A DNA stretch of 64,000 nt. Origin: Escherichia phage F13. Numbering within the stretch: position 1 is the stretch's first letter; the number at the start of each line of letters is the position of its first letter. The notes below the pieces were generated by a model. The model saw only the letters and a program-made list of their open reading frames with translations, made no database searches and had not been told where the DNA came from. This document shows positions 1 through 64,000 of this stretch, in pieces. The stretch is from the sequence record OP745617; one strand, given 5' to 3'. The translations under genes and the position numbers were made by a program.

Positions 1-20
1 TCTTTATAAGGTACTCGACC

Positions 21-368
21 ATGGCTCATGTTAAAGACGAAGTGTTGTTTGGCGCAGAGATTAAGAAACGTGTCAGAGAAATGGCAGGAGAAGAAAGAGT
101 GAAGTCGCTGCGAAAAGGTTTTGATCACATCAATGGTGTATCCGGCACGAAGGAGATGGGCGTGTTGGTAAAAGACATTCGCATTGGCGATGTCATGGTC
201 ATCGACCGACAAGCACGAGTCGTTATCCAGGTGCAACCGAACGATGATGAAGGATGTGTCCTATTGAAGCTGAAGAAGCTTTCATCCAGCCCAGCAAAAG
301 CCGTCATCAAGAAGGTCTGGCCCGAAGGATTACGCAAACTCATTCGTCGACCCGTGGAGAATGTATAA
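21..368 (+). CDS. hypothetical early protein (115 aa)
   Basis: ORF in a tightly packed plus-strand array; stop overlaps the next start (TAATG). Confidence 0.4.
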   Translation: MAHVKDEVLFGAEIKKRVREMAGEERVKSLRKGFDHINGVSGTKEMGVLVKDIRIGDVMVIDRQARVVIQVQPNDDEGCVLLKLKKLSSSPAKAVIKKVWPEGLRKLIRRPVENV

Positions 369-604
369 TGGAAGATTATATCAATGCGATGTACATGGCA
401 TTCTATGTCGTGCAACTTCCCAATGGCGCGGTATTTTATGGCGAGTATACCTTTGACGTTCAATATGACGTTTCAGAGCGTACAGTGTTAACAAGGGAGT
501 TGATTGCGGACCTTAAGGACGACATAAAACGCGTCGCGCGGCAGCAGTTCAATTTGGATGACACCGTCATCGTTCGAATTACCGGAATAACAGAGGTGCA
601 GTGA
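368..604 (+). CDS. hypothetical early protein (78 aa)
   Basis: Internal ATG of ORF 254..604 placed at the stop of the upstream gene; translationally coupled. Confidence 0.35.
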   Translation: MEDYINAMYMAFYVVQLPNGAVFYGEYTFDVQYDVSERTVLTRELIADLKDDIKRVARQQFNLDDTVIVRITGITEVQ

Positions 605-933
605 TGACCCGTGATCAGATACTCGCCGCGCATGAGCGTGAGAAGGTGAAAGAGATTTGTAAAAGGCACGCATTATTTGCTGACTCTTATGTGTTCTTAA
701 AGTCTTGCATCAAACAAAACGCAAGGATGGATAACACTGTATTGACATTCAACCTTTTGTCTAACGGAGCAAAGCTTGATGCAATATGCGGGTGCAGAAT
801 TGCCAGCATGACGTTTGAACGAGGTGCTCACAAAGACTCTTTCTTCTATCAATTCTCCCACCGGACGGGTGATACAAAGATAACAAGGACAAGGCACGAG
901 ATAGAGATTGACCTACTCCACTATGTAAAATGA
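601..933 (+). CDS. hypothetical early protein (110 aa)
   Basis: ATGA overlap with upstream gene; several Cys residues. Confidence 0.4.
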   Translation: MMTRDQILAAHEREKVKEICKRHALFADSYVFLKSCIKQNARMDNTVLTFNLLSNGAKLDAICGCRIASMTFERGAHKDSFFYQFSHRTGDTKITRTRHEIEIDLLHYVK

Positions 934-949
934 ATGTCAAAGGTGATTT

Positions 950-1144
950 ATGAGTGTTAAACTAGACATACAGAAAACTCTTGATAAGGCCGCTGCAATA
1001 AAGAACTTCATGGATTGTTATGCCAGTTGCACGCTTTATGGAAGCGTGCCAAACGGCGACGTAAGGCCGGAAAGCATGCTTGAGTGGCTTGTTGAACATC
1101 GTTACATCATCGACATAGTTGATGAATACATAAAGCAGAAATGA
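950..1144 (+). CDS. hypothetical early protein (64 aa)
   Basis: ORF in the early gene array. Confidence 0.35.
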   Translation: MSVKLDIQKTLDKAAAIKNFMDCYASCTLYGSVPNGDVRPESMLEWLVEHRYIIDIVDEYIKQK

Positions 1145-1168
1145 ATATCAAAAAGGTGAGCTAAATGC

Positions 1169-1197
1169 TTGCCTTTTCTTTTATCAATACTTATACT
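1169..1197 (+). promoter_or_regulatory. sigma70-like promoter (-35 TTGCCT, 17-bp spacer, -10 TATACT)
   Basis: Hexamers read directly; part of a conserved ~80-bp block also present at 2399-2476; followed by GAGGTG RBS and ATG at 1229. Confidence 0.5.
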
Positions 1198-1228
1198 CTT
1201 TTCATCAAGACGAAAAGTGAGGTGAATT

Positions 1229-1546
1229 ATGATTTACTTAGGCATCGACAAGGAACAAGACGAGCGGTTAGGAAGCGTGTTAAACGTAGACTTGAACACA
1301 GCTGTACACATCAAGCCTTGGCCAGATGGCCACCCCGACGTAGTTGTACCCGTTGCGCCTTGGACGCGTTACGTTGCCATTGACAATAACGGCCTTGTTC
1401 ATTGTTATTCAGAAAGGCCAACGTATTTCGAGATGTACCGCGAATGGCTCATGACTGGATGGGCAAAGGTGCGCTGTTGCGGCGAAGTCGGTCTGGATGG
1501 CTGGAGCTTCGAGGCTAGTGAATCGTGTGTCGAGGTGCAATTATGA
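1229..1546 (+). CDS. hypothetical early protein (105 aa)
   Basis: ORF with GAGGTG RBS immediately downstream of the promoter block. Confidence 0.45.
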   Translation: MIYLGIDKEQDERLGSVLNVDLNTAVHIKPWPDGHPDVVVPVAPWTRYVAIDNNGLVHCYSERPTYFEMYREWLMTGWAKVRCCGEVGLDGWSFEASESCVEVQL

Positions 1547-1761
1547 ATGGCGCGCTGGGTAAGTTGTCTTTCAACAAGCGTAATGAGCTGCGCATGGTGT
1601 CGCGCTTTCAGTTTGTATTGAACGCAATGTCGAATATTGCCATCACGATGCTTCGCGCTGATTGCCCTGCTGAAAAGCGTGAGACTTTATTTGAACGTCA
1701 CAACCAATTACGAAAGGCTGCTTATAAGCTGCAGCAATATGCTATGGAGTATGCAAAATGA
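1543..1761 (+). CDS. hypothetical early protein (72 aa)
   Basis: Internal ATG overlapping upstream stop (ATGA). Confidence 0.4.
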   Translation: MNGALGKLSFNKRNELRMVSRFQFVLNAMSNIAITMLRADCPAEKRETLFERHNQLRKAAYKLQQYAMEYAK

Positions 1762-2141
1762 GAATGAAGCGTTGCCCTTACTGCCACGATGTGATGCACC
1801 TTCCACACGAAGAGTTTGTGCAGCACATGACTAACTGTGATAAGAATCCTAATAGCGAAAGCCAGCTTGAAGAAAGAATGTTCTTGGTGTCATTCAAAGC
1901 TTCTGCTTATGAAGTGCAACGTTCTTACGGCGCACCAAGTACGATTTACTGTCCAACAACATTGAGAAGTGATATCGACTCAATTCAGCTTGCTGCCTGG
2001 ATTAACGTTAAGGAAGGAATCACGCCGCACTTTATTGCGCGCATCCAATCTCAGATTCTACAAATGAAGCGCGAATACAACCGTGACATCACTGAAGTGA
2101 AGGTGTTGTCCATCACGCCAATGAATAAGGAGTTGCCGTGA
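1758..2141 (+). CDS. hypothetical protein with Cys/His cluster (127 aa)
   Basis: ATGA overlap; N-terminal CPYCHDVMHLPHEEFVQHMTNC suggests a zinc-binding motif. Confidence 0.45.
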   Translation: MRMKRCPYCHDVMHLPHEEFVQHMTNCDKNPNSESQLEERMFLVSFKASAYEVQRSYGAPSTIYCPTTLRSDIDSIQLAAWINVKEGITPHFIARIQSQILQMKREYNRDITEVKVLSITPMNKELP

Positions 2142-2398
2142 ACAAGGGTCCGATGACTAAGTTAGCCGTTGCCGCGCGGAAGCTTCGACAAGCCGTTAAT
2201 GGGTCGCGCCCCGTGGTGTTAACACTCGACGACGCAAAGGCACTGGTAGAGCTACTCGACGAGCACAACCGACGCAAGAATCTGGAGAACACATTACGCT
2301 GGCGCGTTACTCCGAAAGGGCGGGAGAGTGAAAAGAAAGCTTACTTGCGACGCAAACTAAGGTCGGTCGGCCTCCACGAAGAGGCGAAGAATATTTAA
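2138..2398 (+). CDS. hypothetical basic protein (86 aa, GTG start)
   Basis: GTG start overlapping upstream stop; Arg/Lys-rich C-terminus. Confidence 0.4.
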   Translation: MNKGPMTKLAVAARKLRQAVNGSRPVVLTLDDAKALVELLDEHNRRKNLENTLRWRVTPKGRESEKKAYLRRKLRSVGLHEEAKNI

Positions 2399-2420
2399 TT
2401 CAAAAAGGTGATCTAAATGC

Positions 2421-2448
2421 TTGCCTTTTTATTTGCCTGTATTATACT
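2421..2448 (+). promoter_or_regulatory. sigma70-like promoter (-35 TTGCCT, 16-bp spacer, -10 TATACT)
   Basis: Second copy of the conserved promoter block; followed by AAGGAG RBS and ATG at 2477. Confidence 0.5.
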
Positions 2449-2476
2449 TAGTTCATCAAGCAAAGGAGATTTGATT

Positions 2477-2779
2477 ATGAGTTACGACGAAAGGTTTGGC
2501 AGAAGTGGATTATTTCACGATGCTGTATGTAAGGACAGCCAAGATGTTGTCTGCGTATTCAACGTTGATTCTTACGGCGTGCTCAAACCGTTTAAAATCG
2601 GTGAGACATACGAATTGTTTCACGGATGGTTGACGCGTCGCAACAACCTTCCTGATATGGAAGTCTGGTGGATAGAATATAAGGGCCAGGCCCATCGCTG
2701 CAAGGTTGTAGAGGTGCGCGGCGTGAACTACTATCAATCTGTTATCAGCGGCTTTGTTTTTAAAGAGGGTGAGCTATGA
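2477..2779 (+). CDS. hypothetical early protein (100 aa)
   Basis: ATG with AAGGAG RBS; the longer ORF start at 2417 lies inside the promoter and is rejected. Confidence 0.45.
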   Translation: MSYDERFGRSGLFHDAVCKDSQDVVCVFNVDSYGVLKPFKIGETYELFHGWLTRRNNLPDMEVWWIEYKGQAHRCKVVEVRGVNYYQSVISGFVFKEGEL

Positions 2780-3081
2780 GTACCGAAGCAATGAAGAAAA
2801 AGATTTTGAACGCTTTGCAAGAAGCCGTGAACTGTGGTGCAATTAAAGAGTTCAAGGAGACGCAAGAAGGCGGTGAGCCAGTATTCTTCTTTAAGAATAA
2901 AAAGGACGGTGTAGCGGCAATCATGCTATTAAAGAATAGTGATGATACATTTATTCTTTGCGTCGGCGGTTACGACCTTGTCACTGATGATGCATTCATC
3001 ACTTGTGTCGACGGCCTTAATCCTATGTTGACATTTGAGCGTCGCGCCATCCGTGTTGCAACGTTTGGAGGGAATTTATGA
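2776..3081 (+). CDS. hypothetical early protein (101 aa)
   Basis: ATGA overlap. Confidence 0.45.
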   Translation: MSTEAMKKKILNALQEAVNCGAIKEFKETQEGGEPVFFFKNKKDGVAAIMLLKNSDDTFILCVGGYDLVTDDAFITCVDGLNPMLTFERRAIRVATFGGNL

Positions 3082-3263
3082 GTACCGAAGTCCATAACGC
3101 TTCAGCAATGGTAAGCTTTTACCGTAACAAAGGCGTGTCACTCGTTAAAACGCCGCAAGGCATGATGTTCTTTGGCACGCGATTCCTTAAGGCTTCGGAG
3201 CGTGAAACGCTGTCCAAGTTTGACCAGAAAACATTGCACGCAGTTTGGAGAAGACAACAATGA
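3078..3263 (+). CDS. hypothetical early protein (61 aa)
   Basis: ATGA overlap. Confidence 0.35.
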   Translation: MSTEVHNASAMVSFYRNKGVSLVKTPQGMMFFGTRFLKASERETLSKFDQKTLHAVWRRQQ

Positions 3264-3553
3264 GATTAAGCCTAGCTCAGATTCAGACATTATATCGCAT
3301 GGAAGACGGCACATCATACATGTTGCGCGGCGACCGCAAGAAGGCTTATGAGAAACGGCCTTCATTGTTTCACGACGTTAACGCGCCATCAATCCCTGTC
3401 TTATTCCGGCTGGGCCTTGTTGACTGGAAAGTGCCAGGAGAGAAAGACCCAACTCGATATTCACCGGTTGTGATGACAAAGAAAGGTCGTGCAGCATTAA
3501 AAGAAATTAAAGAGCATATGGCTGGAGAAAAATACTATGACATCAAATCTTAA
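3260..3553 (+). CDS. hypothetical early protein (97 aa)
   Basis: ATGA overlap; motif GAGAAGACAACAATG also precedes the gene at 3718. Confidence 0.4.
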   Translation: MRLSLAQIQTLYRMEDGTSYMLRGDRKKAYEKRPSLFHDVNAPSIPVLFRLGLVDWKVPGEKDPTRYSPVVMTKKGRAALKEIKEHMAGEKYYDIKS

Positions 3554-3717
3554 GGCCCGTTTGTTATTCATCAAGCCGCATGTGCCATATAAGATTAGTA
3601 AGCGCACCTGGCTTAACATTTACAACCGCAGCGGCGACCGTTGTCTGTACAAGGCGAAGCGACGCAAGAAGGTATATTCTTACACAACATCTATCAAATA
3701 AATAGGAGAAGACAACA

Positions 3718-4221
3718 ATGAAAATAGAACAACTCGAAGCAGTATTGGAAATGGCCGTAAAAGCTGGCGCAATCAGAAGCTATCGCCGCGAGAAGTCGGA
3801 AAACGATATGGTGTTTTGTCGCAACTTCTATATCGTCGGCAACCTTAATGACCACTACACCATCGAGTGGTATACTAACATGATGACGCTTAAGTCGCGC
3901 ACCATGGAGCTTTGGTGTGATGACATCTGCTTATCCAACACCCATCCATCCTACGACGTTGCATTGGCATTCTATTACGGAAGCCGTCAACCTGTCGCCC
4001 ACATCGGTGAGAAGCATGAGCATCTTAAGGCGCGACCAGAGGAATCAATGGAAGGTTGGATTGAATGGGCTGGCGGCAAGAATCCGGTGCCTGGTAAGAA
4101 GGTCATGTTGATGTGGAGGAATGAAGGGAAGTCTTCTTATTCATCCAATTCAGAAGGATGGCTATGGCAGCACAACGGAAGCGTTTATGACATCATTGCT
4201 TATCGCGTCGTGGAGGAATAA
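3718..4221 (+). CDS. hypothetical protein (167 aa) sharing a C-terminal domain with 5103..5528
   Basis: RBS GGAG; C-terminus WIEWAGGKNPVPGK...DIIAYRVVEE parallels the 5103..5528 product. Confidence 0.5.
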   Translation: MKIEQLEAVLEMAVKAGAIRSYRREKSENDMVFCRNFYIVGNLNDHYTIEWYTNMMTLKSRTMELWCDDICLSNTHPSYDVALAFYYGSRQPVAHIGEKHEHLKARPEESMEGWIEWAGGKNPVPGKKVMLMWRNEGKSSYSSNSEGWLWQHNGSVYDIIAYRVVEE

Positions 4222-4562
4222 TGGAAGAGCAAGAAGGCCGTGAGCTAACATTTGACGAGCAGATGCAAGAGCTTCAGCGCACATCGCCGCTGCGCGGTAA
4301 GGTTGTTGACATTGAGGCGAGCGAATCCAATCTCACCCAGTGGCGACTCAAGTGCACCAGCACAAGCAAGGATATGTTAAGCTTCAAAGTCGGTCAAACC
4401 TATTTGCTTTATGAGGCAAAAGGACTTATTATTGATGGAAGGCAAATCGTCTTCACGGTAGTCAGCGGAATGCGTTGGTTCGTGAAGCGTGATGTCGAGG
4501 GCCGTGATATGTTTGTCGCAGGCTTTCCAGAAACAAGATTCCAATTGGAGAAGGTTAAATGA
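4221..4562 (+). CDS. hypothetical protein (113 aa)
   Basis: Start overlaps upstream stop. Confidence 0.45.
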   Translation: MEEQEGRELTFDEQMQELQRTSPLRGKVVDIEASESNLTQWRLKCTSTSKDMLSFKVGQTYLLYEAKGLIIDGRQIVFTVVSGMRWFVKRDVEGRDMFVAGFPETRFQLEKVK

Positions 4563-4888
4563 AATTGAAATGGTACGTGGACCCTGAGCCGACAGGCCAA
4601 TACAGGTCATTCCAACGTCGCGGCTGGCCGATTTGTTACAGCGGCAATCCCGATAAAGAAGATTGCGAGATGCTCGCCGCGATAGTAAGTCTTAACCATG
4701 ACGGCTATGAAGGCCACTACGCGAGAGCAACCAACCTTCGGCTCAAGGTGCGCATCCATTTCAAGGTCGCAGGCGAGGACCGCACCGGACTCTCCAAAGA
4801 AGAGTTCAGCAGCATTGCCGAAGCAAAGGCATGGCTAAAGGCATTCTACAAGGCCAATCCTAAATTTTATCCAACTAAGGGTGCATAA
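4559..4888 (+). CDS. hypothetical protein (109 aa)
   Basis: ATGA overlap. Confidence 0.45.
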   Translation: MKLKWYVDPEPTGQYRSFQRRGWPICYSGNPDKEDCEMLAAIVSLNHDGYEGHYARATNLRLKVRIHFKVAGEDRTGLSKEEFSSIAEAKAWLKAFYKANPKFYPTKGA

Positions 4889-5106
4889 TGACCGATAAAC
4901 AATACGCAGTCGGGCAACGTGACATCGAGCAACTCGACGAGGGCGGTTATTATACACGCCACATCTATGCTATGACTCAAGAAGGACTTTACAGCAAGTC
5001 GGACATCGCCGCTGAACTGGCCCATCGCGACTTGCAAATTGATCTTCTCAAGATAGAAGTGCAGAACTTACGAAACACCCTGTTAAACACCTGGAGCTTA
5101 AAATGA
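4888..5106 (+). CDS. hypothetical protein (72 aa)
   Basis: Start overlaps upstream stop. Confidence 0.4.
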   Translation: MTDKQYAVGQRDIEQLDEGGYYTRHIYAMTQEGLYSKSDIAAELAHRDLQIDLLKIEVQNLRNTLLNTWSLK

Positions 5107-5528
5107 TACAGCGTTACGACCTGACATATGATGTGGCATCGGACGATTTCGCCGTCACTCCCGTTCCAGAAAGTCATGAAGGACGTTTTGTTGCATATGA
5201 GGACTATGAATCACTGCTCAAGCTTAATGAGTCGCTAACAAAAGAGATTGAGCAATACCACGAGCGCATCAAAGTCGCTGAAGATGTTATCAAGCTTTTT
5301 AGCGAGGCTGTTGAGAAATACAAGGAGCGCAACGTACCGATTAAGGAGGAAGCGTGGACCGTGTGGCTTGGTGGTGAGAATCCTGCACCTGGCGAGATTG
5401 TTGAATACAAGCTGCGCAATGGAGGTGATAAAGTATTGTCGAGACTTTCTGACCATCTTCACTGGGGTCATATAGGAGCACTCAAAGGCAGCGACATCAT
5501 TGCTTATCGGGTCGTTAAGGAGGGGTGA
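5103..5528 (+). CDS. hypothetical protein (141 aa), paralogous C-terminal domain
   Basis: C-terminus WTVWLGGENPAPGE...DIIAYRVVKEG similar to the 3718..4221 product. Confidence 0.5.
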   Translation: MIQRYDLTYDVASDDFAVTPVPESHEGRFVAYEDYESLLKLNESLTKEIEQYHERIKVAEDVIKLFSEAVEKYKERNVPIKEEAWTVWLGGENPAPGEIVEYKLRNGGDKVLSRLSDHLHWGHIGALKGSDIIAYRVVKEG

Positions 5529-6061
5529 TGGGTAACGATGCAGGATGGGGCAAGCCGCGATACTCAAAACTTGCCCACTACTTTGACGACGGCGAGCAAA
5601 TCAGCTTGTGCGGTAAATTCAACAAAGGCAATACAGAGTTGACCGATGCTCAAGAAATGGAATCAAGTCTGACAATTGGTGATTGCTCTAAGTGCAGAAA
5701 GGCATTATATGAGTTATTGACTCTAAGGGGATTGAAAGCGGCAAAATCAAGGGATGAATGGGTCATCAACGTCTGTGAAGGGAATCCAGAATTGATGGAT
5801 GAATTGCTGAAAACAGATGCCGTTAATGCCATTTTCAAAAGGCATTATAAAACTTGTATGCGTTACAAGATGAATGATGATATTATTTTTATGGTATTAT
5901 CTTATTCAAGGAGCACAATGGACGTCAAAAAGCTTCGACAATATCGCCACAAGGTCATGTGTGAATTGCGCCGTTTAGGAGTTATTGTGGATAATAATGT
6001 CATTAAAACGGAGTTAAAGAAGCGTGATAAAAGGAATGGTGACTGGAAGGTCAGCGGATAA
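5525..6061 (+). CDS. hypothetical protein (178 aa) with possible Cys cluster
   Basis: ATGA overlap; SLCGKF...DCSKCRK spacing suggests metal binding. Confidence 0.5.
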   Translation: MMGNDAGWGKPRYSKLAHYFDDGEQISLCGKFNKGNTELTDAQEMESSLTIGDCSKCRKALYELLTLRGLKAAKSRDEWVINVCEGNPELMDELLKTDAVNAIFKRHYKTCMRYKMNDDIIFMVLSYSRSTMDVKKLRQYRHKVMCELRRLGVIVDNNVIKTELKKRDKRNGDWKVSG

Positions 6062-6319
6062 ATAAACACTGTTTACGTGTTTTGAAGAATGGAATGTGTG
6101 CAATGGGTCGCTTTATGCGGCCTTTTGTCGTTTGGGTCATGTTTTGCTATGGAATAATTATGAGGTTGTGTTTTATTTATTAATTGTGCGGAAATATTTA
6201 GAAATATATATAAACAGGATTGTTAATATTTTAATAGTTTATGGCTATTGGTCCGTGGTGTTTGTTAGATTCTATCTATGGATTGGATTTTCTTGGGTCG
6301 TGAAACGTGGTTTTGAACA

Positions 6320-6690
6320 CATTTGATACGCCTAAAATACGGTTAAAAATTAAGCGTATCATGGCTGCAGGCCGCGCCGTTCCTGGATTCCTCTTTTCCA
6401 AATTGGTACACCCTTACGTCATGATACGTCATGGTTTTTTATCCGTATCAGTGTACAACCCTTGCCGCGCCTGGCTTGTACATTAATCTTACGGATGATA
6501 CGGATAAAACTGAGCATCGTTATATATAGAATTCGAAAAATTAATTAACTCCATTTTAAAAACATTTATATTAATTTTTTTCATATCCTCATACTTATGT
6601 TAATTTATATATTTAACGTATCATCCGTAAGATATAAGTAAAAACAAAGACTTGCGGCAATACGGATGATACGTCATGATACGCTTCAAC
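6320..6690. repeat. iteron-like module: direct and inverted ATCCGTATC / GATACGGAT 9-mers flanking an AT-rich core (copy 1)
   Basis: Repeats read directly (tatccgtatca, ttacggatgatacggat, cgtatcatccgtaag, tacggatgatacgtcatgatacg); AT-rich core 6530-6615; homologous module at 22845-23135. Confidence 0.7.
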
Positions 6691-6874
6691 CAGCCAGCAG
6701 CGGCTAAGTCGTTGATTTGCATAACAAGCGGCAAAAGGGATGGATTTCTTTTATACGTATCAAACAGTACACCACGCACCACGGTCCGTTATCCATTCAG
6801 CAATATGATTTGTGTACGTTTATAGCCATAATGAACATCAATCTGCACTTGAATATAATGTCCATCCATTGTAT

Positions 6875-8095
6875 AATTCACACTATTAATTTGCACTATG
6901 GGATTTTGCACTATGAGTCAAGATTATGTAGCGATGCCTGAAGACTTTGAAGACCCGCGATTCGCAGAGCACAATCAGGCTTTATTCGATGAGTTCATTG
7001 ACCTTGTTATTCAGGGTCATGACATGCGCGCAGCTTTTGCACTAGTATTTGGAATGGAAGTTGCAACGGATAACTACACTGGCCAGCGAATCCTTTGCAC
7101 GCAACGCAATCCATACTACAAGATGCGCTTCAAAAAGCGTATGGAAGAGATGCCACTCAAGGATTTGTGGAGCGTAAAAGGTGCAATTCACAATTTGGTT
7201 AAGCTTGTTCGTGATCCAGAAGTCGCGGCGTCAGCCAAGCTTAATGCTATTCGTGAACTGAATATCATCTACGGCATCACGATGATTGATGAAAACGGCA
7301 ATAGTAAAATGGGCCGTTCCATGGACGATTTCTACAAGGATTTTGGAGAGGCGGCCAAAGAAGGTGAGCAATTCTCCCGCCACTAGCCAATTTGCACTAT
7401 AAAACGGCCCTAGAACACATTTTCTCCAATTCTAGGGCCATCGGTAATACGACGGGGAAGGTTACAAACATAAACGCGTTAGAAAGTGTATTATTATAAG
7501 TCATCTTTTAGTCACCTTACGTAACAATTTACGACCTTCAACCGTCCAATCGAACGACTCCACCAGCAGATTCGCACTATAACCTAAGACGATGCGTCCC
7601 TTCTCGTTATCGACCCGCCAACAAGTCTCGAATAGCATTCGATTTGCACTATTAACTATTGCCGCAACTCGCGTAGGATAAGCGCAATTTGAACTATGGT
7701 CGTAAAGGGATAAGGTGCGACCACTTCCGATGGACAACGTAGCGATGAGAATGAGCGTATTCATAAGCCACCAATTTGCACTATGAAAAGCGACCCCGAA
7801 GGGCCGCCATTCGATTAGATAATCTGGAAGGTATAGGATTTGTTGCCGAACTCAAAGTTCAAGCGCCCAGCTTCCTTAAGCTTCATGCGGAAGCGAATGT
7901 GCTTGCTATCCGGCAAGCCCAGCACGGCGAACGCTACGCGGACCGATTTGAACTCGCCTACACCCTCGACCATAACGCCGTTACGGGTGAGACGCTTTTG
8001 CGCCACTTCCTTATTATCCCAACTTTTTGCAATACCTTCGCTATTCGAACGGCGATGGGAAGGAGTTCCATTTTGCACTACGCAATTTGCACTAT
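6875..8095 (+). repeat. array of about 10 copies of the 12-bp motif (A/G)ATTTGCACTAT, all on the plus strand
   Basis: Copies at 6875, 6888, 6903, 7389, 7569, 7641, 7686, 7773, 8071, 8083 (some with one mismatch). Confidence 0.7.
6898..7386 (+). CDS. hypothetical protein (157-162 aa); speculative small terminase or DNA-binding protein
   Basis: ORF starting inside the first motif copies (alternative ATG at 6913); the terminase idea is only from size and the adjacent repeat array. Confidence 0.4.
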   Translation: MGFCTMSQDYVAMPEDFEDPRFAEHNQALFDEFIDLVIQGHDMRAAFALVFGMEVATDNYTGQRILCTQRNPYYKMRFKKRMEEMPLKDLWSVKGAIHNLVKLVRDPEVAASAKLNAIRELNIIYGITMIDENGNSKMGRSMDDFYKDFGEAAKEGEQFSRH

Positions 8096-8441
8096 CGTTT
8101 AGACCGCTCTTAACGAAGGCTTCATACTCTTCGTCGGTCATCGCGTCGAGTTCTTCCTGGGTCGGCTCGGCCTTTTTAACGACCGCACGCGCCTTATGCG
8201 TTTTTACATCGCTGGACACTTCCTCGCGCGACTTCGCTTCGGGGATGGGCGATTCGTTGGACGGCTCATCGAGCGCGTTTAAGGACTCGATTAACGCGAT
8301 TACGCGAGTCTCGGCGGTACGGCGGTCCGCAAATTTCTTAATCGGCTTCGAACCGGAATTTGCATTATAAAATGCAACGAGGTCGGCGGTCTTAGTTGCG
8401 ATAACGTCGCCGCTAGTCGAGAAACGATTTAAGCTAACCAT
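7815..8441 (-). CDS. hypothetical protein (208 aa)
   Basis: Protein-like composition (acidic stretch EEELDAMTDEEYEAF); the antisense plus-strand ORF looks like a shadow. Confidence 0.45.
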   Translation of the reverse strand: MVSLNRFSTSGDVIATKTADLVAFYNANSGSKPIKKFADRRTAETRVIALIESLNALDEPSNESPIPEAKSREEVSSDVKTHKARAVVKKAEPTQEELDAMTDEEYEAFVKSGLNDSANCVVQNGTPSHRRSNSEGIAKSWDNKEVAQKRLTRNGVMVEGVGEFKSVRVAFAVLGLPDSKHIRFRMKLKEAGRLNFEFGNKSYTFQII

Positions 8442-8521
8442 AATGAACTCCTATTTGTTAGGGCGCTAGGCGCGAAAGAATTTTATTAAAGCGCCGCGCA
8501 CGACGCTCTAAAAATCCTCTC

Positions 8522-8806
8522 TTACGCTTCGACGAGGGAGAAGGTCTCAAATTCTTCTTCGCCCATAACGAGTAAGATGTTACCGATTTCGACCGCTTCG
8601 AAGAAGTATCCGTTAACGTTTACTTCGAAGGCTTCGCGGTCCGATTCCGGTAACGCCGCGTAAAGTTTAAAAGCCTCGGCGACCGTTACCCCACCCGCCT
8701 CGATGGTCTGGTCTACGTTCGCGGCGTAGACTTCGGATAAAATTTGTTTTACGCCGTAGTTCTCGACGATAGCGTTACGGATGGAAGAAACGTTAAGAAT
8801 AGCCAT
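8522..8806 (-). CDS. small protein (94 aa), paralog family member
   Basis: Aligns with the 9744..10034 product (SxIR, VY..NVD..IE, NG[YF].[FY]..EIG); own promoter upstream. Confidence 0.5.
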   Translation of the reverse strand: MAILNVSSIRNAIVENYGVKQILSEVYAANVDQTIEAGGVTVAEAFKLYAALPESDREAFEVNVNGYFFEAVEIGNILLVMGEEEFETFSLVEA

Positions 8807-8874
8807 TTTAAACTCCTAGTTGGGAGAGGCGTTAACGACCTATTCGCTAACTCATCCCGTCCCGATATGAGTAC

Positions 8875-8902
8875 ATTATAATATAGTGTAGAAAAAAGTA
8901 AA
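8875..8902 (-). promoter_or_regulatory. sigma70-like promoter on minus strand (-35 TTTACT, 16-bp spacer, -10 TATAAT)
   Basis: Reverse complement of 8875-8902; inverted copy of the promoter module at 9345-9373. Confidence 0.5.
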
Positions 8903-8946
8903 GCACTTTTTCGATAAAAATGCGATAAATTATTTTATCTTTTTTC

Positions 8947-8974
8947 TTTACTTCTTCGTACACTCGCGTATACT
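8947..8974 (+). promoter_or_regulatory. sigma70-like promoter (-35 TTTACT, 16-bp spacer, -10 TATACT)
   Basis: Diverges from the minus-strand promoter; drives the gene at 9031. Confidence 0.45.
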
Positions 8975-9030
8975 TGTTTATATCGAGACGGGCGATGGCC
9001 CTTCCTTCTACTAGCATCGGGAGCTTTATT

Positions 9031-9333
9031 ATGACTACTTTAATCTCTTCCATCCTTACTTACGACGAAGACCGTTTAACCGTTCGCTCTCTTATCGCCG
9101 CCGTTAACGCCGAACTAGAATCTAGCGCCATTAAGGTCCGCGCGGTTGCCTTCGTCGGTCTTTCCTTCGACGATATCAAGTACGCCGAACGTAGCGCCAT
9201 CCGCTTCGCGAAGACCGACGACGAAGCCGTTACCCTTATCGAGACGGTTACTCCGCGCGGCGAAACGTTAATTATCGTCGAGTATATCGACGTAGAAGGC
9301 GATAAGGCTTATAAATATTTTATCGCAAAATAA
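9031..9333 (+). CDS. small protein (100 aa), probable distant member of the same paralog family
   Basis: ATG with GGGAG RBS; 3' 200 bp of this gene is duplicated in the tandem repeat. Confidence 0.5.
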   Translation: MTTLISSILTYDEDRLTVRSLIAAVNAELESSAIKVRAVAFVGLSFDDIKYAERSAIRFAKTDDEAVTLIETVTPRGETLIIVEYIDVEGDKAYKYFIAK

Positions 9334-9744
9334 CGAAAAAGTGCTTTACTTCTTAGTACACTAAGACTATAATGTTTTATATCGAGAGGGGATGAGGTAG
9401 CGAATAGGTCGCTACCCTCCCGACTAACTAGGAGAATATTACGCGCGGTTGCCTTCGTCGGTCTTTCCTTCGACGATATCAAGTACGCCGAACGTAGCGC
9501 CATCCGCTTCGCGAAGACCGACGACGAAGCCGTTACCCTTATCGAGACGGTTACTCCGCGCGGCGAAACGTTAATTATCGTCGAGTATATCGACGTAGAA
9601 GGCGATAAGGCTTATAAATATTTTATCGCAAAATAACGAAAAAGTGCTTTACTTCTTAGTACACTAAGACTATAATGTTTTATATCGAGAGGGGATGAGG
9701 TAGCGAATAGGTCGCTACCCTCCCGACTAACTAGGAGAATATTA
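9139..9744. repeat. tandem direct duplication, 2 x 303 bp (9139-9441 and 9442-9744)
   Basis: Near-identical units read directly; each carries the gene 3' end, promoter (TTTACT-17-TATAAT at 9345-9373 and 9648-9676), leader hairpin and RBS. Confidence 0.85.
9442..9639 (+). pseudogene. promoter-less 3' fragment of gene 9031..9333 created by the tandem duplication
   Basis: Copy of the C-terminal coding part; at the junction the RBS is followed by ACG rather than ATG. Confidence 0.5.
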
Positions 9745-10034
9745 TGATCACTTTATCCGCTATCCGTGCCGCTCGCGTCGAAACTTCCGAAAACTCTAAC
9801 GTATTTGGCGAAACCTTAGAGAGCGTTTATCTCTCTAACGTTGACGCGATTATCGAGTCTATTTATGAGCCGATCAACTTCCTCGACCTTTACAAGTATC
9901 GCGATGAGGACATCGTGTCCTACCGCGTAACGATTAACGGCTTCGTTTATACGATTACCGAAATCGGCGGCGAATATCTCGCTGTACCGCAACTCGGCGG
10001 CGAAGTAACTTACTTTAAAATCGTAAGCCTTTAA
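9744..10034 (+). CDS. small protein (96 aa), paralog of 8522..8806
   Basis: AGGAG RBS; clear alignment to the 8522..8806 product. Confidence 0.55.
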   Translation: MITLSAIRAARVETSENSNVFGETLESVYLSNVDAIIESIYEPINFLDLYKYRDEDIVSYRVTINGFVYTITEIGGEYLAVPQLGGEVTYFKIVSL

Positions 10035-10045
10035 GGAGAAGAAAA

Positions 10046-10255
10046 ATGATTAATATGAATAACTCTCTTAACGCGCGCGCCCATCGCACCGCCGTCATCG
10101 ATATGTTCCGTGAGCTTAAGGACTTATGCGATAATATGAACGCGATGTTATCCATCGGCGGCTGGGGATACGAAGAAGAAGTTAAATATGCGGTTATGCG
10201 TCGCCGTCGCGATAACGTCCTTGGGCAAATTAAACGCGCCGGATTATTCCTTTAA
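10046..10255 (+). CDS. hypothetical small basic protein (69 aa)
   Basis: ORF with AAGGAG RBS; RRRRD motif. Confidence 0.4.
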   Translation: MINMNNSLNARAHRTAVIDMFRELKDLCDNMNAMLSIGGWGYEEEVKYAVMRRRRDNVLGQIKRAGLFL

Positions 10256-10281
10256 TTATAATCAACCACCGTTACTAATAG

Positions 10282-10306
10282 GCCGCGCTTAGTCGCGGCT
10301 TTTCTT
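10282..10306 (+). terminator. Rho-independent terminator
   Basis: GCCGCG-cttagt-CGCGGC stem-loop followed by TTTTCTT. Confidence 0.6.
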
Positions 10307-10419
10307 CGTCCCTATCTCGGTGCGCTCCTACGCGAAAACTCCTTTATCCTTCCCTTCGTCGTCGCATAATCTTCGTCGATATGCGCCTTAGTTCGCATAA
10401 CAGGTATTACGTTAAATGG

Positions 10420-10960
10420 AGAACATCGCGTAAGTCCTTGTTTTATATAGACACCTATATCGGACCGTTAGGGCGGGTCGCGTAAGTCGTTGTTTTATAA
10501 AGGCGCAAAACTTTCCCTTCGTTCCGAACTAAAACGAGGAATATGCCGACCCTTCGTCCGAAAATAGTACGCATGCGAAATTACATGCATCTAGAATAAT
10601 CCCCACAGATATTATCCTACACGCAATCATTCGCTTTCGAATCATTATGCTTCATATTATTATGCGTCGAATCATTCGCTTTCGAATTGTAACGCTGGAA
10701 ACTGTAACGGCGATTGATTATTGCGTTCGTGTGGTTTTTATGGCATGGGTCTTTTGGTGCGTTTTGCTACTTGATGGAATTTGCGGTACACTAATCAAAA
10801 TACGACACATTTAGTCTACTAACTTTTCAAAGAAAAAGTCCTGGACAGTACCGTACTATTTTGTACCCACAGGAAATTTGCAGTACACTCCTGCGCGCGG
10901 CAGGCAAAATAAAGGGCCGCACCAAGCGACCCACGATTCACGATTCACGGTTAAAGCAAC
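10420..10960. repeat. noncoding region with several short direct repeats
   Basis: cgcgtaagtc(c/g)ttgttttata x2 (10425-10500), aatcattcgctttcgaat x2 (10628-10700), ggaa(a)tttgc(g/a)gtacact x2 (10774, 10872), cacgattcacgattcacgg (10934). Confidence 0.6.
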
Positions 10961-10969
10961 ATCCACCCA

Positions 10970-11416
10970 CTATTCACTCTTATGGGCATCACCAAATCCA
11001 TCAGCAATCTGGCTGATCAACGACTCAATGGACACAGTTTTACCAATTGATCGAGCGGTTATGGCGAGCATATTATCAATCAAACCATGATTGACACAAT
11101 ACTCTGGAGATTTAGAATCATCTTCAGAACAACCAAAAAGCTGGTCGCGCAGACTTTCAAGAGAACGCTCAATATTTTCCAACTTCTCTTCTAAATCGGA
11201 TTGGCGACGTAAAACCCATGTTAAGTCTCGGTTGCCGACTTCCAACCCATCAGAATAGCAAGGTGGAGCGTCAATTTTGATGCTGGAACCAAAAGCAGTG
11301 CCGCTGCCTTTAGTATAAGTATGGCTCATAGAATCATTTTTATTTGACATATCATTACCTTTAATATTTGGGTGATTAACAATAACTATAATAAAGCCGC
11401 ATAGCGCGGCATTCAA
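10970..11416 (-). CDS. hypothetical protein (148 aa)
   Basis: ORF; coiled-coil-like central region. Confidence 0.4.
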   Translation of the reverse strand: MNAALCGFIIVIVNHPNIKGNDMSNKNDSMSHTYTKGSGTAFGSSIKIDAPPCYSDGLEVGNRDLTWVLRRQSDLEEKLENIERSLESLRDQLFGCSEDDSKSPEYCVNHGLIDNMLAITARSIGKTVSIESLISQIADGFGDAHKSE

Positions 11417-11447
11417 ATCGATTTATTAATTGTGACGATTGGATTCA

Positions 11448-11642
11448 TCAATCGATACCAACTGAGCCGATGTGCTGAAAGAACTCTGAATAAACTTCCT
11501 TCCAGTACTTACGCGCTGCTTTCTGGGCTTGTCCTTTGCGCTTGAAGCTTTTGCCTTGAAAGATGAAACGGTCGCTTGTCGCGCGATACTCCACCACACC
11601 TTCCAGCCATTGTAAGAATGCTACTGATTCATTTTTATTCAT
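11448..11642 (-). CDS. hypothetical protein (64 aa)
   Basis: ORF. Confidence 0.35.
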   Translation of the reverse strand: MNKNESVAFLQWLEGVVEYRATSDRFIFQGKSFKRKGQAQKAARKYWKEVYSEFFQHIGSVGID

Positions 11643-11649
11643 TTCAACC

Positions 11650-12117
11650 TCAATATTTTAATAAGAAAGCACCCAACCAACTTTCCTCAACCTCGCGGCC
11701 AGTAGCCACACGGTCGGTCTTGGCTATGGGTCTGGATTCGCCGCAGGGCAACCCGTCTTGTAGTTGTGTACTATTGCCAATTCTCACCAGAACCTTTCCA
11801 TCAGGGTCGATATAAGCGCGACAACCCATGATTTCGAGTCGTTGTAGACACTGGCGAATCGTTTTCAGCTTCTCACCGGACCGGATAGAGCGCGGTCGCG
11901 ACCGCTGACCGTTCTTATTTACTGTACGCTTGAAGACCGGAATATCATTGGTGCGTTGCGGCTTGGGTCGGTAGTAGGCTTCTTCGCCAGGAGTCGCACC
12001 TGGCGTCAATTCGCGCTTGAGCGCCTTTTCAATATCAATGATCATAATTATGCCGCAGCAGCGTGAATTATTGCGTAAACAATTCCTAACAGGGCGACAA
12101 CGCAAACAGTGCCCCAA
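11650..12117 (-). CDS. hypothetical basic protein (155 aa)
   Basis: ORF; Arg/Lys-rich with several Cys; function not recognised. Confidence 0.4.
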   Translation of the reverse strand: MGHCLRCRPVRNCLRNNSRCCGIIMIIDIEKALKRELTPGATPGEEAYYRPKPQRTNDIPVFKRTVNKNGQRSRPRSIRSGEKLKTIRQCLQRLEIMGCRAYIDPDGKVLVRIGNSTQLQDGLPCGESRPIAKTDRVATGREVEESWLGAFLLKY

Positions 12118-12138
12118 AATGCAAAGCGTCGTGCCTCT

Positions 12139-12438
12139 TTATCCATTGTCCACCGCCCCAATATCCATGAAATTAAAAACCAATTTCGCCATTTCATCTT
12201 GTGAAATGACATTATAGTGCTTAGGCAAATCGCTTTCTGATAATACCTTCTGGGCTTCTTCTTTTGTCTCAAAGAGAGGGATGCACCAGTTTACTGCTTC
12301 ACCAGATTCATTACTGTCTACTTGCTTTAAAAAGACCAAGCGGTTATCTTCAGGATCAATGCCGCAGATGACGTATTTTGGCAATGCTTTTGCTTTTTGA
12401 GTCTTATCAATATCTTCAAATTTCATAATACACCTCAC
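12139..12438 (-). CDS. hypothetical protein (99 aa)
   Basis: ORF. Confidence 0.4.
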   Translation of the reverse strand: MRCIMKFEDIDKTQKAKALPKYVICGIDPEDNRLVFLKQVDSNESGEAVNWCIPLFETKEEAQKVLSESDLPKHYNVISQDEMAKLVFNFMDIGAVDNG

Positions 12439-12507
12439 TTGTTAACGTATAATGAGTATAACTTAATAGCGCATAAAGTAAAGGCGCTTTTCAGCGCCTT
12501 GAGTGAA

Positions 12508-14817
12508 TTATTTTGCTGATTTCAGCGCGGCTATCTCTGCCTTGAGTTCACCTATCTGATCCATGAGTGCAAGAATAGCCTCGTGGTGCAATGCCGCTGC
12601 CACTCCGTAAGTGTCGACTGATTTGACATCCTTGACCACGGTCCCATCAGCCAGTTCCATATCACCTGAAACAGAAACGGCTTCTGGGAAATCAACCTCA
12701 ACATCTTGAGCCACGAATCCAAAACCTACTTTCGCGCCGTCAGTTTTCAATCGCCATGACACGCCATTAATCCTTTTCATCTTGGTCAATGGGTCTTGAA
12801 TCTTGACAATCTCATCCTTGATTCTGACGTCTGAAGAAGTACCCCAACCGCCAGCGCAAACAGCATTACCTGCTTGCAGGAATTGGAAATACTTGTTGGT
12901 GCCTACACCGCCAGCAGTAGTGGTCATTATGGTCACATCGCCATTACGCTCAGAATATACCCGACCATACGTTGCTGTGTTGGCACTGTTCTTAAAATCG
13001 ATGAACGATTGGTTGTTGGTGTTTCCAATGAACGTCGCTTGACCGCCGCGAGTTATCAACTGGCCTTTTGCATCAACGTTCCCAGAGCTGGTGATCAAGT
13101 TATTTGGCACAAGCAAGTTGCCGTTGTCGACAAAATCGAATGCCTGGCTGGCGGCAGTCGTCAAATTGGTAACGGTCAATCGCATGTAATAAGCGCCACC
13201 GATAACAGCGCGAATGCGCATGCGACCTTCAGCCTCAACAGCAGTCCCCACTCGATACTCCGACATGACGCTGCCGCCGTCAGCGGTCGTGCCTGGACCT
13301 GGCATTGCCGTATCGCCGTTTATAACAGACCATTGCGTATTCGCCGCTGTGAATCCACCGGATGCACGAATCACCCAAACGCCTGAAAAGTTGCGCGGCA
13401 ATACTTCATCTGTTGCAAGGTTGTTACGACCGTAAGCTGGGCTTGAGTTAGAAGCTCTTAGCGCAACGCTTCCCAAAGAGTTCGCACCAGAACTTAAAAG
13501 CGAAACACCTCTTACATATCGCGGAATGGTGAATCCTTCTCCATTGATGAATGCGCCGCCAGCACCTGCGACAACCGTTCCTGATGCTGGTTCACTTGCA
13601 GGGCCGGACCCGTGGAAGTTGATGTTGCCAGTGATGTTTGGCAGGAAGGATTCCATTATCATTCCGTCATTTGACGAGTTGCCGCCATCGCCACGGGCAA
13701 AAAGTGCACGAACACTTCCTGTCTGAACGCCGTTACGGTCTGGAACACGGAATGTTGTTGTTCCGTTGCCTAAAGAATACTTTCCGCGCTTCAGCGGGTC
13801 AGCCAACCAATCTGCATCAGCAATAGGCGTAAGCATTTGCGCATAAGCCCAAAGCTCAGGCCAGTCTGCACGGTTAAGCAATTGTCCGTCGGCAACAACT
13901 TCATACGACTGAATATAGGCGCGACTGTCGCGCAGGTGAAAGTCACCAACGCCATAGTTCATTACGCCGTTCATGCTTGGGCCAACGGTGCCAGTATTTA
14001 CTAAGTTCTCAACCCAACGCTTCGTCGCGGCATCATAATCATTGACGGGGTCGCCAGCCAGTGGTGTTGAGCCTTGTGGACGAATATTCAACCATGCTTG
14101 CGCATTGTCTGCTGATCCTGTGCCGCCCATGGAAGTTGGAACGATGCTCTGATCAGCAACAGGGCCAAATCCAAAGGCATCTTTCATTCCCTGAATAGTC
14201 GTTTGACCTGTGCCGCCGTTTGCAATTGGAATTGTGCTTTGTGAACTATAAATTTGCGCCCAAGGCGACCATGAAGATGTTTCAGCATTGTACCTTCTTT
14301 GGTACAAGTTATTTGAGTTGAATGTGGTGTATCTTTGAATGCAACTTTCCAAAGATATGGCAGTCTGCAGGACTTCCAATATCCCAGCTTCCAAGGCTAC
14401 TGGATAGTTGAGGGATGTCTGCGCAGCAGCATTTGAATATTGGTAATATTGCCCAAACCAAGTTCCAGTCAAAGAGTTCAGATTTATCCCCGACGGCAAA
14501 AGTCCAAAATTCCTGACAGTATTGGTCAAAGATGCGGCAGTTGTTCGAATGGAAAGCATGTCGCCTGCCGCCCATGCGCGCGCTGCAGTTCCTTCCTGTG
14601 CACGCTGCACAGTCAGGACGTTCCCAACCACGGCTGTTACAGTGATGATTTCAAATTGGAGGCCTGTTGCAGCGTCGACGATTGTCGCCACTACACGCTC
14701 GTTTGCACCCAAGGTCGGAAAGCCCGACCCTGAGCGGATTGTGATTGTGGTGTCTGAAGTCGTCGCTGGCTGAGCGAGCGCGACCTCAAAGTTGTTTTTG
14801 AATATTAGCCTTGGCAT
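12508..14817 (-). CDS. tail fiber or tailspike with C-terminal intramolecular chaperone (peptidase S74-like) domain
   Basis: 769 aa; C-terminus SSDVRIKDEI...GVSWRLK...GFVAQDV...LKAEIAALK is typical of the self-cleaving chaperone domain of fibers and endosialidases. Confidence 0.8.
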   Translation of the reverse strand: MPRLIFKNNFEVALAQPATTSDTTITIRSGSGFPTLGANERVVATIVDAATGLQFEIITVTAVVGNVLTVQRAQEGTAARAWAAGDMLSIRTTAASLTNTVRNFGLLPSGINLNSLTGTWFGQYYQYSNAAAQTSLNYPVALEAGILEVLQTAISLESCIQRYTTFNSNNLYQRRYNAETSSWSPWAQIYSSQSTIPIANGGTGQTTIQGMKDAFGFGPVADQSIVPTSMGGTGSADNAQAWLNIRPQGSTPLAGDPVNDYDAATKRWVENLVNTGTVGPSMNGVMNYGVGDFHLRDSRAYIQSYEVVADGQLLNRADWPELWAYAQMLTPIADADWLADPLKRGKYSLGNGTTTFRVPDRNGVQTGSVRALFARGDGGNSSNDGMIMESFLPNITGNINFHGSGPASEPASGTVVAGAGGAFINGEGFTIPRYVRGVSLLSSGANSLGSVALRASNSSPAYGRNNLATDEVLPRNFSGVWVIRASGGFTAANTQWSVINGDTAMPGPGTTADGGSVMSEYRVGTAVEAEGRMRIRAVIGGAYYMRLTVTNLTTAASQAFDFVDNGNLLVPNNLITSSGNVDAKGQLITRGGQATFIGNTNNQSFIDFKNSANTATYGRVYSERNGDVTIMTTTAGGVGTNKYFQFLQAGNAVCAGGWGTSSDVRIKDEIVKIQDPLTKMKRINGVSWRLKTDGAKVGFGFVAQDVEVDFPEAVSVSGDMELADGTVVKDVKSVDTYGVAAALHHEAILALMDQIGELKAEIAALKSAK

Positions 14818-14855
14818 TTTACGGTCCTCGTTTTGTCGACAACCGTATTATAACC

Positions 14856-15197
14856 TTAATTTCTTTTGAGAGGAATATGACGGTGGCTGCCATTATTTGG
14901 TTTAATAATGAGCATAAAAACGATTAGAAAGATGATGGCTGATATACTTAATTCAATCAGCGCGGCTTGAGATATAGATTGATCTTCGTGATACTGCTTT
15001 TGCATTTCTGCTTTCTTCTGAGCGCAAACTTCAGGTGATATGTAATCGCCTTTTGAGTTGCCATAATAAATTTCGCCGTTTTCAGAAATCAGTCTGCCGC
15101 AAATATCCGTTTCAGCCTTTGCACTTGACATCATAATAACGGTGCCGATAATAGCGGCGATAGTCCAGATTAACAGTTGTGATAAAGTGTTGTTCAT
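14856..15197 (-). CDS. membrane protein with N-terminal signal peptide and C-terminal TM anchor (113 aa)
   Basis: Start at internal ATG with AAAGAGG RBS; signal-like MNNTLSQLLIWTIAAIIGTVIMMSSAKA and C-terminal hydrophobic segment. Confidence 0.5.
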   Translation of the reverse strand: MNNTLSQLLIWTIAAIIGTVIMMSSAKAETDICGRLISENGEIYYGNSKGDYISPEVCAQKKAEMQKQYHEDQSISQAALIELSISAIIFLIVFMLIIKPNNGSHRHIPLKRN

Positions 15198-15393
15198 GAT
15201 AACCTCTTTAAATTCCCTTCCCATATCGGGAAGGGTGATAATTATTTTACGCGAAAGAATAGGCGCGTGCCACACAGCGAGTCCCAACGGCCTTCACCAT
15301 CCCATACCGACCCAACGCCAGCGGTGATGACACCAGCAGAATTGGCGGCATTGGCCCAGGCGAGTCGTTTCAGCTTCCAACTACACCAACGAT

Positions 15394-15645
15394 TCACAGT
15401 TCATCTCCAGATTGCAGAACAAGTCCCGCATAGAGGATTGCCAAGGCCAAAGGTGCACCACCACCAGCCTCTCTATTCTCTTTGATTTGAAGAGTATCCT
15501 TAAGGAATTGCAGCTGAACGTTGAATTCACTTTCAATTCCAAGCACTCTAGCCAATTCTTTTACAGAATCTGCATATGCCTTGTCTAGCACTTCTTTTGG
15601 TACTGTTAAGGTTAATTCATTTGCCATTTTCTTTCCACTCCACAA
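15394..15645 (-). CDS. hypothetical protein (83 aa)
   Basis: ORF. Confidence 0.4.
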   Translation of the reverse strand: MWSGKKMANELTLTVPKEVLDKAYADSVKELARVLGIESEFNVQLQFLKDTLQIKENREAGGGAPLALAILYAGLVLQSGDEL

Positions 15646-15838
15646 ATGTGTTGCCGCTTGTTTCTCTGTTTAGCAGGTATCTGCCGCGCATCCCATGAAG
15701 GCTGAACTCAACCGTCGATGGATTAGATTTTGAAAGCCATATAGGCTGCCCGTCGAATGGACCGCCTACGCATGTATATTTCGCTTTTGGCTCACTCCTT
15801 TTGGGCCGTTTTGCCCGCTCTTTGATTGATAGTCTCAT
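15617..15838 (-). CDS. hypothetical basic protein (73 aa)
   Basis: ORF. Confidence 0.35.
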   Translation of the reverse strand: MRLSIKERAKRPKRSEPKAKYTCVGGPFDGQPIWLSKSNPSTVEFSLHGMRGRYLLNRETSGNTFVEWKENGK

Positions 15839-16053
15839 CAGTCTTCACCTTGAGATTCCAGACAAGTAAGGACAAGCCAAGTCATCGGAAGAATCAAAAC
15901 CAGAGAAATGAGGGACCAGATAGACCAGCACAGGATGACAGACTTGAATGTGTGAACGTCGCCAAACGCAGCAGTAAAACAGAATCCCATTACAAATGCA
16001 ATAGCGGTGGAATGGTTGTCTATGGCTTTGATGGCACGGTCGATGAGTTTCAT
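15838..16053 (-). CDS. small two-TM membrane protein (71 aa), holin-like
   Basis: Two hydrophobic segments and charged C-terminus; assignment from topology only. Confidence 0.4.
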   Translation of the reverse strand: MKLIDRAIKAIDNHSTAIAFVMGFCFTAAFGDVHTFKSVILCWSIWSLISLVLILPMTWLVLTCLESQGED

Positions 16054-16125
16054 ATTACCTCCGGTTTTGAGTTAATATGATTATAACGCAGAGTCTCAGA
16101 AAGGCAAACTTTTTGTGAATTTTAA

Positions 16126-16156
16126 TCAAAAAAAATGGCCAGAAAAAAATCTGGCC
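16126..16156 (-). terminator. stem-loop GGCCAGA-loop-TCTGGCC with T-tract on minus strand
   Basis: Inverted repeat read directly, at the junction of divergent modules; role uncertain. Confidence 0.3.
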
Positions 16157-16232
16157 GAAAGATCACCCTTTATCCACTACTAAGCTGGAATCATAATTTT
16201 ACTTGATATAGCTTGTACAAGCAAACTATAAT

Positions 16233-17693
16233 ATGAATAAAATATTAACACATAATTGGAAATTCATGTACCAGTTGAATCCTGCTTTAAAAGAAGTCTG
16301 GAAGACAAAAGCGCGATACAAAGTAATATACGGCGGTCGTGCATCTTCCAAATCGCACGATGCCGCTGGTTTTGCTATTTATTTGGCGGCAAACTTCAAA
16401 TTAAAATTCCTTTGCGTTCGACAATTCCAGAACAAAATTTCTGAATCTGTATATACTCTATTAAAAGACAAAATAGAGATTTCTGATTTCAAAGATGAGT
16501 TCAATTTATTAAAGAACTCTATTGAACATAAAAGAACTAAATCTGAATTTCTATTTTACGGTATCGCACGTAACGTTGATGAAATTAAATCAACAGAAGG
16601 TGTTGACGTCCTTTGGCTGGAAGAAGCGCACGCGCTTACTGAAGAACAGTGGGACATTATTGAGCCGACAATCCGTAAAGAAGGGTCCGAAATATGGATC
16701 ATCTTTAACCCCGATGAAGAGGCCGATTTTGTCTACCAAAACTTTGTTATGCGACCGCCGAAGAATGCCATTGTTAAAAAGATAAACTGGCAAGACAATC
16801 CATTTTTGTCGCAAACGATGCTGGACGTTATTGCAGGCATGTACGAGCGCGACCCGAAAAAGGCAGAGCACGTTTATGGCGGCGTGCCGAAGACTGGCGG
16901 CGATAAATCTGTAATCAACCGCGCATTCGTTAAGGCCGCGCTTAATCTCCACAAACACCCTACGCTGGGATGGAGTTTGTCAGGGTCTAACCGTATAGGC
17001 TTTGACGTAGCGGACGATGGCGACGACCTTAACGCCACTGCATTCGTTACAGGAAACGTATTGCGCGGCATCAAGACATGGGAAGGTCTGGAAGATGAAT
17101 TGTTAAAATCGGCAAGCGGAGTTTGGAAAGATGCGCTTACATTTGGCGCTTCTATAACTTATGACGCCATCGGTGTCGGCGCTTTTGCTGGTTCAAAATT
17201 TGATGAACTGAACGAGTATGCAATACATGAAAATCCATCATTTCCAAGAATCGAATTTAATGCGTTCAATGCGCAAGGGTCTGTTGATGATCCTGATGAC
17301 GTTTTTCTTGAATTACCACACGTTGAAATACTCAATAAAGACCATTTCGCAAACATAAAAGCGCAAAAGTGGACTGAAATTGCAGAGAGATTCAGAAAGA
17401 CATACGAATATGCAACTGGGCAAGCCGTATATCCGACTGATGAGTTGATTTCAATCGACACCGATGGCATACCAGAACTTGGAATTCCAGCTTGGACTAC
17501 TGAAGAGATTGAGACGTTTCTTTTTGAGATGTCAGCGCCGCGCAAAGATACGTCTGTTCTTGGCAAGTTCAAAGTTGAATCTAAAAAGGATATGGCAAAG
17601 CGTGGAGTCAAATCACCTAACAAAGCGGACGCGGCAATCATGGCATTAATGAAACCAATCGTTGCAGCATCCGGCTTCTTCTCTAACCTTTAA
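16233..17693 (+). CDS. terminase large subunit
   Basis: 486 aa; N-terminal ATPase motif KVIYGGRASSKSHDAAGF; position upstream of portal. Confidence 0.85.
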   Translation: MNKILTHNWKFMYQLNPALKEVWKTKARYKVIYGGRASSKSHDAAGFAIYLAANFKLKFLCVRQFQNKISESVYTLLKDKIEISDFKDEFNLLKNSIEHKRTKSEFLFYGIARNVDEIKSTEGVDVLWLEEAHALTEEQWDIIEPTIRKEGSEIWIIFNPDEEADFVYQNFVMRPPKNAIVKKINWQDNPFLSQTMLDVIAGMYERDPKKAEHVYGGVPKTGGDKSVINRAFVKAALNLHKHPTLGWSLSGSNRIGFDVADDGDDLNATAFVTGNVLRGIKTWEGLEDELLKSASGVWKDALTFGASITYDAIGVGAFAGSKFDELNEYAIHENPSFPRIEFNAFNAQGSVDDPDDVFLELPHVEILNKDHFANIKAQKWTEIAERFRKTYEYATGQAVYPTDELISIDTDGIPELGIPAWTTEEIETFLFEMSAPRKDTSVLGKFKVESKKDMAKRGVKSPNKADAAIMALMKPIVAASGFFSNL

Positions 17694-17696
17694 CAA

Positions 17697-17936
17697 TCAA
17701 AGCATTCCGTGCTGAAGGTCTAGTTTTCTTGCAGCAAATGACCTGGCACGGAATCGCTTACCCGCCCTTACTGCCTGCCGAATCTTCTTTTGCATACACT
17801 TACGGTCAAAATCGTTGCGGTCAACGGCTTCGAGTAAATCCCGACGCAAAGCACCTAGTGTCGCCTTTTCGGATAATTCTACGCCCAGCGCGGCTGCAAC
17901 GTCTTTCAAAACATCGAGTTCGGTTAACGTTCTCAT
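17697..17936 (-). CDS. hypothetical protein (79 aa), possible Rho-N-like domain
   Basis: LTELDVLKDVAAALGVELSEKATLGALRRDLLEAV resembles Rho N-terminal/SAP-like motifs. Confidence 0.35.
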   Translation of the reverse strand: MRTLTELDVLKDVAAALGVELSEKATLGALRRDLLEAVDRNDFDRKCMQKKIRQAVRAGKRFRARSFAARKLDLQHGML

Positions 17937-18349
17937 TTGATAATCCCCTTGATGTCTGATTCTGCCATAAAGATTGGAGTGCCGCCGCCAGGAACAATCG
18001 AGCGCGTTACTTTGTCGAACATATCGTTTTCTTCAACTTGAATACGATAAAATTTATTCTTGGATGAAGATGGGCACAATTCCATAAATTTACCAATGCC
18101 GCGAACGCATTCATCTTCAAAGTATACTGTTTCACCTTGAATGGATTCGATGTTTTCAACCGGATACACCTTGCGACCTAAAAGCCATTCATCCATGGTC
18201 GCCTGCAACACGCTTCTCGCATCCAAAATCCAAGGGTCAACTGTGGCACCTTCATATCGCGCAGCAGTGGCTTTTGCCAGCTCTTCATATTCGCATACGT
18301 TTACTACTTCGCCTTGATGAAGGACGACAAATACAATTGTTGTGCTCAT
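17933..18349 (-). CDS. hypothetical protein (138 aa)
   Basis: ORF between terminase and portal on the opposite strand. Confidence 0.45.
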   Translation of the reverse strand: MSTTIVFVVLHQGEVVNVCEYEELAKATAARYEGATVDPWILDARSVLQATMDEWLLGRKVYPVENIESIQGETVYFEDECVRGIGKFMELCPSSSKNKFYRIQVEENDMFDKVTRSIVPGGGTPIFMAESDIKGIIK

Positions 18350-18511
18350 TTCAATCTCCTTTCGTTTGGTTAACTAAAATATAACTCAAAATGATACAAA
18401 AGCAAAATATTTTATGAACTATTTATGATTACTATACATATCATTTGCTTACAAACACATGAATATTTATAATATAGATTGATTCCCTTTCACTGTCAGG
18501 TGGCGTTAACA

Positions 18512-20887
18512 ATGAAAATTCTTGGCATAAAACTCTGGGAGAAGACGCGACCAGAAGCCGAACCAGCGGAGATGCCGCCAGGCGACCCATTGGCACCGTT
18601 TGAACGCCTTGAAAGGCGCGGCAGCGGTCAACGCTGGGAAAAGACTGAAAGCAATCGACCGACCTTTAAAACGGTTGATGACTTCCCTTTATATGAGCCT
18701 GATATTAACGGGGACGGTGTTGCAATCATCAAAGGTCGCTCAGTAGATTCAGCAACCGTATCCAAAAAAGTTATGGATAATGCCTTAAAGAACATCAGTT
18801 CAGAAGGGCAGGTGAATCCATACACAGTGCCTATTCAGTTGCAAAACTGGTACTTATCGCAATCATTTATCGGATATCAAGCTTGCGCCATCATCGCGCA
18901 GCACTGGCTAGTGAACAAGGCTTGTTCCATGGTAGGCCGCGATGCGGTCCGTAAAGGCTGGGAAGTCAAATCCAGTTCTGAGTCGGAATTGTCAGTACAG
19001 GCCAGCGAACGCTTAAAGCAAATTGATAAAGAATTTAACATCAAAGAGCACTTAGTTGAAGCCGAACGATTCAAGAATATTTTTGGCATCCGCGTCATCA
19101 TATTTGATGTGCGCAGTGATGACCCAGAATATTATAGCAAACCTTTTAACATCGATGGTGTGACAAAAGGGTCTTATAAGGGAATCATTCAGGTTGACCC
19201 TTATTGGATGATGCCATTCTTGACGTCTGAAAACACTGCAGACCCTGCGTCACAGCATTTCTATGATCCAGAATACTGGGTGATCAGCGGACAGCGTTAT
19301 CATCGCAGCCACCTAATCATCTTGCGCAACGATGAGCCAGCTGATATTCTCAAGCCGACTTATATCTACGGCGGCATTCCTCTGACTCAGCAGATTTATG
19401 AACGTATCTATGCCGCTGAACGTACCGCTAACGAAGCGCCATTGCTGGCGATGTCTAAGCGTACAACCACGCTTCGGACCGACGTTGACAAGGCGATTGC
19501 CAATGAGCGGTCGTTTGCCGAACGTCTGATGATGTGGATTAAGTACCGCGACAACTATGCAGTCAAAGTGCTTGGTCAGAAAGAAGAGATGGACCAGTTC
19601 GACATCAACTTGTCAGACTTCGACAGCATCATCATGAACCAGTACCAGCTGGTGGCCGCAATCGCAAAAGTTCCGTCGACAAAACTGTTAGGGACGTCAC
19701 CTAAAGGCTTTAACGCCACTGGTGAGTTCGAAATGGTCAGCTATCACGAAGAATTGGAGACTTGTCAACAGCACGATTTGACGAAGATTCTTGACCGCCA
19801 CTATAAAATCCTTTTGAAGTCTGAAGGCGTGGAAGTCGACGTTAAAGTGGCATGGGAGCCAGTTGGTTCACTTACTGCTACTCAGCTTGCAGAGATTAAC
19901 GACAAACGAGCGAATACTGGCAAGACTCTCATTGATGCTGGCGTAATCTCCCCTGATGAAGAGCGCGACCGCATCAAGGACGACAAAAACAGCGGCTACA
20001 ACCGTTTGCCGGAAGATGCAGCAGAAGAAACCCCAGGGATGTCTCCAGAGAATATGGCACTGCTTGGCAAGTCTGCTGGTGAAGTTCTGCAAGGCAAGGC
20101 CGATATTGAACAGGCCAAAGCTGATGTTGTCAAGATGGGCGGCCAGTTCTATAGCGAGACTGGTATTATGCCGGAAGGTGCCGCGCGTGGTGAGTTGGCG
20201 GAAAACCCTGACAGGGCACCAGTTGAGATTAACATGGATGATACCGATGACGAATCAAGCCATCACGTTGATGTCCTAACGCAACTGAAAGAAGGTCTGG
20301 AGGGTATTGCTGACTATTACCTTAAAGAAGGTCAGGACGTGGATTTTGACCCTCAAAAAGATGCAAGGTCGGTGCAACCGTCTACGCTTCCAAGCGTAAA
20401 AGGAAATGTCGTGAACTTGCGACACAATGTAGGGAAGATGGATGCTGCATCGCTGCCTAAGATGAAGTTGCACGGGATGATTCTTGGTATTGAGAATCCT
20501 CGCAACAGCATTCGCAGGGGTAACAGCCTTGATGGTGAATGGGCAGTTAAGATGCCGCACCATTACGGATTTATCAAAGGCACCAAGGGCGCTGATGGTG
20601 ATGAAGTCGACTGCTTTGTTGGACCAAACATGAAGTCGCCTAAAGTATTCATCATTAACCAAAATGATAATTATTCTGGCGAATTTGATGAACACAAGTG
20701 TATGCTTGGATTTGATTCAGCAGAAGAAGCGAAAGAAGCTTATCAGGCGTCATTTGGTAACGGTTGGAACGGATTTGACTCAATCCACGAATTGGATGTA
20801 AACTCATTCAAGGAGTGGTTGAAGGGTGATTGCTCTCAAGCATATGGAGCACTCAACAATCCTACTAATTCACCGAAGCAAGGTTGA
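18512..20887 (+). CDS. portal protein with C-terminal inorganic-pyrophosphatase-like domain
   Basis: 791 aa from ATG 18512; synteny terminase-portal-head morphogenesis; C-terminus YGFIKGTKGADGDEVDCFVGP matches the family I PPase signature and context. Confidence 0.65.
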   Translation: MKILGIKLWEKTRPEAEPAEMPPGDPLAPFERLERRGSGQRWEKTESNRPTFKTVDDFPLYEPDINGDGVAIIKGRSVDSATVSKKVMDNALKNISSEGQVNPYTVPIQLQNWYLSQSFIGYQACAIIAQHWLVNKACSMVGRDAVRKGWEVKSSSESELSVQASERLKQIDKEFNIKEHLVEAERFKNIFGIRVIIFDVRSDDPEYYSKPFNIDGVTKGSYKGIIQVDPYWMMPFLTSENTADPASQHFYDPEYWVISGQRYHRSHLIILRNDEPADILKPTYIYGGIPLTQQIYERIYAAERTANEAPLLAMSKRTTTLRTDVDKAIANERSFAERLMMWIKYRDNYAVKVLGQKEEMDQFDINLSDFDSIIMNQYQLVAAIAKVPSTKLLGTSPKGFNATGEFEMVSYHEELETCQQHDLTKILDRHYKILLKSEGVEVDVKVAWEPVGSLTATQLAEINDKRANTGKTLIDAGVISPDEERDRIKDDKNSGYNRLPEDAAEETPGMSPENMALLGKSAGEVLQGKADIEQAKADVVKMGGQFYSETGIMPEGAARGELAENPDRAPVEINMDDTDDESSHHVDVLTQLKEGLEGIADYYLKEGQDVDFDPQKDARSVQPSTLPSVKGNVVNLRHNVGKMDAASLPKMKLHGMILGIENPRNSIRRGNSLDGEWAVKMPHHYGFIKGTKGADGDEVDCFVGPNMKSPKVFIINQNDNYSGEFDEHKCMLGFDSAEEAKEAYQASFGNGWNGFDSIHELDVNSFKEWLKGDCSQAYGALNNPTNSPKQG

Positions 20888-20888
20888 T

Positions 20889-21740
20889 ATGGCTTTTAAA
20901 GCTTCGAAAAAACGTGAACGCCGCTCACCCGATAGAATCGGGCGCGGCAGTCCGATAATCCCATCCAACGCAATCGCGATGGCCTATCGTCGTGAGATGA
21001 AAGGTCTTTGCTATGCGATGATTGACGACTATCAAGAAGGAATTGCTGAGTGGCTTGAAAAGAAGCAGGTGAAAAAATTCTTTGCGCAAGACTCTGCTGA
21101 TTCAACTTTTCAAACCTTGATGAAGCGACTGCAACTGAAATGGGCAAAAGCTTTCGCCCGTGTCGGGTCAAAGATTGCCGCAGATTTCATCAAGTCAGTT
21201 GAAAAGGGTGCCACTTCTGCTACATTTGCAAGTCTTAAATCTGCAGGAATAGAAGCGCCAAAAGCCACATATAATAAATTCGTTGAGAACACTCTTAAAA
21301 CAAGCGAGACGTTCAACACGACTTTAGTGACTAAGGTTGGCGAGGATATTCACAACAGGGTGTACGAAGCGGTGATGCTTTCGCTGACTTCGCCAGACCC
21401 AGCGCAACAAGGCACGTCCGGTATTCAGGCGGCATTAAGGAATGTAAAACACTTCTCTGCAAAGCGCGTAGACCTTATTGCAAAAGACCAAACGAGCAAA
21501 CTTTATTGCGTATTAAGTGATGAAAGGATGCGACAGAATGGAGTCGAGGAATTTGAGTGGGCGCATTCAGGAGCAGGCAAAGAGCCGCGAATATCGCATG
21601 AGCATGTCGATGGAATGAGATTCAAGCTTGATGACAAACGCTTATGGGAAGTAGGTGGAGAACTTAAGTTCAAAAAGGGTGACATCGGTCCTCCTGGATG
21701 GGCGATACACTGCAAGTGCAGGAAAATACCAATTATCTGA
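20889..21740 (+). CDS. head morphogenesis protein (SPP1 gp7 / Mu F-like)
   Basis: Position after portal; C-terminal HEHVDG...WAIHCKCRK motif. Confidence 0.7.
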   Translation: MAFKASKKRERRSPDRIGRGSPIIPSNAIAMAYRREMKGLCYAMIDDYQEGIAEWLEKKQVKKFFAQDSADSTFQTLMKRLQLKWAKAFARVGSKIAADFIKSVEKGATSATFASLKSAGIEAPKATYNKFVENTLKTSETFNTTLVTKVGEDIHNRVYEAVMLSLTSPDPAQQGTSGIQAALRNVKHFSAKRVDLIAKDQTSKLYCVLSDERMRQNGVEEFEWAHSGAGKEPRISHEHVDGMRFKLDDKRLWEVGGELKFKKGDIGPPGWAIHCKCRKIPII

Positions 21741-21747
21741 GGTCATT

Positions 21748-22668
21748 ATGACGATACCAATCAACACATTCCCTCTATCTGGACAAACTCCAGTCTTGCC
21801 TGCGGTGTATGCTAATGGCTTGGCAATTGTCTCAGAATTCACTTCTGATAAAAACTTGATTGTTCCACTGAGCCCGCCGCTTTCATCAGGGTATAACTCA
21901 GTAGGCCAGTTCTTTATGATTGGCAATGATGGCGATTCGACCAGCAAGCCTAATCTGACATTGTCTGTACCTAAGATGAACATCACCGACGTTCAAACTG
22001 GCTTGACTGCATCAACAATCACCATTGCTTTTGGAGAAGCAGTGATTATAGGAATGGAGTCTGGAGGGTCCAAGAATGCTGTCGCCGTTAAGGTAGTCAA
22101 ATCCAGCGACAACCAATACACTTTACCAGCTGCGACGGCTTCCGTTCTCGGCGGCGTCAAAATAGGAAGCGGAATAAGCGTCGCAGGTGACGGTACAATT
22201 AGCGTAACTCAATACTCATTGCCGATTGCGTCAGCATCTACTTTAGGCGGCGTAAAGGTCGGTACAACTCTATCAATTGATGGTTCCGGTGTGCTTAACG
22301 CAGCAGCAAGCACCGTCCAGAATGCCACGAACAGTGTTAGCAATCCTCCAACCACTTTGGTTAATCTGGCAACCTTAAACCTTCCTGCAGGAAAGTGGCT
22401 TGTGACGGCAAGCCAATTGACCGTTGCAACTGCAGGCATTCAAGCGAATACCGGAATCACTGTAAAATTATCAACAAGCAATTCAGATATTACGGATGAT
22501 GCATTTACCATGTCAGCGGGTATTCGGGCTTCAGGACGTTTTGGCGGTAACGTCCCAACAAAAATGATTACTCTTGCCGCGCCTGGTAATGTGTATCTAA
22601 ACTATCAGTGCACCGATGCGTTAACATCTACCGTTTACGGACAGATCACCGCAATTAAGCTGAACTAA
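21748..22668 (+). CDS. structural protein with internal tandem repeats (fiber or decoration-like)
   Basis: Repeats TLPAATASVLGGVKIGSGISVAGDGTISV / SLPIASASTLGGVKVGTTLSIDGSGVLNA; start at internal ATG 21748. Confidence 0.5.
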   Translation: MTIPINTFPLSGQTPVLPAVYANGLAIVSEFTSDKNLIVPLSPPLSSGYNSVGQFFMIGNDGDSTSKPNLTLSVPKMNITDVQTGLTASTITIAFGEAVIIGMESGGSKNAVAVKVVKSSDNQYTLPAATASVLGGVKIGSGISVAGDGTISVTQYSLPIASASTLGGVKVGTTLSIDGSGVLNAAASTVQNATNSVSNPPTTLVNLATLNLPAGKWLVTASQLTVATAGIQANTGITVKLSTSNSDITDDAFTMSAGIRASGRFGGNVPTKMITLAAPGNVYLNYQCTDALTSTVYGQITAIKLN

Positions 22669-22678
22669 AGAGGAAGTT

Positions 22679-22816
22679 ATGCAAAAGATTATTCAGTCAC
22701 GTTATGTTAAAGTGCGAAATATTAATTGCAACTCTTTGCTTTCTTGGAAATGGGCTGTTTATGACTCGATGTTGATTGGCGTTTTAGTGGCAGGAGTGCT
22801 ATTTAATATTCACTGA
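22679..22816 (+). CDS. possible small hydrophobic protein (45 aa)
   Basis: Short ORF with GAGGAAG RBS and hydrophobic C-terminus; not in the supplied ORF track (below its length cutoff). Confidence 0.25.
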   Translation: MQKIIQSRYVKVRNINCNSLLSWKWAVYDSMLIGVLVAGVLFNIH

Positions 22817-22844
22817 ATTCATCGGCAAAGGATTGCCGCGAGTT

Positions 22845-23135
22845 TTATACGTATAATGACGTATCATCCGTATCAAGTAAGTTGTTGTTTTCAAAAGAAT
22901 CTTACGGATGATACGGATGATACGCGTTGCCGCCGTACTATATAGGAATTCAAATAAATTAATTTAAAATTATATATCTAATTTAATTTTATTTTTTTAT
23001 AAACTCTTATATATATGAAAAGTATCCGTATCATCCGTATCATCCGTAGCACACCAGTGATAGCGCGGCTTATACACCGATACGGATAAAAATACGCCTC
23101 ATTTTATCCGTATCATCCGTATCACACTAATAAAG
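22845..23135. repeat. iteron-like module (copy 2): GATACGGAT / ATCCGTATC 9-mer arrays flanking an AT-rich core
   Basis: ttacggatgatacggatgatacg (22901-22923), gtatccgtatcatccgtatcatccgta (23021-23047), tatccgtatcatccgtatc (23105-23123); shares the 21-mer aatcttacggatgatacggat with copy 1. Confidence 0.7.
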
Positions 23136-23239
23136 GCGCGGCTATATCGGTTGTTATACATATTCAAACCATAATTATTGTTTGCCTAAGTTTTTTTCAT
23201 TAGATATAATACACAATACTTATTTGAGGGTGGATGCGA

Positions 23240-24655
23240 ATGCAAACGGCACGCGAAATTGACAAAAATGGATTCTTGACGATTATGGGTTGTCCGATTT
23301 CGTCATTTGGCATTTTTGATTATTCTGCTGGTCAAGTTGGTCTTGATGGTGATCCGAATCGCATCGTAAAAGTCTATCGCCCTGAGTCAGCGGTGAAAGA
23401 CCCCGAAGCGATAGATTCATTCAAAAATATCCCTTTCATCGACAATCACGAAATGCTTTCTGGATTTGAAGGTGATGAGGATAACACAGCACCCGAAGAG
23501 TATGGCGTTGATGGCGTTCTGACTGGCAATGTTTATTATGACAAGCCATGGATGCGCGGCGACCTTAAAGTGTTTAGCCGTCGTCTGAAGAAGGCCATTG
23601 ATTCTGGAAAGGTTGACTTGTCTTTGGGCTATGACTGTGAATTCATCATACAGTCTGGAGAGTTTGACGGGCAGCCGTATGAAGTGGTGCAGACAACTCT
23701 TCGCGGCAACCACATTGCTCTCGTGGACGTTGGTCGAGTACCAGGTGCACGGGTGCTGGATGGTCGTTGCTTTGACCATCTTTGTTTGACGACTGTAACA
23801 CCATCCAACGAGGATTTAGACATGCCAAAACCGTTAAAAGGTAAAGCGCGTGATAATGCTGTTGAACAGCTGAAATCACTGATCCCTGCGCTCGAACAAT
23901 TTCTGAACGAAGAGAGTACTGAAGCTGCTCATCAGGACGAAGTTGAAGTGAAAGCAGAAGAGAAGGACTCAACCGAAAATCGTGAAGAAGTAATGGTTGA
24001 TCCAGAAGTCAAGGCAGAAGCAGAAGAAACCCCAGAAGGTGAAGAGAAGTTTGAAGTTGAAACTGAATCTCACGCTGGCGGCGAACTTCCGCAATTGATC
24101 AGCCAAATCGAAGCACTTATTGCAAAACTGAAAGGTGGCGCGGTAGGTGATGAAGAAGAAGTTGAAGCCGAAGTCAAAGACGAAGAAGAAGTTGAAGTCA
24201 AGGCTGAAGATGTATCACCTTGCGACAAAGCTGAAGATGTGGTTAGCGGCCTGCAAAACAGCAACGTAAAGGGGGCTTCGGTCGAAAAAGATGACAAACC
24301 GACAAAAGCGGCGAAAGCGTCGCCAGGTCCAGCAAAAGGGGAACACTCAATGGCATCTGATTCAGCAGTTGCTGCTTTCTACGCTGATTCTGCTCGTAAG
24401 AATAGCCTCTACCAGCGCCTGTCTAAAGTTGTTGGTGCCTTTGATCATGCAACTATGGACTCCAAGTCCGTAGCGAAATATGGCGCTAAAAAGTTAGGCT
24501 TGAAGTGCGTTGATGGTGCTGAGTTTGACGTGGTGGATAATTATCTGCGCGGCGTTGAGCACGGTCAGAAACAGCGTGTAGTCGCAAAACAAAAGGCCGC
24601 TGCGGATTCTGCAGCAACTGACGAAGCATTTGAAGCTTGGTTGAAAGGGGAATAA
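23240..24655 (+). CDS. scaffolding / prohead protease-like protein with acidic region
   Basis: Position between head morphogenesis and capsid; long Glu-rich stretch (EVEVKAEEKD...EEEVEAEVKDEEEVEVKAED). Confidence 0.5.
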   Translation: MQTAREIDKNGFLTIMGCPISSFGIFDYSAGQVGLDGDPNRIVKVYRPESAVKDPEAIDSFKNIPFIDNHEMLSGFEGDEDNTAPEEYGVDGVLTGNVYYDKPWMRGDLKVFSRRLKKAIDSGKVDLSLGYDCEFIIQSGEFDGQPYEVVQTTLRGNHIALVDVGRVPGARVLDGRCFDHLCLTTVTPSNEDLDMPKPLKGKARDNAVEQLKSLIPALEQFLNEESTEAAHQDEVEVKAEEKDSTENREEVMVDPEVKAEAEETPEGEEKFEVETESHAGGELPQLISQIEALIAKLKGGAVGDEEEVEAEVKDEEEVEVKAEDVSPCDKAEDVVSGLQNSNVKGASVEKDDKPTKAAKASPGPAKGEHSMASDSAVAAFYADSARKNSLYQRLSKVVGAFDHATMDSKSVAKYGAKKLGLKCVDGAEFDVVDNYLRGVEHGQKQRVVAKQKAAADSAATDEAFEAWLKGE

Positions 24656-24657
24656 AC

Positions 24658-25275
24658 ATGACTTTCCAAACTAGTGTAGGCCGTCAATATACAACTGGCT
24701 TTCCTGGCGACATCGTTCGCGACGGCCCACAGCGTGGGAAGCCAGGCCGAATCGTTAGCGCCAACGACGGTGCAAACGTAAACGCCATCAGCCGTGTGTT
24801 TGGTTTTAAGGCTGACGTGTCATTAATGGGTACTGGCCAGACCAAAACCTTGGGCGCGCAGGACTTTGAAGTTGAACTGGGCGGCACCAATTACTATGGC
24901 ATCCTTGGCAACAGCAAGCGTTACGCTCTGTATGGCAACTCTACTGGTCCTTTGGGTGCCAGCATGGTTCTGCCTCAATATAGCGAAGGCGAGTTCTACG
25001 ATATGTGCACGGGCCTCGTAGTTGAAGTGTTCAACCCAAGCACCAGTCCGCAGACGCTGAACTACGGCGACCTGCTCGCTTATGTACCTAAAGGCATTTC
25101 CAGCGGTAACAACCCGAACAACTTGCCTATCGGTGCAATTATCGCCTATACTGGCTCACTGCCAACTGGCATGGTTGCCATTCCAGGCGGTATCGTGATT
25201 GACCCGACTGCTATTGCCCTTTCCGGCCCAAGCGTCCAGTCTTCCACTTATACCATTGTACAATTGACTCGTTAA
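24658..25275 (+). CDS. head-associated structural protein (205 aa)
   Basis: ATG after AAAGGGG RBS; Gly/Ser-rich; immediately upstream of capsid. Confidence 0.45.
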   Translation: MTFQTSVGRQYTTGFPGDIVRDGPQRGKPGRIVSANDGANVNAISRVFGFKADVSLMGTGQTKTLGAQDFEVELGGTNYYGILGNSKRYALYGNSTGPLGASMVLPQYSEGEFYDMCTGLVVEVFNPSTSPQTLNYGDLLAYVPKGISSGNNPNNLPIGAIIAYTGSLPTGMVAIPGGIVIDPTAIALSGPSVQSSTYTIVQLTR

Positions 25276-25289
25276 TAGGCAGGTGAATA

Positions 25290-26429
25290 ATGACTCGCAT
25301 TAGCCAAACACACTCTCGCCTCCCAGCGAGCAAGGTGCGCCCTTTTGATATGCAATCTGTTACCGACGCGGCTGTTTCCCAGCTTGCTCGTATCGGTATT
25401 GTGTTTGATTCCGCGATTGTGCGTGATCAGATTGAGCACTTAAACCGTGCAGGCGCTTTCCGCGTAGGTGACGCCGCGTTCACTGCACCGCAGACTACTC
25501 CGTCAATCCCGACCCCGCTGCAGTTCCTGCAGCAGTGGCTGCCTGGCTTCGTCAAAATCATGACCGCTGCTCGTAAAATCGACGAGCTGGTTGGTATTGA
25601 TACCGTTGGTCAGTGGGAAGATGCAGAAATCGTTCAGGGTATCGTTGAACCAGCTGGCACCGCAGTTGAATATGGTGATTTCACCTCTATTCCTCTGGCA
25701 AGCTGGAACGTAAACTTTGAACGTCGTTCTATCGTTCGTGGCGAAATGGGCATGGCAGTTGGTATGCTGGAAGAAGGCCGCGCGTCTGCTATGCGTCTGA
25801 ACTCCGCAGAAACCAAGCGCCAGCAGGCTGCTGTATCTCTGGAAATCATGCGTAACGCAATCGGCTTCTATGGCTGGTACAACGGGAACAACCGCACATT
25901 CGGCTTCCTGAATGATCCAAACCTGCCAGCGGCGATGACTTCCAACACCACTTCCGGCTGGGCTACTGCGACTTTCCAACAGGTAACTGCAGACATCCGT
26001 TTGATGGTTCGTCAAATTCGTGTGAACTCTCAGGACCAGATTGATCCAGAGAAAGTTGACATGACTCTGGCGCTGCCGACTAACTCTATCGATTGGCTGT
26101 CCAACACCACTGACTTCGGTATTTCTGTACGTGACTGGATCACCCAGACCTATCCGAAGATGAAGATCAAATCTGCACCGGAACTCAACGGCGCACTTGG
26201 CAGTGACCCGACTTTCTTGAACGTGGCATACCTGTACGCTGATCACATCGATTCCTCAATCGATGGTTCAAGCGATGATGGTTCCGTATTCAGTCAGCTG
26301 GTTCAAACCAAGTTCATGACTCTGGGCGTTGAAAAGCGTGCTAAGAGCTACGTTGAAGACTACGCAAACGCAACAGCAGGCGTTCTGCTCAAGCGTCCGT
26401 TCGCAGTCGTCCGTATGACTGGCATTTAA
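25290..26429 (+). CDS. major capsid protein
   Basis: 379 aa; position after scaffold; codon usage typical of a highly expressed gene. Confidence 0.65.
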
Positions 26430-26454
26430 TTGCTGTGATTACACAGTAAAACAC

Positions 26455-26484
26455 ATGGGGCGTGGTCGAAAGGCTTCGCCCCAT
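26455..26484 (+). terminator. stem-loop downstream of the capsid gene
   Basis: ATGGGGCG-14 nt-CGCCCCAT with no T-tract; may be a stabilising hairpin rather than a terminator. Confidence 0.25.
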
Positions 26485-26544
26485 ATCAATAGACCTCAAG
26501 GGCTGTAGGGGCTTATCTGAGGCTTATATAAATAGGACTACAAA

Positions 26545-27009
26545 ATGTCAAAATACATCGTTTCAACTATGTCTATGTCAGTTAACTACACTTTCTATAC
26601 GGAAGTGAAAGAAAACCCGAATGCAAAAGCTGGTTCAGGCGCTCTTCCAAATATTCGCAAACAGATTCTAATCAAGGGCGGCGCTGGTCTTACTTCAGCA
26701 ACTTCCGGCTTTGGTGAAATGGCAAAAGGCGCTGACGGTGCACCTTTGTGGACTCCTGAAGGAATCGTCACCGTTGTAAGCGATGCAGATTTTGAGCATC
26801 TGAAAGATCATCACGTGTTTAAGCAGCATCTTGAAAAAGGTTTGGTGAAAGTCGTAAATCACGACATTGTTGGCAATCACAAAGCCGTCGCTAAAGAAGT
26901 TCGCAGCATGTCAGACGACCCGTTTGCGCCTATGACGCGCGAAACTGCTGACAAGCGCATCAAGGTAAAATTGAGCGGCGACCAAGAAGATGATTTGTTC
27001 CGCGTTTAA
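26545..27009 (+). CDS. structural protein (154 aa)
   Basis: ORF after capsid. Confidence 0.45.
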   Translation: MSKYIVSTMSMSVNYTFYTEVKENPNAKAGSGALPNIRKQILIKGGAGLTSATSGFGEMAKGADGAPLWTPEGIVTVVSDADFEHLKDHHVFKQHLEKGLVKVVNHDIVGNHKAVAKEVRSMSDDPFAPMTRETADKRIKVKLSGDQEDDLFRV

Positions 27010-27023
27010 ATAAGGTGAATGCC

Positions 27024-27479
27024 ATGTCATTAGATTACGAAAAGTTCAGAATTAAATTTCCACAGTTTGCTGATCAGGTTAAATTCCCTGACACAACACT
27101 TCAAGTATTCTATGACATGGCATGTGAATTTATTGAATCACAAGACAGTCCTTGTCGTGTTTTAAATGGCAGTAAATTGGAGCTGGCATTGGAATATATG
27201 ACGGCTCATCTTTTATGCATAGCCGCAGACCAACAAGTGTCTGTGTCTTCTGGTGACGGAGTTGAACAAGGCGGCTTCGTGACTGGCGCAACAATTGGTG
27301 ACATCACAGTGAACAAAGTCGCGCCGCCTGCGAGTGATGGCTGGGAATACTGGCTATCAAGCACTCCATATGGCATGGCGCTGTGGGCGCTTCTTCAAGC
27401 ACTGGCCGTTGGCGGCTTGTCATTCGGCGGTCTTCCAGAGCGTGAAGGATTCCGTAAAATTGGTGGGGTATTCTGGTGA
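27024..27479 (+). CDS. head-tail connector or head completion protein candidate
   Basis: ATG 27024 with AAGGTGA RBS; position in the connector region. Confidence 0.45.
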   Translation: MSLDYEKFRIKFPQFADQVKFPDTTLQVFYDMACEFIESQDSPCRVLNGSKLELALEYMTAHLLCIAADQQVSVSSGDGVEQGGFVTGATIGDITVNKVAPPASDGWEYWLSSTPYGMALWALLQALAVGGLSFGGLPEREGFRKIGGVFW

Positions 27480-27862
27480 GGATTCCTGGCGTAAACTTAT
27501 ATCGAGTTGCGACAAAGGTTATCGGTCGCCAACCGATTCAATATTACATGTACAAGGGGCGCACCCTTGATAAGATGCGCAACTATGTCACTACATATGA
27601 AGAACCAATCACCTTACTTGCTTCGGTGCAGGCTGTACTTCGAAACCAATACGTTGAGCTTGGTTTAGAGCTTCAAAAGAACTATGTCAAAATCTGGGTG
27701 GACAAAGACATTGTTGACCTTGACCGCGACGCTTCCGGCGACTATTTTGTGTTTGGTGGCAAAACATACAAGATGGAAGATGAAACGACATGGTTTGACC
27801 AAGATGGTTGGACGTCTTGCCTTGCCGTGGAAGTAAAACAAAGCTTTCCAGTGTCTACTTGA
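27476..27862 (+). CDS. neck / head-tail joining protein candidate (128 aa)
   Basis: ATGA overlap in the structural operon. Confidence 0.45.
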   Translation: MRIPGVNLYRVATKVIGRQPIQYYMYKGRTLDKMRNYVTTYEEPITLLASVQAVLRNQYVELGLELQKNYVKIWVDKDIVDLDRDASGDYFVFGGKTYKMEDETTWFDQDGWTSCLAVEVKQSFPVST

Positions 27863-27863
27863 G

Positions 27864-28445
27864 GTGTATATGACAGATGTCGACCTGATTGACATGCTGG
27901 CAACGCGAATTGAAGAAGGTCTGGCGGCGTATAGTCGTGCAGACCTTTCTGCTGTTCCGGTCCAGAAAAAATACCAACCGACTCAACAGGGCATTCCGAC
28001 TGGTGATCAGATTTGGTTTAACCTTTTATTCTCAGTCCCATTCGGTTGGTCAATGAGAAAGAATGAATTTGTCAATGATGAATCTCAATTCGTTAATGGC
28101 AAATTTAAAGATATTGAAGATCAGATATACGCAACACGTTTTCAAATTAGCGGCTTATTTCCAGAAGTTCCTGGCAATCCAGAAAAGCCTACGGCTAATG
28201 ACGTTTTGACTTATTTAGCAAGATTCATAACCCACAAGGCTAATTTGAGGGATTGGTTTAAAAGGCATCAAGCTTCAGTATATAGAGTCGACATGAACAA
28301 CAATGAAAAGTTCTATGACGACATGTCTCAGTTTGAATCGTTTCCTTCTTTTGATTTGGTAATCCTTCACAGAAACGCAATTTCAATTGACACGCCTGCT
28401 GTTGCAAGAGCTGTTAATAACGATTTAGGCGATATTCCGGTGTGA
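27864..28445 (+). CDS. neck / tail completion protein candidate (193 aa)
   Basis: ORF in the structural operon. Confidence 0.45.
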   Translation: MYMTDVDLIDMLATRIEEGLAAYSRADLSAVPVQKKYQPTQQGIPTGDQIWFNLLFSVPFGWSMRKNEFVNDESQFVNGKFKDIEDQIYATRFQISGLFPEVPGNPEKPTANDVLTYLARFITHKANLRDWFKRHQASVYRVDMNNNEKFYDDMSQFESFPSFDLVILHRNAISIDTPAVARAVNNDLGDIPV

Positions 28446-28446
28446 T

Positions 28447-28932
28447 ATGACAAAATCAAAAATGATAGAAAAACAGATAAAGGCGCTTCAATCGATGAAG
28501 GGTCTTACTGTTGAAGCAGGATGGTTTGATTCTACCAGATACCCTTCAGAAACTGGTGGGGAAGGCATGTTGGTGTCAGAAGTCGCGCGACTGAATGAAT
28601 TTGGTCACATAGCCGTTTTGAACTTTGGGCAAGGGCCAGTCAGGGTAGAAGTGCCACCCAGACCATTCATGAGATATGCCTATGAATTATTCGTTAGTGA
28701 GCGCAGTGAAATAGAGAATAAAATTGCTAAAAAGATTTTTTCCGGTAAAATAGACGCTAGACAGGCATTAGGTCAGATTGGGCTTGCGATGGAAGCAAAG
28801 ATTGTCGAATCAATTAAAAACGGACCTTGGCAAAGAAACGCCAGATATACCGTGCGTGTGAAAGGATTCGACAAACCTTTAATTCACAGCAGCCTTATGT
28901 GGCAATCTGTCAACAGCCAAGTCATTAAATAA
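28447..28932 (+). CDS. tail completion / terminator protein candidate (161 aa)
   Basis: ORF immediately upstream of the sheath candidate. Confidence 0.45.
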   Translation: MTKSKMIEKQIKALQSMKGLTVEAGWFDSTRYPSETGGEGMLVSEVARLNEFGHIAVLNFGQGPVRVEVPPRPFMRYAYELFVSERSEIENKIAKKIFSGKIDARQALGQIGLAMEAKIVESIKNGPWQRNARYTVRVKGFDKPLIHSSLMWQSVNSQVIK

Positions 28933-28944
28933 GAGGACACCGAC

Positions 28945-30483
28945 GTGATCAGTCAATCTCGTTATATTAAAATTGTATCAGGGGTCGGAGCAGGCGCGGC
29001 TGTTGCAGTTCGCAAACTGTCGCTTCGCATCATGACTTCCAATACAGTTCTGCCGCCAGGCATTGTAGCAGAATTTTCAACTGCTGATGCCGTTGGATCA
29101 TATTTCGGTTTTTCTTCCGAAGAATACAAGCGTGCAGCACTGTATTTCGGATTCATCAGCAAGCAAATCAACTCGCCTGATTCAATCAGCTTTTCTCGCG
29201 TTGTATCCACGGCGATTCCTGCAATGGTTATCGGCGACACTGAGCCTAAAACGCTTGCTACTTTCCAGGCATTCACTGGCGCTATCTTAAGCATCACTTA
29301 TGACGGCACAGACTACCTGACTGACGCCATCAACCTTTCAGCGGCAACAAGTCTTGCCAACGTAGCGGAACTTTTGGAAACGGCAATCAACACCAAGTTT
29401 GCAGCAGAAGGTGGCACGTCGGTGCCTGCACTTGCTGATGCAGAAGTGTATTGGAATGCCAACACCCAGCAGTTCACTTTGGAAGCCGCTCCGTCGACCG
29501 CTGGTGCTGGAAACCTTTCGATTAACGTCACAGGTCAACCGACAGACCCATCTCAGGCGCTTGGTTGGACGACTACTGGCACCGTTACGGTTGCTGGACA
29601 GGGTGTAGCAAGTCCGGTAGAAGCCATCGCGGCATCTGTGGAGATTTCCAACAACTTTGGCTCATTCCTTTTCGCTGGAGCAGACCGAACGCTGGAAGAA
29701 ATCACAGCCGTTGCAGCTTGGACTCACTCGCAGAACAACATGTACATGTATCTGTTCTCGACTGCATTCGCCAACATCGGCTCATACTATACCGCGTTGA
29801 AAGGTTACTCAGGCGTTGGTATGATGATCCGTGCAACTAACCTCGCGAATGATTACATCGACCAGGCGCCTGCTGAAATTCTTGCGGCGACAAACTATAA
29901 CACTGTAAATGCAACTCAAAACTACATGTATTATCAGTTTGAAACGCGAAATGTAACCGTATCGACTGATTCACGCGCAGATACTGCTGATCAAAACCGT
30001 GCAAACTATATCGGTGCGACTCAGCAAGCTGGTCAAACTCTCGCGTTCTTCCAGCGTGGTGTTCTGATGGGCGGGTCTACCGCAGCAGTTGACATGAACA
30101 CTTATGCCAACGAGATGTGGCTTAAATCTGCTATCACTTCTCAGCTGTTCAGCATGTTCTTGAATCTTGGTCGCGTGCCTGCAAACGAAGAAGGCAAAGC
30201 GACTGTCCAAGCCATGATTCAAGTTGCTGTTGACAATGCGAAGGTTAACGGCACCATCTCTGTCGGTAAGGCGCTGACGGAAATTCAGAAACAGTACATC
30301 ACGCAAACCTCCGGTGACAACACTGCTTGGCGGCAGGTTGAGACTATCGGTTATTGGTTGACTGTCGATTTTGACACTGAAACCACTTCCGATAACCGCA
30401 CCGAATACTATGCAACATACACGCTAATCTACTCTAAAGATGATGCTGTGCGTCGCGTTGAAGGTCGTGACGTTCTTATTTAA
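28945..30483 (+). CDS. tail sheath protein candidate (512 aa, GTG start)
   Basis: Size and position before small tube-like proteins; AAGAGGA RBS; no motif confirmed. Confidence 0.5.
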   Translation: MISQSRYIKIVSGVGAGAAVAVRKLSLRIMTSNTVLPPGIVAEFSTADAVGSYFGFSSEEYKRAALYFGFISKQINSPDSISFSRVVSTAIPAMVIGDTEPKTLATFQAFTGAILSITYDGTDYLTDAINLSAATSLANVAELLETAINTKFAAEGGTSVPALADAEVYWNANTQQFTLEAAPSTAGAGNLSINVTGQPTDPSQALGWTTTGTVTVAGQGVASPVEAIAASVEISNNFGSFLFAGADRTLEEITAVAAWTHSQNNMYMYLFSTAFANIGSYYTALKGYSGVGMMIRATNLANDYIDQAPAEILAATNYNTVNATQNYMYYQFETRNVTVSTDSRADTADQNRANYIGATQQAGQTLAFFQRGVLMGGSTAAVDMNTYANEMWLKSAITSQLFSMFLNLGRVPANEEGKATVQAMIQVAVDNAKVNGTISVGKALTEIQKQYITQTSGDNTAWRQVETIGYWLTVDFDTETTSDNRTEYYATYTLIYSKDDAVRRVEGRDVLI

Positions 30484-30530
30484 ATAATTGCCGCCGTAAA
30501 TGGCGGCCATCTCTCTGAGAGGAATCTGTA

Positions 30531-30998
30531 ATGATTAACGTTTCCGGTTTTGGCGCTTCGATTCGTTTGGTAGCATCAAACACTTTTCCGAATGGTGTGA
30601 CTCTTTCTGATTTTGCAGATGATGCTGATCCGATTGACGCGCCGGACCTGCAAATCTCTGAGGCTGCAATGGGCCTTAACGGTGACTTAGTAGTATGGAA
30701 CCGTGCAAACCCGCTTGAAGTAGGTGTGAACATCATCCCTACTTCTGAAAGTGATGTCAACTTGGACGTTCTTGCAGCTGCAAACCGCGTAGGCAAGCGT
30801 AAGAACTCTGCAAAAGACGTGATCACACTTGTGCTGACTTATCCTTCTGGAATGGTTATCACGCTAAACAAAGGCACCTTGACAACTGGTTCAGTAATTC
30901 CTGGCATCCAGTCTCAAGGTCGTGTGAAAACACGTCAATATCGCTTCAAGTTTGAGAACGTAGTCAAAACTGGCGTGAGCAACCAAGAGATTTTATAA
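30531..30998 (+). CDS. tail tube protein candidate (155 aa)
   Basis: Position after sheath; paralog of 31949..32446. Confidence 0.5.
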   Translation: MINVSGFGASIRLVASNTFPNGVTLSDFADDADPIDAPDLQISEAAMGLNGDLVVWNRANPLEVGVNIIPTSESDVNLDVLAAANRVGKRKNSAKDVITLVLTYPSGMVITLNKGTLTTGSVIPGIQSQGRVKTRQYRFKFENVVKTGVSNQEIL

Positions 30999-31327
30999 TG
31001 TATCAAATACCACTTGACAGCGTACCTAACCAGAATATCAGCTTTAACGTTGACGGTGCATATTGGCAGTTGCACATTTTTGCCGCTATCGAGCACATGT
31101 GCGCCGACGTATACCGCAACGGTGAACTTTTGATTCAAGGGGTGCGCTGTTTTGGTGGTATCCCAATGGTGCCTTATAAGTATCTCATGATTGGGTACGG
31201 TAATTTCATTTTCGACAGCGTACCTGATTATGAAAGTTTTAACTCTGGCGGCTGTAATCTATATTACATGTCAGAATCTGAGTTGGCTGAATTCCAGGCA
31301 ACTGCTGAAGCGGAGTTTGCAATTTGA
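30998..31327 (+). CDS. structural protein (109 aa)
   Basis: Start overlaps upstream stop. Confidence 0.45.
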   Translation: MYQIPLDSVPNQNISFNVDGAYWQLHIFAAIEHMCADVYRNGELLIQGVRCFGGIPMVPYKYLMIGYGNFIFDSVPDYESFNSGGCNLYYMSESELAEFQATAEAEFAI

Positions 31328-31680
31328 CAACTCTAACAATTGAAGTTAACGAAAATAATGACCTTTTTCTGCCTGATGGAAGAAACTTAAATATTCTTTC
31401 AGGAGAAAAAGCGATGGTGCAAGTAATCAAGGCCGCGCACCAGATGCGACTTGGTGAAGACTTGTACGATATAGAAAACGGTGTCGATTATTTGGGGACC
31501 GTTTTCAAGTCGCCCGTTGACGAAGACGGTGCGCGAAAGTCGATTGCAGATGCTATTCTGAAGAAAGCAGACGTTGCCGGAATCGACTCGTTGACTGTCA
31601 CCATCCAAAACGGTATCCTTGGATTCACTGCAGAAGTGGTGACTATTTATGGCGAACGTATAAAGGTGAGTAATCAATAA
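31324..31680 (+). CDS. structural protein (118 aa)
   Basis: Overlapping start. Confidence 0.45.
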   Translation: MTTLTIEVNENNDLFLPDGRNLNILSGEKAMVQVIKAAHQMRLGEDLYDIENGVDYLGTVFKSPVDEDGARKSIADAILKKADVAGIDSLTVTIQNGILGFTAEVVTIYGERIKVSNQ

Positions 31681-31946
31681 TGGCACAAGTAATTCATTTT
31701 GCAAATGGCGTCATGAAATTTGGCGAAAAATTTGAAGACGCATCAGAGCTGTTTAATAAGAAGGTTGATCCTGTTGCAGAAATCAAAGAGCAGGTCGAAG
31801 AAAAATCCGTTGAACAAAAACTAGATTTTGATTCCATGAGCGTTTCAGAATTGAAGTCTTATGCTAAAGAAAATGGCATTGACATCAAGGGTCTTTCTTA
31901 TAAGGATGAAATTCTTGCTGCAGTTAAATCTGCATCTGCGGAGTAA
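31680..31946 (+). CDS. structural protein (88 aa)
   Basis: Overlapping start. Confidence 0.4.
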   Translation: MAQVIHFANGVMKFGEKFEDASELFNKKVDPVAEIKEQVEEKSVEQKLDFDSMSVSELKSYAKENGIDIKGLSYKDEILAAVKSASAE

Positions 31947-31948
31947 AC

Positions 31949-32446
31949 ATGGTCAATATTAGTGGATTTGGCACAAGCATTAGAATTGTCGCTCTTCAAT
32001 CTTTTCCTGTTGGGCTGAATATCAGTTCTTTGTCTGATGACCAGGATTCGCTAATCATTGAGGAAGTTGAATCAGTAGGTTATCAACTTACTTACGACGG
32101 CGGCATTTGCATATACGACAAAGCCGCCGTCGTTCGCGTATCCATTGCGGTCATTCCAAACACTGAAGACGACATAAATCTTAAGCTTTTATTATCTGCC
32201 CGTAAAGGTGGATTCAAGTGGTTGCCAATTCAGGATGTGACATCGATGCTCATTACATATCCTGACGGTGGAAGGGTGGCATTCTCTAACGGAACGATAA
32301 TCAGCGGTCCGCTTGGTGACTCCATAGAGCAATCAGGCCGTCGCAAGACAAACCGATACACATTTGTGTTTGCCAGCTACGGTGGCGCACAGAGCACGTC
32401 TCAAATTGCCAAGGGCGTGGTGCAGAGCATATTGGGGTCCATTTAA
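31949..32446 (+). CDS. tail tube-like paralog (165 aa)
   Basis: Aligns with the 30531..30998 product (M[IV]N[VI]SGFG[AT]SIR[LI]VA...[LM][VI][LI]TYP[SD]G...G[TS]...G...QS[QG]R.KT..Y.F.F). Confidence 0.5.
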   Translation: MVNISGFGTSIRIVALQSFPVGLNISSLSDDQDSLIIEEVESVGYQLTYDGGICIYDKAAVVRVSIAVIPNTEDDINLKLLLSARKGGFKWLPIQDVTSMLITYPDGGRVAFSNGTIISGPLGDSIEQSGRRKTNRYTFVFASYGGAQSTSQIAKGVVQSILGSI

Positions 32447-32979
32447 TGGCTATCGATTTACTGTCATATAGTCTATCAAACAGAAGCTTCACGATAAAGA
32501 GCTTCAACCTTGGAGAAGTATCCACGCTTGGATGGGCCATAGTCAACGTCAAAATAAGACTCCAAGCAAAGATATTCAAAAACCAAAGGGAAGACGGCAG
32601 CTATATTGTCGATGGCAGAGTAAAGATGCCGCGAATACTCACTGTCACCGTGATAGCTCAGACGAAAAGCGCATCAGATGCAATAGCTAAGATGTTGCAA
32701 AACAGGTCGACTATATACACAATTAATTCCCGTGGTCTAATATTCGAACGTATGGTGCTGCAAAATAACAACTTCAGCCAGGACGCTGACAATATAACGT
32801 CTCAGCCCATACAATTGGTCTTCCATGAGATATTAACACAGCAGGATGTGTCTATTCAAACAGCGCAGGCAGGCGACTCAACAGTAATAGAGCGCGGCAT
32901 TGCATACATAAAAGAAACTTCTGCCAGCGTCACCGGCGTCGCTACAAAGGTGATGAATGGTATCAAGGGGATGTTCTGA
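32446..32979 (+). CDS. tail structural protein (177 aa)
   Basis: ORF in the tail operon. Confidence 0.45.
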   Translation: MAIDLLSYSLSNRSFTIKSFNLGEVSTLGWAIVNVKIRLQAKIFKNQREDGSYIVDGRVKMPRILTVTVIAQTKSASDAIAKMLQNRSTIYTINSRGLIFERMVLQNNNFSQDADNITSQPIQLVFHEILTQQDVSIQTAQAGDSTVIERGIAYIKETSASVTGVATKVMNGIKGMF

Positions 32980-33539
32980 TGGACTTCGTTTCGATTCTGC
33001 TTTCTGGTCAATCTTTGACCATAACGAATGAGTCAACAGGTCTTCCTGTCTGGACAAGGCTTTCACCTGTTTCTGCAGAAATAACATCCCCAGCAGAAAC
33101 AACTCAATTCCCTCTTGCTGGCACAGCCATGCAGGTTGTCGAAGTATCAAGCACGTCATCAGTAAGCAATTTACAGGCAGCAAAGGTTGTAATGCCAGCC
33201 CATATGGCGTTAAACGTAATTTGCAATGACCAGTCTACAATTGAAAATATCATAAATTCATTTGATGATGACGAAGTCACATTTTCAATAACTTCTCGAA
33301 GCATCATTGCCAGTAAAATGTCGATGTCCGACGTTGAAATAACCCAGTCAGAAGAAAACTTGAATGGAGTCTCAATAGTAATAACTTTCGAGCAAACGTC
33401 ATTTAGCATTCAAGGAAGCTTCGACCCTAAACAATCTGCAGACGAATCATCAAATGGTGTTGCTATTAAAGAACCAGTCAGTTTGACTACAACTGTGAGT
33501 TCGTTATATAATAAAATAAAATCAACAGTAGGAATATAA
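32979..33539 (+). CDS. tail structural protein (186 aa)
   Basis: ORF in the tail operon. Confidence 0.45.
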   Translation: MDFVSILLSGQSLTITNESTGLPVWTRLSPVSAEITSPAETTQFPLAGTAMQVVEVSSTSSVSNLQAAKVVMPAHMALNVICNDQSTIENIINSFDDDEVTFSITSRSIIASKMSMSDVEITQSEENLNGVSIVITFEQTSFSIQGSFDPKQSADESSNGVAIKEPVSLTTTVSSLYNKIKSTVGI

Positions 33540-33540
33540 A

Positions 33541-33957
33541 ATGAAGATCACCAACAAACAAACTGGTCGTACAGTAGAAATTAAAATCAGCAAAATGACT
33601 GCGATGGAAGGCTGGAATATTCAGCGTCGCTTTGTCGAATTTGCAATGTCGAAAGACCCTGCGTTTCGTTCAGAGTATACGATGGAAGTGTTGAGCTTCG
33701 CAAAAGTCGAGCTTGATGTGGGTCAAGAAATCCCATTAAGCACTGGTGCACTAATTGACAACCATCTTGGTGACTGGGAAAACCTTAAAGAAGTCTTCGA
33801 AGCAGTCCTCATGGAGAACGGTATAAACCCAGATACTCACGCCGAGCGTGAAGGCTACTGGGAACAAGCTGGCGGCGAAATGGCTGCAGCATTCATCGGC
33901 GAATCGATGCGATTAATCGCGCCATTCCTCAGCGGCGAGACTCCAAACAAGGGGTAA
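33541..33957 (+). CDS. tail assembly chaperone candidate (138 aa)
   Basis: Position immediately upstream of tape measure. Confidence 0.4.
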   Translation: MKITNKQTGRTVEIKISKMTAMEGWNIQRRFVEFAMSKDPAFRSEYTMEVLSFAKVELDVGQEIPLSTGALIDNHLGDWENLKEVFEAVLMENGINPDTHAEREGYWEQAGGEMAAAFIGESMRLIAPFLSGETPNKG

Positions 33958-33960
33958 ACT

Positions 33961-36141
33961 GTGTCTGACTCATTAGAAAAATTTGTGCTTCAATATACGG
34001 TGGACTTGAAAGAGTCCATCAATCGTCTTGAGCAATTGCAAGATAAAGTTGATCAGACAAACAAAAAGGCGAAATCCGCTGGAAAAGATTTCTCTGGAGC
34101 ATTCAAAGATGTTTTTGGCGAGCTAAAGCCGCTCACTGGTGAGCTAGGGTCAATCGACGGAATACTTGCGCGGCTGACATATCGTTTTGCCGCGCTTGTT
34201 CCTGTGGTAGCAGGATTGGCTGTCGTTGTCAAATCCATCGTTGATGTTCGAAAAGAATACGAAGCGCAAAGAAAGCTTGGTTTTGAAGCCGGACTCTCTC
34301 CAATGGGTGTCGAACAACTACAACGACAGTTGAATGAAAGTTCAGGTGGCATCCTTGGCGCACAGGGGTCGCGCGATTTAATCAGCAAAGCTTCTAATTT
34401 GGCATTCAATGCATACACCAACCCTGATGTGATGAACAAGGACAACTTGTTGCTGAACAAGATGGGGACAAGTCCTTTCAATAGTAACGGCGGCATCAAA
34501 GACACGAATCAGCTGCTTGATGAAATTGGAACAAAGCTGAGAAGTGTTAATGAGCAAACCGCTCGTGCCATTGGTGCTCTGGCAGGATTCACGGCTGATG
34601 AAGTCCGCGCCCTTCGTGAGCGCAACCAGTCTGTGAAAGAAAGCACGCGCATAAGTGACGAAGAAACCGCGAAGCTGCAAAGACAGCAAGCTGCTCTTGA
34701 GACTATACGAAATAGTATGGGGCAAATTCAAGAAGATTGGCGGCGTATTGAACTGGTCATCGGTGAAAACGTTATGCCTGCATTCTCGACGCTTGTCAGC
34801 AAAACCGCCGATACAGTCGAAGGATTCCAGATGATGTTCCAAAGAATGTCCGATGGGTGGTCTGAATTCGTCGACAATTTCATCGCTGACTTGAAACATC
34901 CGTTCGACAAGCAGGCCGCTGTCAACGAGCGTCACGAGCGTGCCGTTGATAGATGGATCACGCAGATGGCAGACGGCGATGTGAAACGCCAGAGGAACCA
35001 GGAGCAAAACGCTGCTGAACAACGCTCTGCACAGGCTCTTTTTACTCGCGATATCAACCTGTTTTCAAGTGCCGTTTCAACCTTTGCTGGCGTGATTGAT
35101 GAGCGTCAAGCTTGGGCGGCATGGGCAGGTGAAATCGGGCGCAGCGCAGGGCAATCCGCGATGCCTGGAACACCAGCATTGAATACTGGCGCGACCGTAG
35201 GGAATAATCTTGGGTCAGGGAATCCGACAGCATACGACTCAATATATGAGGAAGCTTCAAAACGCTATGGTATACCTGTTGCGATGATGAAGGCCGTAAC
35301 AGAAGTCGAATCTGGATTCAACCCCAATGCCGTAAGCGGAGCAGGTGCGACCGGACTGATGCAAATCATGCCTTCCAACTTCAAGGGTCTTGGTATCACA
35401 GACGGCAACGACCCTAGACAAAACATTATGGGCGGCGCTCAACTGTTGAAAGAGTATTTAAACGCTGCCAACGGCGATTGGAATCTTGCGCTGACGATGT
35501 ATCACGGTGGCTACGACCGCAGCGGCTGGGGCAAGAATACACGCGCTTATCCTGGAAAGGTCATGGCAGCTCTCGACCGACAATCCAATGGTGAGTATGC
35601 CACGGCAGCGCCGCAAGGTGCACCAGTTACTCCAGTACTTAGCGGTAGCGGAGCGGAAGCACCAAAGGGCCGTTATGCACCAGTACAAGGTCAATCGCGC
35701 CAAACGGTGCAATACAGGCAATTGCAAGAAGCCATTGCAGGATACCTGAACGTACCAGTTGAGCAGTTGATGCAGGGACAAGTCAACAAAGGTGATATTG
35801 ACTTTGCTCAAACTTACCTTAAGCTTGGAACGCAAAGGGATTATATTAAAAACATGCAACTGGCTTCAACTCCAGGTGTAAGACCGAACATTCAAGCCGA
35901 AGCGATGAAAAACGCTCGTCTTGCTGCATTCCAACTTGAAGCATTCCAGAAATACGGCGGCGACCTTTCCGCGAATAGTCGACCTGGTGGGCGTGATATT
36001 ACTATGGGTCAGAAAAACGTTGTCATCAACGTCAACGGCGCTCAAGACCCACGCAGCACGGCATTCGAAACGAAACGAGTGCTTGAACAAGATGATATCA
36101 ACGACATAAACAACCTTACTGCTACACCTTTGAAGTGGTGA
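33961..36141 (+). CDS. tape measure protein with lytic transglycosylase (SLT) domain
   Basis: 726 aa; helical N-terminus; SLT motifs EVESGFNPNAVSGAGATGLMQIMP...GGAQLLKEYL. Confidence 0.7.
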   Translation: MSDSLEKFVLQYTVDLKESINRLEQLQDKVDQTNKKAKSAGKDFSGAFKDVFGELKPLTGELGSIDGILARLTYRFAALVPVVAGLAVVVKSIVDVRKEYEAQRKLGFEAGLSPMGVEQLQRQLNESSGGILGAQGSRDLISKASNLAFNAYTNPDVMNKDNLLLNKMGTSPFNSNGGIKDTNQLLDEIGTKLRSVNEQTARAIGALAGFTADEVRALRERNQSVKESTRISDEETAKLQRQQAALETIRNSMGQIQEDWRRIELVIGENVMPAFSTLVSKTADTVEGFQMMFQRMSDGWSEFVDNFIADLKHPFDKQAAVNERHERAVDRWITQMADGDVKRQRNQEQNAAEQRSAQALFTRDINLFSSAVSTFAGVIDERQAWAAWAGEIGRSAGQSAMPGTPALNTGATVGNNLGSGNPTAYDSIYEEASKRYGIPVAMMKAVTEVESGFNPNAVSGAGATGLMQIMPSNFKGLGITDGNDPRQNIMGGAQLLKEYLNAANGDWNLALTMYHGGYDRSGWGKNTRAYPGKVMAALDRQSNGEYATAAPQGAPVTPVLSGSGAEAPKGRYAPVQGQSRQTVQYRQLQEAIAGYLNVPVEQLMQGQVNKGDIDFAQTYLKLGTQRDYIKNMQLASTPGVRPNIQAEAMKNARLAAFQLEAFQKYGGDLSANSRPGGRDITMGQKNVVINVNGAQDPRSTAFETKRVLEQDDINDINNLTATPLKW

Positions 36142-36145
36142 TAAT

Positions 36146-37018
36146 TTGAAAAAGAGAATCCTTAAAGTCACCTTATCTATGCCGGATGGCACAAGCCAAG
36201 TGCTTGATGAAGGATTGATGCTTAGATGCCGAATCAAAAAGGCAGCACTTTCCGTGCAAAATAAGGCCACAATCGAAGTCGCAGGATTGACAGGGTACTT
36301 GAGAGAGTACCTGCTTTCCAACTTCACCGCATTCAACAAACGTCTGCGTGATCAAGGTCAATTGGCGGCGAATTATGTCAACGTAACAATTGAAGCTGGA
36401 TATAGAGAAGGCAACGTTGTTAGTAGCAACTTAGTCTACAAGGGGCAAGTCACAACGGTCGAGATAACAGCGCCGCCGCCGAACATCGTCATACGCATCA
36501 CTTGCTACACCAACCAGATAAACAGGACTAAGTTTATCACTCAAGCTGCACCGTCAAACCCAACATTCAAAGAGTTTGTGGAGTGGTCGGCAAAGCAAAT
36601 GGATATTGATACTGTTATATGCGATACTTCGATTAACAATCAGCGCCTTGTTAACCCAGGCCGCACAACATATGTTGCAGCCGCCTTGTTGCTTGAGATT
36701 CAGAACTATCAAAGGAACTCTATTGCGGCATATATCGATGATGATACGCTCATCGTCAAGGATAAAGACAAAATTCTGAATCCAGAACAGATAACGGTGA
36801 TTGAGGAATTTGTCGGAATACCGATGTGGAACGAGTGGGGCGCTGACTTCACTTGCATGTATAACGCGGATTTGAAGCTTGCCCAAGGTGTGAAATTCAA
36901 ATCAGTCTTAAACCCAAGCTTGAACGACACCACATTCGTCATCATGCAACTTGAATATGATTTAGCAAGTCGTGATGACATATTTACGGTGACGGGCGGC
37001 GTTGCACCATCGGCCTAA
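36146..37018 (+). CDS. distal tail / baseplate protein (290 aa, TTG start)
   Basis: ORF after tape measure. Confidence 0.45.
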   Translation: MKKRILKVTLSMPDGTSQVLDEGLMLRCRIKKAALSVQNKATIEVAGLTGYLREYLLSNFTAFNKRLRDQGQLAANYVNVTIEAGYREGNVVSSNLVYKGQVTTVEITAPPPNIVIRITCYTNQINRTKFITQAAPSNPTFKEFVEWSAKQMDIDTVICDTSINNQRLVNPGRTTYVAAALLLEIQNYQRNSIAAYIDDDTLIVKDKDKILNPEQITVIEEFVGIPMWNEWGADFTCMYNADLKLAQGVKFKSVLNPSLNDTTFVIMQLEYDLASRDDIFTVTGGVAPSA

Positions 37019-37020
37019 AT

Positions 37021-37542
37021 ATGAGAAAGAATAAAGTAATTGATTTGTTTGGAGTTACTTATGAAATACATCAATTCAGCGCAATAGATGCGTTTGAAAT
37101 GGTTGATGCGATAAGCATATTAACTCCACTTGAATTATTAAGTGAATGTCATGTTATTAAATATGACGGAACTAAAGTCAGATTAAATTCTGAGAAGGCC
37201 ATCAGTGAAGAAGTGAAAAGTGTGCCAAATCACTTGCCGCCCAACCTTGTATTGAAAGTTCTAATGGAAGCGGTAAAGAAGCACAATTTTGGATTCCTCA
37301 GTGATTGGAAAGGCACTAAGATTCCAAATAGATTCTTGGCTGACGTTCCGACCGTGGAGCCTAATTATCTTGAGCCGATGGTTGCAAGCCTAATAAACAA
37401 TGGTCTTGCTTCGTTAAAAGAATTGGAAGAATATTATTCATTGCGTGATGCATTCGCTATGTTTGATGGACTAATAGCAAAATCACTTAATGAAGCCTAC
37501 TCAAACGAAGCTGCCATTAAAGAATCAAAGTCAAATCGCTAA
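37021..37542 (+). CDS. baseplate-associated protein (173 aa)
   Basis: ORF. Confidence 0.4.
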   Translation: MRKNKVIDLFGVTYEIHQFSAIDAFEMVDAISILTPLELLSECHVIKYDGTKVRLNSEKAISEEVKSVPNHLPPNLVLKVLMEAVKKHNFGFLSDWKGTKIPNRFLADVPTVEPNYLEPMVASLINNGLASLKELEEYYSLRDAFAMFDGLIAKSLNEAYSNEAAIKESKSNR

Positions 37543-37599
37543 AATATTGCTTATAGACTCCTTATAGATTATAATTTGTTGATCAGATATAAGGAGTCT

Positions 37600-38328
37600 A
37601 TGATGGCAGAAAAGTTAACCCAACTTACAAGCCCCAACCAAACTGACAAATCAAGTATGTTTGCCGCGCTGCAGGGAATGCTGGACCGTGGCAAGTATAC
37701 CACTGACGGCATGATTCCTGCACAAGTAATATCTTATGACCGCAAACAGAATTTAGCAGTCATAAAGCCTGTTATTCATTTCGTAAGTCTTGATGATAAA
37801 CCAGTGGAGCGTCAACCCCTGGTGTCAATTCCTGTGTTGGCAATCGGCGGCGGCGGCTTTGTAATCAACTTTCCTCTGAAAGAGGGTGATTTGGGCTGGA
37901 TATTCGCTGGCGACCGCGAGTTGTCGACATTCCTTGAAGAATTGAAGCCGACCGCGCCTACCAATGGTCGCGCGAAAACTTTCGCTGATGGACTGTTCAT
38001 ACCGGATGTATTTCGAAAATACACCATAAGCGGAGAGGATGCAGGCTCAATGGTAATCCAGTCACTCAGCGGCGCTGTCCGCATTGCATTAAGTGATGAC
38101 TCGATAAACATAACTGCATCCGCTGGAGTAAATGTGAAAACACCAATAACCACTATCGACCAACAATTGATAGTTAATGGAAAGGCAACGTTCAATGGTG
38201 GTATAGAAGGGAAAGAAGGAACGACGGCAACGCTTCCGACTGGCACAACAATCGGCGGCATAAATGTATCCACTCACGGTCACATAGGTAACGGACCTGG
38301 AAACAGAACTGGGGATATGATAGAATGA
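37600..38328 (+). CDS. baseplate hub / spike-like protein
   Basis: AAGGAG RBS; Gly-rich segments (IGGGGFVINFPLKEGDLGWIFAGD); assignment by position and composition. Confidence 0.4.
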   Translation: MMAEKLTQLTSPNQTDKSSMFAALQGMLDRGKYTTDGMIPAQVISYDRKQNLAVIKPVIHFVSLDDKPVERQPLVSIPVLAIGGGGFVINFPLKEGDLGWIFAGDRELSTFLEELKPTAPTNGRAKTFADGLFIPDVFRKYTISGEDAGSMVIQSLSGAVRIALSDDSINITASAGVNVKTPITTIDQQLIVNGKATFNGGIEGKEGTTATLPTGTTIGGINVSTHGHIGNGPGNRTGDMIE

Positions 38329-39596
38329 GTGCACAATATTCTTACATAGTAAGCACTGGTGTAATAACCATCGACACAGCCGATTTGCTGGCTGACGTTC
38401 AAAGTGAATGGATTGAGTCATTAGGGGTCGGGCTTGACGTTGATGCATCGACACCGCAAGGCACCCTAATCGCGACAGAGACTTTGGCAAGAACTTCAGT
38501 CATGAAGAACAACGCCGAGCTGGGAAGTCTCATCAACCCTAATTATTCATATGGCGTATACCTTGATGCCATCGCGGCATTGCTTGGTATTGAGCGAACG
38601 AAAAACATCAGCACGATGTTGAAAGGAATTACCGCAGAAGGAACGCCGCTGTTGGAAATTCCTGCTGGAAGTTTGCTGACGGATTCAAACGGCACATACT
38701 GGTATGTTCTTGAAGACGTTCAAATCACTTCGACTGGCAAGACAAGCAACATGACTCTTGCATCAAAAGATTATGGCTCATTTACTGTTGCCCCTGATGA
38801 AGAGTTTACAGTGGTGCAAGGATATGACGTCATCGGATGGTCAAGAACGTATTCAACATCAGCAACGACGACCGTACCAGGTACGCAATACATGGGCGAC
38901 GGAGCGTTAAAGGCCGCTCGCGTAAAGCGCCTTTACCAGCAGGGAATTGCATCGCTTGGTGCTATTCGCGCTCGCGCCATGTCGGTCGACGGCGTGGAAT
39001 CGGTGATGGTCGTGGAGAACGACACGGGATTGCCTGGAACGGTGCGCGGCATCACCTTTTCAACGCCTAACGGTGTCTGGGTGTGCGCAAGCGGAACGTT
39101 CGATAAGCAAGTTTTTGCTGAGACTATTTTCAAGGCAAAGATGGGCGGCCAGCCGTGGGACTTTGGTGCTACCAACCAGGGTGATCCAGTCAACTCGCCT
39201 GATGGAATAGAAGTTGTCGACGAAGAATCGCAACTGTCTTATTTCGTAAAGTTCAACACTGCTGTCATATATGACTTGTATGTCGATATTACTGTTGTAA
39301 GAGGCACCGCAACCGCCGATGCCGAATCTATTATTGCCGCTGTGTTGAATTACGGTAATGGAAATTTTAACGGCGAGCAAGGATATGCAGTGGGCCAATC
39401 TCAATCTTCTTTTGAGATTGCTTCAGCAGTGTCTTGCGAGTATCCAGGTCTGTACATTAAAGATTGCAAAATTGCAGCAGTAAAAAGCGGACAGGCAGCG
39501 CCAAATTATCCATCCGATTACGGCAGCGAGTGGATTGCCAATCCTTGGGATAAGGCTAATACTATGCGCGGCTTCATCAACGTTAAATTTGTGTGA
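38325..39596 (+). CDS. baseplate wedge-like protein (423 aa)
   Basis: ATGA overlap; position. Confidence 0.4.
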   Translation: MSAQYSYIVSTGVITIDTADLLADVQSEWIESLGVGLDVDASTPQGTLIATETLARTSVMKNNAELGSLINPNYSYGVYLDAIAALLGIERTKNISTMLKGITAEGTPLLEIPAGSLLTDSNGTYWYVLEDVQITSTGKTSNMTLASKDYGSFTVAPDEEFTVVQGYDVIGWSRTYSTSATTTVPGTQYMGDGALKAARVKRLYQQGIASLGAIRARAMSVDGVESVMVVENDTGLPGTVRGITFSTPNGVWVCASGTFDKQVFAETIFKAKMGGQPWDFGATNQGDPVNSPDGIEVVDEESQLSYFVKFNTAVIYDLYVDITVVRGTATADAESIIAAVLNYGNGNFNGEQGYAVGQSQSSFEIASAVSCEYPGLYIKDCKIAAVKSGQAAPNYPSDYGSEWIANPWDKANTMRGFINVKFV

Positions 39597-39602
39597 GGAA
39601 CT

Positions 39603-42341
39603 ATGCAAAAGTTTGACACAAACCTGTTGCAAAACCTTAAGTGGATGCAGAACAATGCGCCAAACATTACATCTTTGGTGCAAAAGAAAAGTGACTGGTA
39701 TGAAAGATACCAAGATCAGTTTTGGACTGACTGGTACAATAACATTTTTAACATTGACACTTGTGATGCAATGGGCATTTATATTTGGTGCGACATTCTT
39801 TGCATACCAAGAGACTTTGTGGACTTAAGCAATTATGAGCACAACTGGGCGTTTGGACCGACGCGCGACAACTTTGAAGGTGCGGACAACATCGGCGGCA
39901 ACTTCTTTGGTGCTGGCGGGAAGGTTGTAAAGAATATCGAAGAAGCGCGCATACTTCTTAAGCTTCGTTATCTGACGCTTACAAGTGATGGCCGCATCGA
40001 AAGTATCAATCGCATGCTTAAGTGGATTTTCAACCGTGGAGAGGCTTGGGATTACTCTTCATCACGCTACGCATATGTGACCGACAATACTCAAGGCGCA
40101 GTGTCTTCGTCTGAATCAACCAATGGCTCATTCCTTCTGTACGACTGGCAAGGGTCAACTGAGATTCAGCACGATTATAAGCAGATACTTTTAAGCCATG
40201 GCAACAACGCCGGACTGACCATCAGCGGAGTATCAGGCACCGTGTCACGGATGGCGCATCCAGATTGGTACTCATGGGGGAATGGCTCCGGCACAGGTCT
40301 TGTCGGCGGCGACACCAGACAGTATGGCGGCCCTGATTACTATGGACAGTTGTGTGGTGATTACCCAGGCGAGGCCATAGAGAATTTTGCCAACGCAGTA
40401 AGGGTAGTCAAGACTGCTTCAAGCGGTGAGCCTGTGTATTCTTTGGCAGATAATCCAAGCGCCCAATCCATTGCGCTTCCTTCGCAGGCTGGCGTTAACG
40501 TTTGTTATAGCTTCTACATAAAGGTGCTTTCTGAAAATGTCGCTTCTGTTTCGGTTACAGAGAATAGTGATGCATCTAGTAATGGAAAGTTGTTTGACCC
40601 AGTCACTGGGCAGTTCAACTTGGACCCGTATTTGAGCTATTTCATCACAGGCAAATTCGATGGAGTAAGAAGGGAATCAAGCCGTGGTGGCATCAAAGCA
40701 ATCGGCGGCGATTGGTATCGAATCTGGATTGTAGAGCAGACGGCAACCGCTGCGTCTGGAGTAAGTACCAGCTTTTCAATAGAGTTGAAGGCGACTGCCG
40801 CTGGATCAACTCAAACTCGTGAATTGCCTGAAGGGTCTGATGCACTTCTTTTTGGATACTCGATTTGCGTCTGCGACCCTGTTCAGAATCCAAATGGACC
40901 TGAGCCTTATTTTTATGGAACGCAAAACCCTCCTTCTGACGGAACAGCAATACTGTCTGTAACGGCGGGAACGCTCAACAACATCTCCTGTGCAAACGGA
41001 CCGCTGACGACAAGAAACGGTGTGGTTGGCGAGTCATTCATGCAACCTGGCTCATCACTTGCATACTCTGGCTCAATCGGCGGCTACCCGTACCCAGGGA
41101 ACGCCACATTGATTGCAGAGACTGACGGCATCAGACGCTCATGGAACGTTAGCAGGCTTGATGGAGTACCGCCGCCGCCGACCGCTGACTATTACATGGA
41201 ATACGTCATCGGACCTTATTTCGCCAACAACCTGTCAGACAACTTTAAGACGCTAGTTGGCGACAGGGATGAAGGATTCTTGCCAGCAAATGCCGGAATA
41301 CGCTGGCAGCGTTACCAAGAAGTCGCAGACTTATCTGATATTGATTTGACTGTCAGCAACATAACAGACACGCGAGTAGGATTTGAAACGGAAGGTGTTG
41401 CTTGGATTAACACTGACGGTATCATCAGAGTTGGCGGCATTAACGAGTGGCCGCTGAACAACTTCAACGGTGTGATACGCCAGCTTGAATCTTTGAAAGG
41501 TGTAAACCAGGTCATCGACGGCGCGCTTGTCAACGACTATTCAATCTCAAAAGCATCAAGAGATGACTTTGGTCGTGAAATCCCACGTGCCGCAATCACT
41601 AACTACTGGAGATACACACAGCCCAATGACGGCACATCTTTTGGCAATATCATTGAGGATGGCGCAAACACGGTCACAGCGACGCCAATCAGCGGTGTAC
41701 CCAACCAGTTCCCATCATTCAAGCTTTCCGCTACAATAGGGACTGTGCCAGCGTCCGGTTATGCACGCGCTGTACTTGCTACTAAATACACTGGCACCCT
41801 GACTGGTCCTTTATCATTCATTGCGGTAGTCAAAAACAACACGGTTAACGGTCAAAAACTTTTTGTAACTGTACCGGATGGGATGGGTGGCTATATCCCT
41901 AAATTCTACAACATAGGCGCAGGTGATTTGCAACGTATCGAAATTGACCTTGCCGCTGAGATTGTTGAAGGCGCTACCTGGGATGGATCAACAGGCGGCA
42001 TCAGCATCGGTTTGATATCAGGGAAAGACTTGCCGACCGAAGTTGGTACGACTCTTGAACTTGATATTTTAAGCTTGATGCTTGTGTCTGGTAATACGAT
42101 GAATGCGCTTGCAATTTCAACAAGCGAAGATTTCGCAAAGAAGACTGCGACTTCTATATACATCAAAAACCCAGGATCACTTGCCACTGGAGTTCAATTG
42201 ATTGCTTCTAATGGTGATGTTGTAGCAACAGTAAACTTTCCGAGAAGTGCTGCTGGTGGTTATGTTTCAAGCATGAACATAACTGACTTAACTGGTGATT
42301 GGGCATCAACCCTTTTATCAAAAATTAAATACATCGTGTAG
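39603..42341 (+). CDS. large tail fiber / baseplate-associated structural protein (912 aa)
   Basis: Size, Gly/Ser/Thr-rich composition, position before the fiber gene. Confidence 0.5.
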   Translation: MQKFDTNLLQNLKWMQNNAPNITSLVQKKSDWYERYQDQFWTDWYNNIFNIDTCDAMGIYIWCDILCIPRDFVDLSNYEHNWAFGPTRDNFEGADNIGGNFFGAGGKVVKNIEEARILLKLRYLTLTSDGRIESINRMLKWIFNRGEAWDYSSSRYAYVTDNTQGAVSSSESTNGSFLLYDWQGSTEIQHDYKQILLSHGNNAGLTISGVSGTVSRMAHPDWYSWGNGSGTGLVGGDTRQYGGPDYYGQLCGDYPGEAIENFANAVRVVKTASSGEPVYSLADNPSAQSIALPSQAGVNVCYSFYIKVLSENVASVSVTENSDASSNGKLFDPVTGQFNLDPYLSYFITGKFDGVRRESSRGGIKAIGGDWYRIWIVEQTATAASGVSTSFSIELKATAAGSTQTRELPEGSDALLFGYSICVCDPVQNPNGPEPYFYGTQNPPSDGTAILSVTAGTLNNISCANGPLTTRNGVVGESFMQPGSSLAYSGSIGGYPYPGNATLIAETDGIRRSWNVSRLDGVPPPPTADYYMEYVIGPYFANNLSDNFKTLVGDRDEGFLPANAGIRWQRYQEVADLSDIDLTVSNITDTRVGFETEGVAWINTDGIIRVGGINEWPLNNFNGVIRQLESLKGVNQVIDGALVNDYSISKASRDDFGREIPRAAITNYWRYTQPNDGTSFGNIIEDGANTVTATPISGVPNQFPSFKLSATIGTVPASGYARAVLATKYTGTLTGPLSFIAVVKNNTVNGQKLFVTVPDGMGGYIPKFYNIGAGDLQRIEIDLAAEIVEGATWDGSTGGISIGLISGKDLPTEVGTTLELDILSLMLVSGNTMNALAISTSEDFAKKTATSIYIKNPGSLATGVQLIASNGDVVATVNFPRSAAGGYVSSMNITDLTGDWASTLLSKIKYIV

Positions 42342-42351
42342 AGGAACGGCA

Positions 42352-44136
42352 ATGCCAACACTTATTAACAGACCTTTCGCGCAAAGCGGTGATGTATCCG
42401 TGGTGCCGGATGCAAGTCCAAGCGGTTATGTGAACTTCCAGCGCGGCTACACCCCTGACTATGCACTTGCGCTGGAAGCCGGAAACGTCGCCGCGAAAGC
42501 AGTTGAACGTGAGTCGATGAACTGGTTGCTGAATCTGATCACCGACAACCTTATGTTCATCCAGGACCACGGCGCTCAACAGTATTTCTCGTCTGACTTG
42601 AAGCCAGATGGATACCCGAAAAATGCCATCGTTGTCAGCAACTCTGGCACCCCTTCAGCGCCTGAATGGCGCATTTTCCAGAGTGTGGTAGACGGCAACA
42701 CCAGCGCAGTCCCAGCTAACGGCGAAACGGAATCTTGGCAGGAATTGACGCTGCCTAGCGAAGCGAGAAAATATATTCCTATGCCTGCTGGCGGCGATGC
42801 GCAAAACCCGTATTTTGTTCGCGGACTGATTTCAAACTTTGTGGACTTTGATAATATCACGACTTCCACAACTATTGTCATTCAATCTGATGCCGTTGCC
42901 GCTCTCTGCTCTAACATCCCGAACGCGGTTGGTGCGACGAAGGTTGCAGGTCGTCTCCAGGTTTGCGCTTGGCAGGTTGATGCGCAGACTTTCGCCCTGC
43001 AACAATACACGTCAATGAACGGATATGTTTTCACCCGCTCTTATACTTCTGGTGCTTGGAGTGCTTGGATTCAAAATGCAACTGTTCAAGACGTGCAAAT
43101 CGGCACGCCGAATCTTGCATCAGGTAAAGGCGCACAAGATATAATCCTTACCGTTCCGGCAGGTTATGCATGGCCGCCGTCAGCAGGTAGTCGCCTGACA
43201 ATTGTCAATGATGTAACGACTACCGGACCTGTTACCGTGACCATTGGTGCAAACAAAGTTGCAGTCCTTGGATTCGACGGCGGCGAGCTGCCAGCAGGGT
43301 CCATCGTCGGTCTTCTTCCTTTTACTATTATTTATGACGGCACCGTTTGGCGTCTTCTTCAAGCATTCGGCGCGGCGCAAATCGGTGTCGATGCTAGTGA
43401 GCCGCAACAGTTTGTTACAAAGCGCCAACTCGATGCTTTGGCTGCGAAATTGATAACTATGGGTGATGTATTCGAAGTCGGTGAGACTCGATTCTTGACT
43501 AATGGCACTAACCCAAATACTAAACTGGGCGCTTATGGACAGGTTTGGACCAGATTGCCTGACAACATGGTCATCAGGACATCTGGCACAGCAAGAAACG
43601 GCCTTGCCACTGGCGGCGCGGACTCTGTTACTCTTACCGCCGCCATGCTTCCTCTGCACAATCACAGCGTGAACATAACTACGCGACAGAGCGGTCCATG
43701 GTCCAATACCACTGGAGGCGCAGGCAACCATAACCACACAGGCGATACCAGTCAAAACGGCGCTCACGTGCACGGAATGGATGCTGCTGGTAATCATCAT
43801 CACGACAGTGGCTGGGGTGAGGCTTATGCAGACCAGGCTAGATACGGGGTGTATGATGGCACGCACAATAACCTTGGAAGTGCAAGGTCTGATTATGACA
43901 ACTACAAATACAACACCTCGACTAACGGTAGCCACGTCCACAATATTCAATCTTCTGGGTCACACACCCATGGGTTGAATATAAATTTCGCTGGCAATCA
44001 CAGCCATAGCTATACCCTTCCCGCTCACACTCACGATGTGGTCGGTAACACTGGCAATGCAGGGCAGTCCGTCCCAACGGCTGTTTCAACTCTGCCGCGA
44101 TATGTCGTCTTGAACGGCTGGTACAGAAGCGCATAA
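42352..44136 (+). CDS. tail fiber protein with His-rich HxH C-terminal tip
   Basis: 594 aa from ATG 42352 (GAGGAA RBS); C-terminal HNHS..NHNHTGD..HVHG..NHHHD..HVHN..HTHG..NHSHS..HTHD repeats. Confidence 0.6.
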   Translation: MPTLINRPFAQSGDVSVVPDASPSGYVNFQRGYTPDYALALEAGNVAAKAVERESMNWLLNLITDNLMFIQDHGAQQYFSSDLKPDGYPKNAIVVSNSGTPSAPEWRIFQSVVDGNTSAVPANGETESWQELTLPSEARKYIPMPAGGDAQNPYFVRGLISNFVDFDNITTSTTIVIQSDAVAALCSNIPNAVGATKVAGRLQVCAWQVDAQTFALQQYTSMNGYVFTRSYTSGAWSAWIQNATVQDVQIGTPNLASGKGAQDIILTVPAGYAWPPSAGSRLTIVNDVTTTGPVTVTIGANKVAVLGFDGGELPAGSIVGLLPFTIIYDGTVWRLLQAFGAAQIGVDASEPQQFVTKRQLDALAAKLITMGDVFEVGETRFLTNGTNPNTKLGAYGQVWTRLPDNMVIRTSGTARNGLATGGADSVTLTAAMLPLHNHSVNITTRQSGPWSNTTGGAGNHNHTGDTSQNGAHVHGMDAAGNHHHDSGWGEAYADQARYGVYDGTHNNLGSARSDYDNYKYNTSTNGSHVHNIQSSGSHTHGLNINFAGNHSHSYTLPAHTHDVVGNTGNAGQSVPTAVSTLPRYVVLNGWYRSA

Positions 44137-44144
44137 GGTGATTT

Positions 44145-44789
44145 ATGATTAATGCAAACGTAATATCTAAAGGGACCGGATGCAGCATGGATGTTGCTGA
44201 AAAATGGGTCGACCCCTTCAAGCAGGCTTGTGAGCACTACGGAATCAAAAGCAAGAATGCCATCGCGGCGTTGCTTGCAAACGTAGGAGTAGAAACAGGC
44301 AGTATGAAGACTTTTGTGGAGAACTTGAATTACTCCGCTCAAGGTCTTGCGAATACATGGCCTAGCCGTTACAGCGCCAGCGGTCGTTTCGGTGGCGCAC
44401 CAAACTCCTTGGCATTGTCTATTGCCCGTAAACCAATGGAAATCGCCAATAATACATATGCAAACCGAATGGGCAATGGTTCGGTAGCATCTGGCGACGG
44501 TTGGAAGTACCGTGGCCGTGGTGCCATTCAGCTGACTGGAAAGGCTAACTATGCAGAGTATTCAAAGCAATCAGGGTATGATGCATTGAATAACCCTGAC
44601 ATTTTGACTGAGCCGAAACACATCGCTGACAGCGCGGCATGGTTCTTCAAGAACAGCGGTTGCATCCCACTTGCTGATGCTGGCGCATTTGATTCGACTG
44701 TGAAGCGGATTAACGGGGCCGCGCCGAATACGGCTAACCATGGAGATTTGCGACGGAAGCGTTACAAGGATGCACTAGCAGTTATGTAA
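44145..44789 (+). CDS. endolysin, glycoside hydrolase family 19-like
   Basis: 214 aa; motifs YANRMGNG...GWKYRGRGAIQLTGKANY typical of GH19 lysozymes. Confidence 0.7.
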   Translation: MINANVISKGTGCSMDVAEKWVDPFKQACEHYGIKSKNAIAALLANVGVETGSMKTFVENLNYSAQGLANTWPSRYSASGRFGGAPNSLALSIARKPMEIANNTYANRMGNGSVASGDGWKYRGRGAIQLTGKANYAEYSKQSGYDALNNPDILTEPKHIADSAAWFFKNSGCIPLADAGAFDSTVKRINGAAPNTANHGDLRRKRYKDALAVM

Positions 44790-44792
44790 GAA

Positions 44793-44820
44793 AAAGGCCC
44801 ATATGGGCCTTTGTTTATTT
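44793..44820. terminator. bidirectional Rho-independent terminator
   Basis: Palindrome AAAGGCCCATATGGGCCTTT flanked by T-tracts on both strands, between convergent genes. Confidence 0.75.
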
Positions 44821-45045
44821 TACGGCTTCAACCTGGACGGGCGGCGCGGAACTTGTATCAATGTCTGGCAAGTCGAAGTAATACCCCGCCATGCCAATCA
44901 CGCCAACAATCGCGGCCCGTGCCACCTTGTTGCTGATTGACTCCCCAATAAGCTTTACCAACAGGGACAAGATTTGAGACGTCAAAGCCTTTTTCAGCCT
45001 TTTGTTTTCTTCCAAATCTTTCTGCATAACTACCACCCATGTCAA
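44815..45045 (-). CDS. small membrane protein (76 aa)
   Basis: One hydrophobic segment (AAIVGVIGMAGYYF). Confidence 0.35.
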   Translation of the reverse strand: MTWVVVMQKDLEENKRLKKALTSQILSLLVKLIGESISNKVARAAIVGVIGMAGYYFDLPDIDTSSAPPVQVEAVK

Positions 45046-45584
45046 CGCACTTCCTGTGTCTTAACATTACCTGAAGCATCTCTTAAGGGCAGTGGATAGT
45101 AGGCCATTTGGTAGTCTGATACGCCTTCAACATGATAAAACACGATTACGTCTTTGCTGTTGATGAGCATGTTAACGACATCTGATTTATCTTCTGGAGT
45201 GAGTATGAGTGCGCCGCCTGTCCTGCTGTCTACTGCAACAGGGTATGTCTTATCGACAAGGCCGCTGTCCAATGTATTATACCTGACAACGATTTCAGGG
45301 GCATCAACTTTTGCAATTGACATTCCGAACACAAACGACACGACTTGGCGACCGCGATCATTCATTACGCACATCTTTTCCTTATCAAACCTTTCCTTTA
45401 TCACATCATATTTGTTCCAACAAAATTCGAACGATTGGCCGTTGTTAAAATATCTCGTTAATACTTTTGCATTGCTGTTTGGCGGCGTAAACATACTTTC
45501 AGCCGCTGCACTTTTGGTGAAGAACAAAACTGTCAGCATAGCCATGATGATGATCAAAACAATCTTTAAGTTTTTCGATTTCAT
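45042..45584 (-). CDS. secreted or periplasmic protein (180 aa)
   Basis: N-terminal signal-like MKSKNLKIVLIIIMAMLTVLFFTKSAAA. Confidence 0.45.
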   Translation of the reverse strand: MKSKNLKIVLIIIMAMLTVLFFTKSAAAESMFTPPNSNAKVLTRYFNNGQSFEFCWNKYDVIKERFDKEKMCVMNDRGRQVVSFVFGMSIAKVDAPEIVVRYNTLDSGLVDKTYPVAVDSRTGGALILTPEDKSDVVNMLINSKDVIVFYHVEGVSDYQMAYYPLPLRDASGNVKTQEVR

Positions 45585-45654
45585 TATAATTCACCTTTTG
45601 ATTACGAATATTAATAGTATAGGCCGAAGGTTTTGAAAGTAAATAAGGCGAAAG

Positions 45655-45686
45655 GTAAATAAAAGAAAAGCCGGAGATTTCCGGCT
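45655..45686 (-). terminator. Rho-independent terminator (minus strand)
   Basis: AGCCGGA-gatt-TCCGGCT hairpin followed on the minus strand by TTTTCTTTTATT; downstream of the ligase gene. Confidence 0.6.
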
Positions 45687-45760
45687 TTATGTATACACTG
45701 TATATTAAATTCTATAAAACGACGAGATAGATTATCCGCACCAATTATTTATCTAGTGTC

Positions 45761-46738
45761 TTAGAAATACTCCATATCGGTAATATCACGGAAGCATTTA
45801 TACAAAGCAGAGCGCGGCACGTCAACGATGCCAAAGTTAAAGAATTTATACGTAAGGTATTTATCGCGATAGTTTTCGCGATTCTCCCAAAGCATTTTAC
45901 GCTCTGCCATAGGCATTGAACCAGCGGAGACGCGGAAAGGAATCATTTCACCTTTCTCATCCACATATTTTGGATTGACGACTACGAATGAGCCAAGGTA
46001 TCCTTTCGCAACTAAACCTTCAGCCTCTTTTGAACGCTTGGTGCGACCCAATTCGTCAATGAATGCTTCGTTGTTGTTCTCCATCATCTCAACGAAGTCT
46101 ATGATCAATCCTTCTTCATCGGTCCACGGCTTGTCCTTCCACACATCACGTGACTTCGGCGTCGCGCGGCCATGCTTGTATTTGCCCGTCCAAGACTTGC
46201 CATACAAGCCTTCATATCCAAGCTGGTCCGCTTCGATTTGCATCGCCGCGTACTGTTCCATATTTTCGATGTTTCGATATTCGAGAGCGCGAAGGAATGG
46301 GCGTCGACCATGGTTGATGAGATGTTGATTAACTTCAGCAACTCTAGCTCGATAGTTCGCATAACGCTTTTCAAAAGGCAAATCAGGGTCGCTGAAGTCA
46401 TCAAACACCCACCATGTAAAGTTAGTGATTGCATCAGTATTCATGCACGCAGTATAGGCCTGTTGCATGACGTTCTTGTCATTTGGATTGCCGTCGATTA
46501 GCTCTCCATCAAGTCCGTGAATTAGTTCACCCAAAAAGAGGAATTCTTTTTTGATTTGAACGTTTCTCAGCGCCATGCCGGACGTGCCCATTGGCAAGTT
46601 GTCATACGCCATTGCGCGTATTCCATCGACCTTGAATGACAATCCGCAAGGCAGCGGCACGTCTTCGCCGCGCTCGATTATTTGCTTACGCTGGCAACCC
46701 TTCATTGGTTTTAATGCTTTGATTTCTCCTGCCATCAC
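45761..46738 (-). CDS. ATP-dependent DNA ligase-like protein
   Basis: 325 aa; adenylation motif KVDGIR and EG..K-type motifs (EGLYGK, AEGLVAKG). Confidence 0.55.
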   Translation of the reverse strand: MMAGEIKALKPMKGCQRKQIIERGEDVPLPCGLSFKVDGIRAMAYDNLPMGTSGMALRNVQIKKEFLFLGELIHGLDGELIDGNPNDKNVMQQAYTACMNTDAITNFTWWVFDDFSDPDLPFEKRYANYRARVAEVNQHLINHGRRPFLRALEYRNIENMEQYAAMQIEADQLGYEGLYGKSWTGKYKHGRATPKSRDVWKDKPWTDEEGLIIDFVEMMENNNEAFIDELGRTKRSKEAEGLVAKGYLGSFVVVNPKYVDEKGEMIPFRVSAGSMPMAERKMLWENRENYRDKYLTYKFFNFGIVDVPRSALYKCFRDITDMEYF

Positions 46739-47328
46739 TCAAACTCCTTATTCATCACTTGTTCCAGCGCATAGGCGTAAGCCTGATCAGTAGATTTGAT
46801 GAACGTTCCGTTGTACATGACACCTTTGCGGTCCTTGATGTCTTCGTAGGCCGCTTGCGCACAGTCGGATAAGCGAAGGCCATAATCATGAGCTACGCCG
46901 GAAAGGTAATCGACTGCGGCCATGATGGTGACGTCAATATCCATGGTCTGATTCTTAGCAATAGCATCACCAAGCCGTCCAAGGGTCTTTGCCAGGCGAA
47001 GGATGAATGAATGAGGGTGAGCGCCTTTATCAGCACAACCGCCGCCATTAATGTTTTCGATTTCAGTACCGTTTTGCGCCGCCAGGATGGTCAACACAAC
47101 AAGACAATCGCCAATGTCGTCCTTGATTGCAGCTTGCAAGTCACAGATGGCCTGCTCTGTATATCCAATTTCAGGGTCGAAGAACACAAGGTCATGGAGT
47201 TGATCAACGTGGTCGGTTAACTCCCCAAACTCGCTGATAAGCTTCGGGTATTGGTCCTTAAGGTCGCAACCTTGGATGATGTTACGGTCAGAAGCCCACT
47301 GGCGAATGTTTGCATAAATCTGTTTCAT
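46735..47328 (-). CDS. MazG-like nucleotide pyrophosphohydrolase candidate
   Basis: 197 aa; acidic helix motifs (LISEFGELTDHVDQL, DDIGDCLVVLTILA). Confidence 0.4.
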   Translation of the reverse strand: MKQIYANIRQWASDRNIIQGCDLKDQYPKLISEFGELTDHVDQLHDLVFFDPEIGYTEQAICDLQAAIKDDIGDCLVVLTILAAQNGTEIENINGGGCADKGAHPHSFILRLAKTLGRLGDAIAKNQTMDIDVTIMAAVDYLSGVAHDYGLRLSDCAQAAYEDIKDRKGVMYNGTFIKSTDQAYAYALEQVMNKEFE

Positions 47329-47844
47329 TTATTTTTCCTTTGATGCATTGAATTGATCGATTTTTATTTTAGCCTGATTATAAGTATCAATCAAGCTATT
47401 AACTTTCTCTTTTAATCGATTTGTTTCTGCGGCGAACTGAACAAGAAATCTGACATCCTCTTCTGATAGTCCACAGTTTCCTTCTGGGATAGAGAGGCGT
47501 CCAGTGGTCGCAGAGTCGGGCACACTCCTGAGTAACTCACGGGAGCAGCTGAGTTGCTCGCGCAACTTGACATTCCCAGACTTGTAACGAGCAATAGTGT
47601 CATCAGCAACCAGTTGCGCTTCCTGGCGACCCTTCTCATATGCCGATGCCGATTCAACCTGTAAAGTTGCAATTTGCTCTTCGAGTGCATTTATCTTGTC
47701 CTTACGCTCATTAAGCGATGTCAGATATTGATTATCCTTGGCCAGTGATGCGTTGGTTTGCTGCAGGTCTTCAACGTATGATCCAGCGGCAAACGCGCCA
47801 ACAAGGGCCAGAATCTTCAGGAGCGGTACAATTCTTTCTATCAT
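47329..47844 (-). CDS. i-spanin (Rz-like) candidate: N-terminal TM plus coiled coil
   Basis: 171 aa; TM IVPLLKILALVGAFAAGSYV then heptad-rich sequence; embedded out-of-frame ORF with lipoprotein-like signal. Confidence 0.4.
   Translation of the reverse strand: MIERIVPLLKILALVGAFAAGSYVEDLQQTNASLAKDNQYLTSLNERKDKINALEEQIATLQVESASAYEKGRQEAQLVADDTIARYKSGNVKLREQLSCSRELLRSVPDSATTGRLSIPEGNCGLSEEDVRFLVQFAAETNRLKEKVNSLIDTYNQAKIKIDQFNASKEK
47412..47603 (-). CDS. embedded o-spanin (Rz1-like) candidate
   Basis: Out-of-frame ORF inside 47329..47844; MTLLLVTSLGMSSCAS resembles a lipoprotein signal but the lipobox is non-canonical. Confidence 0.25.
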   Translation of the reverse strand: MTLLLVTSLGMSSCASNSAAPVSYSGVCPTLRPLDASLSQKETVDYQKRMSDFLFSSPQKQID

Positions 47845-47901
47845 GATGCACCAGATAAATAAAAGGCCGCCAATCGGCAGCCTTGTTGATTTGATTGTCG
47901 A

Positions 47902-48762
47902 TTAAAACTCTTCTGCGTCGGTCGGAGTTTCATTGACAGGGCCAGCGGCACCGCTTGCTTCTTCCTGCTTGCTGCGGTCAATGTTAACGTTGCCGCCAAC
48001 TACGTCGTTGTGGAATGCCTTGGCGACTTCGTACAGACCTTTGTCCTGCACCAGACCTTCCAGCTCAAACTTCAGAACTGACCATGTATTGCCGTCTTTG
48101 GACTGGGATGCAGTGCCCATGCGAACGATGTTCATAAAGGTCGGCGGCGTTTTCAGACCCTGCGGAGTCTGAACTTTCTTCTGCTGCAGAGCTGTCATCA
48201 GCATGCGAGACGGCTTGATCATGGAAGAAGTCAGAGACAGCATTGCGCTACCAAATTCACCAGTTTCTTCGTTCAACAGAATTACGAAGTGGTTACGTGT
48301 ATCTGCGTAGTAAGGCGATTTCTTCTCGTGCACCTTGCCGTTTTCGTCCGGCACAAACACTTTACCGTTGATCTCAACAGCGCGCCCTGCCGCGACTTCT
48401 GCATCAACGTGCTCTTTGGTGAATTCACCTTTAAAGCCTTTATCGTCGGACTCGCGACCGCCCCAAAGGATGAAGGTGCGTTTGAATGCACAAGGGATGA
48501 TCTGCACGCCTTTCTTGCCGTCATACAACTCACCAGTGACGGTGTTGTAAAGCATGCCAGCTTTTGCGCCAGGAACGTGTTTCGGATCATCTTCGTCGAC
48601 CATAGGTGACATCTTCTGCAGGACGACGATAAAAGGAATGGCATACGCATCGGCATCGGCACCTTCAAAACCAGCGCCAAAATCGGTCATGTCGACAAAA
48701 TCGGCCATAGCGGACATCTGGGTGTTTTTCACTGCAACTTCGGTGGTTTCTTTCTTAGACAT
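47902..48762 (-). CDS. single-stranded DNA-binding protein candidate (T7 gp2.5-like)
   Basis: 286 aa; acidic C-terminal tail ending in Phe (TDAEEF); position in the replication module. Confidence 0.35.
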   Translation of the reverse strand: MSKKETTEVAVKNTQMSAMADFVDMTDFGAGFEGADADAYAIPFIVVLQKMSPMVDEDDPKHVPGAKAGMLYNTVTGELYDGKKGVQIIPCAFKRTFILWGGRESDDKGFKGEFTKEHVDAEVAAGRAVEINGKVFVPDENGKVHEKKSPYYADTRNHFVILLNEETGEFGSAMLSLTSSMIKPSRMLMTALQQKKVQTPQGLKTPPTFMNIVRMGTASQSKDGNTWSVLKFELEGLVQDKGLYEVAKAFHNDVVGGNVNIDRSKQEEASGAAGPVNETPTDAEEF

Positions 48763-48821
48763 TTGATATTTTCCTATAGTATCAAGTTTCGTGGCAACCT
48801 GATTTCAAGATAAAGGTTAAA

Positions 48822-49379
48822 TTACTTTTTGCTTTTAGGCAAGGTTATTTTAGCTTCTTTGTATTCAAAAACGCTAATATCTTCACTAACTGGATTGCCT
48901 GCTTCCAGCTGTTCTTTTACAAATGACTTCAGTGTAGCAGAATGAACGCCTTGTTTCAATGTGGCTTCAACGCCATCTTCACGCAGCGCGGCAACAATCT
49001 CTTGCGCCTGTTCGATTTCTTCGCGACCGAACTCAGCCGTGACGCTGGACTTGATCAAGCCGCCGTAACCGTTGTTGACAAGCCAATCGAAAACTTTTAA
49101 TTCGTTTTCTTTCTTGATTGAAGCATTCACCTTGGACTCGACCTTGATTTTGGTCTTGTCCTCAAGCTTGATTTCAGACACACCAAGCTCATCCATTACG
49201 CCAGGAAGCAAAACAGTTTTGATTTCACTGATGCGCTGCTTTTGCATATCAGCTTCATCTTCAAGCTCTGTCAAAGCTTCTTGACGTTCTGCAAGTTCAG
49301 ATACTAAGCGCGCAAGGCGCTCTTGAATGCTCTCAGGAGCGACCTGCGGCAAATCATCTTCCCAATTAATATTGCTCAT
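48822..49379 (-). CDS. hypothetical protein (185 aa), coiled-coil N-terminus
   Basis: ORF in the replication or recombination neighbourhood. Confidence 0.4.
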   Translation of the reverse strand: MSNINWEDDLPQVAPESIQERLARLVSELAERQEALTELEDEADMQKQRISEIKTVLLPGVMDELGVSEIKLEDKTKIKVESKVNASIKKENELKVFDWLVNNGYGGLIKSSVTAEFGREEIEQAQEIVAALREDGVEATLKQGVHSATLKSFVKEQLEAGNPVSEDISVFEYKEAKITLPKSKK

Positions 49380-49639
49380 ATTTTACCTTCTTGCATTAGC
49401 CCTTCAACACGGGTCATTTGATAACGTTCAGGTTTCCAAGCCGCCAAAGCCTTCTCAGCGCCTTTTAAGGTTTTATATGCCTTGATGCCAGGCACAATAA
49501 CGGTATTCACCCCAGCGCCGTTGCCATAATCAAACTCTTTAACAACGCGGAACATCCCGTCAATTTCTTTGACCAAAAGACGTTTGAAAGCGATTGCGCC
49601 AGTAGCTTCATTTTTGTAACGTTCAAGGATGCGTACCAT
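49376..49639 (-). CDS. hypothetical protein (87 aa)
   Basis: ORF with overlapping stop/start. Confidence 0.4.
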   Translation of the reverse strand: MVRILERYKNEATGAIAFKRLLVKEIDGMFRVVKEFDYGNGAGVNTVIVPGIKAYKTLKGAEKALAAWKPERYQMTRVEGLMQEGKI

Positions 49640-49713
49640 TTTGTGTTCCTCTGTTTCGTTTCGATGAAGTAATTATGACTCATCTTCCATGACAAGTCAA
49701 ATTATTTTTGATA

Positions 49714-51237
49714 TTAATTCATCTTTTTGCCGTCGAGGATGTGATCAGCAAGCATAGATTTCATGCTCAGTGAACGCTGAATTTCTTCATCGATGGTATC
49801 AACACCAATAAAATCAACATACAACACACTTGATTTGGTGCCGATGCGGTGATTTCGGTCTTCGGATTGCTTGCGCAGCTCGTTGTCATAGTTGCAAGAA
49901 TAATAGATTGCCAAGTCGGCGGCGGTAAGCGTGATTCCGATGCCTGCCGCTGCAGCGTGGCAAACCAAAACTTGTGTTCCACCGTTCTCGACTGTGTTTT
50001 TCTGGAAGTCATCAATCAAGAACTCTCGCTGCTCTTTCGACGTTTCACCGTTGTATACACCAGTGACCACGCCTTCAGACTCAAGCCAATCCTTAATCTG
50101 GTTCATCTCTTCCTTAAAGATGGCCCACACAATGAATTTGCGCTCTGGGTCGTCTTCCAGCACCCCTTCCACATAGTCCTTAAAGGCCGTGAATCGTGGG
50201 TTGTCTTCCATGTAGACCATCTCATCATACACCTTAACAAAGCCTGATGTCACCTGCTTCATCTTGGTGCGAGATGCGATCATCTCAAACTTAACGTTTT
50301 CTTCTTCGCCTTTGTACTCCATCAGATAGTTGTACTCATTCTTGAGTTCATCATATACATCGCGCTGCTTAGGCGACAACTCGAAGTCGATAAACTTGTA
50401 CACCTTCTCTGGAAGGTCCGGCAAGTATTCCGCTTTTGTCGCGCGGAAATAGTGCGGTTCCATCAGCCGGATAAGCTTGTCAAGGTTCTTGTACATCGGT
50501 CGGCCAAACTGGTCTTTGCGAGGCACTTGCGGAATGCCATAACCGTTGCCGCCGATTTTCTTGAGAATGGCCTGCATCTCTGGGTCGTGCGCTTCAAGCA
50601 GGACTGTAAATTCAGAGTTGAATGCACGGAACGATTTGGTGCCAAGCAAGCCAGCTTCAAGGAAGTGATATTGCATGTAAATATCAGCAGGCGAGCGCGG
50701 CAGCGGCGTACCGGAAAGGATTCGACGGGCCTTTGCCAGCCGTCCCAATTCCACAACCTTGATGGAGCGTTTGGCTGTGTTATTTTTGATACGCGTCGAT
50801 TCATCAATGATCATCAAACAGCGGTATTTCTTCAAGACCGACTCAATGTGTTGATAACCGACTGGTGTGTTGACGGTATCAATGTTGAATGAGAAGATGC
50901 GCGCAGGCACTTCGCCTTCAGGGTAGTGATCAGCAAACATCTTCTCCCAAATCGCCTTGCCCTTTTTAGTCTTCATCTTGTCATTGCCGCGCCAGTAATG
51001 CCCAATCCACTTGATGGAAAGGTGTTCTGGTGCTTCACGACGAATCCAGTTTGAGTGCACACCGTTAGGAGCGATGACAACCATGGCATCAAATGCGCCA
51101 GCGGCGAAGTGTTTTTCAAACTCTGCCAAAGCAGTCCAGGTTTTGCCAAGACCCTGCTCCATAAAATAAGCAAAGTATTTTCTGCGGCCTGCTTTATCAA
51201 GCGCCAATAATTGGTGGCGCATTCCTTGTGTTTTCAT
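49714..51237 (-). CDS. SNF2-family helicase
   Basis: 507 aa; GLGKT Walker A, DESTRIKN (DExx box), C-terminal helicase motifs. Confidence 0.8.
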   Translation of the reverse strand: MKTQGMRHQLLALDKAGRRKYFAYFMEQGLGKTWTALAEFEKHFAAGAFDAMVVIAPNGVHSNWIRREAPEHLSIKWIGHYWRGNDKMKTKKGKAIWEKMFADHYPEGEVPARIFSFNIDTVNTPVGYQHIESVLKKYRCLMIIDESTRIKNNTAKRSIKVVELGRLAKARRILSGTPLPRSPADIYMQYHFLEAGLLGTKSFRAFNSEFTVLLEAHDPEMQAILKKIGGNGYGIPQVPRKDQFGRPMYKNLDKLIRLMEPHYFRATKAEYLPDLPEKVYKFIDFELSPKQRDVYDELKNEYNYLMEYKGEEENVKFEMIASRTKMKQVTSGFVKVYDEMVYMEDNPRFTAFKDYVEGVLEDDPERKFIVWAIFKEEMNQIKDWLESEGVVTGVYNGETSKEQREFLIDDFQKNTVENGGTQVLVCHAAAAGIGITLTAADLAIYYSCNYDNELRKQSEDRNHRIGTKSSVLYVDFIGVDTIDEEIQRSLSMKSMLADHILDGKKMN

Positions 51238-51656
51238 GACAATTCCTCTAAATACTTGATGATGTGATGAATAGTTCCCTTCACGATTATCTCACGTTGA
51301 ACGTCTGCAGTATTATAACGCTTTAATTCAATAGAAGGGTGGACTAAATAAAACATCTTCTCAGAATCAACCTTAAGCAGAACAAATGATGGGTATTTCC
51401 AATCATTCCACGAAGAAAGAAAGCTGCATTGGCCTTTCTCAAATGCATTTCTGAAAGGTGCAGTGGTGGCCCTTGCAGGCCACGATTCAAAGAACTTCAT
51501 TTCAAGCCAAAAGCCGCGCCCTTTCCGGTTGGTGCCGATTACGTCCGGCACGCCATCACCAGTCATCGACTCGATTCGTTGAAGCTTCAATACCGATTCT
51601 GAATGCTTCTTCAAAGGCACGAATATGTATTTCTGCTCACGGTTATTTGTTGCCAT
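51234..51656 (-). CDS. VRR-NUC-like nuclease (PD-(D/E)xK)
   Basis: 140 aa; GDGVPDVIG...GFWLEMKF motif; commonly paired with SNF2 helicases in phages. Confidence 0.5.
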   Translation of the reverse strand: MATNNREQKYIFVPLKKHSESVLKLQRIESMTGDGVPDVIGTNRKGRGFWLEMKFFESWPARATTAPFRNAFEKGQCSFLSSWNDWKYPSFVLLKVDSEKMFYLVHPSIELKRYNTADVQREIIVKGTIHHIIKYLEELS

Positions 51657-54540
51657 CTGGATACACCTGTTTGATCACGTCAACGATGAACATGTCAATG
51701 CCTTCAAGCTTACGACCTTTCATCAGGAAGAATGCGCCGTTCCCGACGTTTTCAGCGATGTACTTCCCGTACTTCTGGAATTTCTCTGGACGAATCCTGA
51801 AGCGCATTGGCGAGTCGGTCGAGTCATCCTTGCACATAAGGTCGATGAACTGAGTCTCAAGCTTGTTCCCGTACTGGTCAAACTCTGCGTAGCGGCCATC
51901 AGCTTGAAGACCCTTTTTAAGCTTGCCGTGCTTTGTATAGATGCCGCGCTCAAGTCGTTTACGGATGCGTGTTGCTTCGTTCTCGTCCGCAAGCACTTTC
52001 TTTGTCAACTTGCCGATTACTATTGCGCGCTCGTCATCACCGACTTCCTTCATCTGGCGTATTGAAGCGCCGGACGTCACGCCAATCAGATAAGGGTCAT
52101 TATATGCCCATCCGAACTTTGTGTGCATCTCTGTCAGGTCGCCATATTTAACTTCAGCATTGGCCAATGCATCCTTCTGCTTTTGCGTTAAGGTTCCGGC
52201 TTCACGCGCTTCGATATATTTCATCGCCTTCACCATGCCGTACCCTTTCGCGTTCATGATGCCGCCGATTAGCTTTCCGTTCGCGATGGTCCAGTTCATT
52301 GAAGAGTGATCAGGGTCGATTGGCACATAATCCACGCCTTCCTTCGCAAGTTCACGTAATATCGCAATCGTCTGGTCTTCGTCCTTAGCAGCGCGTAAGC
52401 AGGCTGCGGCAAATTCCAACGGGTAGTGTCGCTTAAGCCACAAGGTCCAGTAGGTCACGACCGCGTATGACACGGAGTGTGACTTGTTAAAGCCCCATGA
52501 CCCGAACGTGGCCATCGCTTGCCAAAGCTTTCTTGCATCCGCTTCCGGTACGCCATTATTTATTGCGCCTGCAACAAAGTCCTCTCCAAGCTTGTTAAAG
52601 TATTCTTCACCCTTACGGCCTGACATTGCCTTACGTACAGCGGATGTTTTCGCCCAGTCGAATGAACCAATCTCTTTAACCACGGCCATGATTTGCTCTT
52701 GGTAAAGAAACACGCCGTAAGTCTCTTTTAGGTACGGCTCAATCTGCGGCACGTCGTACTCAATCGGCGCACGCCCTGCCGCGCGTTCAATGTATTTCTG
52801 GGCCATACCGGATGACAACGGGCCAGGTCGACCCAAAGCCGTCAGGTTGTCGATTTTGTTAAAGTTATCGACGTGCACAAAGTTTGTTACTGAGCGTACA
52901 GCGTCGCCTTCAAACTGGAAGATGCCTGACATCTTGTTTTCGTTAAGAATGTCAAGGACGCTTTGATCATCAAGCTTGATGCCGTAGAGCGTTTCAGCAT
53001 CAATAACGCCTGTATCAGAAATAATTCCGAGAGTACGAAGGCCCAACGCATCAAGCTTCAAAAGGTTAAGGTATTCGCTGTCAGGCTTATCAATTTGTGC
53101 AATCCCTTCTGCAGTTACAGTACAGTAATCAGAGATTGGGTCATTACACACAATGATTCCCGCTGCGTGAACACCTGTGTGGGACGGGTGAATCTCAAGG
53201 TCGCCCATGCAACGCGCGGCATCAGGATATTTGGCCACGAACTCTTGACCCGTGGTTGTTGTTGCAAAGGTATCCTCCAGGCCGTGACCATAACGGGCGT
53301 CACCGGATGAGTATTCAAGCAGTGCGTTTTTAATGTTGGCCGTTTCGTGGTATCCAATGTTGAACTTCTTACCAACCTGCGCCATTACTGAGTTGGCCTT
53401 AAGCGTGTTGATGTTGCCAAGCTTTGCAACGTTCATTTCGCCGTATTTCTCTTTAAGGTAATCAAACACCATGTAGCGTTTGGTATCTTCAAAGTCGATG
53501 TCGATGTCAGGAAGGTCGGCGCGGCTTACGTCGATGAATCGGGCAAACAGCAGCTTATACGGGATTGGGTCCACTTCCGTGATGCCAAGGCAATAGCAAA
53601 CAAGTGAACCAGCCGATGAGCCGCGAGCAGGACCGACGAGCATTTTTGTTTTTGCGAATCGTACAAGGTCCGCTACTACCAGAAAGTATGAGTCGAAATC
53701 TTTCAGCTGAATCTGGTGAATTTCTTCGTTGAAGCGGTCCTCATATTCCTGAGTCCATTCTTTGATGTGACCTGCTTTGAGACGGTACTCCATCCCCTCA
53801 CGCGCAAGCTTTACCATATCACCAGCAAGGTGAATAATCGGTGCCTTGCGTAATTTCAGGTCAAGTCCGACTATGCCGTTTGCTATGTCAACAGCATTGG
53901 CCGTTGCCTGATTCAGCTCATCTTCCGTCAAGATGCCTTTAAGCTGTTTGCGCAAGTCTTCCGCGTCAACGATGCAGTGCGGCTTGACCGTGTCGCGCAC
54001 TTCCCAAGCATAAGCAAAGTCAACGTGCTCAGGTGAAGGCATGTGGTTGTATCCGGTTAAAACCAGCGGCCTTCCGTTGCTGCGGTGAGCCAACACCTGG
54101 CGCTTAGCCAAAAGGAACGATGATGGGTTGACGTCTATATAATCGTAGTCCTCTGGCCGCAGCAACTCCACGGCACCGCCACAGAATTTAACGACGCCAT
54201 CGAGCGCACCGAACTCTGCACGGGTAAGCCCGCCGCGCTGCGTTGAAAGTGTTGTAGCGTTGTAAAAAGATTTTAAGTCAAGGGCCAATATCCAAGCCTT
54301 CGGTTTGAATCCCTTTTTCGGGTCCGCATCAGGGTCGATGATTGGAATCTCCATCCCAAACATAGGCTTAATATCATTTTTCTGGCATTCCTTTTCCCAG
54401 CGAACGTGACCCCATGTATTGTTATCAACTAATGCCGCGACTTCGCAGCCCAACTCTTTGAGCCGTGCTATAATTTCAGGATGCCGTCCATAAACTTCTT
54501 TGAACGTGTAACCGCTGCGAACTCTCAATTGTGGAAACAT
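51643..54540 (-). CDS. DNA polymerase III alpha-like (DnaE-type, PHP domain)
   Basis: 965 aa; N-terminal PHP; catalytic motif GPARGSSAGSLVCYCLGITEVDP...FIDVSRADLPDIDIDF. Confidence 0.9.
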   Translation of the reverse strand: MFPQLRVRSGYTFKEVYGRHPEIIARLKELGCEVAALVDNNTWGHVRWEKECQKNDIKPMFGMEIPIIDPDADPKKGFKPKAWILALDLKSFYNATTLSTQRGGLTRAEFGALDGVVKFCGGAVELLRPEDYDYIDVNPSSFLLAKRQVLAHRSNGRPLVLTGYNHMPSPEHVDFAYAWEVRDTVKPHCIVDAEDLRKQLKGILTEDELNQATANAVDIANGIVGLDLKLRKAPIIHLAGDMVKLAREGMEYRLKAGHIKEWTQEYEDRFNEEIHQIQLKDFDSYFLVVADLVRFAKTKMLVGPARGSSAGSLVCYCLGITEVDPIPYKLLFARFIDVSRADLPDIDIDFEDTKRYMVFDYLKEKYGEMNVAKLGNINTLKANSVMAQVGKKFNIGYHETANIKNALLEYSSGDARYGHGLEDTFATTTTGQEFVAKYPDAARCMGDLEIHPSHTGVHAAGIIVCNDPISDYCTVTAEGIAQIDKPDSEYLNLLKLDALGLRTLGIISDTGVIDAETLYGIKLDDQSVLDILNENKMSGIFQFEGDAVRSVTNFVHVDNFNKIDNLTALGRPGPLSSGMAQKYIERAAGRAPIEYDVPQIEPYLKETYGVFLYQEQIMAVVKEIGSFDWAKTSAVRKAMSGRKGEEYFNKLGEDFVAGAINNGVPEADARKLWQAMATFGSWGFNKSHSVSYAVVTYWTLWLKRHYPLEFAAACLRAAKDEDQTIAILRELAKEGVDYVPIDPDHSSMNWTIANGKLIGGIMNAKGYGMVKAMKYIEAREAGTLTQKQKDALANAEVKYGDLTEMHTKFGWAYNDPYLIGVTSGASIRQMKEVGDDERAIVIGKLTKKVLADENEATRIRKRLERGIYTKHGKLKKGLQADGRYAEFDQYGNKLETQFIDLMCKDDSTDSPMRFRIRPEKFQKYGKYIAENVGNGAFFLMKGRKLEGIDMFIVDVIKQVYPDGNK

Positions 54541-55082
54541 TATTTACTCCAGATGTCATATACGCCAATTTGTTGGCAGACTTTGTGCAGTAATATTACG
54601 TCGTCTAATGCACGGTGCTTCTGTTCATATTTTCCGAAATATAATTCATACAACTCTTGAAGCTTAACTCTTCGGCCAAAAATAGGCAAGGTTTGCTCAA
54701 CTGTACATATGTTTATTTCTGGAAAATTAACATCATCAAGCGTAAGTCCTTCGCGCTGTAGTGCATAATCAAGAATGTTTTTATCGAACGCATGGTTGTG
54801 CGCGATAGTTGCATCAGTCTTCTTGAAGATTTCTTTTAGCTGCGGGACGAAATTGATGAACGGTGGATTGCACTCAAGGTCTTCATTTGTTAATCCGGTA
54901 ATCTTTGTGATGATTTCTTCGATCACAATTTCAGGATTAATTATGAATTCAAAAGTTTCAAGAATCTCTTTGCCGTCTGTCAACAGACCTGCAAATTCAA
55001 TAGGGCGCGGCTGCATCCCAAGCGGCGCTTTCGGGTGCACTGTCAATCCGGTTGTTTCGAAGTCATAAGGGAGAAATAACAC
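54540..55082 (-). CDS. DnaQ-like 3'-5' exonuclease (DEDDh)
   Basis: 180 aa; Exo I YDFETTG, Exo II HNHAFD, Exo III HRALDD. Confidence 0.7.
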   Translation of the reverse strand: MLFLPYDFETTGLTVHPKAPLGMQPRPIEFAGLLTDGKEILETFEFIINPEIVIEEIITKITGLTNEDLECNPPFINFVPQLKEIFKKTDATIAHNHAFDKNILDYALQREGLTLDDVNFPEINICTVEQTLPIFGRRVKLQELYELYFGKYEQKHRALDDVILLHKVCQQIGVYDIWSK

Positions 55083-55136
55083 ATTAGCCTCCTACAAAAA
55101 GGCCGCCCATTAGGACGGCCACAGATTCACGATTCG

Positions 55137-55688
55137 TTATACAGTGTACGGAGTACCGTCTTGATTCAAGCGCACGATAAACTTCAAATCAACGCCGATG
55201 ATTTCACGCGTATCAAAGATCACATAGTTGTAACGACGTTGACCAGCAATGTTCGGGTTGGTATGAGAGTCAGTTACAACTTCCTGTGCAACCTGAATAC
55301 CTTCTTCTTTAAAGAACTTACGCCATTCAGCAAGTTCAGCGGCAGTCACGTGCATGCCAAGGTGGCTGACCTGATTGTCATGCGCATCGATATATTCGAT
55401 GTTTTCGTTAATCCAGTTGCAGCCCATTGTGTAGTCAAGGATTTCAAGCTCAAGAGGCTTACCAGCGCCGCCATCAGTACCGTTGCCAGCCTGATAGTTG
55501 AAGCGCAAGTCAGCTTCATTGGTGCAATCGTCGCGACGACCTTTAAAGTCATCAGCTTCAAATACGCGACCAGTAGCAACAACATGATCATGGAACCATT
55601 CTGTCAGGCCGATTTTAGCCAAGAAATCCTGTGCGCGCTGAGCATCTGGAATTGACAGGGCGATTTGTTCAATTTTAAAATGTGGCAT
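55137..55688 (-). CDS. VOC (glyoxalase/bleomycin-resistance-like) family candidate
   Basis: 183 aa; two beta-alpha-beta-like modules; low-confidence fold guess. Confidence 0.3.
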   Translation of the reverse strand: MPHFKIEQIALSIPDAQRAQDFLAKIGLTEWFHDHVVATGRVFEADDFKGRRDDCTNEADLRFNYQAGNGTDGGAGKPLELEILDYTMGCNWINENIEYIDAHDNQVSHLGMHVTAAELAEWRKFFKEEGIQVAQEVVTDSHTNPNIAGQRRYNYVIFDTREIIGVDLKFIVRLNQDGTPYTV

Positions 55689-55784
55689 TTTGTTTCCTTA
55701 ATTAAATATTATTGATTAATTACTGCGTTGTCTTCGTCCTGTTTCTTTTCAGGAGCGGGTGTGACAACTTCAAGTGTTCGTGAT

Positions 55785-56468
55785 TTATTTACCAAATGGA
55801 ATATCAGTGCCAGACATAAAGCGCCATGCGCCCGTAATTAAGATATGGCGAATGAAGTCAGCAATTACTTGCGGCTCAGTCTCCAATCCATTCATCAGTG
55901 CCTTTTTCTGGTATTCAGCGGCGTATTCAGGAGTCCAGCCGCGAGTCGCGCAAACGGCATCTTCAATCTGTTTAGACATGCCAGTGCCGCGCAACTTGTT
56001 AGGACTAATAGAGAATACCGTGATGCCGTACTTAGGCGTAAGTTCGTGAGCCATCTGCTTGCTGATCATAAGCGCAGCGGCCTTGGATGCATTATAACAC
56101 AAGCTGGACGTCATAGGAATATGCGCAGCATTTGAAACGATGTTGATCACAAAACCTTTGTTTTCGATAAGACCTTTCAGCGCGGCCTGAGTCGTGTTAA
56201 CGAAAGAGAATGCATTGGTGTGCATAACGCGGTTAAACTCTTCATAGTTTACATCTTCAAACCAATTGTTAGAGTTGACACCAGCACAGTTGATCAAGCC
56301 TTCAACATCATATGGGCTTAAAATTTCTTTCATCTGTTTAGCATCGCGGACGTCATATCCGTATGCTGAATCGATGCCAAGCACGTTATGACCGTAAGCG
56401 CCAAGGGTGTCAAAAATAGATTTACCAAGACCGGAATTGGAACCTGTTACAACAATTACTTTTTTCAT
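55785..56468 (-). CDS. short-chain dehydrogenase/reductase (SDR)
   Basis: 227 aa; cofactor motif VTGSNSGLGK (TGxxxGxG) and catalytic YNASK. Confidence 0.75.
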   Translation of the reverse strand: MKKVIVVTGSNSGLGKSIFDTLGAYGHNVLGIDSAYGYDVRDAKQMKEILSPYDVEGLINCAGVNSNNWFEDVNYEEFNRVMHTNAFSFVNTTQAALKGLIENKGFVINIVSNAAHIPMTSSLCYNASKAAALMISKQMAHELTPKYGITVFSISPNKLRGTGMSKQIEDAVCATRGWTPEYAAEYQKKALMNGLETEPQVIADFIRHILITGAWRFMSGTDIPFGK

Positions 56469-56533
56469 TTATTTATCCTTTTTGGACTTCGTTTCGATGA
56501 GGTAAATATAACTCATCGAAACGAACAAGTAAA

Positions 56534-57406
56534 CTATTTATTGAAATTAATATTATGGGTGTTTACAAGACGTTCACACATGGCGCTATAAACACCATCG
56601 TCGTGTATTGAGTCTTCGTGCTTCAGGCCGCTGATTGCGAAGCGTGTAAGCTTGACAATCTTAAGCTCGAACAGATGCCACATGTGGTAGTCTTCCGGCG
56701 TTTTCAACGTTACGCCATTAGGGAAAAGCACCTGCATAACCTGACCTACCATCACAGCGTTATCGCCATAGACAGCGTTGCGCTCACGGAAGGTCGCTGC
56801 CATTGCATCAAGAATATCGGCGGCAGTTGCCGGAGATTGTTCAACTTCCACAGCCTTAGTCTCTTCTTGCCCTGTTGCGCTTGGATCAATTGCTAATTGT
56901 TGCACCACTTCACCTGCTTTGCAAAGATTAAATGTAAAAGCGATTTTATTTTGAGCAACGGAGTTATAATACAATGCTTCATCTTGCATCCGCGCGAGTA
57001 CGTCTTGTCGGTCGTCGAATACATTGATGATTCGATAATCGCCGTGCCGCAAAGCGTGCGATAGCCATGCAGATTTCATAATAGTTGATGGACGTTTGTC
57101 GCCATAGTCTCTCATCTTGATTGTAAATTCATCAAAAGGGAAAACATTGTCCAGACGTTCAAAAGTCACTTGTCTGTATTTTTCTGGCCTTGCAGTCCAA
57201 TATTCAACCGCCTCACCGCGAAGAGATGCCGACTCTACTGCTGATGCAATGTGAGGATAGAACTGATCATAACCAATACCGCTGTGATAGTCATCATAGT
57301 CTGACAACGGACCTGCCACCTTGATGCGGTCTAAGCGCCAACGGTCATCAAACAGAGTTCCGTCAAGGTCGAATACGTTTAAGATTTGGTTATTTTTGAT
57401 ACTCAT
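56534..57406 (-). CDS. HAD-family phosphatase domain fused to a C-terminal domain of unknown function
   Basis: 290 aa; HAD motif I FDLDGTL, WTARP, K, NVFDD; about 120 aa of unassigned C-terminus. Confidence 0.5.
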   Translation of the reverse strand: MSIKNNQILNVFDLDGTLFDDRWRLDRIKVAGPLSDYDDYHSGIGYDQFYPHIASAVESASLRGEAVEYWTARPEKYRQVTFERLDNVFPFDEFTIKMRDYGDKRPSTIMKSAWLSHALRHGDYRIINVFDDRQDVLARMQDEALYYNSVAQNKIAFTFNLCKAGEVVQQLAIDPSATGQEETKAVEVEQSPATAADILDAMAATFRERNAVYGDNAVMVGQVMQVLFPNGVTLKTPEDYHMWHLFELKIVKLTRFAISGLKHEDSIHDDGVYSAMCERLVNTHNINFNK

Positions 57407-58206
57407 CCTTTTGATACTCCATCTTTGGCAACCGGATTATTGGTGATTGGCATCGCATCCCAAAACTGGATGCGCAACTCTTCTTGCTGTGCAGTGGTAT
57501 CCATCCAATCACGATACCAAGGGCAATGGGCCTTGCCATGGCGAGGGAATGCGCACTTGCCCATACCGATGCATTGCGGCTGTAGTAAAGGATTAGCCCA
57601 CGGGTGCACCTTGAGGACTTCCGCTACCATCGCACGGAAAACTTCCTGATACTCGCCTTGAGTACGCGTGCACAAGCGGTTAGAGGCCATTTGTTGTAGA
57701 GTGCGCAAGTTGAACTTTGCCATGATATGCGTTTGCATATTAGAAGGCAACACGGCACGTGCATCTTGAATCTCTGCGCCAGCCGCGCGAAGTTCTTGGT
57801 ATAGGGCGTCAATGGTTGCCATTGCATCATCCCATTTCTCTGCCAGTTCAGCAGCCTTCTCGTCATGACGAGTCCATCCCTTTGGATCATCCTCTGGGTA
57901 AGTGAATTTGGCAGGACGAATCGCATCAAACGCTGACGACTCCTGAGCGCGGCTTGTTCGTTCTTGATATGCACCTGTTCGTGTGCGCACCATCTGATGA
58001 GTCATATTCTTTGATACATCAGTGATGTCAAAGATATAGTCAACAAAGTCGAAAGGTGACTTTATGGTGTCAAGCATGTAGCGCCAGTGCTCTTGCTTCT
58101 CTGATTCTGTCATCTCAGAGACTGGCTTACCAGCCATGCGCGTATTCTTTGTTTCCAGCAGAAGGTCAAGTGCATCTTGGGTGTATCGAATTAATTCAAC
58201 TTTCAT
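57403..58206 (-). CDS. divergent flavin-dependent thymidylate synthase (ThyX)-like protein
   Basis: 267 aa; N-terminus and core align with ThyX (PFDFVDYIFDI...HQMVRTRTGAYQERTSR; ARAVLPSN) but RHR is RTR; Cys-rich C-terminal extension. Confidence 0.55.
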   Translation of the reverse strand: MKVELIRYTQDALDLLLETKNTRMAGKPVSEMTESEKQEHWRYMLDTIKSPFDFVDYIFDITDVSKNMTHQMVRTRTGAYQERTSRAQESSAFDAIRPAKFTYPEDDPKGWTRHDEKAAELAEKWDDAMATIDALYQELRAAGAEIQDARAVLPSNMQTHIMAKFNLRTLQQMASNRLCTRTQGEYQEVFRAMVAEVLKVHPWANPLLQPQCIGMGKCAFPRHGKAHCPWYRDWMDTTAQQEELRIQFWDAMPITNNPVAKDGVSKG

Positions 58207-58219
58207 TTTAATTATCCTA

Positions 58220-58666
58220 TTAACGGTAGTTAACTAGTTGCTGATCACCAGAGAAGGTGCAATGATAAACGAATTGTGCGTTATAAAGCAACTGAAAACT
58301 TTTCTTTGGTTCATTATTAGAACTCATTGATGTAAAGATTTCTGCACCAGAACGGTTTTCACCAATCAGGTTGATAAAGCCGCCAGTTGAACGAGGCTGA
58401 ACGAAAGTGAAACGTTGCATCCACGGAGTGCGGTTGGCACCTTTCCCTGTGAATCCTTGAATCTGAATATTCAGGCCTTCTTGCTCGTTCACACCGATGT
58501 AAGTGGTAATTGTTGCGCCAGTCGTTGCTGCAGTCTTGCCGTCCATCGCTTCGCAATCGTAAACAGCGATTGAATCGGAAGTACGGACAGCGGCTTCAGT
58601 CGCTTCCATATACATGGTTCCGAGAATAGCAGTTGCGGCAAGCGCGATTCCAGTGATTCGTTTCAT
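58220..58666 (-). CDS. small secreted protein (148 aa)
   Basis: Signal peptide MKRITGIALAATAILGTMYMEATEAA; two Cys. Confidence 0.45.
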   Translation of the reverse strand: MKRITGIALAATAILGTMYMEATEAAVRTSDSIAVYDCEAMDGKTAATTGATITTYIGVNEQEGLNIQIQGFTGKGANRTPWMQRFTFVQPRSTGGFINLIGENRSGAEIFTSMSSNNEPKKSFQLLYNAQFVYHCTFSGDQQLVNYR

Positions 58667-58731
58667 TTTCGTTTCCTCTATGAGTTCTGCTTCAATGATT
58701 AAAGTATACGCCCATTGAAGCAGAAAGCAAA

Positions 58732-59727
58732 TTATTTATTAGCAATATAAGCAAATTTTTGATAGTTATTTGCTTTGATGAGTTTTTCAACTTCAACAAG
58801 GTCATGAGCAACGTCATCAAGCAAAATGTTTCGCCAAGTAGCAAAGCGACCGACACTAAATACGTTCAAATCCATGGTCAGCTGTAGGAGTAGAGCGTGT
58901 CGCAAGTCTTTCGGAATGTCGACAATCTTGCCATACTTCTGGTCGACCTTTTCAACTTCTTCGAGATCGATGTCACTCCATGATAGGCCAAAGGCTGTCA
59001 ATACTTCGTCAACTTCTGCACGCAACTTAATGTCACGGTAACGAGTAATGCCGCCAGCGGCTTCAACTGCGGCTTCACTTACGCTAACCAAAGGAATTGT
59101 TTCAATGATCAGTGTGTCACCAGTGATTGATGCGCGGTAAGTTCTGACGGAGTAGTCAGGAAAGTAAATGGTTTGATACAGTGCACACTTGCGCTTAATC
59201 TTAAAGCGGTAAACACGAATGTTTGCCTTATCGAATGAGAAATCAATCTTTTGATCAATCCCAGCAAGCTTCATCATGACTGGCAGCGGCGACGTGTTGA
59301 TGATTGGCGTCTCGCTATAGCCGCAAAGAGTATCAACAGGAGTATTAAAGAATATGCGGTCACCCAGTTTGTCGACAAGCTGATCATAAAAGTCATCAGG
59401 CGCAATATAACGCGTTGCAGTTTTAAGCTTCATGATTGAGCGGCTACCGAATTGATTAGTGACCTTCATGGAATACATATTGGCAAGGTTGATTGGGCAA
59501 TGGTCGTGGTAGTAGTTGCCGCGAAAATACACAGCCTTGTCAACTGTCACGGCCTTAAAAGGGATTCCGGTAATACGGCTTACTTCTTCGCCGCGAAATC
59601 GTAGCAAAGCCTTGTGCTGTGGCGCTCGTTCCCCTGCTTCGTACACAATGGAGTTCGGGAAGTGACACGCGGTAATAAGTCCTGCCAAACCGCCGCCGAT
59701 AATCATTACAGGTTGTTTCATGTTCAT
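58732..59727 (-). CDS. FAD/NAD(P)-binding oxidoreductase
   Basis: 331 aa; N-terminal Rossmann motif VMIIGGGLAGLITA. Confidence 0.55.
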   Translation of the reverse strand: MNMKQPVMIIGGGLAGLITACHFPNSIVYEAGERAPQHKALLRFRGEEVSRITGIPFKAVTVDKAVYFRGNYYHDHCPINLANMYSMKVTNQFGSRSIMKLKTATRYIAPDDFYDQLVDKLGDRIFFNTPVDTLCGYSETPIINTSPLPVMMKLAGIDQKIDFSFDKANIRVYRFKIKRKCALYQTIYFPDYSVRTYRASITGDTLIIETIPLVSVSEAAVEAAGGITRYRDIKLRAEVDEVLTAFGLSWSDIDLEEVEKVDQKYGKIVDIPKDLRHALLLQLTMDLNVFSVGRFATWRNILLDDVAHDLVEVEKLIKANNYQKFAYIANK

Positions 59728-59860
59728 TTGTCCTTTGTGGGTGATATGAGAAGTATAATAGCTAAATTATTTTACAGCAACAAGTCATTTCTATTTAGTA
59801 CAGACGAAAAAGACCCACAACAAGTGTGGGTCAATTACCGCTATATAACCGTCCTACAGG

Positions 59861-60706
59861 TTATTCCGCTTGATCACCGTCTTCGGCATTGTCGTTGGAT
59901 TCAACATCGACAAACTCGATGTGGCCCATCTCTTCCAGCTTGCTCAGGTAGGAGCGAACGGAAGCGCCAAACAGTTGATCTTTAACTTTTTCGCCCAGCT
60001 CATCGATAGACTGCGCCACGCCAACTTCGCCTTCTTTGATCGCCGCCAGAACGCGTCCACGGGTGGAATGCTCTTGCGGCTGGCTCAGGCCATTGCCGGT
60101 GTAGATGAAGTGAGTGGCTTTTGCACGACGCTGACCGTTTGCCTTTTTAGCAGCCTTGCGCTCTGCGATGGCTTTGCGACGTTCTTCAGCTTCTTTCTTA
60201 CGCTGTTCTTTCTGCTGTTCTGCAGCTTCTTTAGCCGCAATCTTAGCAGCTTCACGCTCTGCCTTGCGTTTCGCTTTAGCTTCTTCTTTGGCCTTCTCTT
60301 TTTCGGCCTTCGCTGCAGCACGGGCTTGATCACGCTCTGCTTTCTTGGCCGCAGCCTGCTCAGCTTTCAGGCGCTTGGCTTCTTCTTTAGCCTTTGCCTT
60401 TTCGATTTCTTTTGCTGCTTTAGCGGCTTCACGCTCTGCTTTCTTAGCAGCAGCCTTTTCTGCACGCTCTTTAGCTTTCTTAGCTGCTTCTTCAGCACGC
60501 TTCTGCGCCTTCTCATCAGCAGCCTGCTTGCGTTTCAGCGCAGCTTCTTCACGCTTGGCTTGTTTTTCCTGCTCACGCTTCTGGCGCTTCTCTTCGGCTT
60601 CTTTCTTTTTAGCCAGGCGTTTTTCTTCAGCCACGCGACGACGTTCTGCTGCGGCTGCTTGTTTTTCTTCTTTAGATAATACTTTGATTGCTTCGGCCAT
60701 ATTCAC
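59861..60706 (-). CDS. Lys/Ala/Glu-rich low-complexity protein with C-terminal globular domain
   Basis: 281 aa; about 190 aa of KEA-rich helix then about 80 aa of ordinary sequence; opposite-strand ORF is a shadow. Confidence 0.5.
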   Translation of the reverse strand: MNMAEAIKVLSKEEKQAAAAERRRVAEEKRLAKKKEAEEKRQKREQEKQAKREEAALKRKQAADEKAQKRAEEAAKKAKERAEKAAAKKAEREAAKAAKEIEKAKAKEEAKRLKAEQAAAKKAERDQARAAAKAEKEKAKEEAKAKRKAEREAAKIAAKEAAEQQKEQRKKEAEERRKAIAERKAAKKANGQRRAKATHFIYTGNGLSQPQEHSTRGRVLAAIKEGEVGVAQSIDELGEKVKDQLFGASVRSYLSKLEEMGHIEFVDVESNDNAEDGDQAE

Positions 60707-60859
60707 AGTCCTTAAATAAATTAGTTTATTTTATATTCCCCGTTTGGGATAACTTAATTATGCCTTCAGTTGCCGCCAGTAGCAACTAAAAACTATGGCG
60801 GCAATGCCACTTTAATTAAACTGATTTTCAGTTTTATTTTTCGTAAATTTACGTCAACA

Positions 60860-62044
60860 TTAACGCGCTTTCAAATCACGGTACACGGTCAGATTCTTCT
60901 TAGCACGGGTGATAGCGGTGTACATCATCTTGGAGTACGGAACGCCGCGCAAGATTTCTTCCAGCACGCACACATTATCCCACTCGCTGCCTTGCGATTT
61001 GTGCACCGTGATGACATAGCCATAGTCCATCCCGCCAACAGCGCGTTGCGCTTCTTTGCGCACTTCCTGATCAGTAGAGAAGGAAAGAGGATTGATCTTC
61101 ACCTTTATATCTTTACCATCAGTTAATGAACGCAAGTTGACATACATTATTTCATTCGACTCATCTTCATCCCTTTCAAAGTCCGGCACTGGCTCATAGC
61201 TAATAACAATCCCTTGCTCGCCATTACAGAATCCTGGACCGTGTTGGTTGAATGTGCAAATAACCTTCTCGCCGATTCCTGGCATTGGCGTTATACGTCC
61301 GCTCACTTGCCGTAATAATGAATTCCATTTATCTTTGGTGCTATTATAGGAGCAAATAATTTGATCATCTTCGCCCATGAATTTCTTCAATGCAGTAACG
61401 CGCGGCGATTCTGCCAATACTTTGACGTCATCGTATTCACGCGGGGGAAGGCGGTTGCCTTGGCGCACGAAGAAGGAGGCGCGGATTATATTGGACTCTT
61501 TCCCTTGCCGCATGATTTCGGTTAACAGCACGTCAACGGCATCTTCAGTAAAGTAGGCGGCGGCTTTTACCGGAGGGACTTGTCCAATGTCGCCTAATGC
61601 CAGGACAGGGATGCGGTGATCAAGAAGGCGCTCTGTGTCCCACTCGCCAACCATCGACGCTTCATCGAGTACAACAAGGTGCGGCCTTTCATCCAGCTTT
61701 GACTTTCTCGAAAAGATTGGCTCATTGTCGTCATTTACGCCGCGCACGTTATAGATGAACTGGTGAAGGGTCTTAGCGCCACGACAGCCTTTTTGCTTTA
61801 ATCGGCTTGCAGCCTTTCCGGTCGGCGCAATATAGATAGCTCCATACTCACCGACACAACGGCGCACAATCTCGCGAGCAATAGAGGTTTTACCAGTCCC
61901 TGCATAGCCAGCGATGAAAAACACGCGCTTCGTCGTTTTACCGTCCTGCAATCGCTTGTACCATGCAACGGCTTTCTCGATGGCGTCGATTTGTTGCGCG
62001 TTAAACTGAATCACTGGCTCATCATTAAATTCTGGAATGTTCAT
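60860..62044 (-). CDS. Dda/RecD-like SF1 DNA helicase
   Basis: 394 aa; Walker A GYAGTGKTS, Walker B LVVLDEASMV, C-terminal VITVHKSQGSEWD...YTAITRAK. Confidence 0.7.
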   Translation of the reverse strand: MNIPEFNDEPVIQFNAQQIDAIEKAVAWYKRLQDGKTTKRVFFIAGYAGTGKTSIAREIVRRCVGEYGAIYIAPTGKAASRLKQKGCRGAKTLHQFIYNVRGVNDDNEPIFSRKSKLDERPHLVVLDEASMVGEWDTERLLDHRIPVLALGDIGQVPPVKAAAYFTEDAVDVLLTEIMRQGKESNIIRASFFVRQGNRLPPREYDDVKVLAESPRVTALKKFMGEDDQIICSYNSTKDKWNSLLRQVSGRITPMPGIGEKVICTFNQHGPGFCNGEQGIVISYEPVPDFERDEDESNEIMYVNLRSLTDGKDIKVKINPLSFSTDQEVRKEAQRAVGGMDYGYVITVHKSQGSEWDNVCVLEEILRGVPYSKMMYTAITRAKKNLTVYRDLKAR

Positions 62045-62370
62045 TATAACTCCACTACGCTTTCAAGGTCCAGATATACTGGAATAAAATGGCAATCTTC
62101 TTTTCGTTCAAACATCTCACCATCAACATGGCTGAAGAAAACAGTTGTGTTTGGTATCTTCCATCCTTTCTCGTCGCGCACTAAGTACGCCATGGATTCA
62201 ACAGGGATGTACAGCGATACCGGATTTGCGGCAAAAATAAATTTGATTCTGTCTGGTTGGCCCAGAAATCGCATGATTGTTAGGCTTGAATTCAATCTTG
62301 TATTAAGGAAGGACTCAACGATTCCGACGTGTGTTGCACGTTCGCGTTGCTTCGTCTCTTTTTCGTTCAT
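62044..62370 (-). CDS. hypothetical protein (108 aa)
   Basis: ORF overlapping the helicase start. Confidence 0.4.
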   Translation of the reverse strand: MNEKETKQRERATHVGIVESFLNTRLNSSLTIMRFLGQPDRIKFIFAANPVSLYIPVESMAYLVRDEKGWKIPNTTVFFSHVDGEMFERKEDCHFIPVYLDLESVVEL

Positions 62371-62530
62371 TTCAGGCGACCTTTGTTAGTGCGGAAATAT
62401 TTTCTGATAGTATAATTGCAGATATAGTATAAAGCAAAGTAAATCGAAATTGTGAACTAAATGGTAAATATTGTTGACTTTGTATCACTCAATATTATAC
62501 TGCAGGTATTGATCACCAAAGGAAAGAAAG

Positions 62531-63613
62531 ATGGCTAGTTTAAGAGAAGAAGCAAAAATAATTGAAGAGTTTTTAACAGAACTCCAGAGAGGCATCCCAG
62601 AAGATGAGCGCGTCATGACGGTGTTTGCTCCTGAAGCAACGGTGCAGACTGACGAGCGCGGAAAGAAGATTAACAGCAGCTTCTGGCCTAAGCCTTGGAA
62701 GTTGGGCAAGCCGCTCATGCAGCACCAAAACGGCTATGCTTGCATCAGTTCAATGCGTAAGTCTCCCAACCCAAAGACGGGTGAGATGCGATACTGGCGT
62801 ACAGAGTCGGCCTTTGGTCACGGTATGGCGATGATGGTCGACGACATCGGTCACGGTAAAGGGTCCAAAGGCGATTTAGATTTGGAATTCTTTTTTGAGC
62901 GACTGAAGCCGACTGTCATCGTCGAGACTTCACCGAACAACCACCAGCTTTGGTACTTCTTTAAAGAACCGATTGACCATCTTATTCAGTTCAAAGCGTT
63001 CCTTGGGTCTTTCGTTAACATGGTACTCAAGAAGGGCGGCGACAACACGATTAAAGACGTAACGCGCGTGGGCCGTGTTCCTGGGTGCATCAATAACAAG
63101 CGTGTGACTCACGACGGCCCCTATAAATATGTCGATGAGAACGGCGACCCGTTCCGCTGCCGACTTGTCCATGCAGACTACTCCTTGCGCTACACCATCG
63201 AAGACATTTGTCACGCATTTGGCTTTCACGTCGTCATGCCGCAAAAGCGTGAGATTCAAATTGACGTCGATGAATACAAGTATGATGCCGTTTGGTATAA
63301 AATAGCCCAGCAGATTCTGGCGCGCAACAAGATGGGTGAAGGGTCTGATGGCGACGTCATCGAGAATATGTCAGGCAAGTGCCGCATAATCTGTCCTTGG
63401 GGTGAAGAGCACACCAACGGCGACCCGTATGGCGCGTACTTTCGCGGCCCTATCCCTGGTGCAGAACATGAATTTGTGTTCGGTTGCGCCCACGACTGTC
63501 ACCGGAAAGGGGAAGGCAAGAAAGGTTGGACTGCTTTTGTTGAAGCAATCGTCATGCCTTATATTGAGAATCAACTTGACATGATAAATCGTCGTGCAGG
63601 TGGCATAAAATAG
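62531..63613 (+). CDS. primase-like protein (AEP / prim-pol-like core with C-terminal Cys/His cluster)
   Basis: 360 aa; acidic MMVDDIG, ETSPNNHQLWYFF, RVGRVPGCINNK, and CPWGEEH...CAHDCH. Confidence 0.45.
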   Translation: MASLREEAKIIEEFLTELQRGIPEDERVMTVFAPEATVQTDERGKKINSSFWPKPWKLGKPLMQHQNGYACISSMRKSPNPKTGEMRYWRTESAFGHGMAMMVDDIGHGKGSKGDLDLEFFFERLKPTVIVETSPNNHQLWYFFKEPIDHLIQFKAFLGSFVNMVLKKGGDNTIKDVTRVGRVPGCINNKRVTHDGPYKYVDENGDPFRCRLVHADYSLRYTIEDICHAFGFHVVMPQKREIQIDVDEYKYDAVWYKIAQQILARNKMGEGSDGDVIENMSGKCRIICPWGEEHTNGDPYGAYFRGPIPGAEHEFVFGCAHDCHRKGEGKKGWTAFVEAIVMPYIENQLDMINRRAGGIK

Positions 63614-63671
63614 TTTGCTTTTATTTTCATAGCAACTATAATCATTTTATGAACTGAAGCAGAGGTGATTT

Positions 63672-63818
63672 ATGCAAAGCGAAGAATTGAACATCGAGGT
63701 TGAAGGACTGTTAAAGTCGTTAGAACCTAAACCAGTAGAGCTTCCGACCCTTCAAGGCGTCATGGCTCACCATCAATCGGCTGCGGCCCAACACTACTCT
63801 GAATTTGTTAAGGAATAA
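63672..63818 (+). CDS. possible small protein (48 aa)
   Basis: Short ORF after GAGGTGA RBS; below the ORF-track cutoff. Confidence 0.25.
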   Translation: MQSEELNIEVEGLLKSLEPKPVELPTLQGVMAHHQSAAAQHYSEFVKE

Positions 63819-63820
63819 AA

Positions 63821-64000
63821 ATGAACGAACCAAAAATGATGACCGTTGAAGAAGCACAAAAGCTTCGTGTTGAAAACGAGCTTAAGCTTGTCAACCAGAT
63901 TCTTCCTTTGTTTGCAGGCTACGCAGTGGAGGAAGTTGTTGGGGCAATCCTTAACGTATCCACGCATGTCGCTATGAATCTTCAGGCCGAGCGATTCAAC
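63821..64000 (+). CDS. hypothetical protein, 5' partial (continues beyond window)
   Basis: ATG after AAGGAA; open to the window end. Confidence 0.3.
   Translation, partial: MNEPKMMTVEEAQKLRVENELKLVNQILPLFAGYAVEEVVGAILNVSTHVAMNLQAERFN

Follow-up and report, generated by a model that had tools for sequence, protein, structure and literature searches.

Organisation of the terminal repeat and its genes

The window analysed here, the whole 64,000 nt stretch of Escherichia phage F13, is of Wifcevirus origin with 100% identity to Escherichia phage SP13, and includes a segment matching the SP13 record at both of its ends, a direct terminal repeat (DTR) of ~3.9 kb (Table 1). In an alignment, position 1 of Mansfield corresponds to window position 6553, and a DTR of 3,673 bp was predicted for Mansfield by PhageTerm (PMC6753283). 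The block flagged in a preliminary description of this DNA occupies the right 60% of the DTR, and its location there has support in the literature (PMC6753283, PMC6588376).

Table 1. Features of the direct terminal repeat (window coordinates)
Feature	Position	Strand	Remarks
Direct terminal repeat (DTR)	6553..10754		includes 303-bp duplication specific to the present sequence
ATTTGCACTAT motif array, n=11, single orientation	6876..8368	+	fills left, non-depleted part of DTR
Transition zone, partial depletion	7400..8099		about 10 CA/TG per 100 nt
Chi site GCTGGTGG	7560..7567	-	oriented to stop RecBCD arriving from left genome end
Terminator-like hairpin GCGGCCC-TTCG-GGGTCGC + TTTTCAT	7783..7807	-	closes leftward operon; read from sequence
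208-aa core early protein, phrog_4730	7815..8441	-	island boundary inside gene
CA/TG-depleted island core	8100..10560		CA/TG 0.30x, CG 1.98x, TA 1.79x rest of genome
94-aa acidic protein, net charge -12	8522..8806	-	paralog of 96-aa protein; missing in some strains
Leader hairpin GTTAGCG-AATAGGT-CGTTAAC (variant)	8831..8851	-	sequence; inverted repeat
Leftward early promoter (predicted), TTTACT-N16-TATAAT	8875..8902	-	consensus match
Rightward early promoter (predicted), TTTACT-N16-TATACT	8947..8974	+	consensus match
100-aa acidic protein, net charge -5	9031..9333	+	without detectable kinship to 94-aa and 96-aa proteins
Duplication copy 1	9139..9441	+	3' 195 nt of 100-aa gene, promoter and leader
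Promoter copy 1 (predicted), TTTACT-N17-TATAAT	9345..9373	+	consensus match
Leader hairpin copy 1, GGTAGCG-AATAGGT-CGCTACC	9396..9416	+	sequence
Duplication copy 2	9442..9744	+	drives 96-aa gene
Promoter copy 2 (predicted), TTTACT-N17-TATAAT	9648..9676	+	consensus match
Leader hairpin copy 2, GGTAGCG-AATAGGT-CGCTACC	9699..9719	+	sequence
96-aa acidic protein, net charge -8	9744..10034	+	paralog of 94-aa protein
69-aa basic protein, phrog_10377	10046..10255	+	annotated 'transcriptional regulator'; missing in some strains
Intrinsic terminator, rightward operon	10280..10301	+	scan
Non-coding island tail, CA/TG-poor (o/e 0.38)	10302..10560		two 25-nt repeats: 10426-10450, 10478-10502
AATCATTCGCTTTCGAAT-type repeats	10609..10696	+	between island and right DTR boundary

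The three ORFs of ~95 aa listed in the preliminary description are present on the strands shown in Table 1, and the proposed paralogy holds for the 94-aa and 96-aa proteins (28% identity, E=1e-5), but not for the 100-aa protein, which had no similarity to the other two in BLASTP and an hhalign probability of 0.2%. The 100-aa protein lacks Gln, His, Cys and Trp altogether and has Met only at its start. The block also carries the 208-aa and 69-aa genes, and conservation of the 208-aa protein reaches the Pseudomonas Pbunavirus group. The small acidic proteins gave no match in family, defence-library or fold searches, no recognisable nuclease is encoded in the island, and cassette content differs from strain to strain among the related phages compared. 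A host-takeover or anti-defence role of these proteins is plausible: all are short ORFans with a strongly acidic character (net charge -5 to -12), they belong to variable cassettes, and they lie behind strong predicted σ70-type promoters in a terminal repeat.

The repeated promoter modules and the leader hairpin described previously were both recovered, the hairpin in two identical copies and a minus-strand variant, with a stem that covaries with the version found in Serratia phage MTx (GGGCG-AATAGGT-CGCCC). However, the promoter modules at 9345 and 9648 cannot be counted separately, since each belongs to one copy of an exact 303-bp tandem duplication. Neither the SP13 record, identical in all other respects, nor the 27 further Wifcevirus records nor IMG/VR contains it. 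As a consequence of this duplication, promoter copy 1 now reads into a gene fragment lacking a start codon. The promoter consensus is GC-TTTACT-N16/17-TATAAT followed by a conserved start region (TTATATCGARA), in some cases with a 5' leader hairpin, and the -35 box was TTTACT or TAGACT in all 14 promoters from three genera, with TTGACA in none. The terminator-like hairpin closing the leftward operon was not listed by the consensus terminator scan.

Dinucleotide signature of the island

Dinucleotide usage in 1-kb sliding windows differed sharply from that of the rest of the window, as had been proposed, with observed/expected (o/e) ratios for 8001-10500 of 2.0-2.1 for CpG, 1.1-1.4 for TpA, 0.28-0.44 for TpG and 0.24-0.44 for CpA, against about 1.1, 0.65 and 1.2 elsewhere. 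The designation as a CpG-rich island captures the increase in CG, but the anomaly is an exchange of CA/TG for CG plus TA at a flat GC content (0.46-0.475, no shift relative to the rest of the genome). The island core contains 4.4 CA/TG per 100 nt compared with 14.3 genome-wide, while the other seven dinucleotide classes are at 0.93-1.12x, so that only pyrimidine-purine steps are altered. Depletion was found in every sequence context and is strongest for the trinucleotide CAG/CTG (0.08x). About 95 CA/TG are still present in the Wifcevirus island, and those kept within functional motifs include ATG start codons, the TACACT promoter spacer and TATAATGT.

The depletion is not a codon-usage effect. 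It applies to coding and non-coding DNA, to both strands, to codon junctions and to -35 boxes, with o/e ratios of 0.27-0.43 in intergenic DNA, upstream of promoters and downstream of terminators, and sense-strand CA and sense-strand TG are both low in genes of either orientation. The island genes contain 7-48 CA/TG where 30-77 are expected (z -4.5 to -6.8; none of 2000 synonymous resamples was as low), and their proteins have 0.25-0.5x the Gln, His, Cys and Trp content of the reference proteome. The left island edge falls within the 208-aa gene, of which the 5' half is depleted and the 3' half is not (o/e 0.82 for CA, 0.88 for TG), and depletion is therefore positional rather than gene by gene. 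The left 1.5 kb of the DTR is unaffected, or even TG-rich.

Recurrence in other lineages and selection on the signature

Comparable islands are present in four other lineages, each adjoining the homologous core gene at the equivalent place: Kylevirus (with Pantoea phage PA1 and a Kylevirus from IMG/VR as examples of this type), Serratia phage MTx, the Logan contig L215 and the unrelated metagenomic contig L099. The signature, promoter type and position recur, with the island located inside the DTR in 3/3 genera with known ends and ending 150-200 bp before its right boundary, and the island proteins are unrelated across at least four lineages sharing the signature. In L215 the island has 11 CA/TG in 1241 nt, three of these being ATG start codons, and repeat arrays of the same AATCATTCGCTTTCGAAT-like kind were seen in both PA1 and L215. 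In MTx and L099, one gene is present as a copy of normal composition together with a CA/TG-free copy.

Substitutions in the island were compared with those in the flanks among 11 Wifcevirus genomes. Changes creating CA/TG made up 24% of the transitions in the island where 41% were possible (p=7e-8), and 9% of the transversions where 25% were possible (p=9e-9), while the flanks fitted the neutral expectation. This avoidance of new CA/TG is seen within the island and is missing from its flanks, and we conclude that the signature is upheld locally and was not brought in from elsewhere. In the 5' half of the 208-aa gene, recent polymorphisms created CA/TG at the neutral rate, which indicates that selection per site is weak in Wifcevirus.

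These data do not support the earlier proposal of a laterally acquired, moron-like block still bearing the dinucleotide signature of its donor, and we consider such an origin extremely improbable. The composition boundaries are sharp, single small genes are present or absent between strains, promoters serve the genes singly or in pairs and terminators close both operons, all as expected of an imported block, but the GC content is that of the rest of the genome, one boundary lies inside a core gene, unrelated proteins carry the signature in several genera and CA/TG is still being selected against. To our knowledge, no genome combines a rho(CG) of about 2 with a rho(CA/TG) of about 0.3.

A context-dependent mutational bias of the DTR, for instance through extra replication or repair synthesis duplicating the repeat, might convert CA/TG into CG and TA without any selection, and would match the confinement of the island to the DTR in every lineage with known ends; in principle, the scarcity of CA/TG-creating changes could also reflect the mutation spectrum. 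Such a bias would require two elevated types of transition (A to G following C, and C to T preceding A, each on either strand), and would have to spare the leftmost 1.5 kb of the DTR, the normal gene copies located next to CA/TG-free ones in L099 and MTx, and the CA/TG inside start codons, the promoter spacer and TATAATGT, which makes it very unlikely.

Possible reasons for the exclusion of CA/TG

To the anatomy and to a signature that is conserved and under selection, the reading which we prefer, and to which we assign about an even chance, adds early timing, an action at the level of DNA and a responsible agent, all three of which we infer. The block would be an early gene module in the DTR, akin to the modules for pre-early functions or host takeover in other phages, in which divergent, strong σ70-type promoters may drive the variable small, mostly very acidic ORFans and the conserved 208-aa protein, and may be read by unmodified host RNA polymerase directly from the incoming virion DNA. 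Long-term selection on the duplex would minimise CA/TG, with pyrimidine-purine steps becoming CG or TA, at the price of favoured codons (such as CTG), of the consensus -35 sequence TTGACA, and of Gln, His, Cys and Trp. The island may be the sole stretch of the genome needed as template immediately on entry, and an agent acting via CA/TG-containing sites would then disable it. One candidate agent is an undescribed base modification that virion DNA would carry at sites containing CA/TG and from which the early template has to be free; the other is a nuclease or DNA-binding activity of host or phage origin, present before the remaining genome gains protection. No DNA-modification gene was found in the genome, which encodes a ThyX-type thymidylate synthase and a kinase-like protein identified as PNKP-HAD, and has no annotated methyltransferase. 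A model in which every CA/TG blocks expression is hard to reconcile with the lack of depletion in the 3' half of the 208-aa gene.

Selection might instead act on mRNA, with early transcripts free of UG and CA surviving an endoribonuclease specific for short motifs with these dinucleotides, either a toxin of the host or an RNase by which the phage shuts off its host; mRNAs lacking ACA withstand MazF, of which this would be the natural counterpart. The island largely coincides with two strongly promoted transcription units (as judged from predicted promoters), the depletion of coding sequences is extreme and extends to the amino-acid level, and the pairs of normal and CA/TG-free genes would fit expression while ordinary mRNAs are destroyed. 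Nevertheless we regard this as unlikely: CA and UG are both low on the sense strand whichever the gene orientation, depletion is equal in the DNA preceding the -35 boxes and 150-260 bp past the terminators, TG and CA are avoided even within the -35 hexamers, and the 3' half of the 208-aa mRNA would be left unprotected. We know of no RNase with a dual CA and UG specificity.

Generalised avoidance of restriction, in which type I, II or III sites have been purged from DNA that is exposed ahead of the synthesis of anti-restriction proteins, as for T5 first-step-transfer DNA and the T7 leading end, is in our view quite improbable. Many enterobacterial type I and III recognition sites hold TG or CA, and the island is free of EcoRI, EcoAI and EcoP15I sites, with a single Dcm/EcoRII site; Wifceviruses are sensitive to EcoP1_I only, which recognises AGACC, a sequence without CA/TG that occurs 10 times in the island, in both orientations. 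However, EcoRV and EcoKI sites are kept in the island, GAATTC is frequent in the MTx island, CA/TG occurs in just 25% of palindromic hexamers on combinatorial grounds while enrichment of CG and TA raises the number of remaining sites, and the residual CA/TG are a poor fit to a model in which one site is lethal. The EcoRI and EcoRV sites, neither of which contains CA/TG, number 15 and 7 in the genome, yet the phages resist both enzymes, so a CA/TG-directed modification alone cannot explain the restriction phenotype.

The Chi sites bear on a further alternative, in which the metabolism of DNA ends in the DTR (RecBCD/Chi, recombination or priming) selects against, for example, Chi-like TG-rich sequences or DnaG CTG sites in DNA that becomes single-stranded when repeats anneal or recombine. 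Relatives have 4-9 Chi sites clustered at the position equivalent to that of the single site in Table 1, and in PA1, Kylevirus, MTx and L215 these clusters, in one orientation and with a TG>>CA strand bias, directly adjoin the island. Among the lineages with an assigned host (all but L099), island and Chi clusters were found only in those with enterobacterial hosts, and Chi is specific to enteric bacteria; the extreme depletion of CAG/CTG points the same way. Against this, CA/TG is depleted in all contexts rather than in CTG or Chi fragments alone, the terminal parts of the DTR, which would be the first to become single-stranded, lie outside the island, and we know of no property of RecBCD, RecA or DnaG that reads a bare dinucleotide, so that the chances of this explanation also appear slim. 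The orientation of the Chi clusters suggests that the left genome end is the exposed one; the island would then enter last within the DTR, not first, which counts against the early-module reading preferred here.

Comparison with known systems

The pre-early region of T5 (first-step-transfer DNA, in a 10.2-kb terminal repeat) resembles the putative early module described here in having early genes within a long DTR, strong and divergent host-type promoters, numerous small ORFans, repeat arrays at the inner repeat edge comparable to the T5 injection stop signal, a broad and unexplained resistance to restriction, and a compositionally distinct repeat (T5 CpG rho 1.35 inside versus 0.74 outside). 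It differs in that homologs of A1, A2 and dmp were not found here, the T5 repeat shows no CA/TG depletion (rho 0.93), and the present repeat is merely 3.6-3.9 kb. In this comparison, two-step DNA transfer is known for T5 only. The host-takeover module in the terminal redundancy of SPO1 (by its description) and the leading end of T7, with the A1-A3 promoters and gene 0.3 (ocr), combine a cluster of strong early promoters with small proteins that disable host functions or defences and are expressed from the DNA first put to use, an arrangement that the island may share. The small proteins of the island share the very acidic character of Ocr but neither its sequence nor its fold (the latter judged from a low-confidence model), and CA/TG is at a normal level over the leading 12 kb of T7. 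The anti-defence islands in the leading regions of conjugative plasmids are also comparable, with variable small genes of anti-defence type, dedicated promoters, and DNA placed for expression immediately after entry, although here this is duplex phage DNA and not a plasmid strand with single-strand promoters, and we know of no dinucleotide exclusion in plasmid leading regions.

Why selection should keep an island of small, probably early genes almost free of CA/TG in these phages is apparently undescribed. The closest parallel in kind is the avoidance of motifs by phages, such as that of restriction sites or of ACA in MazF-resistant mRNAs, where a short sequence is likewise purged via synonymous and even non-synonymous changes; what sets the present case apart is that the target is a bare dinucleotide pair, removed from both strands of a ~2-kb block with exact compensation by CG and TA.

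A CA/TG-depleted island in the terminal repeat

The window is a circularly permuted genome of a Wifcevirus (PB1-like E. coli myoviruses); its identity is 100% to Escherichia phage vB_EcoM_SP13 (OP352608) and 92-97% to 27 further records. The SP13 record matches window positions 6553-10754 at both of its ends, and position 6553 aligns with position 1 of phage Mansfield, for which a direct terminal repeat (DTR) of 3,673 bp was predicted by PhageTerm (PMC6753283); the DTRs of Mansfield and of Serratia phage MTx used here are both PhageTerm predictions (PMC6753283; PMC6588376). Since the SP13 ends and the Mansfield start map to these positions, the segment at 7800-10560, which a preliminary description had flagged for its composition, occupies the right-hand 60% of the DTR, with its right limit approximately 190 bp short of the DTR boundary. 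The DTR also includes the gene for the small terminase subunit, according to the HHpred annotation of phage Mansfield, and virion DNA therefore contains this gene in two copies.

The preliminary description had reported a visibly different dinucleotide usage in this segment, and sliding GC and dinucleotide analysis bore this out, with a difference far stronger than described. The GC content was 0.46-0.475 inside the island and equal outside. In 1-kb windows covering 8001-10500, the observed/expected (o/e) ratios were 2.0-2.1 for CpG, 1.1-1.4 for TpA, 0.28-0.44 for TpG and 0.24-0.44 for CpA, versus approximately 1.1, 0.65, 1.2 and 1.2, respectively, in the rest of the 64 kb, and no 1-kb window outside 8001-10500 approached the island values. 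When the ten strand-symmetric dinucleotide classes were compared with the genome outside the DTR, CA/TG was present at 0.30x, TA at 1.79x and CG at 1.98x, with the other seven classes at 0.93-1.12x and the total of pyrimidine-purine steps being the same. The island swaps CA/TG for both self-complementary pyrimidine-purine steps (CG and TA), and the original label of a CpG-rich island therefore understates the pattern.

The most depleted trinucleotide in the island was CAG/CTG (0.08x), and the strong core at 8100-10560 contained 4.4 CA/TG per 100 nt versus 14.3 genome-wide, with a weaker depletion at 7400-8100. The left edge of the island falls inside the gene for a 208-aa protein, as the o/e ratios of CA and TG were 0.33 and 0.55 in the 5' half of this gene, and 0.82 and 0.88 in its 3' half. 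A constant island length was rejected, since the length ranges from 1.6 to 2.5 kb and tracks cassette content.

Genes, promoters and leaders of the island

The genes and predicted signals of the island, together with other elements discussed below, are listed in the table.

Features of the island and of its surroundings (window coordinates)
Feature	Position	Strand	Remark
ATTTGCACTAT array	6876-8368	+	11 motifs in a single orientation, left DTR part
Small terminase subunit gene	6898-7386	+	
Chi site	7560-7567	-	only Chi in the DTR
Terminator-like hairpin	7807-7783	-	end of leftward operon
208-aa gene	8441-7815	-	leftward operon
94-aa gene	8806-8522	-	leftward operon
Promoter TTTACT-N16-TATAAT	8902-8875	-	head of leftward operon
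Promoter TTTACT-N16-TATACT	8947-8974	+	head of rightward operon
100-aa gene	9031-9333	+	rightward operon
Tandem duplication, 303 bp	9139-9441 and 9442-9744		exact copies
Second rightward promoter TTTACT-N17-TATAAT		+	followed by the 96-aa and 69-aa genes
96-aa gene	9744-10034	+	
69-aa gene	10046-10255	+	
Terminator	10280-10301	+	end of rightward operon
GAATCATTCG-like repeat array	10609-10696		between island terminator and right DTR boundary
GGAATTTGCGGTACACTAATC / GAAATTTGCAGTACACTCC	10780-10800, 10875-10895		just beyond right DTR boundary
281-aa gene (phrog_4765)	59861-60706	-	Lys/Glu/Ala-rich, low-complexity protein

Four TTTACT-N16/17-TATAAT/TATACT sites are found inside 800 bp, representing a predicted cluster of strong promoters for the host sigma factor. 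The -35 box of all 14 predicted early promoters in three genera was TTTACT, once TAGACT, and TTTACT is the consensus TTGACA minus exactly its TG and its CA. The leader hairpin GGTAGCG-AATAGGT-CGCTACC was present as previously described, with a variant in the leftward leader, and Serratia phage MTx combines the identical loop with another stem, GGGCG/CGCCC. The stem thus appears to covary between the two phages, as judged by inspection only, because RNAalifold gave no consensus on six leaders, which were misaligned. An Rfam search of the leaders matched no known RNA family, and a reading of GTGCTTTACT as MotA box was rejected because of wrong spacing and unconserved upstream bases.

The small genes had been proposed to be driven by separate promoter modules. 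TTTACT-type promoters are indeed present, but two of the modules are not independent, being copies within an exact 303-bp tandem duplication that takes in 195 nt from the 3' end of the 100-aa gene as well as the promoter and leader, and leaves a promoter and leader reading into a gene fragment without start codon. The duplication was absent from the otherwise identical SP13, the 27 other Wifcevirus records and IMG/VR, and represents either a very recent event or an assembly artefact. The island behaves like a variable cassette array, with the 94-aa or 69-aa gene missing in some strains, and an extra CA/TG-poor 50-aa gene located between the 100-aa and 96-aa genes in phage ECO71P1 (L090 2785-2937), and also in RCIP0363 and AV128.

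Proteins encoded in the island

Three of the small proteins had been described as paralogs, which was only two-thirds right: paralogy holds for the 94-aa and 96-aa proteins (28% identity, E=1e-5), but the 100-aa protein is not detectably related, as it gave no alignment with either and an hhalign probability of 0.2%. When 1.84 billion representative proteins were searched exhaustively by HMMER, the 94/96-aa profile recovered only four small relatives. Two of these represent the clusters to which the 96-aa and 94-aa proteins belong, and the other two are more distant; all are of the 94/96-aa type and none of the 100-aa type. The small island proteins of the Kylevirus and MTx phages showed no significant similarity to this family (hhalign probability 2% with their acidic proteins). 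None of the five island genes belongs to a Pfam family, and comparison of the small proteins with Pfam, PHROGs, PADLOC and PDB gave nothing useful, with no Pfam or PHROG match of the T5 A1, A2 or dmp kind. The net charge is -12 for the 94-aa, -8 for the 96-aa and -5 for the 100-aa protein, with the 69-aa protein being basic (+3), and homologous islands in other genera encode proteins with charges down to -18. Small size and strong acidity are shared with DNA mimics of the Ocr/ArdA type, for which no Pfam match was found. The AF2 model of the 96-aa protein was of low confidence (pLDDT 61), and Foldseek gave no PDB match with E<0.5. The 208-aa protein is phrog_4730, a core gene in Pbunavirus, Xylella, Ralstonia and Vibrio phages; its single-sequence AF2 model was unusable (pLDDT 41), and its profile matched nothing among PDB sequences.

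Outside the island, the 281-aa protein is probably a coiled coil. Its gene accounts for the composition at 60-61 kb, where the AT skew is -0.39 and the GpC o/e reaches 2.0, and for the long spurious antisense ORFs.

Conservation of the island in other phage lineages

Loci around homologs of the 208-aa gene were fetched and scanned for composition. Pantoea phage PA1 and an IMG/VR Kylevirus contain an island with rho(CG) 1.95 and rho(CA/TG) 0.32, and Serratia phage MTx (Myosmarvirus) has a sharp-edged island with rho(CG) 1.98 and rho(CA/TG) 0.22, with the promoter type and conserved start sequence of the Kylevirus and MTx islands being as in the window. The island covers 1606-3406 of the 3603-bp DTR in the Kylevirus contig and 1622-3422 of the predicted 3,566-bp DTR in MTx, and in both cases ends 150-200 bp before the right DTR boundary, as does the island in the window. 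Nothing comparable was present within 10 kb in Pbunavirus Ab27, Xylella phage MATE2 and approximately 60 other relatives.

A Logan contig (L215), reached via a relative of the 96-aa protein, contains only 11 CA/TG in 1241 nt of island versus approximately 175 expected at genome-wide density; ATG start codons account for three of the 11, and the conserved promoter spacer TACACT for one more. The 103-aa and 125-aa proteins of this contig have zero Gln, His, Cys and Trp residues, and no internal Met. A scan for the promoter pattern also gave a chance find of a metagenomic contig encoding a family-A DNA polymerase (L099, IMGVR_UViG_3300025296_000303), which had no relative among 50,697 phage records, and of which the terminal 780 nt (12600-13382) are CA/TG-free. 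The 74-aa gene in this segment (6 CA/TG in 225 nt) is a 68%-identical paralog of an adjacent 79-aa gene of normal composition (26 in 240 nt), and both have TTTACT-type promoters, with iteron-like repeats in between. A similar pair in MTx contains 16 CA/TG in 507 nt in the CA/TG-free paralog versus 74 in 636 nt in the normal gene. Such pairs suggest that CA/TG-free coding is needed for expression at this place or at a particular time.

Selection against CA and TG

For each island gene, 2000 synonymous resamples were made with the genome's own codon usage, which predicted 30-77 CA/TG per gene versus 7-48 observed (z -4.5 to -6.8), with the observed number being below the minimum of the 2000 resamples in every island gene. 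The island proteins contain Gln, His, Cys and Trp at only 0.25-0.5x the level of the reference proteome. Inspection of the 100-aa gene showed that pyrimidine-ending codons take C before G and T before A, so that the rule spans codon junctions. Non-coding pieces of the island, including the stretch between the divergent -35 boxes and 150-260 bp past the terminators, were as depleted as the genes (o/e 0.27-0.43), and sense-strand CA and TG were both low whichever the orientation of the gene. Codon optimisation is thus rejected, since the best Leu codon, CTG, is avoided, and codon junctions and non-coding DNA follow the rule too; a shift in GC content is rejected since GC is the same inside and outside.

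In an alignment of 11 Wifcevirus genomes, only 57/238 transitions in the island created CA/TG (24%, versus 41% possible; p=7e-8), as did 19/211 transversions (9%, versus 25% possible; p=9e-9), while observed and possible fractions agreed in the left part of the DTR and the right flank. The 5' half of the 208-aa gene contains the youngest polymorphisms, which created CA/TG at the neutral rate, and selection per site in Wifcevirus is therefore weak and long-acting. A simple mutational bias was rejected, as it would require two different context-dependent transitions, the depletion does not extend to the left part of the DTR, and functional motifs have kept their CA/TG.

The CA/TG signature is selected, not imported. 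The segment had initially been interpreted as a laterally acquired, moron-like block, and the island does have its own promoters and terminators, as a moron would. However, GC content is unchanged, the edge lies inside the 208-aa core gene, the signature is under selection, and every one of the 28 Wifcevirus records contains the block, as do other genera; lateral transfer is therefore rejected, and the moron interpretation is wrong.

Repeat arrays and Chi sites in the terminal repeats

Repeat arrays are located on both sides of the island, and the left part of the DTR, which adjoins it, has a very different organisation. The ATTTGCACTAT array starts at the end of the CA/TG-free island and encloses the small terminase gene, with only one degenerate match in the other 60 kb, and is kept in other Wifceviruses, in PA1 (at least 12 copies, L005 6611-7566) and in the Logan contig (6 copies, L215 4210-5164). 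Possible roles are those of a terminase/pac site, of an operator array or of an element that stops injection, and the early-promoter spacer contains a related core, (G)TACACT(A). The GAATCATTCG-like arrays were found between the island terminator and the right DTR boundary in three lineages (also L005 4140-4340 in PA1 and L215 7225-7470), a position like that of the injection stop signal which T5 has where its terminal repeat meets the rest of the genome. The GGAATTTGCGGTACACTAATC / GAAATTTGCAGTACACTCC sequences have a conserved PA1 counterpart, TTAGTGTACGGTGAATTTC (L005 3620 and 4081), and could be a phage-specific promoter or operator combining ATTTGC and TACACT cores.

Chi sites (GCTGGTGG) form single-orientation clusters in the left DTR of PA1 (7), the Kylevirus contig (9), MTx (4) and the Logan contig (6), with the clusters at L005 6322-7894, L015 10027-11744, L023 15839-16936 and L215 4145-5382 in regions that display a strong bias of TG over CA on one strand (e.g. 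43 versus 8 per 250 nt). The DTR of the window contains only one Chi site, and the 64 kb contain 5 versus 1.2 expected. Clustered Chi sites in this orientation are read by RecBCD when it enters from the left end of the genome, which suggests exposure of that end to RecBCD. The island would enter the cell first if the right end leads, or last within the repeat if the left end leads as in T5.

Possible causes of the CA/TG avoidance

The avoidance is strand-symmetric, extends to non-transcribed DNA and -35 boxes, and has a positional edge inside a gene, and thus points to a reader of duplex DNA. Escape at the RNA level from an endoribonuclease is a weaker rival, as is a link to end metabolism (RecBCD/Chi, priming). 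Literature searches returned nothing relevant on CA/TG depletion in phages, and as far as these show such exclusion has not been described; there is a substantial chance that it reflects something categorically new.

We tentatively propose, as a rather unlikely reading, an unrecognised reader of CA/TG, with as most attractive candidate an undiscovered base modification at CA/TG-containing sites of virion DNA. This would help to account for the restriction resistance of Wifceviruses, and the island would then be an unmodifiable 'clean template' for transcription of the first genes by host RNA polymerase. The favoured model has two versions, and in the first such a modification would be added late, and only genes necessarily read from incoming DNA would stay free of modifiable sites. 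Promoters, leaders and terminators would then be expected to follow the rule, but not later genes, which are transcribed from newly replicated DNA. Against this, we found no modification enzyme, and the phages resist EcoRI and EcoRV, the sites of which lack CA/TG. A thymidine hypermodification pathway was rejected, since the synthase is ThyX rather than a ThyA-type hydroxymethylase; the ThyX neighbours are PNKP-HAD, SDR and MazG, to which PHROGs adds nothing.

In the second version, a host or phage nuclease or DNA-binding activity may act through CA/TG-containing sites while only island DNA must function, akin to the breakdown of host DNA during T5 infection. Against this, there is no recognisable nuclease in the island. 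Plain avoidance of restriction sites was rejected, because EcoRV, EcoKI and ten EcoP1I sites persist in the island, which is thus not restriction-site-free leading DNA, EcoRI sites are abundant in the MTx island, and CA/TG occurs in only 1/4 of palindromic hexamers. Enrichment of the H-NS nucleation motif TCGATAAATT was likewise rejected, as it was not above a dinucleotide-preserving shuffle.

The exclusion is so strict that proteins lose Gln, His, Cys, Trp and internal Met, and as a sign of selection it is unusually strong and clean. A non-consensus -35 box is a further consequence, the exclusion persists across several phage genera, and whatever reads CA/TG has to be either a major hazard or a major feature when infection by these phages begins. 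Knowing the agent could explain why Wifceviruses withstand almost every restriction system tested although no mechanism that protects them is known, and could lead to a DNA modification or a host activity that is new. The genome of Wifcevirus vB_Eco4M-7 has already been assembled in vitro (PMC11074155). If the proposal is true, CA/TG-free zones mark DNA needed immediately on entry and can be found by composition alone in genomes and metagenomes, and such searches would reveal immediate-early modules and their anti-defence genes in uncultured phages.

Comparison with early modules of known phages

The anatomy of the island gives good support to its reading as an early module, most likely matching those in terminal repeats or leading ends, such as the T5 pre-early region, the SPO1 host-takeover module and T7 gene 0.3; a search of papers yielded neither transcriptome nor functional data on it. 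Common to these and the island are the location in a long DTR, as for modules of the T5 FST/SPO1 type, divergent strong σ70-type promoters (predicted in the island), and tiny acidic ORFans of which the set differs between strains. They also share an element that is conserved both where transcription starts and within the promoter spacer, and that could act as operator when the genes are later shut off. Early anti-defence proteins are one candidate explanation. The leading end of T7 has normal CA/TG, unlike the island. In T5, the terminal repeat (L094 1-10219) has a CpG rho of 1.35 and a GpC rho of 1.57, versus 0.74 and 1.09 in the next 10 kb, and this step in composition coincides with the repeat boundary, but unlike in the island CA/TG is not depleted there.

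Follow-up and report, generated by a model that had tools for sequence, protein, structure and literature searches.

The DNA analyzed in this study, hereafter the window, is a stretch of 64,000 nucleotides from Escherichia phage F13 (sequence record OP745617), and it belongs to Wifcevirus, a genus of E. coli and Shigella myophages. Two adjacent copies of a 303-bp unit were found in its early region, where they cover the end of one small gene and the sequences that precede the next. The genes, promoters, and RNA elements of the region are as follows:

8522 to 8806, minus strand: early gene of 94 amino acids, a distant paralogue of gene B.
8875 to 8902, minus strand: P_minus, a divergent promoter of the same type as P_B with the same kind of hairpin leader, serving the gene at 8522 to 8806.
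8947 to 8974, plus strand: P_A, a promoter of the same type as P_B, upstream of gene A.
9031 to 9333, plus strand: gene A, 100 amino acids, intact, of no known family; relatives annotate a 303-nt CDS.
9345 to 9373, plus strand: P_B copy 1 (TTTACT-N17-TATAAT), which heads an untranslatable fragment.
9385 to 9425, plus strand: leader hairpin copy 1, with an 8-bp core stem (9396-9403 with 9409-9416) and the loop AUAGG.
9648 to 9676, plus strand: P_B copy 2 (TTTACT-N17-TATAAT), the native promoter of gene B.
9688 to 9728, plus strand: leader hairpin copy 2, identical to copy 1.
9744 to 10034, plus strand: gene B, 96 amino acids, of no known family, a weak paralogue of the minus-strand gene at 8522 to 8806.
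10046 to 10255, plus strand: gene C, 69 amino acids, with a match to phrog_10377 (labelled 'transcriptional regulator') and a predicted two-helix hairpin.
10280 to 10301, plus strand: terminator-like hairpin, at the end of the putative A-B-C early transcription unit.

The promoters of the region share a common design. P_B matched the sigma-70-type consensus at 10 of 12 positions with a 17-nt spacer, and a GTACACT motif in the spacer and a TATATCGRGA start region were common to P_B, P_A, and P_minus. Within the 64 kb, the full module (CTTTACTT..GTACACT..TATAAT..TATATCGRGA) was confined to the P_A, P_minus, and P_B sites, all of which lie in the direct terminal repeat (DTR) of the genome. The leader hairpin at 9385-9425 had a minimum free energy of -21.3 kcal/mol (z = -2.1), and its core stem was 100% paired in nine distinct leaders from the window and its relatives, with compensatory changes at two pairs. 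The 8-bp stem with its invariant AUAGG loop was common to the P_B and P_minus leaders, or two of the three. An Rfam 15 search of positions 6500 to 11000 returned no match at E <= 1, the leader hairpin included. In the immediate-early transcripts, the hairpin could act in processing or stability, or serve as a binding site for a regulator. From gene A to the end of gene C, the sole terminator-like site downstream on the plus strand was the one at 10280-10301, past gene C, so that genes A, B, and C appear to form a single early transcription unit with promoters inside it.

Sequence searches of PHROGs, Pfam, and the PDB found no family for genes A and B, and a single-sequence AlphaFold model of the gene B product was unusable (pLDDT 45). 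Gene B shares 28% identity with the minus-strand gene at 8522-8806 (E = 1e-5). The promoter-leader regions of the same two genes are homologous as well and form inverted repeats (8804-8868 and 9682-9746) of 65 nt with 77% complementarity. Together, these similarities suggest that a cassette of promoter, leader, and gene was copied in inverted orientation long ago. Other changes of content were observed among the relatives. For example, RCIP0363 (PV464739.1) carries a 177-bp insert with a 50-amino-acid open reading frame (locus 1535-1722) between the gene A stop and P_B, corresponding to approximately 9333/9334 of the window, and this moron is bordered by a 15-bp direct repeat, AAAATAACGAAAAAG. 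The same insert is probably present in AV128 and ECO71P1, as judged from similar match lengths. Additionally, the minus-strand gene or gene C is missing in some relatives. The insert and these gene losses mark the DTR region as a hot spot of cassette gain and loss.

The duplication is composed of the following elements:

9139 to 9441, plus strand: tandem unit 1, with gene A codons 37-100 and the stop, P_B copy 1, the leader hairpin, a Shine-Dalgarno (SD) site, and the A of a former ATG.
9442 to 9744, plus strand: tandem unit 2, 100% identical to unit 1; its last base is the A of the gene B ATG.
9441 to 9443, plus strand: novel junction (9441/9442), reading ACG where copy 2 has ATG (9744-9746).
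9442 to 9636, plus strand: copy of the 3' part of gene A, spanning 65 codons (stop included) and lacking an ATG, GTG, or TTG start in frame.

Direct string comparison found the two units, arranged head to tail, to be the same at 303 of 303 bases, and Tandem Repeats Finder (TRF) reported a period of 303, 2.0 copies, 100% matches, and a score of 1212. No other direct repeat longer than 43 nt was present within the 64-kb window. A chance origin is excluded by the exact identity of the units and by the absence of any other direct repeat above this length. A tandem duplication had been described here in an earlier note made from the same sequence, where the units were called near-identical; the identity proved to be exact. 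The contents that the note assigned to each unit (the 3' end of gene A, a promoter, a hairpin, and a ribosome-binding site) were confirmed by reading of the sequence and by the promoter and hairpin analyses, as was its reading of ACG in place of ATG at 9441-9443.

The unit begins at codon position 1 of gene A codon 37 and includes no complete gene, being composed of the 65 codons at the 3' end of gene A together with the promoter and 5' UTR of gene B. Its breakpoints fall in two different genes, and both genes A and B are intact. Each unit holds one AGGAG ribosome-binding (SD) site, at 9430-9434 and 9733-9737. The repeat length of 303 is a multiple of three, yet the copied tail of gene A still has no in-frame ATG, GTG, or TTG after the preceding stop, which agrees with the description of the fragment as non-translatable in the earlier note. 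Translation of the fragment was rejected on this ground, and a start at the ACG would give an out-of-frame peptide of at most 18 codons. Transcription of the fragment from P_B copy 1, which the note had also proposed, would be expected from a consensus promoter that is conserved across the genus.

The junction reads ATTA/CGCGCGG, or in its longer form GAATATTA/CGCGCGGTT, and string comparison found 0 bp of microhomology on both sides. The left flank ends in ..GGTC and the unit in ..ATTA, while the unit starts with CGCG.. and the right flank with TGAT.. Hence, unit 1 is preceded by C, whereas the unit ends in A, and unit 2 is followed by T, whereas the unit begins with C. Several routes to such a junction were considered and rejected. 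Unequal crossing-over between the repeated promoter modules does not fit breakpoints that lie outside the modules, and slippage at microhomology does not fit a junction where none is present; the closest ATTA in common is out of register by 5 nt. Restriction and ligation were rejected since the junction does not fall at the cut of the SspI site AATATT (9435-9440), and a link to the physical genome ends was rejected since these are 2.9 kb and 1.0 kb away.

The genomic setting of the duplication was established by comparison with other members of the genus, and it is summarized by one further feature:

6553 to 10754, no strand: direct terminal repeat (DTR), present once in the window and containing the duplication; placed from the ends of phage vB_EcoM_SP13, the Mansfield DTR, and WFC and WFH.

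Wifcevirus genomes are 66 to 72 kb in length (PMC11990801), and a terminal repeat of about 3.7 kb has been described for WFC and WFH (PMC6563267). The top match of the window, vB_EcoM_SP13 (OP352608.1, 72,384 bp; hereafter SP13), has ends that are identical over 3899 bp. Window positions 1-6552 correspond to the right end of the SP13 unique region, while window position 6553 corresponds to SP13 position 1. This alignment shows that the assembly behind the window is circularly permuted, with its two DTR copies merged into one. The single unit of SP13 maps to positions 2587-2889 of the 3899 DTR positions, and the duplication in the window is 2.9 kb from the left end of the DTR and 1.0 kb from its right end. 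The PhageTerm-predicted DTR of Mansfield (1-3673) spans the homologous genes, and the records of vB_Eco4M-7 and EC150 begin approximately 92-96 nt from the start of the window. The position of the duplication inside the DTR had been missed in the earlier note.

Two other features of the DTR were observed. An open reading frame of 162 amino acids at 6898-7386 (plus strand) has a Mansfield homologue annotated as the terminase small subunit from HHpred evidence, where the coding sequence corresponds to window 6913-7386. Since this frame lies in the DTR, the gene of the small subunit is part of the terminal repeat, and that of the large subunit lies about 9 kb away in the unique region. In addition, two sets of imperfect direct repeats (10426-10502 and 10609-10696) occupy the non-coding last 350 bp of the DTR, before the boundary at 10754. 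One is a 25-nt repeat spaced by 52 nt, and the other is a repeat of about 43-45 nt that contains AATCATTCGCTTTCGAA and has a TRF period of 15. These repeats could be packaging, terminase, or replication signals.

Over the 63.7 kb that the window shares with SP13, only four differences were found: the 303-bp duplication, one single-nucleotide polymorphism (SNP), and two 1-bp differences at the seams of the DTR. SP13 has one unit in each of its DTR copies, at 2587-2889 and 71072-71374. Relatives were also compared, a check that the earlier note had proposed, and every other relative examined was single-unit like SP13, with a P_B copy number of one. Exactly three promoter modules were found in each of seven related phage genomes, one Logan contig, and three IMG/VR contigs; the module occurs at three conserved places in each relative examined, whereas the window has four. 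The presence of a single unit in SP13, which is one SNP away, and in the other relatives shows the duplication to be private to the window assembly and younger than the one-SNP divergence.

Searches for the junction gave the same picture. Among 50,697 INPHARED phage records, no alignment crossed the junction, and its halves mapped in single-unit order in SP13. No match to a 40-mer spanning the junction was found in IMG/VR, GTDB genome contigs, or JGI metagenome contigs, nor one to an 80-mer in complete E. coli genomes. Searches with a 39-mer carrying the window allele of the SNP described below, with the exact Arg498 protein, and with an open reading frame across the junction likewise returned no record. 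Exact matches to genes B and C were found only in SP13 and in one single-unit Logan contig. The literature on SP13 yielded nothing beyond an ICTV list.

The remaining differences from SP13 bear on the quality of the assembly and on its lineage. The SNP is the following:

41311, in the plus-strand gene at 39819-42341: G in the window, T in SP13.

It changes codon 498 of an 840-amino-acid structural protein (phrog_4797), which is CGT (Arg) in the window and CTT (Leu) in SP13. The Leu498 codon was found in SP13, TH32, Bas99, WFC, and FEC19, and the Arg498 allele of the window is therefore derived. The change may be a host-adaptation change or a sequencing error. The seam differences are single extra bases in SP13 (68485/68486 and 3900, against window 6553 and 10755-10756), located where its second DTR copy is attached, and SP13 reads CCAATTTT against CCATTTT and CTTTTTGG against CTTTTGG in the window. 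The seven related phage genomes and the Logan contig share the reading of the window at the right seam, as does vB_Eco4M-7 at the left one. By this comparison, the two SP13 bases look like construction errors in the SP13 record, and with SP13 as the odd one out at the seams, the window assembly looks accurate at the base level.

Two readings account for most of these observations, and on the sequence alone a real duplication cannot be separated from a contig-overlap artefact. The first, given an even chance, is that the window holds a genuine and very young tandem duplication, independent of homology, in the immediate-early region of a Wifcevirus and inside its DTR. This even chance includes the small share given below to positive selection. 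The duplication would have arisen in a lineage one SNP away from SP13, by illegitimate end-joining or a replication template switch, either in a replicating genome or in a concatemer. Because the DTR is copied from one template at packaging, the duplication would be placed at both ends of the virion DNA, and the packaged length would increase by about 0.6 kb, or 0.8%.

The expected effect of such a duplication on transcription is limited. The first 365 nt or so of a transcript from P_B copy 1 would be non-coding, being composed of the leader, the ACG pseudo-start, the untranslatable gene A tail, and the second promoter region. As no terminator-like site lies between the copies, this transcript should continue into genes B and C, to the hairpin at 10280-10301. 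Genes B and C would then be read from three tandem promoters (P_A, P_B1, and P_B2) instead of two, and since the DTR occurs twice in packaged DNA, each virion would carry four P_B copies instead of two. Such a change is probably neutral or raises the expression of genes B and C modestly, and promoter occlusion could cancel any such gain. Two perfect 303-bp repeats should be readily lost by recombination, so the duplication, if real, is recent or weakly favoured.

Several observations argue for a real duplication. The window equals SP13 apart from the SNP, the two seam bases, and the insertion, its assembly is clean at the base level, and SP13 shows one unit in each DTR copy. With Arg498 being derived, the source is identified as an independent derivative carrying two derived changes. 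The breakpoints lie in two genes and disrupt nothing, and the neighborhood has a history of cassette gain and duplication, as seen in the paralogous promoter-leader-gene modules and in the 177-bp moron of RCIP0363. The length of the repeat is also outside the usual overlap lengths of assembler k-mers, which are 55, 77, 99, 127, and 141. The false repeats described in DTR phages measured about 79 bp (PMC10438801), and experimentally evolved phages have been reported to combine a duplication with a missense change in a structural protein (PMC6365445, PMC9391042).

Against this reading, the junction was absent from all collections searched, and it shows zero microhomology, whereas documented amplifications in T4 show 6-10 bp (PMC9391042). 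The unit includes no whole gene and thus offers no obvious dosage benefit. Perfect identity at an arbitrary junction is also exactly what an untrimmed overlap of contig ends would leave after rotation, and the internal position of the DTR shows that the assembly is clearly permuted. Short-read assemblies of DTR phages are also known to contain false repeats in the DTR or close to it (PMC10438801).

The second reading, a close contender that is nonetheless held to fall somewhat short of an even chance, is that the repeat is an artefact of assembly or curation. Under it, a 303-bp overlap of the contig ends was left untrimmed after circularizing and rotating, and the phage DNA has one unit like SP13. 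The contig of the DTR-collapsed circular genome would have begun at window 9442 and ended at the equivalent of 9744. The 100% identity and the lack of microhomology are as expected for an arbitrary contig end, although they would equally fit a real duplication that is independent of homology. A single P_B copy is seen in the near-identical SP13 and in each of the other relatives examined. The internal DTR of the permuted genome indicates that a rotation step took place, and a window start within approximately 92-96 nt of the vB_Eco4M-7 and EC150 record starts is compatible with re-orientation to a reference. Furthermore, repeats near or inside DTRs were reported in 7 of 10 short-read assemblies of DTR phages, most of which were disproved by Sanger sequencing (PMC10438801).

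This explanation meets difficulties of its own. An overlap of 303 bp is not a standard de Bruijn overlap, so an overlap-layout assembler or manual joining is needed, while a de Bruijn assembler could have produced the junction only from real reads that contain it. At 2.9 kb and 1.0 kb from the two ends of the DTR, the junction lies away from the coverage steps where contigs tend to break. The assembly is otherwise clean, with no other repeat, and it agrees with the relatives where the SP13 record deviates.

A special case of the genuine duplication, considered unlikely, is that it was also positively selected, with the extra P_B lifting expression of early gene B, of the putative regulator gene C, or of both. 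Under the same unlikely case, the benefit could instead come from the additional hairpin, as a second site for binding or processing. In either form, the duplication and the L498R change would together mark a host-adapted or laboratory-evolved derivative of an SP13-like phage. In favour of selection, only two derived differences separate the window from an SP13-like state, one of which, the missense change, alters a residue that is the same in SP13 and four other relatives. The duplicated segment also holds a complete promoter-leader-SD module that is conserved across the genus, and adaptive tandem amplification has precedents in phages (PMC9391042, PMC6365445). In contrast, no whole gene is amplified, gene B is without a match in Pfam, PHROGs, or the PDB, promoters in tandem can disturb one another instead of adding up, and the duplication is a single extra copy with no ladder.

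The earlier note had suggested either a recent event or active homogenisation, of which recency stands (SP13, one SNP away, has a single unit, and the relatives have one P_B each), whereas an old duplication kept identical by gene conversion was rejected as extremely improbable, as it has only the perfect identity of the copies in its favour and no older duplication was found in SP13 or in any other Wifcevirus genome or contig examined, each with three promoter modules.

The consequences differ between the readings. If the duplication is real, it captures a structural change that happened only days to months ago in the immediate-early region of a phage genus that has received little study. Phages with one promoter and two promoters, otherwise isogenic, would then form a natural pair with which genes B and C and the hairpin leaders could be probed. 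In the unlikely event that it was selected as well, it would represent a small-scale, promoter-only version of the viral 'genomic accordion' in a host-adapted, SP13-like Wifcevirus derivative with L498R. If the repeat is instead an artefact, the record needs correction, and neither the additional promoter nor the gene fragment ought to be annotated or treated as variation. The main value of the observation is that of a curation flag, and its value for biology at large is small.

The type of event is a known one, being either a tandem segmental duplication, as in T4 tifA and the EfV12-phi1 tail fibre, or a known kind of assembly error. It is ordinary under either reading, with nothing in it to surprise a specialist. 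The T7 promoters A1, A2, and A3 and the pre-early promoters in the T5 terminal repeat are strong early promoters, arranged in tandem or in clusters at the injected end. The window resembles these arrays in having similar sigma-70-type promoters clustered in a terminal region with small early genes. The copies in T7 and T5 are ancient and diverged and have contexts of their own, whereas the additional P_B copy in the window is exact, private, and placed at the head of a gene fragment.

As in the assembly artefacts of DTR phages described by Elek et al. (2023), a perfect repeat is located in or near the terminal-repeat region of an assembly that was linearised or rotated (PMC10438801). Those artefacts were close to the DTR and about 79 bp long, on the scale of assembler k-mers (PMC10438801), whereas the window repeat is 303 bp long and lies 1-2.9 kb from the DTR ends.

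In the Enterococcus phage EfV12-phi1, in-frame tandem duplications of 1.8 kb arose in a tail-fibre gene during coevolution (Wandro et al. 2019, PMC6365445). That system is similar to the window in combining a recent tandem duplication with otherwise near-identical genomes and few missense SNPs in structural genes (PMC6365445). However, the EfV12-phi1 duplications lie inside a coding gene, change its protein, and were verified by coverage, PCR, and long reads (PMC6365445), while the duplication in the window is regulatory or non-coding and is known here only from an assembled sequence.

In T4, the 'accordion' amplification of dmd-tifA takes no more than a few passages to appear (Srikant et al. 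2022, PMC9391042). As in the window, the parent lacks the repeats, which are arranged head to tail with identical sequence and include the promoter of the downstream early gene (PMC9391042). The T4 amplifications involve microhomologies of 6-10 bp, a whole beneficial gene, several copies, and balancing deletions elsewhere (PMC9391042), whereas the window duplication has zero microhomology, two copies only, no complete gene, and no compensating deletion.

Follow-up and report, generated by a model that had tools for sequence, protein, structure and literature searches.

What is the role of a stretch of some 600 bp that is crowded with direct repeats and sits where a block of plus-strand genes meets a cassette of minus-strand genes in the genome of Escherichia phage F13? 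The initial annotation, made from the 64,000 nucleotides of sequence record OP745617 (hereafter the window), described this stretch as free of convincing ORFs and proposed that it might be a regulatory hub or an origin. In a sequence search, 751 bases around the spacer matched 28 phage records, all of them Wifcevirus, with vB_EcoM_SP13 as the best match (99.9%) and the other 27 Wifcevirus records at 89-96%. The 64-kb window is a Wifcevirus assembly that is circularly permuted and carries one copy of the direct terminal repeat (DTR). Wifcevirus phages are E. coli/Shigella myophages of 67-72 kb; the present one is a virulent E. coli phage of ~68 kb with a long DTR.

Between the flanking stop codons, the gap measures 714 bp (10256-10969), of which ~610 bp lie between two predicted convergent terminators that close both sides of the junction of the plus-strand block and the minus-strand cassette (Table 1). 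The terminator that ends the plus-strand genes of the DTR is invariant in 16 genomes and is annotated in WFH, WFC and Mansfield; that of the minus-strand cassette, for which WFH and WFC carry an annotation, keeps its stem in relatives while its loop is variable. None of the ten small ORFs of the gap (25-55 aa) matched Pfam or PHROGs, and the longest of them (10647-10814) has six different end points among relatives. Only 7-15% of gap columns vary, with no third-position excess, and in the gap ORFs these columns are spread evenly over the codon positions (e.g. 4/5/5), unlike those of real neighbouring genes, as exemplified by the TerS gene (4/2/47) and a 208-aa gene (12/18/97). The description of the region as lacking convincing ORFs was therefore borne out by the missing family matches, the flat codon-position profile and the variable longest ORF.

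The spacer is nevertheless conserved as DNA. In alignments of 14-16 Wifcevirus genomes, pairwise identity across the gap was 0.91-0.99 outside the D1 units (0.81), with peaks at 10413-10462 (0.984), 10713-10762 (0.986, the cut site discussed below) and 10813-10862 (0.981), and the flanking genes were at 0.79-0.96, those of 96 and 126 aa at 0.79-0.92. The self-similarity of 10300-10960 exceeded that of 200/200 shuffles and of 195/200 (97.5%) windows of the same size from the rest of the genome. Every direct repeat named in the initial annotation was found at its place, and its impression of several distinct families thus holds. Cumulatively, these data show that the spacer repeats are genus-conserved DNA elements, and neither genes nor structured RNAs.

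One feature of the repeat-dense region had escaped the initial annotation, namely that the inner end of the DTR lies within it. In the deposited linear genomes of SP13, WFH and Ro157lw, the DTR is present twice, with 0 mismatches between its left and its right copy, and in all four of SP13, WFH, Ro157lw and Mansfield the repeat starts at ...AATTAACTCC/ATTTT and ends at ...GGCATGGGTCTTT/TGGTGCG, the slash marking the cut, so that both boundaries fall on the same nucleotides (in 2/4 as determined by PhageTerm). The stretch around the inner cut (10680-10770) is nearly invariant in the Wifcevirus alignment. In the WFC record, the repeat end is placed 83 nt further right than in the other four. The DTR is 4202 bp long in F13 because of a private 303-bp duplication that is included in this figure, and 3533-3899 bp long in relatives. 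That Wifcevirus phages carry a DTR, and how long it is, is already known from the literature and GenBank: 3,673 bp in Mansfield (annotated 1..3673), as set by PhageTerm (PMC6753283); 3,533 bp in Ro157lw, again by PhageTerm, which assigned it to the T5-type "long DTR" class (PMC6454146); and ~3.7 kb in WFC and WFH according to Korf et al. (PMC6563267). In the Wifcevirus papers that we found, neither the non-coding DNA at the boundary and its repeats nor the shared box or the architecture of the termini is described. The DTR has its inner end inside the spacer, at 10754/10755, and this is also where the packaged DNA physically ends on the right. It follows that the virion chromosome terminates on the right with the ~450 bp of 10302-10754, and that the ~160 bp of 10755-10913 come directly after the left copy of the repeat, where unique DNA begins.

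Table 1. Elements of the spacer, of the DTR and of its two ends, with positions in the window.
Feature	Position	Strand	Description
Left terminus	6486-6633	.	cut CTCC/ATTTT at 6552/6553, between 17-bp perfect inverted repeats ATCTTACGGATGATACG
DTR, single copy in the permuted assembly	6553-10754	.	boundaries mapped from SP13, WFH, Ro157lw and Mansfield
Left-end box AAGTCTTTGTTTT	6641-6653	-	89 bp inside the left DTR end
Left-end box AAGTCGTTGATTT	6706-6718	+	154 bp inside the left DTR end
TerS homologue	6913-7386	+	first gene inside the DTR, 360 bp from the left end
Intrinsic terminator ending the DTR plus-strand genes	10280-10301	+	8-bp stem, then T-run
Non-coding repeat-dense spacer	10302-10913	.	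between convergent terminators; no conserved ORF or family match
D2 copy a, TCGCGTAAGTC[C/G]TTGTTTTATA[T/A]AG	10426-10450	+	core box AAGTCCTTGTTTT at 10432-10444 (+), 310 bp from the cut
D2 copy b	10478-10502	+	core box AAGTCGTTGTTTT at 10484-10496 (+), 258 bp from the cut; invariant in 16/16 genomes
D3	10515-10571	+	two CCCTTCGT(T/C)C.. copies, at 10515 and 10550, 35 bp apart
D1	10609-10698	+	tandem 45-nt units 10609-10653 and 10654-10698, each with AATCATTCGCTTTCGAAT
DTR inner boundary, ...TTTTTATGGCATGGGTCTTT / TGGTGCGTTTTGC...	10735-10775	.	cut at 10754/10755; junction common to SP13, WFH, Ro157lw and Mansfield
D4 copy a	10764-10792	+	GGAATTTGCGGTACACT at 10776-10792, 21 bp beyond the cut, in a TTGCTA-17-TACACT frame
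GTAC cluster and palindrome AGTACCGTACT..TTGTAC	10848-10867	.	
D4 copy b	10861-10889	+	GGAAATTTGCAGTACACT at 10872-10889, in a TTGTAC-17-TACACT frame
G+C hairpin CCTGCGCGCGGCAGG	10890-10904	.	adjoins D4 copy b; stem conserved
Intrinsic terminator of the minus-strand cassette	10932-10914	-	GGGTCGC-TTGGT-GCGGCCC, then TTTATTTTG

As shown in Table 1, the spacer holds four repeat families, D1 to D4, each with two copies (spacings of 45, 52, 35 and 97 bp for D1, D2, D3 and D4, respectively). The D2 25-mers are identical at 23/25 positions, and D2, the core of D1 and D4 have no further copy in the 64-kb window; the short core of D3 shows no genome-wide enrichment. D1 is the most variable part of the spacer, and since Bas100 has exactly one unit, the D1 duplication is dispensable. 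The tetranucleotide GTAC is depleted genome-wide (134 vs 247 expected), and its densest 120-nt window in the 64 kb (10786-10886, 5 copies) is found just beyond the repeat end and takes in the GTAC cluster with its palindrome. Two inverted repeats, I1 (10258-10275 with 10704-10721) and I2 (10746-10761 with 10918-10933, spanning the cut), were rejected as functional candidates since their complementarity is lost in relatives.

A link between this region and the other end of the DTR surfaced when the non-coding DNA of the left end (6553-6912) was compared with the gap at the right end, which brought out the core of D2 as a common box, AAGTCNTTGNTTT. There are exactly 4 copies of this box in the 64-kb window, two per DTR end, vs 0.05 expected, a figure to be read with the fact that the box pattern was defined after the matches had been seen, although the exact D2-derived 12-mer already matches 6641-6653. 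The unbiased comparison of left-end with right-end non-coding DNA scored above 146-147 of 150 control regions. The four sites, their orientations and their spacings (65 bp at the left end, 52 bp at the right) are kept in the Wifcevirus loci that span the DTR, with 3 sites in RCIP0319, and N is the sole position of the box that is variable across the genus. No box occurs in the 4.8 kb of genome outside the window, and among ~115 unrelated viral loci there was one match, by chance. Upstream of the head protease gene there is a fifth box with one mismatch (22879-22891), in the middle of an iteron palindrome that belongs to an internal element at 22.9 kb with iterons and AT-rich DNA; ~70 nt of this element are paralogous to the element at the left terminus, and there is no genome end there. 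The exact box thus marks both ends of the DTR and nothing else in the genome, with a one-mismatch copy at the internal element.

The left terminus itself is framed by the inverted repeats (6486-6502 and 6617-6633), and the DNA between them has a G+C content of 22%. The TerS assignment of the first gene inside the DTR is based on phmmer similarity (E=7e-34) to the TerS of Pseudomonas phage E217 (PDB 7UXE; PMC9611059), and agrees with the annotation of Mansfield; in vitro, the E217 protein did not bind DNA to any appreciable extent (PMC9611059). A search for relatives of the TerS locus yielded Wifceviruses only. In Serratia phage Hera, TerS is 36% identical and synteny is kept, yet the repeats are unrelated, which leaves no deeper conservation to draw on. 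When the contexts of the left and right cut sites were compared, direct or inverted, no significant similarity was found. The cut-site words AATTCGAAA, TAAAAAC and GTACA(T/C)TAATC were at chance level and not kept in all lineages, and an inverted match outside both boundaries, TGCCGCGC, was dropped as GCCGCGC occurs 62 times in the window. A collection scan with AATTTGCNGTACACT gave mostly chance matches, the true relatives being only close Wifceviruses at least 92% identical.

Based on these observations, we propose that the spacer holds, in addition to the DTR boundary, cis-acting sites for end formation by terminase and for duplication of the DTR, insulated by the terminators, a reading to which we assign a probability of roughly 0.55. 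The function of every spacer repeat is one that we infer. The spacer elements would be protein-binding sites used in the processing of replicated concatemers, in which there would be one copy of the repeat per junction. The box pairs, a short way inside either DTR end, would be the binding sites of TerL together with TerS or of an accessory protein, and a cut or nick would be made outward of the boxes, at CTCC/ATTTT on the left and at GGGTCTTT/TGGTG on the right. Strand-displacement synthesis would then duplicate the ~4-kb repeat. Transcription would be kept off the site by the flanking terminators, and D4 and the GTAC elements beyond the boundary could serve as extra binding sites or as weak rightward promoters that assist end formation. 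Short words that are repeated near a cut and conserved among relatives are what a pac- or cos-like site would be expected to contain, and the box pairs and D4 are of this kind. More tentatively, the AAGTCNTTGNTTT box may be bound by one phage protein, which would mark the DTR at its two edges and couple initiation of DNA synthesis to end formation.

Several observations count against a role in end formation. The two cut sites have no sequence in common, and the distances from box to cut are unequal (89/154 bp on the left vs 258/310 bp on the right). The fifth box is located at an internal, non-terminal element, and therefore the box-binding protein may serve replication or late transcription and not packaging. 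To these can be added the lack of detectable DNA binding by E217 TerS in vitro (PMC9611059), the +83 nt end in WFC and the dispensability of one D1 unit in Bas100.

Among the alternatives, a regulatory role survives best, although we consider it doubtful. It would make the repeats promoters and operators, with D4 as tandem weak rightward sigma-70 promoters, D1 as leftward promoters, and GTACACT and AATTTGC as operator words common to the early promoters and to the AATTTGCACTAT family. Both GGAA(A)TTTGCRGTACACT copies (D4) are indeed set in a TTG-17-TACACT geometry with identical 17-nt spacers, and each D1 unit contains a weak minus-strand promoter match, TCGAAA-18-(A/G)ATAAT (9/12); these two are among the three 9/12 minus-strand matches that a promoter scan of the gap returned. 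However, taking as a sigma-70 promoter a pair of -35/-10 hexamers that match at 9/12 or better, are spaced by 16-18 bp and have a gene downstream, the plus strand has no site of at least 9/12 in the gap (D4 copy a reaches 8/12 and copy b 7/12), and the D4 frames would fire into the 3' end of the minus-strand cassette, where no gene is read from the plus strand. Likewise, neither a conserved ORF nor a structured RNA follows the promoter matches in D1. Of the proposed hub, then, the promoter-like frames of D4 stand as weak matches, and a plus-strand promoter that serves a gene does not.

The sequence overlap described in the initial annotation is literally true, as a motif comparison across the genome confirmed. 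The heptamer AATTTGC is common to D4 and to AATTTGCACTAT, a motif enriched 13-fold, whose 8 copies (vs 0.6 expected) lie between 6888 and 8368 and are without exception on the + strand, and GTACACT occurs both in D4 and in the spacer of each of three strong promoters of the form TTTACT-N16/17-TATAAT (8947, 9345 and 9648). The sharing of the heptamer is suggestive, at a rough post hoc p of ~0.01, but the enrichment of GTACACT alone is not significant (7 copies vs 3.65 expected, with 7/100 shuffles reaching 7). Furthermore, a regulatory role leaves the confinement of the D2 box to the two ends of the DTR unaccounted for.

Considering that the block straddles the inner end of a long repeat, a T5-like pause or injection stop, in which it would halt DNA entry until the genes of the repeat have been expressed, deserves attention, but appears unlikely. 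Repeat Region 3 of T5, the candidate for the injection stop signal, is 1.2 kb long, untranslated and located mostly inside the left repeat with a 270-bp overrun, and its conservation exceeds that of the ORFs next to it (Davison, bioRxiv 10.1101/866236). By analogy, it is the closest described counterpart of the Wifcevirus spacer, which is likewise an untranslated, repeat-dense block straddling the inner DTR boundary (~450 of its ~610 bp inside the repeat and ~160 bp beyond) and more conserved than the adjacent small ORFs; the T5-type long class that PhageTerm gave the Ro157lw repeat (PMC6454146) points the same way. The T5 region is, however, characterized by eight paired DnaA boxes and by an inverted-repeat module of 131 bp whose partner lies far away. 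In the Wifcevirus spacer there are no paired DnaA boxes, TT(A/T)TNCACA, at up to 1 mismatch in 10250-10960, and no large inverted repeat of the IRD'-spacer-IRC' type, only ones of 10-18 nt, of which those examined are not conserved. As these T5-defining elements are absent, the spacer is not a member of the T5 family. In addition, the Wifcevirus DTR has no ORF longer than 208 aa and none of its proteins has a Pfam match, and two-step entry is proven for T5, a siphovirus, whereas it has never been reported for Wifcevirus phages, which are myophages.

The suggestion of an origin, with the direct repeats acting as iterons for a phage initiator, is slightly less probable still. It would account for the presence of several direct-repeat families within 600 bp, and the D2 box is found also in two origin-like elements composed of iterons and AT-rich DNA. 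Those elements (6486-6633 and 22840-23130), in which inverted iterons surround an AT-rich core, nevertheless fit an origin far better than does the spacer, which lacks an AT-rich unwinding element (G+C of 0.39-0.49 in each 100-nt bin of 10300-10999 vs 0.22 at 6500-6599), any DnaA box at up to one mismatch, an IHF consensus site and the GATACG iterons. We therefore place the origin-like architecture at those two elements and not, as had been suggested, in the spacer.

Finally, small genes or a non-coding RNA hidden in the spacer are very improbable: although ORFs of 30-55 aa were annotated by some (Mansfield_008/009, SP13_010 and four in kaset) and weak minus-strand promoter matches lie upstream of a 39-aa ORF (10455-10574), the flat substitution profile of all gap ORFs, the variable ends of the longest and the empty PHROG and Pfam searches argue against genes, and a scan of 6000-11500 without an Rfam match at E <=1, together with a best fold of only z = -1.94 among 150-nt windows of both strands, argues against an RNA.

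The end-formation reading can also be set against systems in which such sites are known. At the concatemer junction of T7, arrays of short repeats and cis-acting processing sequences adjoin the 160-bp terminal repeat. As in T7, the Wifcevirus DTR is exact and non-permuted, short repeats are found near the boundary and promoter-like elements just outside it, and the repeat would have to be duplicated from one copy per junction. In contrast to T7, the repeat is ~25 times longer, and the phage is a myovirus that is not related to T7, lacks promoters for a phage RNA polymerase and shows no sequence similarity. The pac and cos sites of other phages, such as lambda cosB with its R sites and SPP1 pacL/pacR, carry repeated elements that are bound by TerS (cf. 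review PMC9611059). The likeness here consists in short repeated words clustered near a terminase cut, with the Wifcevirus terS gene adjoining one of the two clusters. Unlike these phages, Wifcevirus needs two distinct cut sites ~4 kb apart, its right-hand cluster is 3.4 kb from terS, and the nearest characterised TerS is the E217 protein with no detectable DNA binding in vitro (PMC9611059).

The spacer is real, ordinary in kind and new in detail. For annotation, it means that the gap is better labelled as a DTR boundary with two terminators than as hypothetical proteins of 30-50 aa, as in several records. According to Casjens and Gilcrease (2009, quoted in PMC6454146), it is not known how long terminal repeats are generated, and the spacer supplies candidate signals, precise to the nucleotide and conserved in the genus, on both sides of one long-DTR boundary. 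As vB_Eco4M-7 can be rebooted from assembled PCR fragments (PMC11074155), and the Wifcevirus group is thus open to this approach, single-box deletions are practical. If one phage protein does bind the boxes and couple DNA synthesis to end formation, the boxes and that protein would represent a defined cis/trans system that sets the start and stop of a long DTR.

The palindrome GTAC is approximately twofold depleted throughout the window (134 copies observed vs. 247 expected from base composition), and five copies are packed into 100 nt (10786-10886), more densely than anywhere else in the 64 kb, just outside the inner end of the direct terminal repeat. The terminal repeat deposited for the related phage WFC (MK373777) is 3,784 bp long and terminates in this same area, with the end CAAAGAAA|AAGTCC. 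This end maps to approximately 10835|10836 of the window, between both copies of the direct repeat D4 and 83 nt past the boundary common to SP13, WFH, Ro157lw and Mansfield. Further to the right, a CACGATT heptamer repeat (2.6 copies, 10932-10949) is located between the minus-strand gene's stop codon and its terminator. Because the counterpart of this unit, CCCACGA, is expanded to about six copies in Mansfield and is altered in Bas99, the heptamer array is a variable-number tandem repeat.

Within the terminal repeat, the gene order is led by 6913-7386, located 360 bp from the left end, the product of which is a homologue of the small terminase subunit (E217 TerS, PDB 7UXE, E=7e-34) and is labelled hypothetical in most records. 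Owing to its location inside the repeat, this gene is therefore present in two copies per virion. It has copies of the motif AATTTGCACTAT on either side, one of them overlapping its start codon. In total, eight copies at ≤1 mismatch were found in 6888-8368 vs. 0.6 expected, with looser copies also at 7031, 7570 and 8070. The copies are on the plus strand throughout, including those within the minus-strand ORFs 7501-7764 and 7815-8441. By inspection, the motif does not correspond to a sigma-70 promoter.

The 69-aa gene listed in the table is carried by the window, SP13, Ro157lw, Eco4M-7, ECML-117 and FEC19, whereas WFH, WFC, Mansfield, Bas98-101, kaset, RCIP0319 and ECO71P1 lack it; phages with and without it share a conserved non-coding region downstream. 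The segment 8463-8812, which holds the minus-strand ORF 8522-8806, aligned poorly, with a pairwise identity of 0.33-0.49 vs. 0.95-0.99 for the rest of the repeat. Such low identity in an otherwise conserved repeat suggests a gene cassette that has been replaced or has diverged strongly. The repeat also contains a perfect tandem duplication (9139-9744; unit of 303 bp, 2.0 copies) spanning the 3' part of ORF 8974-9333 together with a strong promoter. Since this duplication was found neither in SP13, a 99.9% relative, nor in any of the 13 other aligned Wifceviruses, it is either private to the F13 isolate or an assembly artefact.

Features of the terminal repeat and of the second iteron-bearing element.
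Feature	Coordinates	Detail
Left physical terminus	6486-6633	cut CTCC|ATTTT at 6552|6553
Strong promoter, duplicated copies	9345-9373 and 9648-9676	TTTACT-17-TATAAT
69-aa gene, PHROG 10377 ('transcriptional regulator')	10046-10255	indel among relatives
Second iteron and AT-rich element	22840-23130	inverted ACGGATGATACGGATGATACG repeats around ~90-bp AT-rich core

The left cut falls within a spacer of 22% GC, with perfect 17-bp inverted repeats (ATCTTACGGATGATACG) on either side and further copies of GATACG on both sides of the terminus (nine in 6325-6756). Among relatives, the cut-site word AATTAACTCCATTTT is invariant, and the DNA to the left of ~6485 is mosaic. About 70 nt of the second iteron element are paralogous to the left-terminus element, and at its centre it carries the D2-core box AAGTTGTTGTTTT. 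The head maturation protease gene (23234-24655) lies shortly downstream. This second element is a candidate for an origin or a late-gene control region.

Follow-up and report, generated by a model that had tools for sequence, protein, structure and literature searches.

A gene resembling a receptor-binding tail fiber lies on the minus strand, far from the main tail genes, in a 64,000-nucleotide stretch of DNA from Escherichia phage F13 (OP745617; here, the window), and it raises the questions of what the protein is, whether it provides the phage with a second receptor specificity, and which unit of DNA is exchanged if the specificity is swappable. The window is 100% identical to OP352608.1, the record of Escherichia phage vB_EcoM_SP13 (Wifcevirus), for which the host is listed merely as “Escherichia sp.” The open reading frame (12508..14817, minus strand; SP13_015) starts with ATG and encodes a 769-amino-acid (aa) precursor of 81.3 kDa. 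It matches PHROG 6921, “tail fiber protein” (E value of 9.5e-206), and has homologs numbering in the hundreds, ruling out a chance ORF; the PHROG matches are to fiber families in every case. Orthologs are present in 28 Wifcevirus records, and the other annotated ones name the product a tail fiber.

The 769-aa ORF is the known variable, host-range-determining tail fiber of Wifcevirus, described as a “T-shaped” fiber for the BASEL phages Bas98-101 (Humolli et al. 2025, PMC11990801). The discovery value of the locus is small, as this kind of fiber, with its two RBDs and its exchange between phages by horizontal transfer, is already in the literature (PMC11990801), and the sequence itself was already in GenBank. 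What we add is that a knob domain reassorts as a third module and that the syntenic site of Pantoea phage Kyle is taken by an EPS depolymerase. In our assessment, the gene very probably encodes the second, variable tail fiber of a Wifcevirus myovirus, of the T-shaped dual-RBD type.

The fiber is organized into conserved and variable blocks, all on the minus strand. The N-terminal anchor (aa 1-100; 14518..14817) forms one cluster at 90% identity among 87 alleles, and aa 1-105 are 97% identical to the Bas99 fiber. By tblastn, aa 1-100 are homologous to fiber N termini in 146 phage records, including Ralstonia phage GP4, and the N terminus is also homologous to that of the tail fiber in PDB 8jov (E value of 2.6e-7), which we take to be the GP4 structure, given the tblastn match to the GP4 tail fiber gene. 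The first variable module is a pyocin-type knob (aa 101-210; 14188..14517), for which sequence profile and fold both match the R-type pyocin fiber knob (PDB 6CL5, 6CL6, and 6CT8/6CU2); the pyocin fiber bears knobs in tandem, followed by a lectin-like foot, whereas the SP13 fiber has a single knob near its N terminus and is otherwise unrelated. A conserved scaffold follows (aa 211-370; 13708..14187), comprising the shaft and the collar-like core of RBD1, with a median identity of 94% across alleles and 91% identity to gp177 of Tequintavirus KookSpook; this block is likely a recombination anchor. Within RBD1, the hypervariable segment (aa 371-480; 13378..13707) falls into 52 clusters at 90% identity, with a median identity of 33% among the 87 alleles, and only phage kaset matches the SP13 version closely (~93 to 100%). 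A short linker (aa 481-510; 13288..13377), conserved over aa ~481-500, connects RBD1 to RBD2, and around it F477, G479, and V480-G488 (VWVIRASGG) are invariant and entropy is low. The distal tip, RBD2 (aa 511-661; 12835..13287), precedes the S74 intramolecular chaperone (IMC; aa 662-769; 12508..12834).

The first-pass annotation of this DNA had recognized a minus-strand fiber with a C-terminal chaperone of the self-cleaving type, and the domain searches agree. Pfam PF13884 (Peptidase_S74) matches aa 662-714 (E value of 5.1e-10; 39.9 bits versus a cutoff of 22), and the C-terminal domain has the IMC fold. The sequence SDVRIK at aa 662-667 fits the S-D-x-R-x-K motif of the catalytic Ser-Lys dyad, and S662 and K667 are invariant in all 87 alleles despite varying surroundings. 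From this motif, we predict autocleavage directly N-terminal to Ser662, freeing a fragment of 11.6 kDa. Searches with fiber fragments against Pfam at E values up to 10 returned no domain besides S74 except a Collar match below threshold (E value of 0.0066; 16.8 bits versus a cutoff of 24), NCBIfam gave no matches for the fiber and its neighbors, and neither Pfam nor structure comparison revealed a depolymerase or lectin domain in the fiber. Comparison of T4 gp12 with the 87-allele fiber profile (hhalign) yielded no signal (probability of 0.3%); the scaffold is 90 to 100% identical to those of Bas99 and Mansfield, for which a Gp12-like RBD1 (SSF88874) has been assigned. In an AF2 monomer model of the whole fiber, confidence is confined to the knob, aa 501-570, and the IMC; pLDDT is <50 over most of aa 216-497, and the trimeric RBD1 and RBD2 regions of the model are unusable.

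Orthologs of the fiber within Wifcevirus are 55 to 63% identical to one another, compared with 95.5 to 98% for nearly all copies of the fiber of the main tail locus. The proposal that the gene encodes a swappable second receptor-binding protein is borne out: it is the variable one of the genus. The published description of the T-shaped fiber assigns it an N-terminal anchor, a Gp12-like RBD1, a T5-like RBD2, and an IMC (PMC11990801). Its representative in Bas99 (Gp114 of ManiWeber/Bas99) is an ortholog that occupies the same genomic position, likewise ends in an IMC, and has its conserved and variable blocks distributed in the same way, the anchor and scaffold being as similar as noted above; in contrast, the knob is 33 to 60%, the RBD1 insert 20 to 23%, and RBD2 with most of the IMC 13 to 30% identical to SP13. 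The T shape itself was described for the Bas99-type fiber (PMC11990801), whereas the SP13 fiber is known here from a monomer model. Among the 87 alleles, we counted 75 module combinations, with RBD2 and the IMC linked at 96%; kaset has RBD1 in common with SP13 but not RBD2. The units exchanged are thus sub-genic, namely, the knob, RBD1, and RBD2 plus the IMC. For the SP13 tip, the closest annotated relative is RBP2 of Kuravirus phage vB_EcoP_PAS59 (with related Gordonclarkvirinae fibers), at 62% identity for RBD2 and 70% for the IMC, although RBP2 comes from a podovirus, is 707 aa long, differs in its N terminus, and attaches via a proximal fiber or RBP1.

Published mass spectrometry (MS) of phage preparations bears on whether the protein is part of the particle. 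With 34 peptides and 80% coverage, the ortholog vB_Eco4M-7_27 scored highest of all proteins, and the ortholog of ECML-117 was likewise detected. Some proteins without a structural role, a helicase among them, also turned up at low score in the vB_Eco4M-7 sample, and detection alone is therefore no proof of a virion component. Absence from virions combined with a non-structural central region would have counted against a fiber; instead, orthologs are found in phage preparations and the center is homologous to structural fibers, such as LtfA of DT57C and DT571/2. As for the receptor, Bas98-101 depend totally on the O16 O-antigen, and the authors note that their own data do not tell which RBD matters (PMC11990801); in LtfA, exchange of the C-terminal part switched specificity between O22-like and O87 (PMC4728585).

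We propose a mechanism in which three chains fold together, aided by the S74 chaperone at their C termini, which would then cut itself off through the Ser662/Lys667 dyad to leave a mature fiber of ~70 kDa. The invariant N-terminal domain may plug the fiber into the baseplate, and the exposed knob, RBD1 insert, and RBD2 tip would recognize variable glycans of the cell surface (O-antigen most likely) and thereby set host range, with an invariant function left to the fiber of the main locus. The stretches conserved among alleles (aa 1-100, 211-370, and 481-500) could act as homologous-recombination anchors through which the three variable modules exchange independently, with partners that include siphoviruses (Tequintavirus LtfA) and also podoviruses (Kuravirus). 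A fiber of this kind would determine the range of Escherichia coli O-types open to attack by a Wifcevirus phage, and the module boundaries (aa 101-210, 371-480, and 511-769), along with the recombination anchors, are useful for host-range engineering and for prediction from sequence.

The gene was described as detached, about 25 kb from the main fiber genes, and the distance is accurate: 24.8 kb separate it from the gene for a 912-aa baseplate-wedge protein at 39603 and 27.5 kb from the conserved 594-aa tail fiber of the main locus (42352..44136, plus strand), the first fiber set of the virion. The latter is 95.5 to 98% identical in nearly all Wifcevirus records (90.2% in one), and over its N-terminal 370 aa it is homologous to the Pbunavirus gp47 tail fiber (9b45). 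The variable fiber does lie on the opposite strand, away from the main tail genes; a recent relocation, however, does not fit, as the position is fixed in the genus, with the same gene order in 11 of 11 Wifcevirus loci and the fiber as the last large gene of a leftward unit divergent from terL. In Pantoea phage Kyle (Kylevirus), the EPS depolymerase at the syntenic place is unrelated to the fiber, and the record of Pbunavirus PB1, which extends 1.2 kb to the left of terL, shows no more than three small ORFs there. One tentative reading, which we advance as a pair and consider doubtful, is that, in this myovirus lineage, the leftward block beside terL serves as a conserved site for accessory proteins that interact with receptors and that the pyocin-type knob is a third independently exchanged specificity module; if true, the latter would make the fiber a three-site adhesin instead of a dual-RBD one. 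As the Kyle protein KYLE_21 and the 912-aa wedge protein, in its C-terminal extension, both match phrog_11600, a common domain was considered; it was rejected, the matches falling in different parts of the profile and the two showing no pairwise similarity.

The strong homology to LtfA invites another interpretation, that the protein is mainly the stem of a branched fiber on which a further receptor-binding protein docks, in the way that LtfB docks on LtfA in DT57C; branched fibers are common among relatives. LtfA of DT57C and DT571/2 (PDB 8HQZ chain d; Golomidova 2016; Ayala 2023) aligns with fiber aa 234-767 (E value of 1.3e-130), shares the C-terminal S74 chaperone, and is 83 to 87% identical over the scaffold (87% for DT57C), the homologous part being unresolved in 8HQZ. 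However, the homology starts at about LtfA residue 539-541, past the proposed LtfB-binding region of LtfA 223-471 (PMC4728585), such that the SP13 fiber has no LtfB docking region, and it also has no partner gene, there being no ltfB-like gene or ORF adjoining the fiber. The sole adjacent protein in the MS data is a 95-aa acidic protein, and LtfA differs further in having its own N-terminal attachment via a coiled coil and the LtfC ring. A branched stem is thus very unlikely, and we return to the variable dual-RBD fiber as the preferred reading.

More improbable still is the idea that the fiber and adjacent membrane proteins form one mobile cassette in which a membrane protein is a receptor-matched partner, for example, an exclusion protein like Llp of T5. 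The idea has some appeal: in T5 an RBP gene sits beside that of a receptor-blocking lipoprotein (PMC4728585), and here, too, the genes are tightly adjacent and apparently co-transcribed. Directly upstream of the fiber, as the first-pass annotation had noticed, a 113-aa membrane protein is encoded (14856..15197, minus strand); by hydropathy, aa 4-26 form a hydrophobic segment at its N terminus, a signal or an anchor, ahead of AKA|E, and a transmembrane (TM) segment lies near its C terminus (aa ~78-100), and the vB_Eco4M-7 record remarks on its ortholog, “transmembrane domain and signal peptide found with Phobius.” The two-TM small protein also exists (71 aa; 15838..16053, minus strand; two hydrophobic segments by hydropathy), but it lies outside the 12508-15197 interval within which it had been placed. 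Between them are genes for 73 aa (15617-15838), 77 aa (15394-15627), and 51 aa (15242-15397), all in the leftward unit on the minus strand; read directly from the sequence, the stops and starts of these four small upstream genes (15242..16053) overlap in one leftward unit with the fiber, and the genes are 86 to 100% identical across Wifcevirus. Yet, the 113-aa and 71-aa proteins are 96 to 100% identical in 11 of 11 Wifcevirus loci whichever fiber allele adjoins them, and the claim that fiber and membrane protein are swapped as a cassette is therefore unsupported, exchange occurring inside the fiber gene. The 113-aa protein, moreover, is 96.5 to 100% identical in 28 Wifcevirus records and found in none elsewhere, RBD modules occur without it in several morphotypes, and its gene was seen neither to travel with RBD modules in other phage groups nor to co-vary with RBD type. 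It has no lipobox, and its ortholog was not detected by MS in vB_Eco4M-7 preparations. Exhaustive HMMER searching against 1.84 billion representatives found only its own cluster and therefore gives no functional lead; the 113-aa protein is a genus-specific ORFan outside the exchanged unit, and both membrane proteins are to be counted as Wifcevirus core genes rather than parts of a host-range module.

Least credible of all is an enzymatic tailspike or endosialidase degrading a polysialic acid capsule or other polysaccharide, for which the GenBank product name of SP13_015 (“endo-N-acetylneuraminidase”), the first description of the S74 chaperone in endosialidases (PF13884, “Chaperone of endosialidase”), and a weak fold match to 3gw6 speak, but 3gw6 is an isolated IMC, the likeness to endosialidase (K1F/K1E-type, GH58) tailspikes is confined to that C-terminal self-cleaving chaperone, the fiber has neither their catalytic sialidase beta-propeller nor their stalk domains and no Pfam sialidase, beta-propeller, or beta-helix match, the homologs of its central 530 aa are the non-enzymatic LtfA and fibers of many phages, and PHROG matches and ortholog annotations agree on a tail fiber. 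The label is a mis-annotation, a transfer error.

The remaining features of the locus are minor. PHROGs and Pfam gave nothing informative for the small neighbors, an Rfam scan of 9 to 19 kb returned no matches, and a tRNA scan found none. Co-variation of the 95-aa downstream protein with the fiber C-terminal allele was considered and dismissed, as none was seen across the compared loci. Before the 71-aa gene, divergent from terL, is a sigma-70-like promoter candidate (TTGCCT-16-TATAAT; 16080..16107, minus strand), a consensus match only. Directly past the fiber stop codon is a terminator-like hairpin (12481..12500, minus strand; −13.6 kcal/mol, z −3.3), and the WFC record has a terminator annotated at the same place.

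The gene for the 769-aa variable tail fibre (minus strand, 12508..14817) is a mosaic of alternating conserved and hypervariable blocks. By megablast, the segment at 12300-15400 matched Escherichia phage vB_EcoM_SP13 (OP352608.1, Wifcevirus, 72.4 kb; here SP13, whose positions plus 6854 equal window positions) over its full length at 100% identity, 27 further Wifcevirus records in part (34-65% of the query, 84-93% identity), and the 112-kb phage KookSpook, where neighbouring genes look T5-like, in a single short stretch. Public assemblies supplied 86 distinct full-length homologues (mostly on ~68-kb contigs; 58-97% identity), which we aligned with the SP13 fibre; blocks were defined by the column entropy of this 87-allele alignment. 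The near-invariant N-terminal domain (aa 1-100; one cluster at 90% identity) is homologous to the tail fibre N-terminus in PDB 8jov (E 2.6e-7) and to the N-terminal part of fibres in 146 records from phages of several morphotypes, among them Ralstonia phage GP4 and Bcep22-like, Klebsiella, Yersinia, and Pseudomonas phages; it is best read as the virion-attachment domain. A conserved scaffold (aa 211-370; median 94% identity) precedes a hypervariable receptor-binding segment, RBD1 (aa 371-480; 52 clusters, median 33%), a short conserved block (aa 481-500) with an invariant VWVIRASGG, and a hypervariable tip, RBD2 (aa 511-661; 25 clusters, median 19%), the nearest annotated relative of which is Kuravirus PAS59 RBP2 (62%). 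At the C terminus lies the S74 intramolecular chaperone (IMC), where Pfam PF13884 Peptidase_S74 covers aa 662-714 (E 5.1e-10; 39.9 bits, cutoff 22); a predicted cut just N-terminal to Ser662 would yield a mature chain of 69.7 kDa and an 11.6-kDa fragment.

Both the sequence of this fibre and its type were already known, the type from a published description. Humolli et al. 2025 (PMC11990801) deal with precisely this family of proteins and report two fibres in Wifcevirus phages: a conserved one with a T4 gp37-like tip, encoded in the tail locus, and a "T-shaped" one (Gp114 of ManiWeber/Bas99) composed of an N-terminal anchor, Gp12-like RBD1, T5-like RBD2, and C-terminal IMC. The same study reports total dependence of phages Bas98-101 on the O16 O-antigen. 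The SP13 and Bas99 scaffolds share 90-100% identity, which puts orthology beyond doubt. Fold assignments to the RBD alleles of SP13 still come from the literature: a Pfam Collar match to the SP13 fibre was sub-threshold, an hhalign comparison with T4 gp12 was negative, and the monomer model is unreliable over most of aa 216-497 and over aa 572-661.

The scaffold is 83-91% identical to the T5-like lateral fibres KookSpook gp177, DT57C LtfA, and DT571/2 LtfA, and swapping the C-terminal part of the homologous LtfA changes its O-antigen specificity (O22-like versus O87; Golomidova et al. 2016, PMC4728585). That the fibre is the stem of a branched fibre, as LtfA is, is unlikely: homology to LtfA begins past the region where LtfB is proposed to dock, and an ltfB-like gene is absent. 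The LtfA entry 8HQZ resolves only the N terminus, not the part homologous to the SP13 fibre.

Evidence for the variable fibre as an exchangeable receptor-binding protein comes from its modules. Window-by-window identity between the kaset and SP13 alleles is 93-100% over aa 361-480, so that RBD1 is common to both, but merely 33-57% over the pyocin-type knob (aa 101-210) and 10-40% over RBD2; FEC19, Ro157lw, and EC150 share only the final ~50 residues with SP13. When each module of the 87 alleles was clustered at 85% identity, knob, RBD1, and RBD2 occurred in 75 distinct combinations, and allele pairs alike in one module were alike in another in just 21-42% of cases. In 96%, RBD2 remains linked to the IMC, a pattern that co-evolution of the chaperone with the tip that it folds would produce. 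Relatives of the C-terminal two thirds (aa ~234-769) occur in 362 phage records, including Tequintavirus, Gordonclarkvirinae, phiKT/PGT2-type podoviruses, and Dhillonvirus. The swapped unit is therefore part of the fibre gene, bordered by conserved blocks, rather than the gene as a whole or a cassette of several genes. The knob is a third variable block with semi-independent reassortment, an addition to the conserved N terminus and two RBDs described in the sections of Humolli et al. 2025 (PMC11990801) cited here.

The first-pass annotation proposed a multi-gene cassette in which the fibre travels with its membrane-protein neighbours. The leftward unit does place these genes together: a sigma-70-like promoter match (16107-16080, minus strand) is followed on the same strand by genes of 71, 73, 77, and 51 aa whose stops and starts overlap, the 113-aa gene (14856..15197) directly upstream of the fibre, the fibre itself, and a hairpin (12500-12481; -13.6 kcal/mol, z -3.3) where the WFC record has a terminator. 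This order is identical in all 11 other Wifcevirus loci examined, so the "detached" position of the fibre is a fixed feature of the genus. The proposal fails because the neighbours are invariant across Wifcevirus: the 71-aa protein (15838..16053; two hydrophobic segments) and the 113-aa protein (an N-terminal hydrophobic segment and a C-terminal transmembrane segment) are 96-100% identical in those 11 genomes, whatever fibre allele adjoins. All 28 phage records with the 113-aa protein are Wifcevirus, and when 1.84 billion cluster representatives were searched exhaustively with HMMER, its own cluster alone was retrieved. It is a conserved genus-specific ORFan and does not travel with the RBDs as a partner; on the cassette and on the role of the membrane proteins, the first-pass annotation was wrong.

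The remaining reading, that the fibre is an endosialidase as its GenBank label has it (SP13_015, "endo-N-acetylneuraminidase"), fails, since the chaperone domain is the sole shared part and no catalytic domain is detectable; the label is a mis-annotation derived from the S74 domain name "chaperone of endosialidase," and other annotated records name the orthologues tail fibre or hypothetical protein.

On the plus strand, 24.8-27.5 kb from the fibre, is the main tail locus. Its 594-aa fibre (42352-44136), a homologue of Pbunavirus tail fibre gp47, shows 95.5-98% identity across nearly all Wifcevirus records (one at 90.2%), whereas the SP13 fibre is 55-63% identical overall to its Wifcevirus orthologues, a difference that marks the 769-aa fibre as the host-range determinant. 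Its orthologue vB_Eco4M-7_27 (82.7 kDa) had the top mass spectrometry (MS) score in phage preparations (34 peptides, 80% coverage), and the ECML-117 orthologue was also detected (18 peptides) (Necel et al. 2020, PMC7048862); we verified the gene mapping and masses. The first-pass annotation would have been refuted by a protein missing from virions with a centre related to non-structural proteins; instead, the protein was detected in phage preparations and its centre is homologous to structural fibres. The observation itself is confirmed, as the elements listed in the first-pass annotation (769-aa ORF, S74 domain, distant main tail locus, membrane proteins) are all present, and its interpretation as a second, exchangeable receptor-binding protein was right in substance.

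Synteny extends to Pantoea phage Kyle (Kylevirus, MN038177.1), in which TerL and portal are 82% and 72% identical (amino acid) to those of SP13 and the left flank is collinear. The left end, TerL, and portal are homologous, but the intervening block is not: left of terL, syntenic with the Wifcevirus fibre, Kyle encodes a 611-aa EPS depolymerase (5701-7536, minus strand; phrog_4250, E 1.6e-149; PDB 6tgf, E 4.4e-81) with no similarity to the SP13 fibre. In the Pbunavirus PB1 record, just three small ORFs lie left of terL. This is a hint, from only two genera, that the block may serve as a slot in which accessory receptor-interacting proteins are placed.

Upstream of the main-locus fibre, the 912-aa gene (39603-42341, plus strand) has an N terminus homologous to the Pbunavirus triplex/wedge protein gp45/46 (500 aa), the match being limited to the first ~185 aa; the extra ~700 aa, missing from Pbunavirus, might, speculatively, dock the additional fibre. 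Lysis genes are dispersed: the endolysin (44145-44789, plus strand) follows the tail fibre, the rightward minus-strand block (~47329-47844) is where spanins would be expected, judging by position relative to the Bas99 annotation, and no holin is annotated at positions 1-40000 of the Bas99 record. The conserved 71-aa two-TM and 113-aa proteins are candidates for membrane-acting functions.

A perfect 303-bp tandem duplication at 9139-9744 (2.0 copies, 100% identity), in frame (101 codons) in a small plus-strand gene and also evident as duplicated ORFs, is either genuine or an assembly artefact. Just downstream of the fibre, past the terminator-like hairpin, a 95-aa acidic protein (12139-12426, minus strand) is more variable (64-91%) than the remaining neighbours and showed no co-variation with the fibre C-terminal allele in the Wifcevirus locus comparison; its 63% identical counterpart vB_Eco4M-7_26 (10.5 kDa) was MS-detected in phage preparations (62% coverage). 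A second terminator-like hairpin (16156-16137, minus strand) lies upstream of the promoter-like site. In the intergenic stretch that separates the 71-aa gene from terL (16054-16232), SP13 lacks a 76-aa gene present in vB_Eco4M-7 (_32), Mansfield, and Bas100, the product of which (7.8 kDa) was detected by MS with a high score in Eco4M-7 preparations.
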